Assembly (NCBI RefSeq): GCF_008065095.1
Contig: NZ_CP042911.1
Span: 240,001 to 272,000 of the forward strand
Origin: Gemmata obscuriglobus
Lineage (GTDB): Bacteria > Planctomycetota > Planctomycetia > Gemmatales > Gemmataceae
Length of the DNA: 32,000 nucleotides
Direction: 5' to 3'
Shown here piece by piece: positions 1 to 32,000 of the stretch; position 1 is the stretch's first letter; each line of letters begins with the position of its first letter. Under the pieces are notes generated by a model that saw nothing but the letters and a program-made list of their open reading frames with translations, was not told the origin of the DNA and did not search any database. The position numbers and the translations under genes were made by a program.

Positions 1-136
1 ACAGTTTCTCGCAGCCGCAGAGGAACTACGCGGGGTGTTAGAGTGGCACGAGTTGCGGGCCGCAAAGCACCAGACGGCCGCCCGGTCCGTGCGCGCGCTC
101 CTTGCAGAGCGGGGCGTGCGCATGCCGCGCAAATAA
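1..136 (+). CDS. 3' end of an unidentified CDS entering from upstream of the window (…ELRGVLEWHELRAAKHQTAARSVRALLAERGVRMPRK*)
   Basis: Frame 2 is open from position 2 to the TAA at 134-136. It is absent from the ORF track because it has no start in the window. I recognise no family. Confidence 0.3.
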   Translation, partial: QFLAAAEELRGVLEWHELRAAKHQTAARSVRALLAERGVRMPRK

Positions 137-205
137 GGGTTGGCACCACACGGAACGGCTTCTGTCTTCCAGGCATCAACCGGCGGAAAGCGAACGCTCA
201 GCGGC

Positions 206-856
206 TCATGTGGTGACGAGCCACCCGCGGCGGGCGGCGTACTGGACGATGTCCACCCGGGTGCGCACCCCGAGCTTTTCCATCGACCGCGTCTTGTACG
301 TCTCGACGGTCTTCACCGACAGCTTGAGCCGGCCCGCGATCTCCTTGTTACTGTACCCCAAGGCAATGAGCCGCACCACTTCGGTCTCGCGCTCGCTCAG
401 GTCGGCCCCTGTGCCGCCGGCATCGCGTGCCGGATCGTTGACCTCGCTCAATTCCCCGGTCGCCAGCGCCGGGTCCAGGTAGGTGCCGCCGCCGGCGACC
501 GCTCGAATCGCCTGCACCAGTTCGGACGGGGCGGCCCGCTTGAGCACGTACCCGGCGGCCCCGGCCTCGAGCAACCGCCGCATGTACCCGCGGTCCTCGT
601 GTACCGTCAGTGCGAGCACCTTGCGGTCCGGCCGCTCGGCCCGCAGGTGTGCGGTTACCTCGGCCCCGTTCAGCTCGGGCATCGACACGTCCACCACCAC
701 CACATCCGGGTCCAGTTCTGTGGTGAGCGTAACGGCCGCACGGCCGTCGCTCGCCTCGCCCACGAGTTCCATACCGGGCTCGGCGCTGATGAGCGCCTTC
801 AGCCCCTCGCGCACGACCGCGTGGTCGTCGGCCAGCAGCACGCGGATGTTGTCCAT
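206..856 (-). CDS. NarL/FixJ-family two-component response regulator (REC domain + LuxR-type HTH)
   Basis: In ORF 206..952 I trimmed the start to the ATG at 856 (MDNIRVLLADDHAVVREGL…), which is preceded by GAGGAA. Receiver motifs are DDH…D…MPELNG. The C-terminus LSERETEVVRLIALGYSNKEIAGRLKLSVKTVETYK is a classic LuxR/GerE HTH. Confidence 0.9.
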   Translation of the reverse strand: MDNIRVLLADDHAVVREGLKALISAEPGMELVGEASDGRAAVTLTTELDPDVVVVDVSMPELNGAEVTAHLRAERPDRKVLALTVHEDRGYMRRLLEAGAAGYVLKRAAPSELVQAIRAVAGGGTYLDPALATGELSEVNDPARDAGGTGADLSERETEVVRLIALGYSNKEIAGRLKLSVKTVETYKTRSMEKLGVRTRVDIVQYAARRGWLVTT

Positions 857-1162
857 CTGGCGGTTCCTCGTTCTGGGCGAACCGGGCAGCTCCGGTTCCG
901 GCTTCCGCACGGAACACAAGTCCGAGTTGGACCAATAAGATTTTAGCTTCATTTATAAGCAAATCATGTGCCGTTAGTGCAGATCTCGCGAAATTGAAGT
1001 CCATGAAACCCCGCTGTCGTACATACGCGACTTGCGGGCGCTGCGATCGGATGGTTTTCACCGCGGCTGGTTGCATCGTGAAATGCGGCCCACGATCGCA
1101 TCTTGGCCCGCGGCTTGCCTCTTATTTCCACCCGCGCCCTACGGACTTTTGAGGAGAGCGTC

Positions 1163-1474
1163 ATGCCACGCGGCAGCAAGGACAAATACACGGACAAACA
1201 GAAGCGAAAAGCCGAACACATCGCGGACACCTATGAGGAACGCGGGGTGCCGGAAGACGAGGCGAAGCGCCGTGCCTGGGCAACTGTAAACGCGGACTCG
1301 GGTGGCGGGAACAAATCGGGCAGCGGGCGTGGGGTGCCCGACACGAACGCCGCGGCCCGCCGGGGGGGAGTGAAGGGCGGAGCAGCATCGGCCGGGCGCA
1401 GCGCCGCACAGCGATCAGAAAGCGCCAAGAAGGCCGCGGCCACACGAAAACGCAACGCCGCTCGCGCGAAGTGA
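1163..1474 (+). CDS. Small basic conserved protein (MPRGSKDKYTDKQKRKAEHI…EAKRRAWATVN; ChaB-like/'plasmid stabilization'-annotated family), function unknown
   Basis: The ATG at 1163 lies 5 nt after GAGGAG. The N-terminal 45 aa match a widespread small-protein pattern (KYT.KQ.R.AEHI…RGV…EA.RRAWATVN). The C-terminal tail is low-complexity and basic. Confidence 0.7.
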   Translation: MPRGSKDKYTDKQKRKAEHIADTYEERGVPEDEAKRRAWATVNADSGGGNKSGSGRGVPDTNAAARRGGVKGGAASAGRSAAQRSESAKKAAATRKRNAARAK

Positions 1475-1617
1475 GAAGCAACTTGCCGGGGCGAGTCATT
1501 CGCCCCCCCGGCTACCGACAGCACGGGGGTTCAACTTCAAGCGGCCCAGCAGACCAGCGATACCGTAGCACGCATTTCGATACGCGGGTAACGACGGAGC
1601 ACCGTTACGGCGCTCGG

Positions 1618-2733
1618 CTACGGGGCCAATTCGAGACAGATTACCGCCCCGCTCCCCCGAAGGTACATGCGAGTACCGACAAACGCGGGATGGGCGTAGA
1701 CGCCCTTGTCCGTCCCGCCGAAGGTCGAGAGCCGGCCCAGTTCCGTGTACTCTCGCGCAGCGGCGTCGAAGAGGATCAGGTCACCGGATCGTGAGACGAT
1801 CAGAACACGTGCGTCGGTTGCGACGGCCGCGCAGTAGCCCGAGAACGCGGTCCCGTCCTCGTCGTACACGCCCTTCAAACCGTCCGTCAGACTCAAGCAG
1901 TGGAGCCGGTTCCACACTCCGAACACGTGCGCCCCCGCGACCACCGGCGTGTGTGTGTCCGGAGCCAGCTTCTTGTTCACCGCAACCGGCTTCGGGTCGA
2001 TGATCCCGTCGCCTTTAAACCCGAACAGCCGCGTCCCGTTGTTCTCGGTTGTTACCAGCAGTTTGTCGCCAACGACCAGCGGCGTGGGCACGTTGAAGTC
2101 GCCGCGCCGTTCGGGCTTCACGGTCCACAACCGTTTCCCGCTTTTCGCGTCCCATCCCCCCAGCGTTTCGGCGTCGTGCCCGACGATCTGAAACACGCCG
2201 CCCAACTTCGCCGCGACGAACGACCCGTACCCGGCCAGGGCGCCGGTGACTTTCCAGACGGGCTTCCCGGTTTTCGGGTCGAGCGCCGCCAGAGCCGCGT
2301 CTTTCCCGCCGGGGGCCACGATGAGGTTACCGCCCGCGATCAGCGGCGAGTCGCACACGCCCCACTTCCGCTCGTCCGTCGCGTCGAACTCGTCCCGCAC
2401 GTTCAGCGACCACTTCGCCTTACCGGTTTGCTGTTCCAGGCACGCGAGGTCGCCGAACGCACCCTGGCAGTACACCAAGTCGTTGTGAATGAGGGGTGTG
2501 GCGCGTGGGGAGTTGCCGTAGTCGAGCCGTCCGATGGCGGGCACGCGGTGCGCCCACACCTCTTTCCCGTCCGTGGCCTTGAGGCAGCGGAACACGTCGA
2601 CCGTGTCGTTCAGTTCGCGGTCGGAGACGAGAACGAACTCGGATGTAGCCGCAACACCACCAAGACCGGGAGCGGTGAGAGCCGTTTCCCAAACGGGATC
2701 GGCTTTGGCGGGGAGTTTGTCAGGCAGCCACAC
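1618..2733 (-). CDS. PQQ-like (BamB/YVTN-type) beta-propeller repeat protein
   Basis: This is the 371-aa ORF. It has repeated blade motifs of the type …G.V(Y/F)…DG..(L/V)W. The first possible start is the GTG at 2733, but the frame stays open upstream to 2796 and encodes NPDWTQWRGPNRDG, the usual post-signal-peptide motif of this family. No signal peptide follows the GTG. See the recoding finding. Confidence 0.85.
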   Translation of the reverse strand: MWLPDKLPAKADPVWETALTAPGLGGVAATSEFVLVSDRELNDTVDVFRCLKATDGKEVWAHRVPAIGRLDYGNSPRATPLIHNDLVYCQGAFGDLACLEQQTGKAKWSLNVRDEFDATDERKWGVCDSPLIAGGNLIVAPGGKDAALAALDPKTGKPVWKVTGALAGYGSFVAAKLGGVFQIVGHDAETLGGWDAKSGKRLWTVKPERRGDFNVPTPLVVGDKLLVTTENNGTRLFGFKGDGIIDPKPVAVNKKLAPDTHTPVVAGAHVFGVWNRLHCLSLTDGLKGVYDEDGTAFSGYCAAVATDARVLIVSRSGDLILFDAAAREYTELGRLSTFGGTDKGVYAHPAFVGTRMYLRGSGAVICLELAP

Positions 2734-2786
2734 GAGCCGGCCATCACGGTTCGGCCCGCGCCACTGTGTCCAGTCGGGGTTGCCGG

Positions 2787-3671
2787 CTACTTTTTTTTAG
2801 CCGGCTCGATGAACCCCGCCTTCGTTTCGATGGCGGCGCTGAGGTCCTTGTCCTTGCCGACCGCGAGCAGAGCGGCCCGCACCGTGTCGCGCTCGGCGGC
2901 GGTGAGGCTGCCGGTGGCGAACGCCGCGATGAACGGCACCGGGTCCGTTTCGGCGATGACGCGCAGGGCGCCTTTCTTGATCGTCCCGCACCCCTCGAGC
3001 AGCGGTTGCGCATAGGACGAGATGACGGCCGCAACCTTTTTGCCGGTCTGCGACTCCTCGACCACTTTGGTCGCGCCCTCCGAACACGTGGCGCAGGTGT
3101 CGAGCCGCGCAGGCACCTCCAAACCGAACTCCTTGAGGATCTGCACGGCGGCGGCGCTCTTCTCTTCGGCGGCGGCGTTCCCGAAGTAAACCGTGTACCC
3201 CTTGAGGTCCGCCGGGGTGGTCGCCTTGTCGGCGGCGGCGACGCAAACGAGGCCGGTCTGCGTGGTCTTACCGTCCTTGCCGGTGAGCGCCGCGAGCTGC
3301 GTCACCTCCACCTTGGCGCCCGGCGCCGTCGCGCGGATCACCGAATCCTTGCCGATAATCAGGTGGGCCTTGCCCTCGGACTTTTTCAGCGCCCCGGGCA
3401 GGCTCTCGCCGTACACCACCGCGACCGGGCGGCCGACCTTCCCCTCCAGGTACTTGCCGAATTTGTCGTAGTCGCGCTGGCCGTAGCCGCTGACGCACGG
3501 GCACGACAGGTCCTTGGACAGCGGGTCCATGACCAGCACGACGAGGGCGTTTTCGGGTATCACCACCGGCTTCTCGGCCGGCTTGGGCTTCTCGTCGCCG
3601 AGCGCGGCGGGCAGGACGGTCAGAGCGAGTGCGGTTGCAAGCGCCTCGCGGCGGCTCAGATCGGCGGCCAT
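2787..3671 (-). CDS. Tat-signal PhnD/phosphonate-type periplasmic substrate-binding-like protein
   Basis: In ORF 2787..3740 I trimmed the start to the ATG at 3671 (MAADLSRREALATALALTVLPAALG, a twin-arginine-like signal). The body resembles PhnD-like SBPs (…VMDPLSKDLSCPCVSGYGQRDYDKFGKYLEGKVGRPV…). The longer ORF start would overlap the upstream terminator hairpin. Confidence 0.75.
   Translation of the reverse strand: MAADLSRREALATALALTVLPAALGDEKPKPAEKPVVIPENALVVLVMDPLSKDLSCPCVSGYGQRDYDKFGKYLEGKVGRPVAVVYGESLPGALKKSEGKAHLIIGKDSVIRATAPGAKVEVTQLAALTGKDGKTTQTGLVCVAAADKATTPADLKGYTVYFGNAAAEEKSAAAVQILKEFGLEVPARLDTCATCSEGATKVVEESQTGKKVAAVISSYAQPLLEGCGTIKKGALRVIAETDPVPFIAAFATGSLTAAERDTVRAALLAVGKDKDLSAAIETKAGFIEPAKKK
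2790..2796 (-). other. Candidate -1 recoding site: A_AAA_AAG heptamer within an A8 run, immediately 5' of the TAG stop
   Basis: The minus strand reads GCT AAA AAA AAG TAG in the upstream gene frame. The -1 frame continues AAA GTA GCC GGC AAC CCC GAC TGG ACA CAG TGG CGC GGG CCG AAC CGT GAT GGC, which is the propeller ORF. Confidence 0.4.
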
Positions 3672-3701
3672 CGGTCGCCCCCCGGAAGAGTGGTCGGGAA
3701 C

Positions 3702-3734
3702 AAAAAAGCCGCGCGCCCGTTCGGGCGCGCGGGC
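3702..3734 (-). terminator. Rho-independent terminator-like hairpin after the 3744..5003 gene
   Basis: The minus strand reads GCCCGCGCGCCC-GAAC-GGGCGCGCGGC followed by TTTTTTG (plus-strand A6 at 3702-3707). It starts about 10 nt after the TAA at 3744-3746. Confidence 0.6.
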
Positions 3735-3743
3735 CGGCACGAC

Positions 3744-5003
3744 TTACTTCGCCTTCTTTTCCAGGATGTGGAACTTGGAGCCGGGCTGGTCGCAGAAGTA
3801 GATCTTCTGCGCGTCCGGGGACACGGCCACCGCGACGTTCTTGCACCCGCCGGTGAGCTTCACCACGCCGGCGGTCTCGAGGAACTCGCCCGACGGGCTG
3901 AACCGCTTGATGACGCCCTCGCTCTCGGCCGTGTAGATGTCGCCGACGCCGACCGCCCGGATGTTCATCGGGTTGCAGCACCCGCCGAAGCACTTCGGGT
4001 CCGTGTCCTCGCCGCGCTTGCCGAACGAGCCGACCTTTTTGCCCTCGCGGTCGTACCGGGCGAACTGGTGCTTCGTGTTCTCGGCCACCAGCACGTCCGG
4101 GCCGTGGCACTGGATGTCCATCTGCCCGCAGCACCCGCCGATCTCGCTCAGGATCTGCTTGGGGGCCGTGAGGTCCTTGGTGAACCGCCACACCGCGTAC
4201 CCGTACCCCATGTCGCCGCACGCCACGAACACGTCCTTCTCGGACACGGACATGCCGTTGGCCACCCGCAGCCGCCCGGTCATGGCCTCGATCACCTGCT
4301 CGACGGTGCGGCTCTTGTAGTCCGCCTCGATCTTCTCGTACTGCTGGATGAGGTTCTTGAACTGCTCGATCTGCCGCTCCTCGGTCTTGGACCGCTCCTC
4401 CGCCTTCTTGTCCTCGATCCGCTTGAGCTGCTCGGCGATGCTCTTACGGGCGTTGCCGTAGGATTGCGCCATCTGCTCCTTTTCTTTTTTCAACTGCGCT
4501 TCCGCCCGCGTCTTCAGCGCGTCCTTGTCCTTCATCGCGGCGGCCACGTGCGGCAGCTCGGCCGTTTCGCCGAGTTGCTTCCCGGCGGCGTCGAACTTGG
4601 CGATCTTGGCGTCCCCGGCCACGTAGATCGCGTCGTCCGGCCCGCAGTTGACCGCGGTCGCGTGGAACGGGACCTTCCAGTTCGCCACCGGCTTGCCGTC
4701 GGCGCCGAACACGTGGATCTCGGCGGTCGCGCCTTTGGCCGGCGGGCCGTACGGCTTGGGCGGGGCGACCAGGGCGACCACGTGCCCCTTGCCGTCGAGG
4801 CAAATGGTCTGGAGCGTGAGCCCCTTCTCGCCCTTCACGTCGACGGAGGCGACCACCTTGTGCGTGGTCTCGAACTTCTCCGCCGGGTTGGGCGGTGCCA
4901 CGGGCAGGACGGGCACGGCCGGGCGCGCGGCGGGCTTCTCATCGGCGACCGCGAACCCGGCGACCAGCGCCGCCGCGGCGGCGCTCAGGCGGAAGAACCT
5001 CAT
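3744..5003 (-). CDS. Secreted hypothetical protein: beta-propeller-like (NHL/YncE-type) with an internal charged coiled-coil insertion and GGCC vicinal-cysteine motifs
   Basis: In ORF 3744..5108 I trimmed the start to the ATG at 5003 (MRFFRLSAAAAALVAGFAVA signal peptide). The central ~90 aa are K/E/Q-rich heptad-like (…KTRAEAQLKKEKEQMAQ…KKAEERSKTEERQIEQFKNLIQQYEKIEADYK). Repeated motifs are IGGCCGQMD, CFGGCCNPMN and LTGGCKNV. Confidence 0.75.
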   Translation of the reverse strand: MRFFRLSAAAAALVAGFAVADEKPAARPAVPVLPVAPPNPAEKFETTHKVVASVDVKGEKGLTLQTICLDGKGHVVALVAPPKPYGPPAKGATAEIHVFGADGKPVANWKVPFHATAVNCGPDDAIYVAGDAKIAKFDAAGKQLGETAELPHVAAAMKDKDALKTRAEAQLKKEKEQMAQSYGNARKSIAEQLKRIEDKKAEERSKTEERQIEQFKNLIQQYEKIEADYKSRTVEQVIEAMTGRLRVANGMSVSEKDVFVACGDMGYGYAVWRFTKDLTAPKQILSEIGGCCGQMDIQCHGPDVLVAENTKHQFARYDREGKKVGSFGKRGEDTDPKCFGGCCNPMNIRAVGVGDIYTAESEGVIKRFSPSGEFLETAGVVKLTGGCKNVAVAVSPDAQKIYFCDQPGSKFHILEKKAK

Positions 5004-5420
5004 ACTCGAACTCCGGGAGTGGGGACAGCAACTCGGTCGGCAATTCTTAGCGTGGAGGTGACGAATAAGGTATCCGAAGCTAACCGCGAGGGCTACCATC
5101 GGGTACAATTACTTGGGCGACTGTAGGGCGAGACGCGCGAGCGTCGCCGAGATAATTGCTTGATTAGAAGGCAAGAGTCATGGTATTGACTCTTCCTAAG
5201 TGTCTCGGATACCGAATCTTCCGGCTTCCGCTCCGTGCGCCGCAGCGGGAAGCCTCCGCCAGAGTGTGCCGCATCTTGCGGCCGGCATCGCGCTGCGGCG
5301 GGGCGCATGTTACCGATCGGAGTTGGTGTTGCCCGGCCTCGGTCGTCTGGTTGTCGTTGCTCCACACCGTAGACCGCCCGCACCACGACCGACGATCCGC
5401 TGCTCCCGGAGGTCAATCGT

Positions 5421-6434
5421 ATGGCCCTTACCCGTCGCAGCCTGATGGGACTCTTCGGCCTTGCCGCGCTCCCGCCCCGACTGACCGCCGAACCCAAACG
5501 GTTGTCCGAATCGCCGAGCCCATTTACGACCGCCTTGTGGTTCGCGCACCACTTCGCGGCCCCCGGCGCCCTGACCGCCGGGAACGATCGGCAGCTCAAG
5601 CTCAAGCTGACGGCCGCACTCAACAAATCTCCGGAGCTGCCCTGGGAGGTCGCGAACGAGTTCTTCGACAAGGGCGTGCTGAAGGCTCTCGGTGACGGTG
5701 GCGCGCCGATCTCGGTGGAAAAGATGGGGCACCTGCTCCGGGAGAAGTGCCCGCAGTCTCGAAAAGACATGTTCGTCAAGGCGCGGTTACACGCCGACCT
5801 GCTGACCACGCAGTTCGACATGATCGAGGACGCCCACCAGAAGCGCGCGGAGGAACTCGTCGCCTGGGTGGTCGAGCACTACCGCGCCGGCAAGCCGCTG
5901 GGCGTCATTGCCGTCTGCACGGGGAACACGCGCCGCAGCATGCTCAGCGCGACGATGGGTAACGTCGCCGCCGCCTACTACGGCCTCCCGGACGTCTGCT
6001 TTTACAGCGGCGGCACGGACCCCGACGCCATCAACCCGCGGACGGTCGCCACGCTCAAGGAGATCGGCCTCGAGATCGAGCCGACGGGGAAAGAAGCGAC
6101 CCGCGGAAAGAAGGGGGGCGCGAACCCCGTCTACAGCGTGACGTGGGGCAAGGGACTCGCGACGCGCGAGTTCTCCAAGGTCTATTCCGATCCGCTGAAC
6201 CCGCAGAGCGGGTTCGCCGCTCTTCTCGTTTGCAGCGAGGCCGACACGGCCTGCCCGAAGGTCACCGGCGCCGCGGTCCGCATCCCGCTCCCGTACCTCG
6301 ACCCGAAGTCGTTCGACGGCGCCCCCTTCGAGTCCGCGAAGTATGCCGAGCGCCGCGACGACATCGGGCGGTTCATGCTCAGCGCCATGATGCAGGCCCG
6401 GCGCCGGCTGGAGCGGGACGGCACGCATAAGTAG
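5421..6434 (+). CDS. Tat-signal protein with a C-terminal LMW-PTP/ArsC-type (thioredoxin-coupled arsenate reductase-like) phosphatase domain
   Basis: GGAGG lies 8 nt before the ATG at 5421. MALTRRSLMGLFGLAAL is a Tat-like signal. The CX5R(S) P-loop is VCTGNTRRS. A C-x6-C pair (LVCSEADTACP) sits at the position of the ArsC Cys82/Cys89 pair. About 160 aa at the N-terminus are of unknown type. Confidence 0.8.
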   Translation: MALTRRSLMGLFGLAALPPRLTAEPKRLSESPSPFTTALWFAHHFAAPGALTAGNDRQLKLKLTAALNKSPELPWEVANEFFDKGVLKALGDGGAPISVEKMGHLLREKCPQSRKDMFVKARLHADLLTTQFDMIEDAHQKRAEELVAWVVEHYRAGKPLGVIAVCTGNTRRSMLSATMGNVAAAYYGLPDVCFYSGGTDPDAINPRTVATLKEIGLEIEPTGKEATRGKKGGANPVYSVTWGKGLATREFSKVYSDPLNPQSGFAALLVCSEADTACPKVTGAAVRIPLPYLDPKSFDGAPFESAKYAERRDDIGRFMLSAMMQARRRLERDGTHK

Positions 6435-6768
6435 CAGTTCTGCAACGCCGCTCGCCGCCTGGGGTGCGCGGCGTCTTGGCGCGGGTGCCGGCGAGAGAAA
6501 CCTTGTGGGCCGCTCCGGTGCGTGACCGTTGTCGGGCCGTTCGGGGCCGCCCGGCACACCGCGGCCCAGCTACCGTTTCCCGGTGCCGAGCCGTGGGCGC
6601 CACCGATGTGACCGATCGCACCGTACTTGTCCCGTTTGCTCACACCAATCGACAAAACGCCGATCGGCCGCCGCCCTGCGCGTCGCGACACCCCACAGCG
6701 CCCTCGCGGCACAGTACAATGCTCAACGTTCGTTTTCGGACCCGCTGACCGAACGCACGGAGCGCACC

Positions 6769-7665
6769 ATGTTCGTGTGGCAGGCGCACAGGGGTAAGAT
6801 CCGGTCGCTCGCGTTCAGCCCCGACGGGGGCTTGCTCGCCACCGCGACCGGCACCGGGCGGCTCGTTTCGCTCTGGAACCCGAGCACCGGCGAGCTGGTG
6901 CGCAAGCTCACGCCGCCCGGGACCGATCGGGCGGCGTGGTCGGTGACGTTCGCGTCCGGCGCGCCGCTGTTCGCCGCCGGGCTGTCCGCGTCCGTGTGCG
7001 TCTGGAACACCGCGGACTGGTCCCCGGTGGCAACGCTCGTCGGGCAGCGGCGCTGGAGCGGCCCGTACTACGAGGTCGCGCTCGGGCACGGCCCGAGTCC
7101 GGGAGCGGGCGGCGCCGGGTCCACCGGCGTGTGCGTTTGGGCCGATGCCGTGAGCGGTCCCGGCCCGCGCCAGGCGAACCCGGTCATCAGCACCGACCAC
7201 ACCGCCTGCCTCGACTTCGCTCCGGACGGTACGCGGTTGGCGACCAACGAACTCGCGAAGGTGGAACTGTGCGACCCGGTCACGGGAAACGCGGTCCGCA
7301 GTTTCGCGCACACGCACTCCCGTCACCACGGCCCGGTGAAGTTCTCGCCCGACGGCACCCGGCTCGCGGTCGGCTACCGCAACACGTTGTCGGTCTATCC
7401 GGTGGCCGAAGACGGCCCTCCGGTCCACTGCCAGGGGCACACGAACGCGGTGTGGGCGGCGTGCTGGTCGAGCGACGGGCGCACGCTCCTGACCGCGTCC
7501 GCGGACGGCACCGCGCGGCTCTGGGACCCGACCTCCGGGGACGAGCGGAAGTCGTTCGCCTGGGGCATCGGTGAGATCCGGGCGGCCGCGTTCAGCGCCG
7601 ACGGGTTGCTCGGAGCCGCTGCCGGGGCCGACGGCAAGGTGGTCGTGTGGGACGTGGACGCGTGA
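6769..7665 (+). CDS. WD40-repeat protein
   Basis: In ORF 6529..7665 I trimmed the start to the ATG at 6769, which follows GGAG. It shows repeated …LAFSPDG..LA(T/S)…(V/L)WD… blades, for example HTNAVWAACWSSDGRTLLTASADGTARLWD. Confidence 0.8.
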   Translation: MFVWQAHRGKIRSLAFSPDGGLLATATGTGRLVSLWNPSTGELVRKLTPPGTDRAAWSVTFASGAPLFAAGLSASVCVWNTADWSPVATLVGQRRWSGPYYEVALGHGPSPGAGGAGSTGVCVWADAVSGPGPRQANPVISTDHTACLDFAPDGTRLATNELAKVELCDPVTGNAVRSFAHTHSRHHGPVKFSPDGTRLAVGYRNTLSVYPVAEDGPPVHCQGHTNAVWAACWSSDGRTLLTASADGTARLWDPTSGDERKSFAWGIGEIRAAAFSADGLLGAAAGADGKVVVWDVDA

Positions 7666-7675
7666 GGGCCGCGCC

Positions 7676-9031
7676 GTGAGAGCTGTTGCCGTGGGGGCAC
7701 GGGCCGCCGGGTTCCTCGCGCTGCTCCTGCTCGGGTGCGGCCCAAAACCAGCACCGCCCGCGCCGGTCACAGATACGAACCCGTCTCCCGAAAGGCCGCG
7801 AGCCGTTGCGTCTCGGGAGAAGCCGGAAGAACAGAACCGCCTCCCACCTCTGACCGAGACCGACCGCGAGAAGCTGCAAGCCCTCGAACACGCCGGCGTG
7901 ACGGTCCACGGCCCCGGGGCCGACGGCGGGTGCGTCGTACGGGTCGAACGCACGGCCGATCTCGCGCCGGCCCTGGCGACCCTCAAGGGGTTGAAATGCG
8001 TCACCGAAGTGACGTTCGCGAGCGACCGGCTCACCGACACGGATCTGGCGTGTATCGCCGGTTTCGAGCACCTGCGGTCGTTCGGGCTGCGTGACTGCGG
8101 GCGGGTGACCGGCGCGGGGTTCGGCGTACTCGCGCAGCTCCCGCGGCTGAAGTGGGTCAGTCTCGTCGGGCCGGTTACCGATGAGGCCGGGCCGCACCTC
8201 GGGCGAATCAAGACGCTCGAAACGGTCGTGCTGTACCGAACGAAGTTCACGGACGCGGGGCTCAAGGAACTCGCCGCGCTCCCCGCCCTCGGCTCGGTGA
8301 ATGTCACGGCGACGCCGGTGACCGGGACCGCGTTCGCGGAGCCGGGGTGGTCGCGGCTCCGCGAGATCGACGCGACACAAACCGCTTTCAACGCCGCCGG
8401 TCTCGAAGCGGTGTCCGCGCTGCCGGTTCTGGGGACGCTGACGCTCGACGCCACCGCGGTCACGGACTCTGGCCTCAAACACCTCGCCCGCGCGCGGGCG
8501 CTCCAGGAGCTGAGCCTCGCGGACACGCCCGTCGCCGACACCGGCGTCGCGGCCCTGGCGGGTGTCCAGACGCTCCGCGTGCTGAATCTGGAGCGCACCG
8601 GAGTAACGGGCGCGGCGTTCGCGACGTTCCCGGTGCCAGCGGAACTGCGCAAGCTGAACCTGGCCGAGACGAGGTTCACCGACGCGAGCGGCTCGCATCT
8701 GGCGCGGCTCCCGGCCCTCACCAACCTGTCGCTGAGCGGCTGCGACGTGACCGACGCCGGGCTGGCGCGGCTCGCCGATTTGAAGAAGCTGGCCAACCTC
8801 GATCTCACCGGCACGAAGGCCGGTGACGGCGCGGCCGAGGTGGCCGGCACGCTCGCGGAACTGGAAGTGGTGTCGTTCCGAGGAACGCAGTTGACCGACG
8901 CCGGGCTCAAGGCCGCGGCACACGGGGCGCGGCTGCGGTTCCTGTACGTGCGCGGGTCGAAGGTGACGAAACGCGGCGCGGTCGACGCCGGAAAGGTTGT
9001 TCGCGAAGGGTGCCGGATCGTGGCGGAATGA
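7676..9031 (+). CDS. Leucine-rich-repeat lipoprotein
   Basis: The GTG at 7676 follows GAGGG and lies 10 nt after the WD40 stop. The signal and lipobox read RAVAVGARAAGFLALLLLGC. There are many ~24-aa LRR units of the form L..L..L.L..T.VTDAGL..L. It is probably co-transcribed with the WD40 gene. Confidence 0.8.
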   Translation: MRAVAVGARAAGFLALLLLGCGPKPAPPAPVTDTNPSPERPRAVASREKPEEQNRLPPLTETDREKLQALEHAGVTVHGPGADGGCVVRVERTADLAPALATLKGLKCVTEVTFASDRLTDTDLACIAGFEHLRSFGLRDCGRVTGAGFGVLAQLPRLKWVSLVGPVTDEAGPHLGRIKTLETVVLYRTKFTDAGLKELAALPALGSVNVTATPVTGTAFAEPGWSRLREIDATQTAFNAAGLEAVSALPVLGTLTLDATAVTDSGLKHLARARALQELSLADTPVADTGVAALAGVQTLRVLNLERTGVTGAAFATFPVPAELRKLNLAETRFTDASGSHLARLPALTNLSLSGCDVTDAGLARLADLKKLANLDLTGTKAGDGAAEVAGTLAELEVVSFRGTQLTDAGLKAAAHGARLRFLYVRGSKVTKRGAVDAGKVVREGCRIVAE

Positions 9032-9111
9032 AGAAGACGGGGCGAACGGTCACGGGCGCGGGTCGGAATCAGCGGGCGTCAGCCCGGTTCCGCCCCGCGC
9101 CTGTGCCCATC

Positions 9112-9888
9112 TCAGTTGTCATTGAACTCGCCCTTGCGCTTCGCGAGGTGCGACTGCAACCGGGCCACGATGCTGGAGTGCATCTGCGAGACGCGGGACT
9201 CGCTCAGGTTGAGCGTCGCCCCGATCTCCTTCATCGTCATCTCCTCGTAGTAGTAGAGGATGACGATGAGCCGCTCGTTGCGGTTCAGCCCCCGCGTCAC
9301 GAGCTTCATCAGGTCGCGGTTCTGGAGCCGCCCGGTCGGGCTCTCGGCCTTCTTGTCCTCGAGAATGTCGATCTCGCGGACGTCCTTGTAGCTGTCCGTC
9401 TCGTACCACTTCTTGTTCAGGCTGACCAGGTTCACCGCGGTCGCGTCGCCGACGTACGACTCGAGCTGCTCCAGCGGGATGCCCAGCTTCTCCGAGAGCT
9501 CCTCGGGCTTCGGCGGGCGGCCGAGGGCGGCCTCGAGCTGTTTGCGCGCCGCCTCCATCTTGGACGCCTTGCTGCGGACCAGGCGCGGCACCCAGTCCAT
9601 GGTGCGCAGCTCGTCCAGCATGGCGCCGCGGATGCGGGGCACGCAGTACGTTTCGAACTTGACGCCGCGGGTCAGGTCGAACGCGTCGATCGCGTCCAGC
9701 AACCCGAAGACGCCGGCACTGATCAGGTCGTCGAGTTCGACGCCGTCCGGCAGGCGGGACCAGATGCGCTCGGCGTTGTACTTCACGAGCGACAGGTACC
9801 GTTCGACGAGCCGGTTGCGCAGCTCGACGGTCGGGCGCTCGCGGTACTCCAGCCAAACGGCCTGGATGTCCGTCTCGGTTTGGGTCAC
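9112..9888 (-). CDS. Sigma-70 family RNA polymerase sigma factor, FliA/WhiG (sigma-28) type
   Basis: In ORF 9112..9999 I trimmed the start to the GTG at 9888, 8 nt after GGGAGGA. Supporting motifs are VELDDLISAGVFGLLDAIDAFD…GVKFETYCVPRIRGAMLDELRTMDWVPR (regions 2-3) and LIVILYYYEEMTMKEIGATLNLSESRVSQMH (region 4). Confidence 0.85.
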   Translation of the reverse strand: MTQTETDIQAVWLEYRERPTVELRNRLVERYLSLVKYNAERIWSRLPDGVELDDLISAGVFGLLDAIDAFDLTRGVKFETYCVPRIRGAMLDELRTMDWVPRLVRSKASKMEAARKQLEAALGRPPKPEELSEKLGIPLEQLESYVGDATAVNLVSLNKKWYETDSYKDVREIDILEDKKAESPTGRLQNRDLMKLVTRGLNRNERLIVILYYYEEMTMKEIGATLNLSESRVSQMHSSIVARLQSHLAKRKGEFNDN

Positions 9889-10634
9889 GATCAAATCCTC
9901 CCTGATGAGCGGCAAGGCGATGGGTCGCTTAAGCCCGCACGCCGGACACGGGCCGCGCGTCGCCGCGCCGGCCCGGGAACTGCGCCCCCCTGCGGGCACA
10001 CGGTCAGATGGGTGCGTTTCACGCCGGGTTCAGTTCGGCGACCGACGGCTGCGGCTTCCCCTACCGCAGCGCACGTGTCGTGCCGAATGTTCCCGAAACG
10101 CGCCCCCCGAACCGTTGCACTGACCACCGGCTTGCCCGTCCCCCGAAGCGCCGAGCGGGTACGCTCCGGCGCTTAAATGCACTATCGACCGCGGCGTGTC
10201 CGGTGATCGAACAAAACCACCGAAACCCGTGATCGACCCGAACCCCTCGCCTTGCCCAGCCGGCGGAACCGACGGCACCGGTCCCGGCCGCGCGGGCGGA
10301 ACGCCCGGAGCAGCGGGAGCATGGCGCACAGGCCGCTTCCGTCGTCACCCGTTACTCACGGTGTGGGCTGCTGAAGTAGAGGTGCGGTATGCCCGGGCGA
10401 GGGAGCGATGTGAAGGGGAAGATTTACAATTCACCGCACTCTTTACACGCCCGCTCGCGGCCCGCAGGCGCCGCCGGTAAGATGTGCAAAGCGGGGCGAA
10501 GGGGTCCACCGCCCTTCCCAGGTAAATGACGAGGGAAGGGTCGGCGCGGCGCCGCACGAGGGCGGTCGCGGCGGGCCACTTGTGCTCCCTTAGTCAGGGA
10601 GCGGTCGGGGTAGCTTTCCCACACGGAGGGAGTC

Positions 10635-11690
10635 ATGAGCCAGGCGTTCGGCTGGGCACTCGGGTTGATGCTGGTGGCGGTCGGCGGCGTCGGCCCGCTC
10701 TGGTGGCTCACCGGGTGCAGCGGCCCAGAGCCGCAAAAGGCCCAGCTCCCCACACTCGACGACGGGGCCGACCCGCAGAAGAAAACCGAATTCGGCACCG
10801 GTGGCGGGGCCGACGAGAAGGGTGCCGGCGTCAAGTTCGACCCGGACCGGGCGCTCAAGTACCTCAAGCAGCTCTGCGACATCGGCCCGCGGATCAGCGC
10901 CACCGACGGGATGAAGAAGCAGCAGGCGCTGGTCGAGAAGCACTTCAAGGACCTCGGCGCGACCGTGACCCGGCAGGAGTTTAAAGCGCGCCAGAAGAGC
11001 CGGAAGGACGACACCGACTTCGTGAACCTGGTCGTCTCGTGGAACCCCGATAAGGCGAAGCGGGTGCTGCTCTGCACCCACTACGACACCCGCCCGATCG
11101 CCGACCAGGAGGCCAACCCGAAGAACTGGACCAAGCCGTTCGTGAGCGCCAACGACGGCACCAGCGGGGTCGCGTTCCTGATGGAGCTGGGGCACCACAT
11201 GAAGGACCTGAAGTGCGAGTACGGGGTCGACTTCGTCCTGTTCGACGGCGAGGAGTACGTGTTCGAGACCAACCGCATGGGCGGCGGGGACCGGTACTTC
11301 ATCGGCTCCGACCACTTCGCCGACGAGTACCTGAAGTCGAAGGACAAGCGCAAGTTCAAGTACGAAGCCGGCGTGCTGTTCGACCTGTTCGCCGGCAAGG
11401 ACGCGGACCTCAAGGTGGAGGTGTACTCCTACGAGTCCGCCAAGCCCCTGGTGGAACAGATTTGGGGGACGGCGAAGGCGGTCGGGGCGCGGTCGTTCAA
11501 GTACGAGCGGGGGTACGAGGTGCAGGACGACCACCTCGCGCTCAACCGGGTGGGCATCCCGACCGTGGACGTGATCGACTTCGACTACCCCCACTGGCAC
11601 AAACTGTCGGACACGGCCGACAAGGTTTCCGGCGCCCAACTGGCCGAGGTGTCGAAGGTCATCACCACATGGCTCCAGAAGATCAAGTGA
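10635..11690 (+). CDS. M28-family peptidase / glutaminyl-cyclase-like lipoprotein
   Basis: GGAGGGAG precedes the ATG at 10635. The lipobox is WWLTGC. Supporting motifs are LLCTHYDTRP…NDGTSGVAFLMELG…VLFDGEEY…DDHLALN..GIP.VD.IDF.YPHWH. Confidence 0.85.
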   Translation: MSQAFGWALGLMLVAVGGVGPLWWLTGCSGPEPQKAQLPTLDDGADPQKKTEFGTGGGADEKGAGVKFDPDRALKYLKQLCDIGPRISATDGMKKQQALVEKHFKDLGATVTRQEFKARQKSRKDDTDFVNLVVSWNPDKAKRVLLCTHYDTRPIADQEANPKNWTKPFVSANDGTSGVAFLMELGHHMKDLKCEYGVDFVLFDGEEYVFETNRMGGGDRYFIGSDHFADEYLKSKDKRKFKYEAGVLFDLFAGKDADLKVEVYSYESAKPLVEQIWGTAKAVGARSFKYERGYEVQDDHLALNRVGIPTVDVIDFDYPHWHKLSDTADKVSGAQLAEVSKVITTWLQKIK

Positions 11691-12814
11691 CCGCGCGGCT
11701 CGCGCACCGCCGGGCGGACGTCGAGGCGAAGCAGCGGCTGGTCGCCGGGGTGCTCGCGGCGATGGGGTGCGAGGCGGCGGTGCTGCTGATGCCCGCGCAC
11801 GTGGCGTGGTTCACCGCGGGGCTCAGCGCCCGCGGGCTGATCGCCGACTCCGAGCGCCCGGGCGTCTTCACCAACGGCCGGCAGCGGTGGCTGCTGTGCT
11901 CGAACGTGGACACGCACCGGCTCTTCGACGAGGAACTCGACCGGCTCGGGTTCCAGTTGAAGGAGTGGGCGTGGGACGGCGGCCGCTCCGAGCTGCTGTT
12001 CAACGTCACGACGGGCCGGACGGTGGCGGCGGACCGGCCGTTCCCGAACGTGCCGATGGCCAACGACCGGCTCCGGCCGCTGCTCCGCGCCCTGTCGCCG
12101 TTCGAGCAGGAGCAGTACCGCGAACTGGGGGCCGGGGTGGCGCACGCGGTGGAGGCCACGGCCCGTGGGGTCCACCGGCACGAGAGCGAGGAGGAGGTCG
12201 CGGGCCAGCTCGGGCACCGGCTCCTGCACCGGGGCATCGAGCCGGCCGTGCTGAGCGTGGTCGCCGACGCCCGGGGCGCGCGGTTCCGGCGGGCCGGGGC
12301 CACGGCCGCGCCGGTCCGGCACACCTGCACCATCCAGGCCACCGGCCAGCGCGACGGGTTGTACGCCACCGCGTCGCGAACGGTGACCTTCGGCCCCCCG
12401 CCGGACGAGTTCCGCACCGGGTTCGACCTCGCGCTGAAGCTGGCCGCGGTGTACCGCTCCTTTACGCAGCCCGGGATCGCGATCGCGCCGGTCGCGGACG
12501 CGGCCGGCGCGCTCCTCGCGAACACGCCGTTCGAGTTTGACGCCCGGCTGAGCCAGCCCGGGTACGGGGCCGGCCGGTTCGCGGCCGAGGAGCTGCGGCG
12601 CGCCGGCGCCGACGAGCCGCTCGTGGCGGGGCAGGCGGTGGTGTGGCAGCCGCGGGTCGGCCCCGCCGCGTGCGCCGACACCGTGATCGTGACCGAAACG
12701 GGTTACGAACCGGTCACGCCCCCCTCGGAGTGGCCGTTCAAGCGGGTCACCGTCCGCGGGGCCGCGCACGACGTTCCCGACCTGCTGGTCCGCCCCGCGG
12801 GCGACCCGGCGTGA
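11669..12814 (+). CDS. M24 (pita-bread fold, Xaa-Pro aminopeptidase/creatinase-like) family protein, probably non-catalytic
   Basis: In ORF 11213..12814 I trimmed the start to the ATG at 11669, which overlaps the M28 gene end by 22 nt. The layout resembles M24: an N-terminal creatinase-like part followed by …GLYATASRTVTFG…GYGAGRFAAEE…VVWQPRV…ADTVIVTETGYEPVT. The canonical D/D/H/E/E ligands look substituted. Confidence 0.7.
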   Translation: MAPEDQVTARLAHRRADVEAKQRLVAGVLAAMGCEAAVLLMPAHVAWFTAGLSARGLIADSERPGVFTNGRQRWLLCSNVDTHRLFDEELDRLGFQLKEWAWDGGRSELLFNVTTGRTVAADRPFPNVPMANDRLRPLLRALSPFEQEQYRELGAGVAHAVEATARGVHRHESEEEVAGQLGHRLLHRGIEPAVLSVVADARGARFRRAGATAAPVRHTCTIQATGQRDGLYATASRTVTFGPPPDEFRTGFDLALKLAAVYRSFTQPGIAIAPVADAAGALLANTPFEFDARLSQPGYGAGRFAAEELRRAGADEPLVAGQAVVWQPRVGPAACADTVIVTETGYEPVTPPSEWPFKRVTVRGAAHDVPDLLVRPAGDPA

Positions 12815-12897
12815 GCCGGCCCGCGCCTTTGCGCCGCACCGCGCACTACAACGTTTCTTGCCGTCACTCGGATCGCCTTCACACGAGGAGAAGCAGC

Positions 12898-13566
12898 ATG
12901 TACCGGATGCTCGGAGCCGTTGCGGTCGCCCTGTCCGCCGCGGGGCTGTCGCAGGCGCACTTCCCGTTCGTCGTTCCGGACGCAAAGGGGGACTCCGCGA
13001 AGGTGGTGTTCAGCGACGCCCTGGAACCGGACCCCGCGGTGAACATCGAGAAGATCGCGAACACCAAGCTCACGCTCCGCGACGCGGGCGGCAAGGAGTC
13101 GGCGCTGGAGTGGAAGAAGGACGACGGGTTCTACGCGGTCAACGTCCCCGGCTCGGGCGACCGCGTCGTGTACGGCGTTACGGACTACGGGGTGCTGCAG
13201 AAGGGCGACGCCAAGCCGTTCAAGCTCGTCTACCTCCCGAAGGCCGCGATCGGCACCGCGACGGCGAAGCCGGTCGGCGCGAAGCTGGCCCTGGAGGTGG
13301 CGGCGGACGGCAAGGCCGGGGCGCTGCGGTTCCAGGTCCTCGCGGCGGGCAAGCCGCTGGCCGGGTCGGAGGTCACCGTGATGCTGCCGTCCGGCGGCAA
13401 GAAGGCCGTGACGACCGACAAGGACGGCTACACGCCCGCGTTCGACGCGACGGGGCGCTACGGCGTGTACGCGAAGCACGTCGAAGCGAAGGCCGGCGAG
13501 CACGCGGGCAAGAAGTACGACGAGGTCCGCACCTACGCCACGCTCGTGTGCGATGTCGCGAAGTGA
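12898..13566 (+). CDS. DUF4198-family periplasmic protein (Ni/Co-uptake-associated fold)
   Basis: GAGGAG lies 7 nt before the ATG at 12898. The signal peptide ends …LSQAHFPFVVPD, and AHF directly after cleavage is typical of DUF4198. The body is all-beta, Gly/Lys-rich. Confidence 0.8.
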   Translation: MYRMLGAVAVALSAAGLSQAHFPFVVPDAKGDSAKVVFSDALEPDPAVNIEKIANTKLTLRDAGGKESALEWKKDDGFYAVNVPGSGDRVVYGVTDYGVLQKGDAKPFKLVYLPKAAIGTATAKPVGAKLALEVAADGKAGALRFQVLAAGKPLAGSEVTVMLPSGGKKAVTTDKDGYTPAFDATGRYGVYAKHVEAKAGEHAGKKYDEVRTYATLVCDVAK

Positions 13567-13599
13567 GCCGCGGCTCGCTCGCGGGGCGGTCGCGGCCGG

Positions 13600-14380
13600 G
13601 GCATCGGGCTGCGGCCCCGCGCTTGCCATCTGCGCCCGCAACAGCACGACGTGAGCCGCCATCAGTTCGTCCATCGGCACCTCCGGTCGGTTCACCCAGG
13701 CCATTGCCGCCGCGAGCGCCAGCTCCTTGAGGTAGGCGAACGAGAACCCGGCGGTCGCCCCGGCGACCGCGTCCAACCCCGCGCCTGTGAGCCGCAGCGC
13801 CCCATCAAATTGCCGGTCCCACCATCGGAGGTACGCGGCCCGCTCGGGCGCCGCGGGCAGGTCGAAGTGGCACTTGCGGTCGAACCGGCTGGGCCGGTCC
13901 ACGATCGCGGGGGCGAGCCGCTCCGGGTGGTTGGTGGTGGCGACCGTGAGCAAGCCGTCGTTCTTCCGGAACCCGTCCAGTTCGTTCAGGAAGAACGACC
14001 GGTTCTCCCCGTCGATCAGCGCGCCGATGTCTTCGAGGGCTCCCGGGGCCGGCTCCCGGGCCGGCTCGAACACCTCGCGGATGCTGAGGTCCTCGTTCTG
14101 GTAGCGGGACTTCAGGCTCTTCACGTCCAGGCACGGCTTCTTCAGGTCGTTGATGAGGGACTGAATCATGTGGGTCTTGCCGTTGCCCCCGCGGGCCGAT
14201 CAGGATGAGCCCGCGCTTCCACGGCACGTTGAACTGGCGATATCGGTCGCGCGCGTCGAAGAACGCAGCCACGTCGGCGCGGATCGCATTCTTTAGCCCC
14301 GGCGGAAGAATCAGGCCGTCGAACCTTCGTCTCGCGGGTGTGACCCGTGCGTCGCGAGCCGTTGGACCACGAGGCCGTGT
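13600..14380 (-). pseudogene. Decayed AAA+ ATPase (CDC48/FtsH-like AAA core): 5'-truncated, frameshifted in the Walker A motif, no nearby stop
   Basis: One frame (14272 downwards) gives …FDGLILPPGLKNAIRADVAAFFDARDRYRQFNVPWKRGLILIGPRG. The next frame gives GNGKTHMIQSL…NRSFFLNELDG…TTNHPERLAPAIVDRPSRFDRK. The break is a C5 run at 14186-14190. There is an in-frame stop upstream at 14381-14383 with no start before the GTG at 14272. The Walker B region is shortened (APGALEDIG). The 3' limit is approximate. Confidence 0.65.
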
Positions 14381-14445
14381 TCAAGTGTGAGGAGTTCAAT
14401 GCAGCCGTCATCGCCTCCGGTAGTGCAGTCGGTTCGAATCCCTTC

Positions 14446-15489
14446 TCAGGGGATGGGTTGGGGAGGCGCACTTCGCTCTCGCGTATCGGGTTCCGGCTCA
14501 CGCCGCGCCCACCTGCCGGCGAGCGCCCCGCAGACGACGAGCTGGAGCGGGTGGTAGATCATGATCGGCACCAGGATCAGGCCGGTGTCGGCGCTCGCCC
14601 CGAAGATCAGGGCGGCCATCGGCACGCCCGAGGCCAGCGTCTTCTTCGACCCGCAGAACACCGCCGCGATCCGGTCCTCTTCCGGGAACCCGAGCAGCCG
14701 GCACGCCGCGGAGGTGGCGAGCAGCGCCGCCACCAGGAGCAGCGCCGACCCGGCCACCGCGACCGCGAGCGTCTCCCACCCCTGGTCGGTCCAGACGCCG
14801 CGCTTCACCGAGTCGCAGAACGAGGTGTACACGAGCAGCAGGACCGTCCCGCGGTCCACCTTCTGGGTGAACCGCTTGTTCCGCGCCGCCCACCCGCCGA
14901 GCCACGGCCGCAGCAACTGCCCCGCCGCCAGCGGCAGGACGAGCCAGATCACCAGGTCCAGGACGACCGGACCCAGCGGGACGCCGGCTCCGCCAGGGGC
15001 GACGCTGGCCGCCAGCCACAGCGGGGTGAGCAGCACGCCGAGCAGTGCGGACAGGGTGGCGTTGAACACCGCGGCCGGCACGTTGCCCCGCGCCGCGGCG
15101 GTTAGCGCGACCGACGAGGACACGGTGGACGGCAGCGCGCACAGGTAGAAGAAGCCGAGCCGCAGGCCCGCCGGGAGGTGATCGCCGGCGAGCGCCAGCA
15201 GCCCGATCCCCATGAGCGGGAACAGCAGGAACGTGCACGCCTGGACGGTCAGGTGGAGGGGCCAGCGGAGGGTGCCGGCCTTGAGGGCCGCGAACGGCAG
15301 CCCGACGCCGTGCAGGAAGAACACGACCGCCACCCCGGCTTTGGTGAGCACCTCGGGGTGCATCCAGCCGCCGTCGGCGCCGGGGTCAGGGAACAGCCAC
15401 GCGAGCCCGACGGCGGCGGCCATGCCGACCAGGAACCAGTCGAGGCGGCGGTGGAGGAAAGCAGACAACCAACCGGCACGCATAAACAC
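14446..15489 (-). CDS. Bile acid:Na+ symporter (BASS/SBF, YfeH-like) family transporter
   Basis: This is a 347-aa polytopic membrane protein with the pattern …FFLHG..L…LCALPSTVSS…VFCGSKKTLASGVPMA… typical of YfeH-like BASS proteins. The start is either the GTG at 15489 or the ATG at 15483, both after GGGAG. Confidence 0.85.
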   Translation of the reverse strand: MFMRAGWLSAFLHRRLDWFLVGMAAAVGLAWLFPDPGADGGWMHPEVLTKAGVAVVFFLHGVGLPFAALKAGTLRWPLHLTVQACTFLLFPLMGIGLLALAGDHLPAGLRLGFFYLCALPSTVSSSVALTAAARGNVPAAVFNATLSALLGVLLTPLWLAASVAPGGAGVPLGPVVLDLVIWLVLPLAAGQLLRPWLGGWAARNKRFTQKVDRGTVLLLVYTSFCDSVKRGVWTDQGWETLAVAVAGSALLLVAALLATSAACRLLGFPEEDRIAAVFCGSKKTLASGVPMAALIFGASADTGLILVPIMIYHPLQLVVCGALAGRWARREPEPDTRERSAPPQPIP

Positions 15490-15686
15490 GGATCTCCCGT
15501 TCGCAGGTGTGTGTGACTTCGATGCGGTCCGTCACAGAAAGCTCATACTCTTCCAAGATCCGAGTACCGCACGTCACTCCATCGCTTCCCTTGGTAGCCC
15601 ATCGGTGACGCACGGTCGGCACCTCGAACTCGGTAAGCGGACCATCGAAGGTGGCTGCCCACAAGTTTGTTTTGATGCAAGCTGTT

Positions 15687-15692
15687 TATAAT
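15687..15692 (+). promoter_or_regulatory. Perfect TATAAT hexamer in a local AT-rich island (promoter-like; strand and target uncertain)
   Basis: The sequence acaagtttgttttgatgcaagctgttTATAATcatgatg at 15661-15700 is far more AT-rich than its surroundings. There is no good -35 at 17 bp. It lies ~200 nt upstream of the minus-strand BASS gene and ~1.1 kb upstream of the TolC genes. Confidence 0.25.
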
Positions 15693-16397
15693 CATGATGT
15701 TACGCTGTCCGAATCAGGTGCTGCCAGGATCGCCCCGGACACTCGTGTGGTCCGAATCTGCCGATTGTGCAGGCGATTCGTGGGTAGCGACTCGCCTGCG
15801 AATGGGTAGCGAATAGCCAGTTCTCCACCCGCAACTGTCCTGTCGGCGCCCAGTCGGCGTCCCGTCGTCCACGCTGTGACCCTCGTTACACCCGCCCCGA
15901 CCCCAGCCTGACACCGCGCCAGTGCGTGAGCACCTCACGTCTCATGTCCGGTACCGCTGTGCCCCGGAAGCGCCGAAACGCTCGGCGGTCCGCGCGCGTC
16001 CCCACAATACCGATGGCACGGTCGGGTGTCGGGAGCGCAGCGCCTCTGAGCGAAAGACGACGGCGAGTAAGGTCCCGTAAATTCACCTGCCGCTGCGTGT
16101 GTCGGCGAGTCGTTTTCATCCGTGGTTCGAGGCGCGTCCGAAGCACTTCTACTCCTCTCACCCAGCCACACCGCCGGGCAGCATCGCTGAGTGAATTGAG
16201 TAACGCAGAGATGTCAATTGAGGCAGAGGAAAGGTTCCTCACCCGGCAACGGCGCTTGCCGGCGCTCGCGCGGGCGGGTAACCTTCCTTATCATGTGGAG
16301 GGCGGTTTAGCTCGCTGCTTTGCGGCAGGCCGATGTTGCGTCGGCCGAGCGTTTCGCTTCGCATCCGGCTCGGGGAAGGCTGTTCCAGCACCGCTTT

Positions 16398-16483
16398 CGC
16401 CCCCCCGGGGTCCCTGGGGGAAAATTGCTGGAGCAAACCCGCGAGTCGTGTTTTAATTCTCCCCCAGGGACCCCGGGGGGGCG
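16398..16483. repeat. Inverted repeat forming a ~24-bp GC-rich stem with a 38-nt loop
   Basis: 16400-16421 (CCCCCCCGGGGTCCCTGGGGGA) is the exact reverse complement of 16460-16481. Two further flanking pairs extend the stem. Confidence 0.85.
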
Positions 16484-16543
16484 GCGGTGCCGTGAGCCTT
16501 CCACGACACAGGTCGAGAAGTAGACCGCGCTCCACACAACACG

Positions 16544-16571
16544 GAACGCCCCGGCTCGCGTCGGGGCGTTC
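16544..16571. repeat. 10-bp perfect hairpin GAACGCCCCG-N8-CGGGGCGTTC
   Basis: Read directly from the sequence. It is followed by tgcatttcg (weak T tract). It is not adjacent to any CDS end. Confidence 0.6.
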
Positions 16572-16802
16572 TGCATTTCGCACCCGGCCGTGGTGAATCG
16601 GTGCCCGCGGCGGTGAAAAGTTCGCCATCTTGCGCCGGGAAACTCACCCGCCCCGCTCGCACAGTCGATAATACCTGCGCCCGCGGCCCGAATCGGATCA
16701 TCTTCACACGCCCCGCGCTCCGATCATCTCCGTACTCCGGTTCGCTTACCGTCGCCCATCCATCGGGTGCGGCCGGGGCGTTCTTCGGGCAGAGGGGGCG
16801 TT

Positions 16803-18443
16803 ATGAGCCGCGCGTGTCGGGTCTGGGTCCGGGTCGGTGTGGGCGCGCTGCTCACCGCGCTGCTCACCGCGCTGCTCACCGCGCTGGTCGCCAACGCACA
16901 GCCCCCTGAGGGGAAGAAGGACGCTCCCGCCAAGAAGGCGCCGGAGCCGGTGTCCGCCCCCGAACCGCCGCCGGGCACCATCCTCCGGCCGGGCGAGTAC
17001 CCGATCGACCTTGCCACCGCGCTCAAGCTCGCCGGCGCCGAGAACCCCGAACTGCTGCTCGCCCGCCAGCGTGTTACTGAGGCCGTGGCGGGCCGACAAC
17101 TCGCCGCCGCCCAGGCGCTCCCGAACCTCAACGTCGGCACCAACTTCGCCTCGCACCGCGGGGTGCTCCAGCAGTCCAGCGGCAACGTCCTCAAGGTGGA
17201 CCGTGACTCGCTGTACGTGGGCCTTGGGGCCGGCACGGTCGGCGCGGGCACGGTGAGCATCCCCGGGCTGAACTACAACCTCAACATCGGCGCCGGCTGG
17301 TACGGGCTGCTCACCGCCCGGCAGCGCGTCACCACCGCTGCCGCCGCCGCGGACGCGGTTCGCAACGACGTGCTGCTGCGGACGTACCTCGCATACCTGG
17401 ACCTGCTGCGCGCCGACGGGCGCCGGGCCATCGCGGCCAGGAACCGCGACGAGGGCGCCGAACTGGCGCGGCTCACCGCCGCCTACGCCCGAGCCGGGCA
17501 GGGCCGCAAGGCCGACGCCGACCGCGCCGCCGTCGAGCTGCGCCGCCGCGACGCCGACCTGACCCAGTCCGAGGCCGACACACTCGCCGCGTCCGCCCGG
17601 CTGTGCCAGTTGCTCAACCTCGACCCGTCCACCCGGCTGAAGCCGATCGACGGGTGGGTGGTGCCGGCCCCACTGGTCCCGGACCCGACCCCCCTGCCTG
17701 ACCTGCTCGCGGTCGCGATGATGCAGCGGCCGGAGCTGACGGCGCGGCGGTCCGAGGTGCGCGAGACGCTGTACCAGTTGTCGCTGGCGAAGGTGCTGCC
17801 GTTCTCGCCGAACGTGATCCTGGGGTTCAGCGCCGGCGGGTTCGGCGGCGGCAGCGACCTCGTCAACACGCCCCCCGGGATTGTGCTGCCGAGCGGCGAC
17901 CGCGGCACCGCGTCGCGGTTCGGGAACCTCGACGGCCGCTCCGACTTCGACGCCGCGGTGTTCCTCACGTTCCGCAACCTGGGCGTCGGCAACGTGGCCC
18001 AGGTCCGCGCGGCGAACAGCCGGGTGAAGCAGTCGCAGTTGCGCGAGCTGGAGACGCTCAACCTGGTGCGGGCACAGGTGGCGGAGGGGCACGCCCGGAC
18101 GGCCGCGCGGTTCCTTCAGATCGACGCCGCCGAGAAGGCGGTGAAGTCCAGCTCCGACGCCTTTGACGAGGACCTGACCCGCATCAAGGCGGGGGCCGGG
18201 TTCCCGCTCGAAGTGATCGACAGCCTGCGGCTGTTGGGGCGCTCGCGGTTCGAGTACCTGGACGCGATCATCGACTACAACCGGGCGCAGGTTCAGCTCT
18301 GGGTGGCGGTGGGGCAGCCGCCGGCGGACGCCCTCGCCCGCCCGGTGCCGGCGGGCCTCGTGCCGCCGCCGGTGGTCGAGGTGCAGCCCGGCCCGCGCCC
18401 GTTCCCGGTGCCCCGGACGGTTCCGCTGCCGGCGAAGCCGTAA
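16803..18443 (+). CDS. TolC-family outer membrane efflux protein (copy 1)
   Basis: In ORF 16767..18443 I set the start at the ATG at 16803, which follows AGGGGG. It has a signal peptide. Two-repeat TolC architecture is indicated by motifs such as LATALKLAGAENPELLLARQRV, …LDLLRA…, QGRKADADRAAVEL and LEVIDSLRLL…YNRAQVQLW. The C-terminal tail is proline-rich. Confidence 0.85.
   Translation: MSRACRVWVRVGVGALLTALLTALLTALVANAQPPEGKKDAPAKKAPEPVSAPEPPPGTILRPGEYPIDLATALKLAGAENPELLLARQRVTEAVAGRQLAAAQALPNLNVGTNFASHRGVLQQSSGNVLKVDRDSLYVGLGAGTVGAGTVSIPGLNYNLNIGAGWYGLLTARQRVTTAAAAADAVRNDVLLRTYLAYLDLLRADGRRAIAARNRDEGAELARLTAAYARAGQGRKADADRAAVELRRRDADLTQSEADTLAASARLCQLLNLDPSTRLKPIDGWVVPAPLVPDPTPLPDLLAVAMMQRPELTARRSEVRETLYQLSLAKVLPFSPNVILGFSAGGFGGGSDLVNTPPGIVLPSGDRGTASRFGNLDGRSDFDAAVFLTFRNLGVGNVAQVRAANSRVKQSQLRELETLNLVRAQVAEGHARTAARFLQIDAAEKAVKSSSDAFDEDLTRIKAGAGFPLEVIDSLRLLGRSRFEYLDAIIDYNRAQVQLWVAVGQPPADALARPVPAGLVPPPVVEVQPGPRPFPVPRTVPLPAKP
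16845..16886 (+). repeat. 12-bp tandem repeat (GCGCTGCTCACC x3.5) encoding ALLT-ALLT-ALLT in the TolC-1 signal peptide
   Basis: Perfect tandem copies read directly at 16845-16880, plus a partial fourth copy. Confidence 0.9.
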
Positions 18444-18496
18444 TGCGCCGAGCGGTCTCGCCCTTCAACCGGGTTCACGTGTCACGGAGTCTCGCG

Positions 18497-20071
18497 ATGC
18501 GCTGGGCGCACTGGGGAAAGCGACTCACGGCGGTCGGAATCGGCGCGGCGCTCGCGTCGGGCTGTCAGTCCGTGCGCACCCCGCCGGGGGCGGCTGCGGA
18601 GCCCCGGACACCGGAGCAACTGGGTATCGCACCGCCCTCTCTGCTCGCGCCTAAGGGCACGACGGCCGCCGCGCTTCGACCGGCAGCGGCAACGGGCACC
18701 GCAAGCGCCGCGGCTCCCGGGGGTGAGGTCGAACCGGCCTCTGCGTTCGCGACCGCGACCGGCGGCACGGTCGTCGGGCCGGTGCCCGAGAACGCGCTCG
18801 ACCTGGGAGTGGCGCTGCGGCTCGCGGGCGTCAACAACCCGACCATCAATCTCGCGCGTGAGGCGGTCAACGAGGCCCTGGCCGACCAGCTCGCGGCGCG
18901 GGCGCTGCTGCTGCCGAGCGCGAACGTCGGGGCCAACTACCGGTACCACCGCGGCGCGCTCCAGGCGGCCACCGGTTTCCAGCGCGACGTGAGCTTCGAG
19001 AGCCTGTACCTCGGCGCGGGCGCCGGGGTGACCGGCGCGGGCACCGCCGCGGCGCCGGGGGTGCGGCTGTTCGCGCACCTGGGCGACGCCGCCTACGAGC
19101 CGCTCGCCGCGCGCCAGCGCGTCACCGTGCGGCGGGCCACCGCCCACGCGGTCCAGAACGACACGCTGCTCGCGGTGGCGGTCGGGTACCTGGAGCTGGT
19201 CGGCGCCGAGGCCCGTCTCGATATCCTGCGGCAGGGCGAAACCGACCTGGCCGAGATCGCCCGGCTCACCGCCGCGTACGCGAAAGCGGGACAGGGGCGC
19301 AAGGCCGACGCCGACCGCGCCGCCGCCAACCTCGAACTGCTCCGCCGCGACTCGAAGCGGGCCGAGGAAGAAACCGCCACCGCGTCCGCGCGGCTGTGCC
19401 GGCTGCTGAGCCTGGACCCGTCGGTCCGGCTCCGCACCCCCGGCGCCCCGCCGCAGCCGATCCGGCTGGTGCCCGAGGACACCGACCCCGAGGGGCTGAT
19501 CGCGACCGCACTCCGGGCGCGCCCGGAGATCACGGCGCGGGCCGCGGCCGTGACCGAAGCGCGGGTCCGCACGCGGCAGGAGCGGGTCCGCCCGTGGGTG
19601 CCGACGCTGTCCGTGGGGTACAGCGCCGGCGGGTTCGGCGGCGGGCTCACCGGCGGCGGGTTCGGCGCGGTCCGGGGGCGGTCGGAGTTCGACGCGGTCG
19701 CGGTGTGGAGCGTGCAGGGCCTGGGGTTCGGGAACCGCGCGCTGGTCCGCGCGGCCGACGCCGGGATGGGGGCTGCGCTGGCCGGCTACGACCTGGCGGT
19801 GAACGCGGTCCGGCGCGAGGTAGGCGAGGCGCTCGCGGACGCCCGCGCCGCCGCGACCCAGATCCGCACCGCGGAGGCGGCGCTCGCGGTCGCGGAGGAG
19901 GGGTTCAAGCTCGAATCGGACCGCATCAAGCAGGTGCCGGGGCGCCCGCTGGAGCTGATCGACAGCTTCCGCCAGTTGCTCGAATCGCGCCAGGAACTGC
20001 TCCGGGCCACGGTCGCGTTCAACGCGGCCCAGTTCCGGCTGTGGGTCGCGATCGGAAACGCCCCGGAATGA
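18497..20071 (+). CDS. TolC-family outer membrane efflux lipoprotein (copy 2, paralogue of copy 1)
   Basis: The ORF is 18443..20071. The preferred start is the ATG at 18497, after ACGGAG, which gives MRWAHWGKRLTAVGIGAALASGC (lipobox). The alternative start at 18443 overlaps the upstream stop (TAATG). It shares blocks with copy 1: LRLAGVNNPTINLAREAV, AGQGRKADADRAAANLELLRRD, ARLCRLLSLDPS and LELIDSFRQL. Confidence 0.8.
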   Translation: MRWAHWGKRLTAVGIGAALASGCQSVRTPPGAAAEPRTPEQLGIAPPSLLAPKGTTAAALRPAAATGTASAAAPGGEVEPASAFATATGGTVVGPVPENALDLGVALRLAGVNNPTINLAREAVNEALADQLAARALLLPSANVGANYRYHRGALQAATGFQRDVSFESLYLGAGAGVTGAGTAAAPGVRLFAHLGDAAYEPLAARQRVTVRRATAHAVQNDTLLAVAVGYLELVGAEARLDILRQGETDLAEIARLTAAYAKAGQGRKADADRAAANLELLRRDSKRAEEETATASARLCRLLSLDPSVRLRTPGAPPQPIRLVPEDTDPEGLIATALRARPEITARAAAVTEARVRTRQERVRPWVPTLSVGYSAGGFGGGLTGGGFGAVRGRSEFDAVAVWSVQGLGFGNRALVRAADAGMGAALAGYDLAVNAVRREVGEALADARAAATQIRTAEAALAVAEEGFKLESDRIKQVPGRPLELIDSFRQLLESRQELLRATVAFNAAQFRLWVAIGNAPE

Positions 20072-20085
20072 AGCCAGGTTCGGGG

Positions 20086-20280
20086 TTACGATTTCGGTTG
20101 AGCCGGGCGCTGTGCTTCTTCGGCCGTGCGGTCTGAGGGTGCGTTTCCGAACGGGCAGTGCCGGCAACCGCTCTTGCAACAGTGGCCACGCTTCCGGTGG
20201 TACGCGGCGGTGAAGACCCACTTCCCGTTTTCGACGTAGTAGTCGATGCCCTCGACCGGCCGTGTGTTCGGAGCGTCCAT
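20086..20280 (-). CDS. DUF5522-like small cysteine-rich protein
   Basis: In ORF 20086..20346 I trimmed the start to the ATG at 20280. The motif YYVENGKWVFTAAYHRKRGHCCKSGCRHCPFG matches the DUF5522 pattern (…FT..YH..RG.CC..GCRHCP(Y/F)). Confidence 0.7.
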   Translation of the reverse strand: MDAPNTRPVEGIDYYVENGKWVFTAAYHRKRGHCCKSGCRHCPFGNAPSDRTAEEAQRPAQPKS

Positions 20281-20412
20281 CGCTTCTGTTGCCGTTGGTT
20301 TCAGCTCGGATAACCAGAACCGCGTGAGCGACGGAGCTGGGTGCATTCAAATGCGGCGGATCACACCCGCCGCTCTGCTGTTGTCACGCCCCTCGTCTCC
20401 GTAACGCGCTCC

Positions 20413-20859
20413 TCATTCTTTCTCGCCCGACACCTGCACGCCGAAGCCGTTGAGGTCGATGTCCTCGCCCTTCTCGGCCTCGCCCGGGCCGCCGCGGTCG
20501 ATCGACAACCGTATGTACGCCCAGAAGCTCGTTTTCTCGCCCTGCATGTCGTACCCGCTCGCGTCGGTGTCGGCTTCGAGCAGCCAGCGCCAGCCCCGGC
20601 GCTCGTCCTTGCCCGCGTCGGACGCCTCCTCCTGCCACCCCTTCAGCACCCGCGACAGGTTCTGCACCGCCGCCCGCCAGCCCTTCGCCTCCACGATGTG
20701 CAGGCGGATCTCGTCCCCCACCGTCTCGATTGACGAGTTGGGCAGGCTCTTGAGCGCGTCGAACAGCTTGTGCTCCAGCGCCGAGCACCGCCACGGGGAC
20801 CACAGGTAGAAGGTGACGCTCGGCGACTCCATCACCAGCCCGAACAGCTCGACCCGCAT
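20413..20859 (-). CDS. Hypothetical protein (Trp-rich, acidic C-terminus), no recognised family
   Basis: In ORF 20413..20901 I set the start at the ATG at 20859, which follows GGAGAGGGG. The composition is protein-like, unlike the overlapping plus-strand ORFs. It is divergent from the phosphoesterase gene. Confidence 0.5.
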   Translation of the reverse strand: MRVELFGLVMESPSVTFYLWSPWRCSALEHKLFDALKSLPNSSIETVGDEIRLHIVEAKGWRAAVQNLSRVLKGWQEEASDAGKDERRGWRWLLEADTDASGYDMQGEKTSFWAYIRLSIDRGGPGEAEKGEDIDLNGFGVQVSGEKE

Positions 20860-20933
20860 GGCCCCTCTCCGCGTACCCTCGTGTAACATTCCTAGATGCA
20901 ATCTAGTTCACTGCTCTTCTGCGGAGAAGGTGA

Positions 20934-21770
20934 GTGCAGCCGCAATTGCCCGCCCACATCGGTTACCCGGTTGTCGCAATCGGAGACCTCCACGGCCGCG
21001 TCGAGTGGCTCGACAAGCTCGTCGCGAAGCTGCGCCGGCGGCCCGAGTGGCCGCACGCGAAGCTCGTGTTCCTGGGCGACCTCGTGGACCGGCACTTCGA
21101 GGTTCGGGCGCTCGTGTCGCGTGTACTGGAACTGATCGCCGAAAAGCCCGGCAGCACGTGTGTGGCCGGTAACCACGATCTCGCCCTTGTTCGCGCGGCC
21201 GGGCTGGACGGCCCGCCGTCGGTCGAATGGGCGCAGCGGTACGGGCGGAACTACGACCACCAGTGGACGTTCCGCAGCTATCTCGGCCGCACGCCGGACT
21301 TTCTGCCGCCCGGGAAGTGGGAACAGGAGTTGCAAGAGCTGAAGGCCGCGATGCCCGCCGAGCACCGGGCGTTTCTGGCCGGGTTGCCGTGGGTGGCCGA
21401 GGCCGAAGGGCACGTGTTCCTCCATAACGGGCTGTCGCCGGAACTCGACTGCCCGGCGGCGGTGCAGCTCGAGTGCCTGCACCGCAAGCTGTGGGACCGG
21501 GCCGTCGTGAGCCCGCGGTTCGGCACCGAAACGGACCGACTGTTTCACCCCGAGTACCCGGTGTGGCTCGGGGCCGATAAGCGGCTGTCGGCGAACCCGC
21601 TGCCGCTGCCCGGAAAGGTGCAGGTGAGCGGCCACGTCCACGTTCCCGCACCGGACGCGAACGCGGTTCGCATCCGCATCGATACGAGCGGCGGGGTGAC
21701 CGAGCCGCTGACGGCGTGCGTGCTTACGGGGCCAAACGCTGAGCCGGTGTTCGTGTTCAGCAACGAGTGA
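20934..21770 (+). CDS. Calcineurin-like metallophosphoesterase (PPP family Ser/Thr phosphatase / ApaH-like)
   Basis: The GTG at 20934 follows GGAGAAGG. Motifs appear in canonical order: GDLHG, GDLVDR, GNHD, HNG, GHVH. Confidence 0.85.
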   Translation: MQPQLPAHIGYPVVAIGDLHGRVEWLDKLVAKLRRRPEWPHAKLVFLGDLVDRHFEVRALVSRVLELIAEKPGSTCVAGNHDLALVRAAGLDGPPSVEWAQRYGRNYDHQWTFRSYLGRTPDFLPPGKWEQELQELKAAMPAEHRAFLAGLPWVAEAEGHVFLHNGLSPELDCPAAVQLECLHRKLWDRAVVSPRFGTETDRLFHPEYPVWLGADKRLSANPLPLPGKVQVSGHVHVPAPDANAVRIRIDTSGGVTEPLTACVLTGPNAEPVFVFSNE

Positions 21771-21946
21771 GGGCGGCCCGAACGAGGACCGCCCTGCGCA
21801 GCCCAGGGGCCGCGCTCACAAGAGGTTACAGCGCGTCGCACGCGCCCGGTTCGTGGGTGGTGGCGTACCAGCCGGCGGGCGGCGAGGAGTAGCGGATCGG
21901 GGGCCGTTGTTCGGTTGGTCACCCAACTCGCGTGGCCCTGTAACCC

Positions 21947-21986
21947 CCGTTACAGACCGTGCGGACGACCGCCCGGTCTGTAACGG
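21947..21986 (-). terminator. 13-bp perfect hairpin immediately 3' of the stress-protein gene stop
   Basis: The sequence is CCGTTACAGACCG-N14-CGGTCTGTAACGG. The stop codon of the minus-strand gene is at 21990-21992. There is no clear U tract. Confidence 0.4.
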
Positions 21987-21989
21987 CGC

Positions 21990-22508
21990 TTAGATCATCG
22001 GCGCGGACGCGCGGTCGTACCCGCCGGAGCGGCTCAGCAGGTTCCGGGCATCGTCGCCCTGGCCGCATTCGACCGTCACCAAGTACCGGCCGGACTGCAC
22101 CGCGTCTTCGTAGTAGCGGGCGTCCTCTTCCGGAATGCCCCAGCCGATGAGCGCGCCGGCGATGCTCGCGGCGGCCGCCCCGCCCGCCGCGCTAATAAGG
22201 GCCGCGGCCAGGGGTCCGACGGCCAGGACCGGGCCGATCACCGGAATCATGCCGAACGAAACCGCCAGCGAGCCCAGCGCGAGCGCTCCGCCACCGGCCA
22301 CCGCGCCGATCGCCGCGCCCTCGGCGGCGTTCGTGTCCTGGGCGCCGGAGCCGTCGCGCCGCACCGTTTTGCCGTTCGCGTCCTTGGCGACCAGGCCGAT
22401 CTGGTCGTCGCGATAGCCCGCGTTCTTGAGTTCGTCGATCGCGCGCTCGGCGGCATCACGGGTGGAGAAGACGCCGACGGTCGTGTTGCAGGTGGCGGCC
22501 TTAGCCAT
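21990..22508 (-). CDS. General stress protein, YflT-type domain with a central glycine-zipper membrane segment
   Basis: In ORF 21990..22598 I trimmed the start to the ATG at 22508, which follows GAGGA. N-terminal motif: VGVFSTRDAAERAIDELKNAGYRDDQIGLV. Central region: Gly/Ala-rich and hydrophobic. C-terminal motif: IPEEDARYYEDAVQSGRYLVTV. Confidence 0.75.
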   Translation of the reverse strand: MAKAATCNTTVGVFSTRDAAERAIDELKNAGYRDDQIGLVAKDANGKTVRRDGSGAQDTNAAEGAAIGAVAGGGALALGSLAVSFGMIPVIGPVLAVGPLAAALISAAGGAAAASIAGALIGWGIPEEDARYYEDAVQSGRYLVTVECGQGDDARNLLSRSGGYDRASAPMI

Positions 22509-22628
22509 GATTGTCCTCGCATGTAAAGGAGAGTTCCGGCCCGGTGGACCGGTACTCGGCTGATTACAGCACGGCTCGTGCCGGGGGGCGGCGCACACGG
22601 TTGCTATTCGCTACATCCCCTCACATCA

Positions 22629-22733
22629 ATTCCAGTCGTTTCCAGTTCCAGGTTCCACGTAAAGCCAAACGGCACACGAATGGTCCTGAGCAGGTGCCGA
22701 GTCGGCGCCCACTTGAAACGTGAAACGACTCAG
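22629..22733 (+). repeat. Intergenic structured repeat, copy A (diverged copy of the element at 26381..26498)
   Basis: Blocks shared with copy B in the same order and orientation: ATTCC(C)AGTCGTTTC, GTTCCnGGTTCCnCG, AAGCCnAnCGGCnCnCGAATGGT, CCGAGTCGGnnCCCACTTGnAAC and GAAACGAC/GGAACGAC. The ends AGTCGTTTC and GAAACGACT are inverted. Confidence 0.6.
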
Positions 22734-22746
22734 TCGCGACCCAGCA

Positions 22747-22784
22747 CCCGTTCGCCCCGCCCCCGCGGGCGCGGGGCGAACGGG
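22747..22784. repeat. 14-bp perfect hairpin CCCGTTCGCCCCGC-N10-GCGGGGCGAACGGG
   Basis: Read directly from the sequence. It lies 13 nt after repeat copy A. Confidence 0.7.
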
Positions 22785-23313
22785 AACGTCACCCGGACCG
22801 CCCACACCACCCACGTGTGCCCGCACCAGAACGCGGTTTACGAGCGGGTCGCAGGTTCGCCACGGTGCGCCGGCCGGTGGTCGCCAGTGCCCCGACCATC
22901 CACGTCGAGAACCGCTGCTACGTCGGGTTGGTGAAGTGTGGCGCTAGAACGTGGACAAGCGCCTGGGCCTCGGGTGGTACAACCACGGCCGCCGTTCGTG
23001 AGGGAGGGCCACGAGAGCTTGTGCAATCCTCATGATACCTCACCACGGACGGCTCCAAAATCGGTAGAGTCGAGGGGTGGCGTCACAGAAACCTGACCCT
23101 TTAGACGGCGGAAAGGGGCACCGCTACGGTGGCTCGGAGTTCGTACATTTCGGGCGTTTTGGTACAGCCCCAGCGCGGAGAATATCGGGTAGATTGGCTG
23201 CAATACCGCAGCCCCGGCAGGCCCTCGCTCTGCCTGCCGGCGATCCTGCGACGCACGCGGCCGAGCGCTACGACGCGCCTTGTTTCGTCCCCTTCCGGAG
23301 CTTTTAATTCAAC

Positions 23314-26310
23314 ATGTTCACTAACACGCCCAAGGCGCGCTGGCAACGGGGTGGCCTAAATCAGTGCCGTCCTCGACTCGTCGTCGAAGCTCTTGAAGGC
23401 CGTTGCGTGCCCGCCACCATCAACGTGACCGGCCTCGGCGATGCCGTTGCTCCGGATAGCACCGTCACGCTGCGCGAAGCGATCCGGTCGATCAACGGCG
23501 CGGCGAACGTCAACACGGACGTGGTGCCGACGGGAGCCGCTTACGGCACCGACGACACCATCACCTTCACCGGGCTGAGCGGTACGATCGTACTCGCCGC
23601 CGCGCTTGACCCACTCGACGTGTCGGTCACCATCAACGGCACGACCGGGGCCGGTTACGCGGGCGCCCCGGTTGTCACCGTGGACGGGAACGGCAACCCG
23701 ACGTTCGCTGTTAACGGCCAGCATGTGACCATCCGCGGGCTGTCGATCGTGCGCAGCGCCAACAACGGGATTACGGTCCAGGGACCCGGGGCCTCGGGGG
23801 TCGTGATCGCCGGCAACTACATCGGCGTGCGGGCCGACGGGACCACGGCGGCACCCAATGAGGCGTCCGGCGTGCTGATCGACGGGGCCGCGAACGGCAC
23901 GGTCGGTGGTACCGTCCCGGCGGACCGGAACGTCATCTCCGGTAACGTTCGCGAGGGCGTCGTGATCCAGGGCTCGGGCGCGTCGGGAAACGTCGTCGCG
24001 GGTAACCACATCGGCACCAACGCCGCTGGCACCGCCCCGCTCGGGAACGCAACCGGCGTGTACGTGTTGGCCGGGGCAGCGAATAACACCATCGGCGGCA
24101 CCGCGACCGGGGCACGCAACGTCATCTCCGGCAACACCAGCGGTGGCGTGGTTCTCCAGGACGCCGGCACGACCGGCAACCTGATCGCGGGCAATTACAT
24201 CGGCATCGATGCCGGCGGTACCACTGCCGTCCCAAATCCGGCCGGGGTACTGATCAACGGGGCGGCGAACAACACCGTCGGCGGGACCGTCGCGGGGGCG
24301 CGGAACGTGATCTCCGGAAACGCCAGCCACGGCGTCTCCATACAGAGCCCCGGCACAACGGGAAACGTCGTTCAGGGGAACTTTATCGGCACCAATGCCG
24401 CGGGCACCGCCGCGGTCGGTAACGCGTCCGGCGTCGTAGTTACCTTTGGCCCCGCGAACAACACCATCGGCGGCACAACCGCCGGCTCTGGCAACGTCAT
24501 CTCCGGGAACACCGCGCTCGGCGTCCAACTCGCCACCGTGACGGGGATCGTCGTGGCGGGCAACTACATCGGCACCGATCCCAGCGGCACCGCCGCCGTC
24601 GCCAACGGGTTAGGGGTGCTGCTCAGCGCCGGGGCGGTGAACAACACCATCGGCGGTACGTCCGCGGGCGCGGGTAACGTGATCGCCTTCAACGGCGGGG
24701 CCGGCGTCGCGCTCGACGACTCCGTTGGGGCAACGGGGTTGAGTTCCGGCGCCAGCATCCTCGGGAACGCGATTTTCTCAAACGGCGCGCTGGGGATCGA
24801 CCTTCGCGGCGACGGGGTCACGGCCAACGACGCGCAGGACAGTGACACGGGCGTGAACAGCCTTCAGAACTACCCGCTCATCGCCTCGGTGGTGGGCCGC
24901 CGGGTCAGCGGGCACCTGGCCGGCGCCCCGAACGCGAGCTTCCGTCTCGAGTTCTTCAGCAACCCGGCTCGCGACCCGTCCGGGTTCGGTCAGGGCAAAA
25001 CGTTCCTCGGAGCCGTTACCGTCGCCACCGACGGCGCCGGTGTCGCGGCGTTCCTCTTTGATGCCCCGGCCGACTTGCGGGACCAGTACGCCACCGCGAC
25101 CGCGACGGATCTGGCGTCCGGCGACACGTCCGAATTCGGTAACGCGGTACTCGGCACCGGGCTCACCCCGCTCCTCCCCCCGCCGATCCCGTCGCGGCTG
25201 CCGCTCGCGGACCCGGAACAGGTCGTTCGGGCGGCGCCGGTGGTCAACACGCCGCTCGTCCCTCCGGGGGTGGAACCGGTCGTGACCGCCGGGCACATCG
25301 CTCCGACCGCGGGCGTCGCCGACTCGCTCGCCGCGAAGCCGGTGGTGGTGGTCGGTCCGGGGCCGGGCGGGAACGGGGTCGTGCGGGTCATCAACGGCGA
25401 CGGTACGGTCCGCGCGGACATCACCGCGTTCGCAGGGTTCGCGGGCGGGGTGAAGGTCGCGACCGCCGATGTCACCGGCGACGGGGCCGCGGACCTGGTC
25501 GTCGGGACCGGTGCAGGCGCGGCGGGCGGGCACGTGAAGGTGTTCGACGGGGCCACCGGCGAGTTGGTCTACAGCTTTTTCGCGTTCGCGGGGTTCGCGG
25601 GCGGGGTAGACGTCACGGGCGGCGACATCAACGCCGACGGGTTCGATGACATCATTGTCGGCGCCGGGGCCGGCGCGCCCGGCGGGCACGTGAAGGTGTA
25701 CGACGGCCGGACCGGCGCGCAACTGGCCAGCTTCTTCTCCTTCGACGCGGCGTTCCTGGGCGGCGTGACCGTGGCGGCTGGCGATTTCAATGCCGACGGG
25801 CTGGCAGATGTCGTTGTCGGGGCCGGACCCGGGGCCGCACCGCACGTGAAGATTATCGAAGCGACGAGCCTCCTCCGGGTGGGCTCCGACGGGCAGATCG
25901 CCGGCCCCGCGCTCCTGGCGAGTTTCTTCGCGTTCGACCCGACGTTTCGCGGCGGGGTGGACGTGACCGCGGGCGCGGATTTCGTCGCCAACGGTGTAGC
26001 CGAACTCGTGGTCGGCGCCGGGTCGGGCGGCGCGCCGCACGTGAAAGTGATCAACGGGACCAAGGTCACCCGAACGGACCCCCGCGGACGCATCTCGGAC
26101 GACGCTCTTCTGGCGAGCTTCTTCGCGTTCGATCCGGCGTTCCGCGGCGGCGTGCGGCTCGGAGAGGCCGATGTCGACCAGGACGGGATTGATGAACTCG
26201 TGATCGGCGCCGGCCGGGGTGTGCGTGTGATCCGGGCGCCGGGCTTCACGGACGACGTGACGCGGTTCGATGCGCTCTCCGGCGGCGCAGACGGTGCCTA
26301 CGTCGCATAG
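23314..26310 (+). CDS. Large secreted protein: N-terminal LExLExR-type motif, right-handed parallel beta-helix repeats, C-terminal FG-GAP/VCBS (integrin-alpha-like) repeats
   Basis: This is the 998-aa ORF. The N-terminus reads …RPRLVVEALEGRCVPA. About 15 units of ~22 aa follow (NVISGN…GV.(I/L)Q..G..GN.(V/I)AGN(Y/H)IGT.A.GT.A.PN). Then come repeats of D(V/I)(T/N)GDG..D.VVG(T/A)GAGA.(G)PHVKV with FF(A/S)FD…F.GGV. Confidence 0.9.
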   Translation: MFTNTPKARWQRGGLNQCRPRLVVEALEGRCVPATINVTGLGDAVAPDSTVTLREAIRSINGAANVNTDVVPTGAAYGTDDTITFTGLSGTIVLAAALDPLDVSVTINGTTGAGYAGAPVVTVDGNGNPTFAVNGQHVTIRGLSIVRSANNGITVQGPGASGVVIAGNYIGVRADGTTAAPNEASGVLIDGAANGTVGGTVPADRNVISGNVREGVVIQGSGASGNVVAGNHIGTNAAGTAPLGNATGVYVLAGAANNTIGGTATGARNVISGNTSGGVVLQDAGTTGNLIAGNYIGIDAGGTTAVPNPAGVLINGAANNTVGGTVAGARNVISGNASHGVSIQSPGTTGNVVQGNFIGTNAAGTAAVGNASGVVVTFGPANNTIGGTTAGSGNVISGNTALGVQLATVTGIVVAGNYIGTDPSGTAAVANGLGVLLSAGAVNNTIGGTSAGAGNVIAFNGGAGVALDDSVGATGLSSGASILGNAIFSNGALGIDLRGDGVTANDAQDSDTGVNSLQNYPLIASVVGRRVSGHLAGAPNASFRLEFFSNPARDPSGFGQGKTFLGAVTVATDGAGVAAFLFDAPADLRDQYATATATDLASGDTSEFGNAVLGTGLTPLLPPPIPSRLPLADPEQVVRAAPVVNTPLVPPGVEPVVTAGHIAPTAGVADSLAAKPVVVVGPGPGGNGVVRVINGDGTVRADITAFAGFAGGVKVATADVTGDGAADLVVGTGAGAAGGHVKVFDGATGELVYSFFAFAGFAGGVDVTGGDINADGFDDIIVGAGAGAPGGHVKVYDGRTGAQLASFFSFDAAFLGGVTVAAGDFNADGLADVVVGAGPGAAPHVKIIEATSLLRVGSDGQIAGPALLASFFAFDPTFRGGVDVTAGADFVANGVAELVVGAGSGGAPHVKVINGTKVTRTDPRGRISDDALLASFFAFDPAFRGGVRLGEADVDQDGIDELVIGAGRGVRVIRAPGFTDDVTRFDALSGGADGAYVA

Positions 26311-26330
26311 CCGATGCTCCGGCCCGGGAC

Positions 26331-26384
26331 GCCCGCGCGCTTGCGCGGGCGAAATCGGTTCAGGTAAATATGCCTGAACCGATT
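26331..26384 (+). terminator. Two consecutive hairpins downstream of the 998-aa gene
   Basis: The first is GCCCGCGC-gctt-GCGCGGGC (26331-26350). The second is AATCGGTTCAGG-N8-CCTGAACCGATT (26353-26384). Both begin 21 nt after the TAG at 26308-26310. T residues follow only weakly. Confidence 0.45.
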
Positions 26385-26498
26385 CCCAGTCGTTTCTCGT
26401 TCCCGGTTCCGCGCTCCGCGTGAAGCCGACGGCGCGCGAATGGTTCGGCGCGTGTACCGAGTCGGTTCCCACTTGGAACCGGGAACGACGGGATTCTG
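26381..26498 (+). repeat. Intergenic structured repeat, copy B (better preserved; MITE-like or ncRNA)
   Basis: There is an internal perfect 13-bp inverted repeat, CGTTCCCGGTTCC (26398-26410) / GGAACCGGGAACG (26474-26486). The near-terminal inverted ends are GATTCCCAGTCGTT and AACGACGGGATTC. It is homologous to 22629..22733. Confidence 0.6.
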
Positions 26499-26610
26499 GA
26501 AAAAGTCCGTGCGGTTTCAGCGGCGTCCGGCACTCCACACCGCCCGCCGACCGGGACTCGCGAACGAACGCGCGAATCGTTAGGATCGGGGCCAGTTCGA
26601 GGAATGACTG

Positions 26611-29481
26611 ATGACCGTGCCGAACCGTGCCGTGCCGCCCCGGTTGTTGAACCTGCTCACCGCGGACCCCGTACCCGACGCCGACCTGCTCTCCCGGTTC
26701 ATCCAGTCCCGGGACGGGGCCGCGTTCGCAACACTCGTCGAGCGACACGGGCCGATGGTGCTCCGCGTCTGCCGCCGCACGCTCTGGGACGCCCACACCG
26801 CCGAAGATGCGTTCCAGGCCACGTTCCTCGCGCTGGTCCGGGGGGCAGGTCGGGTGCGCAAAACCGCGTCGGTGGCGGCGTGGCTTCACGGGGCTGCCGT
26901 TCGCATTTCCCTCAAGGCGCGGGGCGCGGCCACCCGCGCGCATCGCACGCCCCCGGCTCCGTCACCGGCCCAATGTGGCCCCGACCCGCTCGCGGAGATC
27001 ACGGGCCGGGAACTCGTCTCGGCGATCGACGAGGAACTGGCCCGGCTACCGGATCGGTTCCGGGCCGCGATCACCCTGTGCTGCCTGGAAGGGCTGTCGC
27101 AGGACGAGGCCGCGCGGCGCTTGGGGTGGTCGGCGGCCTCAGTGCGGGGACGACTGGAACGCGGCCGGGAGCGGTTGCGGGTGCGGCTGGCACAGCGGGG
27201 GCTGGCGCTCGCGGCGGGGTTGGGCGGCCTCCTCCCCGGCGAGGCTCACGCGACGGTTCCGCCGCGGTTGCTGGCCCGGGTGATCGAACTCCCCACGCTC
27301 GGAACCGTGCCGCCCCGCGTGGCGGAGATGGCGGCGGGTGCGGCGCCGTCCGGCGCGGCCTGGAAGGCCGTGGCCGTGGCACTGGTGGTGCTCGCGGTCG
27401 GCGGCGCGGCGGTCGGAAGCGGGAGCCCGCCCCAGAATACTCCTGAAACCGCAACAGCATCCACAATGCCACTCGCCCCGTCGGGCGCGAGGCCCGAAGG
27501 TGGCGCCGGGCGCCCCGCGGCGAACCCGCCGGTAAAGACCGACCGCTACGGCGACCCGCTCCCCGCGGGCGCGATCATGCGCCTGGGGACGCTCCGCACC
27601 CGCGCCCCGATCACCGGGTTCGGCATCGAGAAAGACGGCACCGTCGTCACCGTCGGACCGGGCGCGGACGTGCGCCGCTGGCACGCGACCGACGACCGCT
27701 CCGACGAACCCATCGCGCTGCCGCTGGCCGGGCCGGCGAACACGAACAACGAGCCGCAAGTGTCGCCGGACGGGAAACTCGTCGCGGCGTGTTCGCGGGA
27801 CAAGGTGTTCGTTTGGGAAGCGCCAGCCGACGCGAAAGCCGAGCCGAAGCCGGTGGCCACATTCGACCTCGCTCGCGCGCGATTGTTCCGGTTCGCGCCG
27901 GATGGCCGGACCCTCGCCGTCGTGACCGAAGCGTGGAACATGGTTCCCGCGGGGGCGTTCCTCTGCGACCTCAAGACGCAAACCGCCGCGGCGATCGACA
28001 CGGGCGGCGTGCGCTATTTCGAGGGCCTCGCGTTCTCCGGCGACGGCAAGCGGCTCGGTGCGTTCGCGGACGCTAGCTGTTTCATCCTGTGGGACGCGAC
28101 AACCGGCAAACAGTTGACGAAGTACCAAGCGATCGGACGGATGTCGAGAGCGTTCGCGCTGAACCACACCGGCGACACGCGGGCCGCGGCCGACTACTCG
28201 GGTCCGAAGACCGAGTTCCGCTTCACGGACCCGGAGACCGGCAAGAAGAAGGACGGCCTCACCGGCCCGGACGGTGACATCTACTGGCTGACTTACGCGG
28301 CCGACGGCAAGACGCTGCTCGCCGGCGACCCCGGCGGCGTGCGCTGGTGGGACCCGGTCGCGGGCAAACTGGTCCGCAGGTACGAGGGCGTCGCGCACGG
28401 CCACGCGCTCCAAGAGGTGCCGGCCCGGTTCACCCCGGACGGGAAGGTGCTGGTGTCGCACAACGGGCATGTGCTCCTGCGCTGGAACGCCGAAACCGGC
28501 AAGCCGCTGTTCCCGGAGCAGGACATCGGCCACGGCGCGACCGTCACCGCCGTCGGCCTGTCGCCGGACGGCACGCGGATCGCCACCCGCGGTATGGACA
28601 ACCGGTTGTGCGTGTGGGACGCGGCGACCGGCAAGCGGTTGTGGCACGCGCCGGACGCGCGGACGAAAGTGGCGGACATCGACTTCGGCCCGGACGGCAC
28701 GTTCCTGGTCGTCGGCGGCCCGAAGTGGGACGAGGTGACGAAGTACGACGCCGCGACCGGCAAGGTGTTGCTGACGTTCGCGGTCGATCCGAAGGGGCCG
28801 AAGCAGGCGGGCGTGTTCAGCGCGCGCGTGTCGAAAGACGGGCAGACGGTGGTCGCGCACACCGGACCGTACGTGGCCGGCGCCCCGTCGGTCGTCACCG
28901 TGTGGAACGCGATCACCGGTGAGCGGCTGAAATCGAGCCCACTGTCGGATAGCAAATGGCACGAGTTCAGCGCACTGTCGCCGGACGGGGAGTACCTCGC
29001 GGGGGGCATGCTCGGCAGCCGGGCCGTGGCGGTGGCCGCACCGGACCGCGACCTGCTCGCCGACGCCAAACTCCCCGGCTCCCTCACGCAGACCGGCCGC
29101 TTCTCCGCCGACGGGCGGTGGCTCGCGCTGGTCACCACCGAGCGCGCGGGAGGAGCGCAGAAGTATTCCGCGGTACTGGTTTCCGCGACGACGTGGCACG
29201 CGGTCAGCACCATTCCGCTGACCGCAGACTATCGCGCCCGCATCGCGGTCGCGCCGGACGGGCGCACGCTGGCGGTTGCGGTGGGCGACGCGGTCGAGTT
29301 CTACGACGCCGGGACTCAGAAGCTGCTCGGCCGCCACCTCGCCCCGCCTGCGGGGTGGGAGAAATTTCGTTTCGGTAACATCAGCGCCCTGAGCTTCACG
29401 CCCGACGGCACGAAGCTAATCACCGGGCATACGGACACGACCGCGCTCGTGTGGCCCGTTCCGGCCCGGCCCGGGAAGTGA
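26611..29481 (+). CDS. ECF-type sigma-70 factor fused to a transmembrane helix and a large C-terminal WD40/beta-propeller domain
   Basis: GAGGAA lies 7 nt before the ATG at 26611. Region 2: FATLVERHGPMVLRVCRR…AEDAFQATFLAL. Region 4: LPDRFRAAITLCCLEGLSQDEAARRLGWSAASVRGRLERGRERL. TM helix: AAWKAVAVALVVLAVGGAAVG. More than 600 aa follow with FSPDG/LSPDG…(V/L)WD blades. Confidence 0.9.
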   Translation: MTVPNRAVPPRLLNLLTADPVPDADLLSRFIQSRDGAAFATLVERHGPMVLRVCRRTLWDAHTAEDAFQATFLALVRGAGRVRKTASVAAWLHGAAVRISLKARGAATRAHRTPPAPSPAQCGPDPLAEITGRELVSAIDEELARLPDRFRAAITLCCLEGLSQDEAARRLGWSAASVRGRLERGRERLRVRLAQRGLALAAGLGGLLPGEAHATVPPRLLARVIELPTLGTVPPRVAEMAAGAAPSGAAWKAVAVALVVLAVGGAAVGSGSPPQNTPETATASTMPLAPSGARPEGGAGRPAANPPVKTDRYGDPLPAGAIMRLGTLRTRAPITGFGIEKDGTVVTVGPGADVRRWHATDDRSDEPIALPLAGPANTNNEPQVSPDGKLVAACSRDKVFVWEAPADAKAEPKPVATFDLARARLFRFAPDGRTLAVVTEAWNMVPAGAFLCDLKTQTAAAIDTGGVRYFEGLAFSGDGKRLGAFADASCFILWDATTGKQLTKYQAIGRMSRAFALNHTGDTRAAADYSGPKTEFRFTDPETGKKKDGLTGPDGDIYWLTYAADGKTLLAGDPGGVRWWDPVAGKLVRRYEGVAHGHALQEVPARFTPDGKVLVSHNGHVLLRWNAETGKPLFPEQDIGHGATVTAVGLSPDGTRIATRGMDNRLCVWDAATGKRLWHAPDARTKVADIDFGPDGTFLVVGGPKWDEVTKYDAATGKVLLTFAVDPKGPKQAGVFSARVSKDGQTVVAHTGPYVAGAPSVVTVWNAITGERLKSSPLSDSKWHEFSALSPDGEYLAGGMLGSRAVAVAAPDRDLLADAKLPGSLTQTGRFSADGRWLALVTTERAGGAQKYSAVLVSATTWHAVSTIPLTADYRARIAVAPDGRTLAVAVGDAVEFYDAGTQKLLGRHLAPPAGWEKFRFGNISALSFTPDGTKLITGHTDTTALVWPVPARPGK

Positions 29482-29560
29482 GCACCGGGCGCCCGCCCGG
29501 CCGAATCTGGTTGCCAGCACCTTGCGGAACGGGGAAACTGCTTGGCACACCCGTGAGCAA

Positions 29561-29676
29561 ACCCGGGGCTTTCGCCCCGGGCTACAGGGCCGGCGCCCTT
29601 TCAGGGCTCAAAGACACCCTTTGTATTTGAGCCCTGAAAGGGCGCCGGTCCTGTAGCCCGGGGCGAAAGCCCGGGT
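29561..29676. repeat. 116-bp near-perfect palindrome (~51-bp arms, 13-nt centre)
   Basis: The left arm is 29561-29612 (ACCCGGGGCTTTCGCCCCGGGCTACAGGGCCGGCGCCCTTTCAGGGCTCAAA). The right arm, 29626-29676, is its reverse complement except for one missing G and one G/A difference, which would be a G:U pair in RNA. Each arm also contains its own 8-bp hairpin, CCCGGGGC-TTTC-GCCCCGGG. Confidence 0.9.
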
Positions 29677-29704
29677 GGACTCCGGCACACCTGATGAGGC
29701 CGTT

Positions 29705-32000
29705 ATGACACACCACTGGCGCCCGGTGCCGCTCGCGCTCGTTGCGGCGGCGTGCCTGTCCCCGCACCTGGGCGCGCAGCCCGAATCACTCGCGCGGCGG
29801 CTCGCGACGGAACCGCCCGCGGCGCTCGCGAAGGACGCGCGGACCCGGGGCGACGCCGCCCGCGGCGCGGTGCTGTTCTTCCAGCCGTTCCTCGGCTGCG
29901 CCAAGTGCCACGACGCGGAGGCGGGCGTCCCCCTCGGCCCGGATCTGACGCGCGCGGACAAGGGGACGACCGCCGAGCACCTGATCGAATCGGTCCTCGC
30001 CCCCTCGAAGCAGATAAAAAAGGGCTACGAAACGGTCACGGTCGTCACCACCGACGACCGCACGATCACCGGGCTGCTCGCGGGCGAAACGGCCGACGCG
30101 CTGGCGCTCGTCGACCCTGCGGCGAACGGCCGCCGGGTCAGCGTTCCGAAAGCGGACGTGGCGAAGCGCACGACCGCCGCACAGTCGCTCATGCCCGACG
30201 GGCTGGCGGACCTGCTGTCCGACCGGCAGCAGTTCCTCGACCTCGCCCGGTACCTCATCGAGGTTGCCGAGGGCGGGCCGGGGCGGGCGCGGGAGCTGCG
30301 CCCGCCGGTGACGGCGCTCGTGATCCCCGGGTACGAAAAGGACCTCGACCACGCCGGCCTCGTTCGCGCCCTCGACGACAAGGCGCTCAAGCGCGGCGAG
30401 GCGATCTACGCGCGGGTGTGCGCGAACTGCCACGGCACGAAAGACCAGCCCGGCTCGCTGCCCGCGTCGCCGCGGTTCGCCGCGCACGCGTTCAAGAACG
30501 GGAGCGACCCCTACAGCCTGTACCAGACGCTCACCCGCGGGTACGGCCTGATGGCCCCGCAGACGTGGATGGTGCCGCGGCAGAAGTACGACGTGATCCA
30601 CTACATCCGCGAAACGTACCTGAAGCCGCACAACCCCGGCCGGTACACGAAGGCCGACGGCGCCTACCTGGCCAAGCTGCCCGCGGGCAAGAAGGGCGAG
30701 TTCGGCCCGGCCCCGGCGAACGTCGAGCCGTGGGCCGCGGCGGACTACGGCCCGAGCCTGATGAACACCTACGAGGTGGGCGGGCCGGGGCCGAACATCG
30801 CGTACAAGGGCGTCGCGGTGCGCCTCGACGCGGGCGCCGGCGGCGTGTCCCGCGGGAAGCGGTGGGCGCTGTTCGACCACGACACGATGCGGTTCGCGGC
30901 GGCGTGGACCGGTGACGGCTTCATCGACTGGAAGGGCATCCACTTCAACGGCCAGCACCAGATCCACCCGAAGCTCGCGGGCGACGTGGCGTTCGCGAAC
31001 CCGGTCGGGCCGGGCTGGGCCGACCCCGAAACCGGCGGCTTCAGCGACCCGCGACCGCTCGGCCGCGACAAGCGCCCCTACGGCCCGCTGCCGAAATCGT
31101 GGGCCGCGTTCAAAGGCGCCTACCAGTACGGCGACCGCACCGTTCTGTCGTACCGCGTCGGCCGGGCGGACGTGCTGGAACTGTTCGGCACGGAGAGCGA
31201 CCCGAAACAGCCGGGCGTCGCGGTCTTCACGCGCACGCTGGAGTTCGGCCCGACCGCGCACGACCTGCTCGCGCGGCTGGCGCCGGACGGCGTCGCGGTG
31301 GAACTGGTGGGCGAACCGGGCGCGGAACTCGCGCGGGCGGACGGCTTCGTGCTGCTGAAGGTGCCGGCCCGGCGCGAGCCGCGGCGGGTGAAGGTGCTGC
31401 TGGCGAAGGGCACGGCCGAAGCGCTCCAGGCATACGCGAAGACCTCGCCAGCCCCGGTCGCCCTCGCGCCGCTCACGGCGGGCGGGCCGCGGCGGTGGCC
31501 GGAGGTACTCAAGACGACCGTAACGGTTGGCAAAGACAGCGGCCCGTTCGCGGTGGACACGTTCGGGCTGCCGGAGCCCAACTCGTGGAACGCGCAACTG
31601 CGGCTCACCGGATTCGATTTCCTCCCGGGCGGCCAACAGATGGCGGTGTGCTCCTGGGACGGCGACGTGTGGCTGGTGAGCGGCCTCGGCGCCCCCGGCG
31701 GCGCGCTGGCGTGGCAGCGGATCGCGTCCGGGCTGTTCCAACCGCTCGGGCTGAAGGTGCGCGACGGGGCGATCTTCGTGTGCTGCCGCGACCAGATCGT
31801 GAAACTGCGCGACCTCAACGGCGACGGCGAAGCGGACTTCTACGAGTGCTTCAACAGCGACCACCAGGTGACGGAACACTTCCACGAGTTCGCGATGGGG
31901 CTCCAGACCGACGCGGACGGGAACTTCTACTACGCCAAGAGCGGCCGGCACGCGCTCCCGGCGCTGGTGCCGCACCACGGCACGCTGCTGAAGGTGGCGA
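29705..32000 (+). CDS. Heme-binding (2x CxxCH) 'membrane-bound dehydrogenase domain' protein, Planctomycetota/Verrucomicrobiota type; 3' end outside the window
   Basis: It is not in the ORF track because it has no stop in the window. I translated it by hand from the ATG at 29705, 5 nt after GAGG. Signal peptide: MTHHWRPVPLALVAAACLSPHLGA. Heme motifs: CAKCHD and CANCHG. The later part, …FDFLPGGQQMAVCSWDGDVWLVSGL…FVCCRDQIVKLRDLNGDGEADFYECFNSDHQVTEHFHEFAMGLQTDADGNFYYAKSG, is typical of this family. Confidence 0.85.
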   Translation, partial: MTHHWRPVPLALVAAACLSPHLGAQPESLARRLATEPPAALAKDARTRGDAARGAVLFFQPFLGCAKCHDAEAGVPLGPDLTRADKGTTAEHLIESVLAPSKQIKKGYETVTVVTTDDRTITGLLAGETADALALVDPAANGRRVSVPKADVAKRTTAAQSLMPDGLADLLSDRQQFLDLARYLIEVAEGGPGRARELRPPVTALVIPGYEKDLDHAGLVRALDDKALKRGEAIYARVCANCHGTKDQPGSLPASPRFAAHAFKNGSDPYSLYQTLTRGYGLMAPQTWMVPRQKYDVIHYIRETYLKPHNPGRYTKADGAYLAKLPAGKKGEFGPAPANVEPWAAADYGPSLMNTYEVGGPGPNIAYKGVAVRLDAGAGGVSRGKRWALFDHDTMRFAAAWTGDGFIDWKGIHFNGQHQIHPKLAGDVAFANPVGPGWADPETGGFSDPRPLGRDKRPYGPLPKSWAAFKGAYQYGDRTVLSYRVGRADVLELFGTESDPKQPGVAVFTRTLEFGPTAHDLLARLAPDGVAVELVGEPGAELARADGFVLLKVPARREPRRVKVLLAKGTAEALQAYAKTSPAPVALAPLTAGGPRRWPEVLKTTVTVGKDSGPFAVDTFGLPEPNSWNAQLRLTGFDFLPGGQQMAVCSWDGDVWLVSGLGAPGGALAWQRIASGLFQPLGLKVRDGAIFVCCRDQIVKLRDLNGDGEADFYECFNSDHQVTEHFHEFAMGLQTDADGNFYYAKSGRHALPALVPHHGTLLKVA

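Follow-up and report, generated by a model that had tools for sequence, protein, structure and literature searches.

Runs of more than seven A residues are typical of transcriptional realignment (PMC3711429). A8 is productive in some IS elements, and A8 and A9 runs are conserved without indels (PMC1088944). In the orfA-orfB pairs of IS elements from Deinococcus radiodurans and Nostoc, overlapping ORFs are joined via a conserved A run whose length goes from 8 to 9-10, again without indels (PMC1088944). In Thermus, which has two tRNA-Lys species, the dnaX gene carries an A9 run and each of the two remaining frames has stop codons (PMC5009743). Two tssM genes form a matching pair: in Citrobacter rodentium tssM1, where an A11 run is out of frame, slippage restores the C-terminal domain, and in Yersinia pseudotuberculosis tssM3, whose A9 run is in frame, slippage gives the short form; the ratio of the products matters (PMC4256274). 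The −1 ribosomal frameshift of Escherichia coli dnaX gives a shorter product, depends on an SD-like element before the slip site and a stem-loop after it, and takes place in a host with a single tRNA-Lys.

Here, we analyse a locus of Gemmata obscuriglobus where the ORF of a PhnD-like binding protein (SBP) ends in an A run and a PQQ_2 beta-propeller follows in the −1 frame. The SBP-propeller gene is a new case of an already known poly-A recoding, comparable to Thermus dnaX and tssM, and the sequences of its relatives make it very probable that programmed recoding at the junction produces two isoforms. Like Thermus thermophilus dnaX, it is a chromosomal, non-mobile gene with a conserved run of about nine A and two predicted isoforms that have a common N-terminal part (PMC1088944, PMC5009743); stops are near in the non-productive frames, and the host is G+C-rich, with AAG probably read by its own tRNA. 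The Thermus layout is exactly that of Gimesia-type relatives of our gene, which carry an A10 run in frame. The run of G. obscuriglobus differs in being out of frame, so that slippage would yield the longer product; in addition, the protein family is unrelated and slippage is here predicted from sequence comparison.

As at this locus, the poly-A tract of the tssM genes is followed by a premature stop where two domains of an envelope protein meet (PMC4256274), and the tssM1/tssM3 pair mirrors the split and in-frame-run states of the SBP-propeller family. However, tssM slippage concerns a few species, whereas the site here is kept in three or more planctomycete orders and in sequence clusters that number in the hundreds, and the tssM1 stop lies 28 nt after the run rather than immediately after it. 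The IS-element pairs are mobile and encode transposases, whereas SBP-propeller is a conserved cellular envelope gene in stable synteny. E. coli dnaX has the identical heptamer in register, the same −1 direction and two products of one gene, but neither of its two stimulatory elements was found here. Our literature searches found no prior description of SBP-propeller recoding. The 2013 GeneTack survey reportedly included two Planctomycetes genomes.

The break site in Gemmata obscuriglobus

The window, which is the whole 32-kb stretch of G. obscuriglobus DNA that was analysed, has a G+C content of 69.4%, and by our own arithmetic its base composition alone would give about 0.015 A8/T8 runs per 32 kb. 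On the minus strand, the PhnD-like ORF ends with GCT AAA AAA AAG TAG (Table 1). Our reading of the frames agrees with three claims of an earlier sequence-only reading of this DNA: the heptamer A_AAA_AAG stands in register at the SBP 3′ end, its A8 run is the only homopolymer of at least 8 nt in the window, and the propeller lies in the −1 frame with no start codon for its conserved N-terminus.

After the TAA that closes it on the 5′ side, the propeller frame reads K K V A G N P D W T Q W R G P N R D G R L, followed by GTG 2733-2731. Between TAA 2799-2797 and this GTG, the propeller frame contains no ATG, GTG, TTG or CTG, and an upstream start is impossible because the TAA shuts the frame. The third frame remains open for about 15-17 codons before its TGA. 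The hypothetical fusion product is 684 aa long by translation. Scans of the window with Rfam and for tRNAs returned no matches.

Table 1. Features of the SBP-propeller locus and its surroundings (window coordinates)
Feature	Position	Strand	Details and basis
Exported NHL/SGL-like Cys-rich partner gene, upstream	3744..5003	-	probable ATG at 5003; PF08450 SGL (faint)
Terminator-like GC hairpin + T6, between partner and SBP genes	3709..3732	-	10 GC pairs, loop 4, tail CTTTTTTGTT
PhnD-like SBP ORF, zero frame	2787..3671	-	ATG 3671-3669 to TAG 2789-2787; 294 aa + TAG; translation
SBP N-terminal signal peptide MAADLSRREALATALALTVLPAALG	3597..3671	-	sequence read; sole export signal open to the propeller
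TAA closing the propeller (-1) frame on its 5′ side	2797..2799	-	frame reading
A8 run (T8 on + strand), proposed slippage site	2791..2798	-	sole homopolymer of at least 8 nt in the window
A_AAA_AAG heptamer, zero-frame register	2790..2796	-	sequence read
Zero-frame stop TAG, adjoining the heptamer, after Lys-Lys-Lys	2787..2789	-	sequence read
19 propeller-frame codons VAGNPDWTQWRGPNRDGRL without a start codon, under protein-coding constraint	2734..2790	-	variable-site pattern, conservation, model
First third-frame stop TGA, reached on loss of one A	2744..2746	-	frame reading
BamB-like eight-bladed PQQ_2 beta-propeller region, -1 frame	1618..2790	-	390 codons + TAG; PF13360, model, fold match

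Conservation of the break, the run and the stops

Hundreds of proteins carry PhnD and PQQ_2 domains in one frame; they are 640-745 aa long, and their alignments cover 93-99% of the hypothetical fusion. Among 83 loci that encode both domains, the propeller was offset by −1 in 53 (49 of them distinct), by 0 in 30 and by +1 in none, where the loci are phylogenetically related, so that the counts exceed the true number of separate events. Loci from metagenomes were picked with Gemmata-type propeller motifs, which biases the sample toward that clade. The split relatives range down to 46% propeller identity, and outside Gemmata the linker that flanks the run is unrelated in sequence.

All 49 distinct split loci have an A run at the break (A8 in 18, A9 in 30 and A10 in one), while only one other A/T run of at least 8 nt occurs in the 429 kb of fetched loci. 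Elsewhere in these genes, Lys is encoded by AAA in 29% and by AAG in 71% of cases. The run ends in the ..AAG 3′ register in 42 loci and lies in another register in six; the base 3′ of it is G in 46 loci and C in the other 3. A zero-frame stop is immediately adjacent in 37 of the 49, and the stops used overall are TAG (25), TAA (17) and TGA (7). The zero frame is closed within three codons in 98% of loci, compared to 11% at control positions, and the third frame is closed over the same distance in 51% compared to 6%. The codon after the run is GTA in 33 of the 49 loci, although GTA makes up 3.4% of Val codons elsewhere. The sequence-only reading had placed its emphasis on the heptamer; the heptamer register is indeed common, but the conserved feature is a run length of at least 8 and not the heptamer alone.

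The codon before the run differs by locus (GCT, GCA or GGC), showing that run length has changed by substitution and without indels. Therefore, A8, A9 and A10 all have the same frame relation, and a homopolymer miscount is excluded. The same break is present in finished or isolate genomes (Gemmata algarum JC673, Gemmata sp. G18, a 10-Mb contig and Novipirellula artificiosorum), and many projects on isolates, MAGs and metagenomes together bring the number of distinct loci with it to 52. Stand-alone SBP proteins tell of the same junction: 114 of the first 120 sequence clusters and 96 of the second 120 end in KKK or KKN, and 116 of the second 120 have KK among their last 8 residues. Clusters ending in KKN, with AAC or AAT as the last codon, make up 14%. 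Gemmata, Fimbriiglobus, Fuerstiella, Rubripirellula and Novipirellula are named among the taxa with KKK or KKN ends. The SBP of Rubripirellula obstinata, known from its protein only, has a KKK C-terminus.

Most of the in-frame fusions have no such run. A run of A7 or longer was absent from the linker of all 30 fused metagenome loci. Seven in-frame relatives, including the Gimesia-type ones, have kept A10 or A8 at the junction, with stops near in the other frames, and they cluster with the split loci in the tree (85% and 71% bootstrap). The 40-locus run-bearing clade has only moderate bootstrap support (60%), and we therefore make no claim on the number of origins of the run.

The sequence-only reading had itself proposed a comparison with orthologues as a check. 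Fused orthologues do exist, the 49 distinct loci and the finished genomes share the break, the run and the adjacent stop, and in no orthologue is there a conserved start or signal peptide of the propeller's own. The comparison thus supports recoding, by frameshifting or by slippage as first suggested, and the conserved break, run and stop rule out the third suggestion, an assembly error or a recent mutation.

The start-less N-terminus of the propeller

The start-less segment evolves as coding sequence, judging by its pattern of substitutions: its variable sites number 10, 10 and 23 at codon positions 1, 2 and 3. R17 is invariant across 83 sequences, and W9, W12, R13, G14 and D18 are at least 90% conserved. 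The GTG at 2733 is GCG in all 12 relatives compared. The first start-type codon in relatives is often found at or past codons 32-63, and in Gemmata algarum it is codon 63. The predicted structure is confident (pLDDT 94.9), including residues 11-20 of the start-less segment (pLDDT 97). The propeller cannot start on its own, because it has no conserved start, its N-terminal segment is under coding constraint with an invariant R17, its fold is predicted with confidence and its fold relatives are extracytoplasmic.

Encoded proteins and neighbouring elements

Pfam matches bear out the PhnD-like and PQQ-like assignments made from the sequence alone. The first ORF matches PF12974 Phosphonate-bd (E 9e-19, 68.2 bits against a cutoff of 27) and the second matches PF13360 PQQ_2 (E 9e-28, 97.9 bits against a cutoff of 27.6). 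The SBP did not reach the threshold of the TIGR01098 subfamily (20.9 bits against 112), and therefore phosphonate specificity is not implied. A Gemmata sp. JC717 protein that ends in AKKK matches it in length and at 96% identity. A sequence search of the PDB with the SBP gave no match, and no ABC transporter genes lie beside its gene.

The SBP had been described as Tat-exported, an assignment that our results do not confirm. Its N-terminus shows a twin-arginine motif, SRREAL, ahead of a hydrophobic stretch, and the RR motif is kept in Gemmata-type relatives; however, Tat-signal profiles did not match this N-terminus, and the Pirellulales relatives have Sec-like signals.

The best PDB folds for the propeller model are BamB chains (TM about 0.7). 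The thresholds of the BamB equivalog models were missed, and thus the propeller is not BamB itself. The two domains match BamB and PhnD-type binding proteins in fold (PF13360 and PF12974, with the propeller superposing on BamB), but the sequence identity of the propeller to BamB is just 14-17%, it has no lipobox and no function can be transferred.

In 65 of the fetched loci, both split and fused ones, the next gene upstream is a homologue of the NHL-like partner gene. On the plus strand, a terminator-like match at 2772-2788 followed by T8 was considered and set aside: it is the antisense of the run, such matches occur at chance level (5 found, 3.5 expected) and its flanks are not conserved.

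Search for stimulatory elements

Conserved structure downstream of the run was not detected over the 49 loci (mean z −0.7), and a conserved hairpin or pseudoknot 5-9 nt past the heptamer, or at any other spacing, was not found. A consensus fold of 13 Gemmata junctions contains a weak hairpin that starts 22 nt downstream and has no covariation support (covariation term +0.5). SD-like 4-mers are not enriched upstream, occurring in 3 of the 49 loci compared to 13% of control windows.

We also rejected two candidate structures closer to the run. Upstream hairpins of the type that aids slippage on short runs gave a mean z of −0.2. An inverted repeat that flanks the run, AGCCGGCT...AGCCGGC, is significant solely in the window and two further loci (L001 and L005), with a mean z of +0.16 over the 49. 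The stem between AGCCGGC (2782-2788) and GCCGGCT (2735-2741), pointed out by the sequence-only reading, does form in the minimum-energy fold of the window but is not kept in relatives.

Proposed mechanism and alternative explanations

Under standard decoding, the PhnD-like binding protein would end at TAG 2789-2787. In a fraction of expression events, a −1 frame change inside the A8 run would carry the same signal peptide and SBP domain into the propeller, giving a 684-aa product with the junction ...EPAKKK-VAGNPDWTQWRGPNRDG.... We favour RNA-polymerase slippage that adds one A as the mechanism and, from the pattern of runs and frames among relatives, consider it probable. RNA polymerase would slip on the T8 template and lengthen A8 to A9 in the mRNA; A9 transcripts would give the fusion by ordinary translation, and other run lengths would lead into frames that stop soon after the run. 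In the lineages with A10 in frame, the fusion would be the default product and the short form would arise by slippage. Ribosomal −1 slippage on A_AAA_AAG beside the stop may add a contribution of its own.

The features of a slippage site are present: an A8 run in the productive range, conservation of the run without indels at Lys positions where AAA is otherwise poor, and non-productive frames that, across the family, close quickly more often than at control positions. As points against slippage, A8, the length in the window, is near the lower limit for productive slippage by RNA polymerase, and in the window itself the third frame is open for some 15-17 codons. To our knowledge, the RNA polymerase of Planctomycetes has never been assayed for slippage.

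Programmed −1 ribosomal frameshifting would act on the same nucleotides. Two tRNA-Lys, one on AAA (P site) and the other on AAG (A site), would re-pair one base back, aided by slow termination at the adjacent stop, and decoding would continue with GTA GCC. The heptamer in zero-frame register (42 of 49 loci), the G after the run (46 of 49) and the invariable −1 direction all agree with such an event, as does the stop directly 3′ of the heptamer (37 of 49), a 'shifty stop' for which all three stop codons are used and whose frequency is far above control positions; the same heptamer drives E. coli dnaX (PMC5009743). As the main mechanism, however, we judge frameshifting, the chief rival of slippage, less likely than not. 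A pure −1 ribosomal event does not explain the fast closure of the third frame or the conserved in-frame A10 relatives, and the stops in both other frames together with these relatives make transcriptional slippage the likelier of the two. The transcriptional level is also favoured because every run is at least A8, although A6G would suffice for −1 frameshifting, and because neither a conserved downstream hairpin or pseudoknot nor an enriched upstream SD-like element accompanies it. The six loci with the run in another register and the 14% of SBP clusters that end in KKN, where AAC or AAT is a poorer A-site codon in bacteria, likewise speak against frameshifting. Finally, AAG makes up 71% of Lys codons, and G+C-rich hosts usually have a tRNA-Lys(CUU) that grips AAG, as we assume here and as has been argued for Thermus (PMC5009743).

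Three further explanations do without recoding. Tract length could change at replication, turning the propeller ON or OFF in subpopulations as at a contingency locus; poly-A tracts are slippery for DNA polymerase too (PMC3711429), and the presence of out-of-frame and in-frame run-bearing genes in related lineages means that the frame has flipped in evolution. We nevertheless regard such phase variation as very improbable, given that the state is fixed per clade: the propeller is OFF in every Gemmata-type locus and in about 114 Gemmata-type protein clusters, 5 of 5 Gimesia-type loci are ON, and none of 5.8 billion proteins is a fusion at least 60% identical to that of the window. Near-identical contigs of different samples agree in state (L009/L010, L017/L026, L034/L035 and L036/L037), and length differences among loci are frame-keeping substitutions. 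It is even harder to sustain that these are two ordinary genes, as gene callers annotate them, with a separate, possibly cytoplasmic propeller whose translation, coupled or re-initiated, begins at a non-canonical or downstream start (GTG 2733, for example). In one relative (L004) a GTG does overlap the TGA stop, but the start codon is not conserved, most loci have GTA or CTA after the run, and GTG 2733 is unique to the window. The start-less N-terminal segment is conserved as protein, including R17, and is folded in the model; the product would have no signal peptide, yet in fused orthologues a single exported chain holds both domains and the fold relatives are extracytoplasmic; and independent genes would have no need of a conserved A8-10 run. 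Least credible of all is a homopolymer miscount, or a recent inactivating mutation that has made a pseudogene, in an ordinary fusion gene. Indel errors classically arise in homopolymers, and other Planctomycetes often carry the fusion in frame, but the same break recurs in 52 distinct loci of many projects, A8, A9 and A10 are all frame-preserving, the zero-frame stop is upheld via three stop codons with the use of the rare GTA, and purifying selection acts on both domains down to 46% identity.

Implications for the SBP-propeller family

Some lineages keep the same run in frame as A10, which suggests that the isoform ratio is a selected trait. We tentatively extend this to a broader proposal, whose chances we put at slightly below even: in at least three orders (Gemmatales, Planctomycetales and Pirellulales), selection may have maintained the poly-A tract since ancient times as a 'ratio dial', with lineages flipping between the out-of-frame and in-frame settings, and an exported complex with the NHL-like partner would require both isoforms at a fixed ratio. 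If so, it would be among the most widely conserved cases of transcriptional slippage in a non-mobile cellular gene of bacteria besides dnaX, and the first recoding event described for Planctomycetes beyond the universal ones.

In public Planctomycetes genomes, annotation either starts the propeller too late or gives it a false N-terminus from another frame, and misses the predicted exported fusion of 684 aa. With SBP-propeller, a deeply conserved cellular gene would join the short list of bacterial two-isoform slippage genes, from a phylum not known to have been studied for recoding. The family includes versions with the run out of frame, versions with it in frame and fused versions that lack it, which would allow the evolution of isoform ratios to be studied, along with the circumstances in which G+C-rich bacteria use transcriptional or ribosomal slippage. 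As both isoforms are seemingly needed, the junction may also serve as a probe for the role of the widespread SBP-propeller/NHL cassette.

A one-base frame break between two domains

The ORF of the PhnD-like substrate-binding protein (SBP) ends GCT AAA AAA AAG TAG, and the frame of the BamB-like propeller begins KKVAGNPDWTQWRGPNRDGRL, one base out of phase with it; GTG 2733 is the earliest codon there that could serve as a start. The sequence-only reading had proposed that a -1 shift at a slippery A_AAA_AAG would fuse a Tat-exported SBP to this start-less propeller, and its description of the sequence was correct in all details checked against the window DNA.

Features of the SBP-propeller locus and its surroundings in the window
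Feature	Position	Strand	Description
SBP ORF, 294 codons	ATG 3671 to TAG 2789-2787	minus	signal peptide, then PhnD-type periplasmic binding domain (PF12974, E 9e-19)
Cys motifs of SBP domain	2790-3671	minus	CPC near N-terminus, C..C, EGCG
A8 run	2791-2798	minus	sole homopolymer of at least 8 in the window (69% G+C)
Propeller ORF, 390 codons	-1 frame, upstream closure TAA 2799-2797	minus	PQQ_2/BamB-like (PF13360, E 9e-28)
Strong terminator-like hairpin	3709-3732	minus	10 G-C pairs, loop GAAC, then T6; between NHL/SGL-like and SBP genes
NHL/SGL-like gene, ~419 aa	3744-5003	minus	Cys-rich exported protein; directly upstream of SBP in split and fused loci alike (65 fetched loci)
ORF	5421-6434	plus	low-molecular-weight phosphatase/ArsC-type CTGNTRRS motif
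Four G7/C7 runs	1362-1368, 1503-1509, 16400-16406, 16475-16481		first two flank region just downstream of propeller gene

We searched protein databases with the 684-aa product that a -1 shift would give and found hundreds of single-chain PhnD+PQQ_2 proteins of ~640-745 aa (93-99% query coverage, 45-53% identity), with Pirellulales, Planctomycetaceae and Gimesia among the named sources. Judging by these matches, the SBP-propeller fusion is the normal architecture elsewhere. The closest relatives, which come from Gemmata and share 69-80% identity, are without exception annotated as the propeller alone, with N-termini placed either in the alternative-frame SBP C-terminus (M..RNEGRVRRAAGQKKVAGNP...) or at an internal Val/Gln codon. 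Propeller 5′ ends are systematically miscalled in public gene calls (fetched loci L096 4014-5057 and L097 3001-4227; protein entries P0001, P0005, P0006, P0009, P0028 and P0103): one type, of 408-428 aa, opens with the SBP C-terminus read in the alternative frame, and the other, of 347-390 aa, has an internal start and loses the conserved WRGPxRDG segment.

The break always falls on a poly-A run

We fetched 8 genome and 80 metagenome loci via propeller homology and mapped both domains by tblastn, giving 83 sequences with both domains (82 fetched loci and the window). The propeller lies in the -1 frame in 53 of these (49 distinct), in frame in 30 and in the +1 frame in none; the loci are phylogenetically related and the sampling motifs Gemmata-biased, so such counts are not independent events. 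A run sits exactly at the break in all 49 distinct split loci (A8 in 18, A9 in 30, A10 in 1), at propeller identities down to 46%, followed by G in 46 and C in 3. The zero-frame stop (TAG 25, TAA 17, TGA 7) comes directly after one further base in 37 of the 49 and within 2-13 nt in the others. Outside Gemmata, the linker sequences flanking the run are unrelated. No A7 or longer was found in the linkers of the 30 fused metagenome loci, there is one other A/T run of at least 8 in 429 kb of fetched DNA, and elsewhere in these genes AAA accounts for only 29% of the Lys codons. GTA directly follows the run in 33/49 split loci, compared to 3.4% of Val codons elsewhere, which shows that the overlapping stop is selected for.

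The junction recurs in Gemmata algarum JC673 (94% identical), Gemmata sp. G18 (8.3-Mb contig), a further contig of 10.1 Mb and the Pirellulales isolate Novipirellula artificiosorum, where the run is A10. Among the 120 best stand-alone SBP clusters, 114 have a KKK or KKN C-terminus; in a second set, built around a distant split locus and with Rubripirellula, Novipirellula and Fuerstiella among its members, 96/120 end in this way and 116/120 carry KK among their final eight residues.

Differences in run length between loci come from substitutions in the codon before the run (GCT, GCA, GGC and others) and not from insertion or deletion. Consequently, A8, A9 and A10 all keep the same frame relation, and homopolymer miscounts are ruled out. 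An error or pseudogene was rejected because the break recurs across loci, always in one direction and on a poly-A run. Phase variation at the DNA level is not supported: within a clade the run state does not change, contigs that are near-identical but from different samples share it, and a close fused variant is absent among 5.8 billion proteins.

Some in-frame fusion genes also retain a run. KKK occurs in the linker of 8/107 fused proteins, and the DNA of seven such genes carries a run at the junction in every case (A10 in 6, A8 in 1), with stops near in the other frames. In-frame A10 lies at the domain boundary in L089, L091, L092, L093 (Gimesia-type), L094 and L095, where another frame is stopped at once or a few codons on; Gimesia-type loci read GGT AAA AAA AAA ATA G, with KKK-stop in the +1 frame. 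These loci are the mirror image of the window arrangement. In the tree, run-bearing in-frame loci cluster with split loci and not with run-less fusions (bootstrap 85% and 71%).

The propeller has no start of its own

Over the 25 codons after the run in 13 Gemmata-type loci, variable sites number 10 at the first, 10 at the second and 23 at the third codon position in the propeller frame, indicating that the start-less segment is translated. No conserved propeller start codon was found in these loci: GTG 2733 is replaced by GCG in 12/12 relatives, and the first start-type codon in G. algarum is codon 63. Across the 83 aligned sequences, R17 never varies and conservation is at least 90% at W9, W12, R13, G14 and D18; all six residues lie upstream of GTG 2733. 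The AlphaFold model of the propeller has a pLDDT of 94.9 overall and 97 at residues 11-20, and the solved structures closest to it in fold are BamB and further extracytoplasmic propellers; the sole export signal open to the propeller is that of the SBP. With its N-terminal segment translated, no conserved start and export only through the SBP, the propeller cannot stand as a separate gene, and independent initiation was rejected.

Transcriptional or ribosomal slippage

We favor slippage by RNA polymerase as the probable source of the shift, judging from the sequence pattern. Mainly ribosomal -1 frameshifting would account for a heptamer in register in 42/49 split loci, G after the run in 46/49 and a stop immediately 3′ of the heptamer. 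However, the run is never shorter than 8, though A6G would suffice for the ribosome, and KKN ends occur in ~14% of SBP clusters. The lack of conserved downstream structure (mean z of -0.7 over the 49 split loci) also fits polymerase slippage better. The 13-sequence consensus fold begins 22 nt downstream and has no covariation, an inverted repeat flanking the run is local to three loci, and SD-like motifs upstream of the run are not enriched in the 49 split loci. The zero frame is closed within three codons after the run in 98% of loci (11% in the control) and the third frame, reached if one A is lost, in 51% (6% in the control). Fast closure of both non-fusion frames matters only if several frames are populated, which again fits polymerase slippage better. 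The in-frame genes that retain the run and cluster with split loci point the same way. On this pattern, we consider a mainly ribosomal mechanism the less likely of the two. The two processes may act together, and either would yield an identical protein.

In the distant split loci L016, L030/L032, L034, L014 and L044, strong local hairpins lie just 3′ of the stop, within ~10-20 nt of the run (z of -3 to -4.7); they are not family-wide. L030 and L032 have a similar stem in common, with base differences; the L044 hairpin resembles a small terminator (GCGGGC-TTTTT-GCCCGC).

Neighborhood and export

The NHL/SGL-like protein has a coiled-coil segment and repeated GGCC/GGC-containing blades, with weak matches to the NHL/ScyF and SGL profiles. 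Its gene and the SBP gene may not be simply co-transcribed, given the terminator-like hairpin between them. No ABC permease or ATPase gene was found beside the SBP, and its sequence has no match in the PDB. The SBP Cys motifs recur in distant fused homologues and the 83-sequence consensus. The protein may have no role in transport. Tat export, part of the initial proposal, is plausible for the Gemmata type from its SRREAL motif, although Tat-signal profiles gave no match, and is not general across relatives. In Gemmata sp. G18, a homologous LMWPc gene also adjoins the cassette, which is followed by a second PQQ_2-type propeller gene (440 aa, L096 5371-6693); none lies immediately downstream in the window.

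Relation to known recoding systems

The junction has the layout of Thermus dnaX, in which an A9 run is combined with a stop in each of the other two frames and two species of tRNA-Lys (PMC5009743, PMC1088944). The split and in-frame-run states are paralleled by tssM1, with A11 out of frame, and tssM3, with A9 in frame (PMC4256274). In IS elements, A8/A9 runs that are conserved and free of indels are recognized slippage sites (PMC1088944), and A runs >7 are regarded as a typical feature of transcriptional realignment (PMC3711429). We found no prior description of SBP-propeller recoding in the literature on Planctomycetes/Gemmata slippage or frameshifting. The GeneTack survey, which covered two Planctomycetes genomes, has no such cluster, and the part covered of a 2016 recoding review mentions neither the phylum nor the SBP/propeller domains. 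From these comparisons, we infer that the SBP-propeller junction is a new, unusually broadly conserved case within a known class of recoding events.
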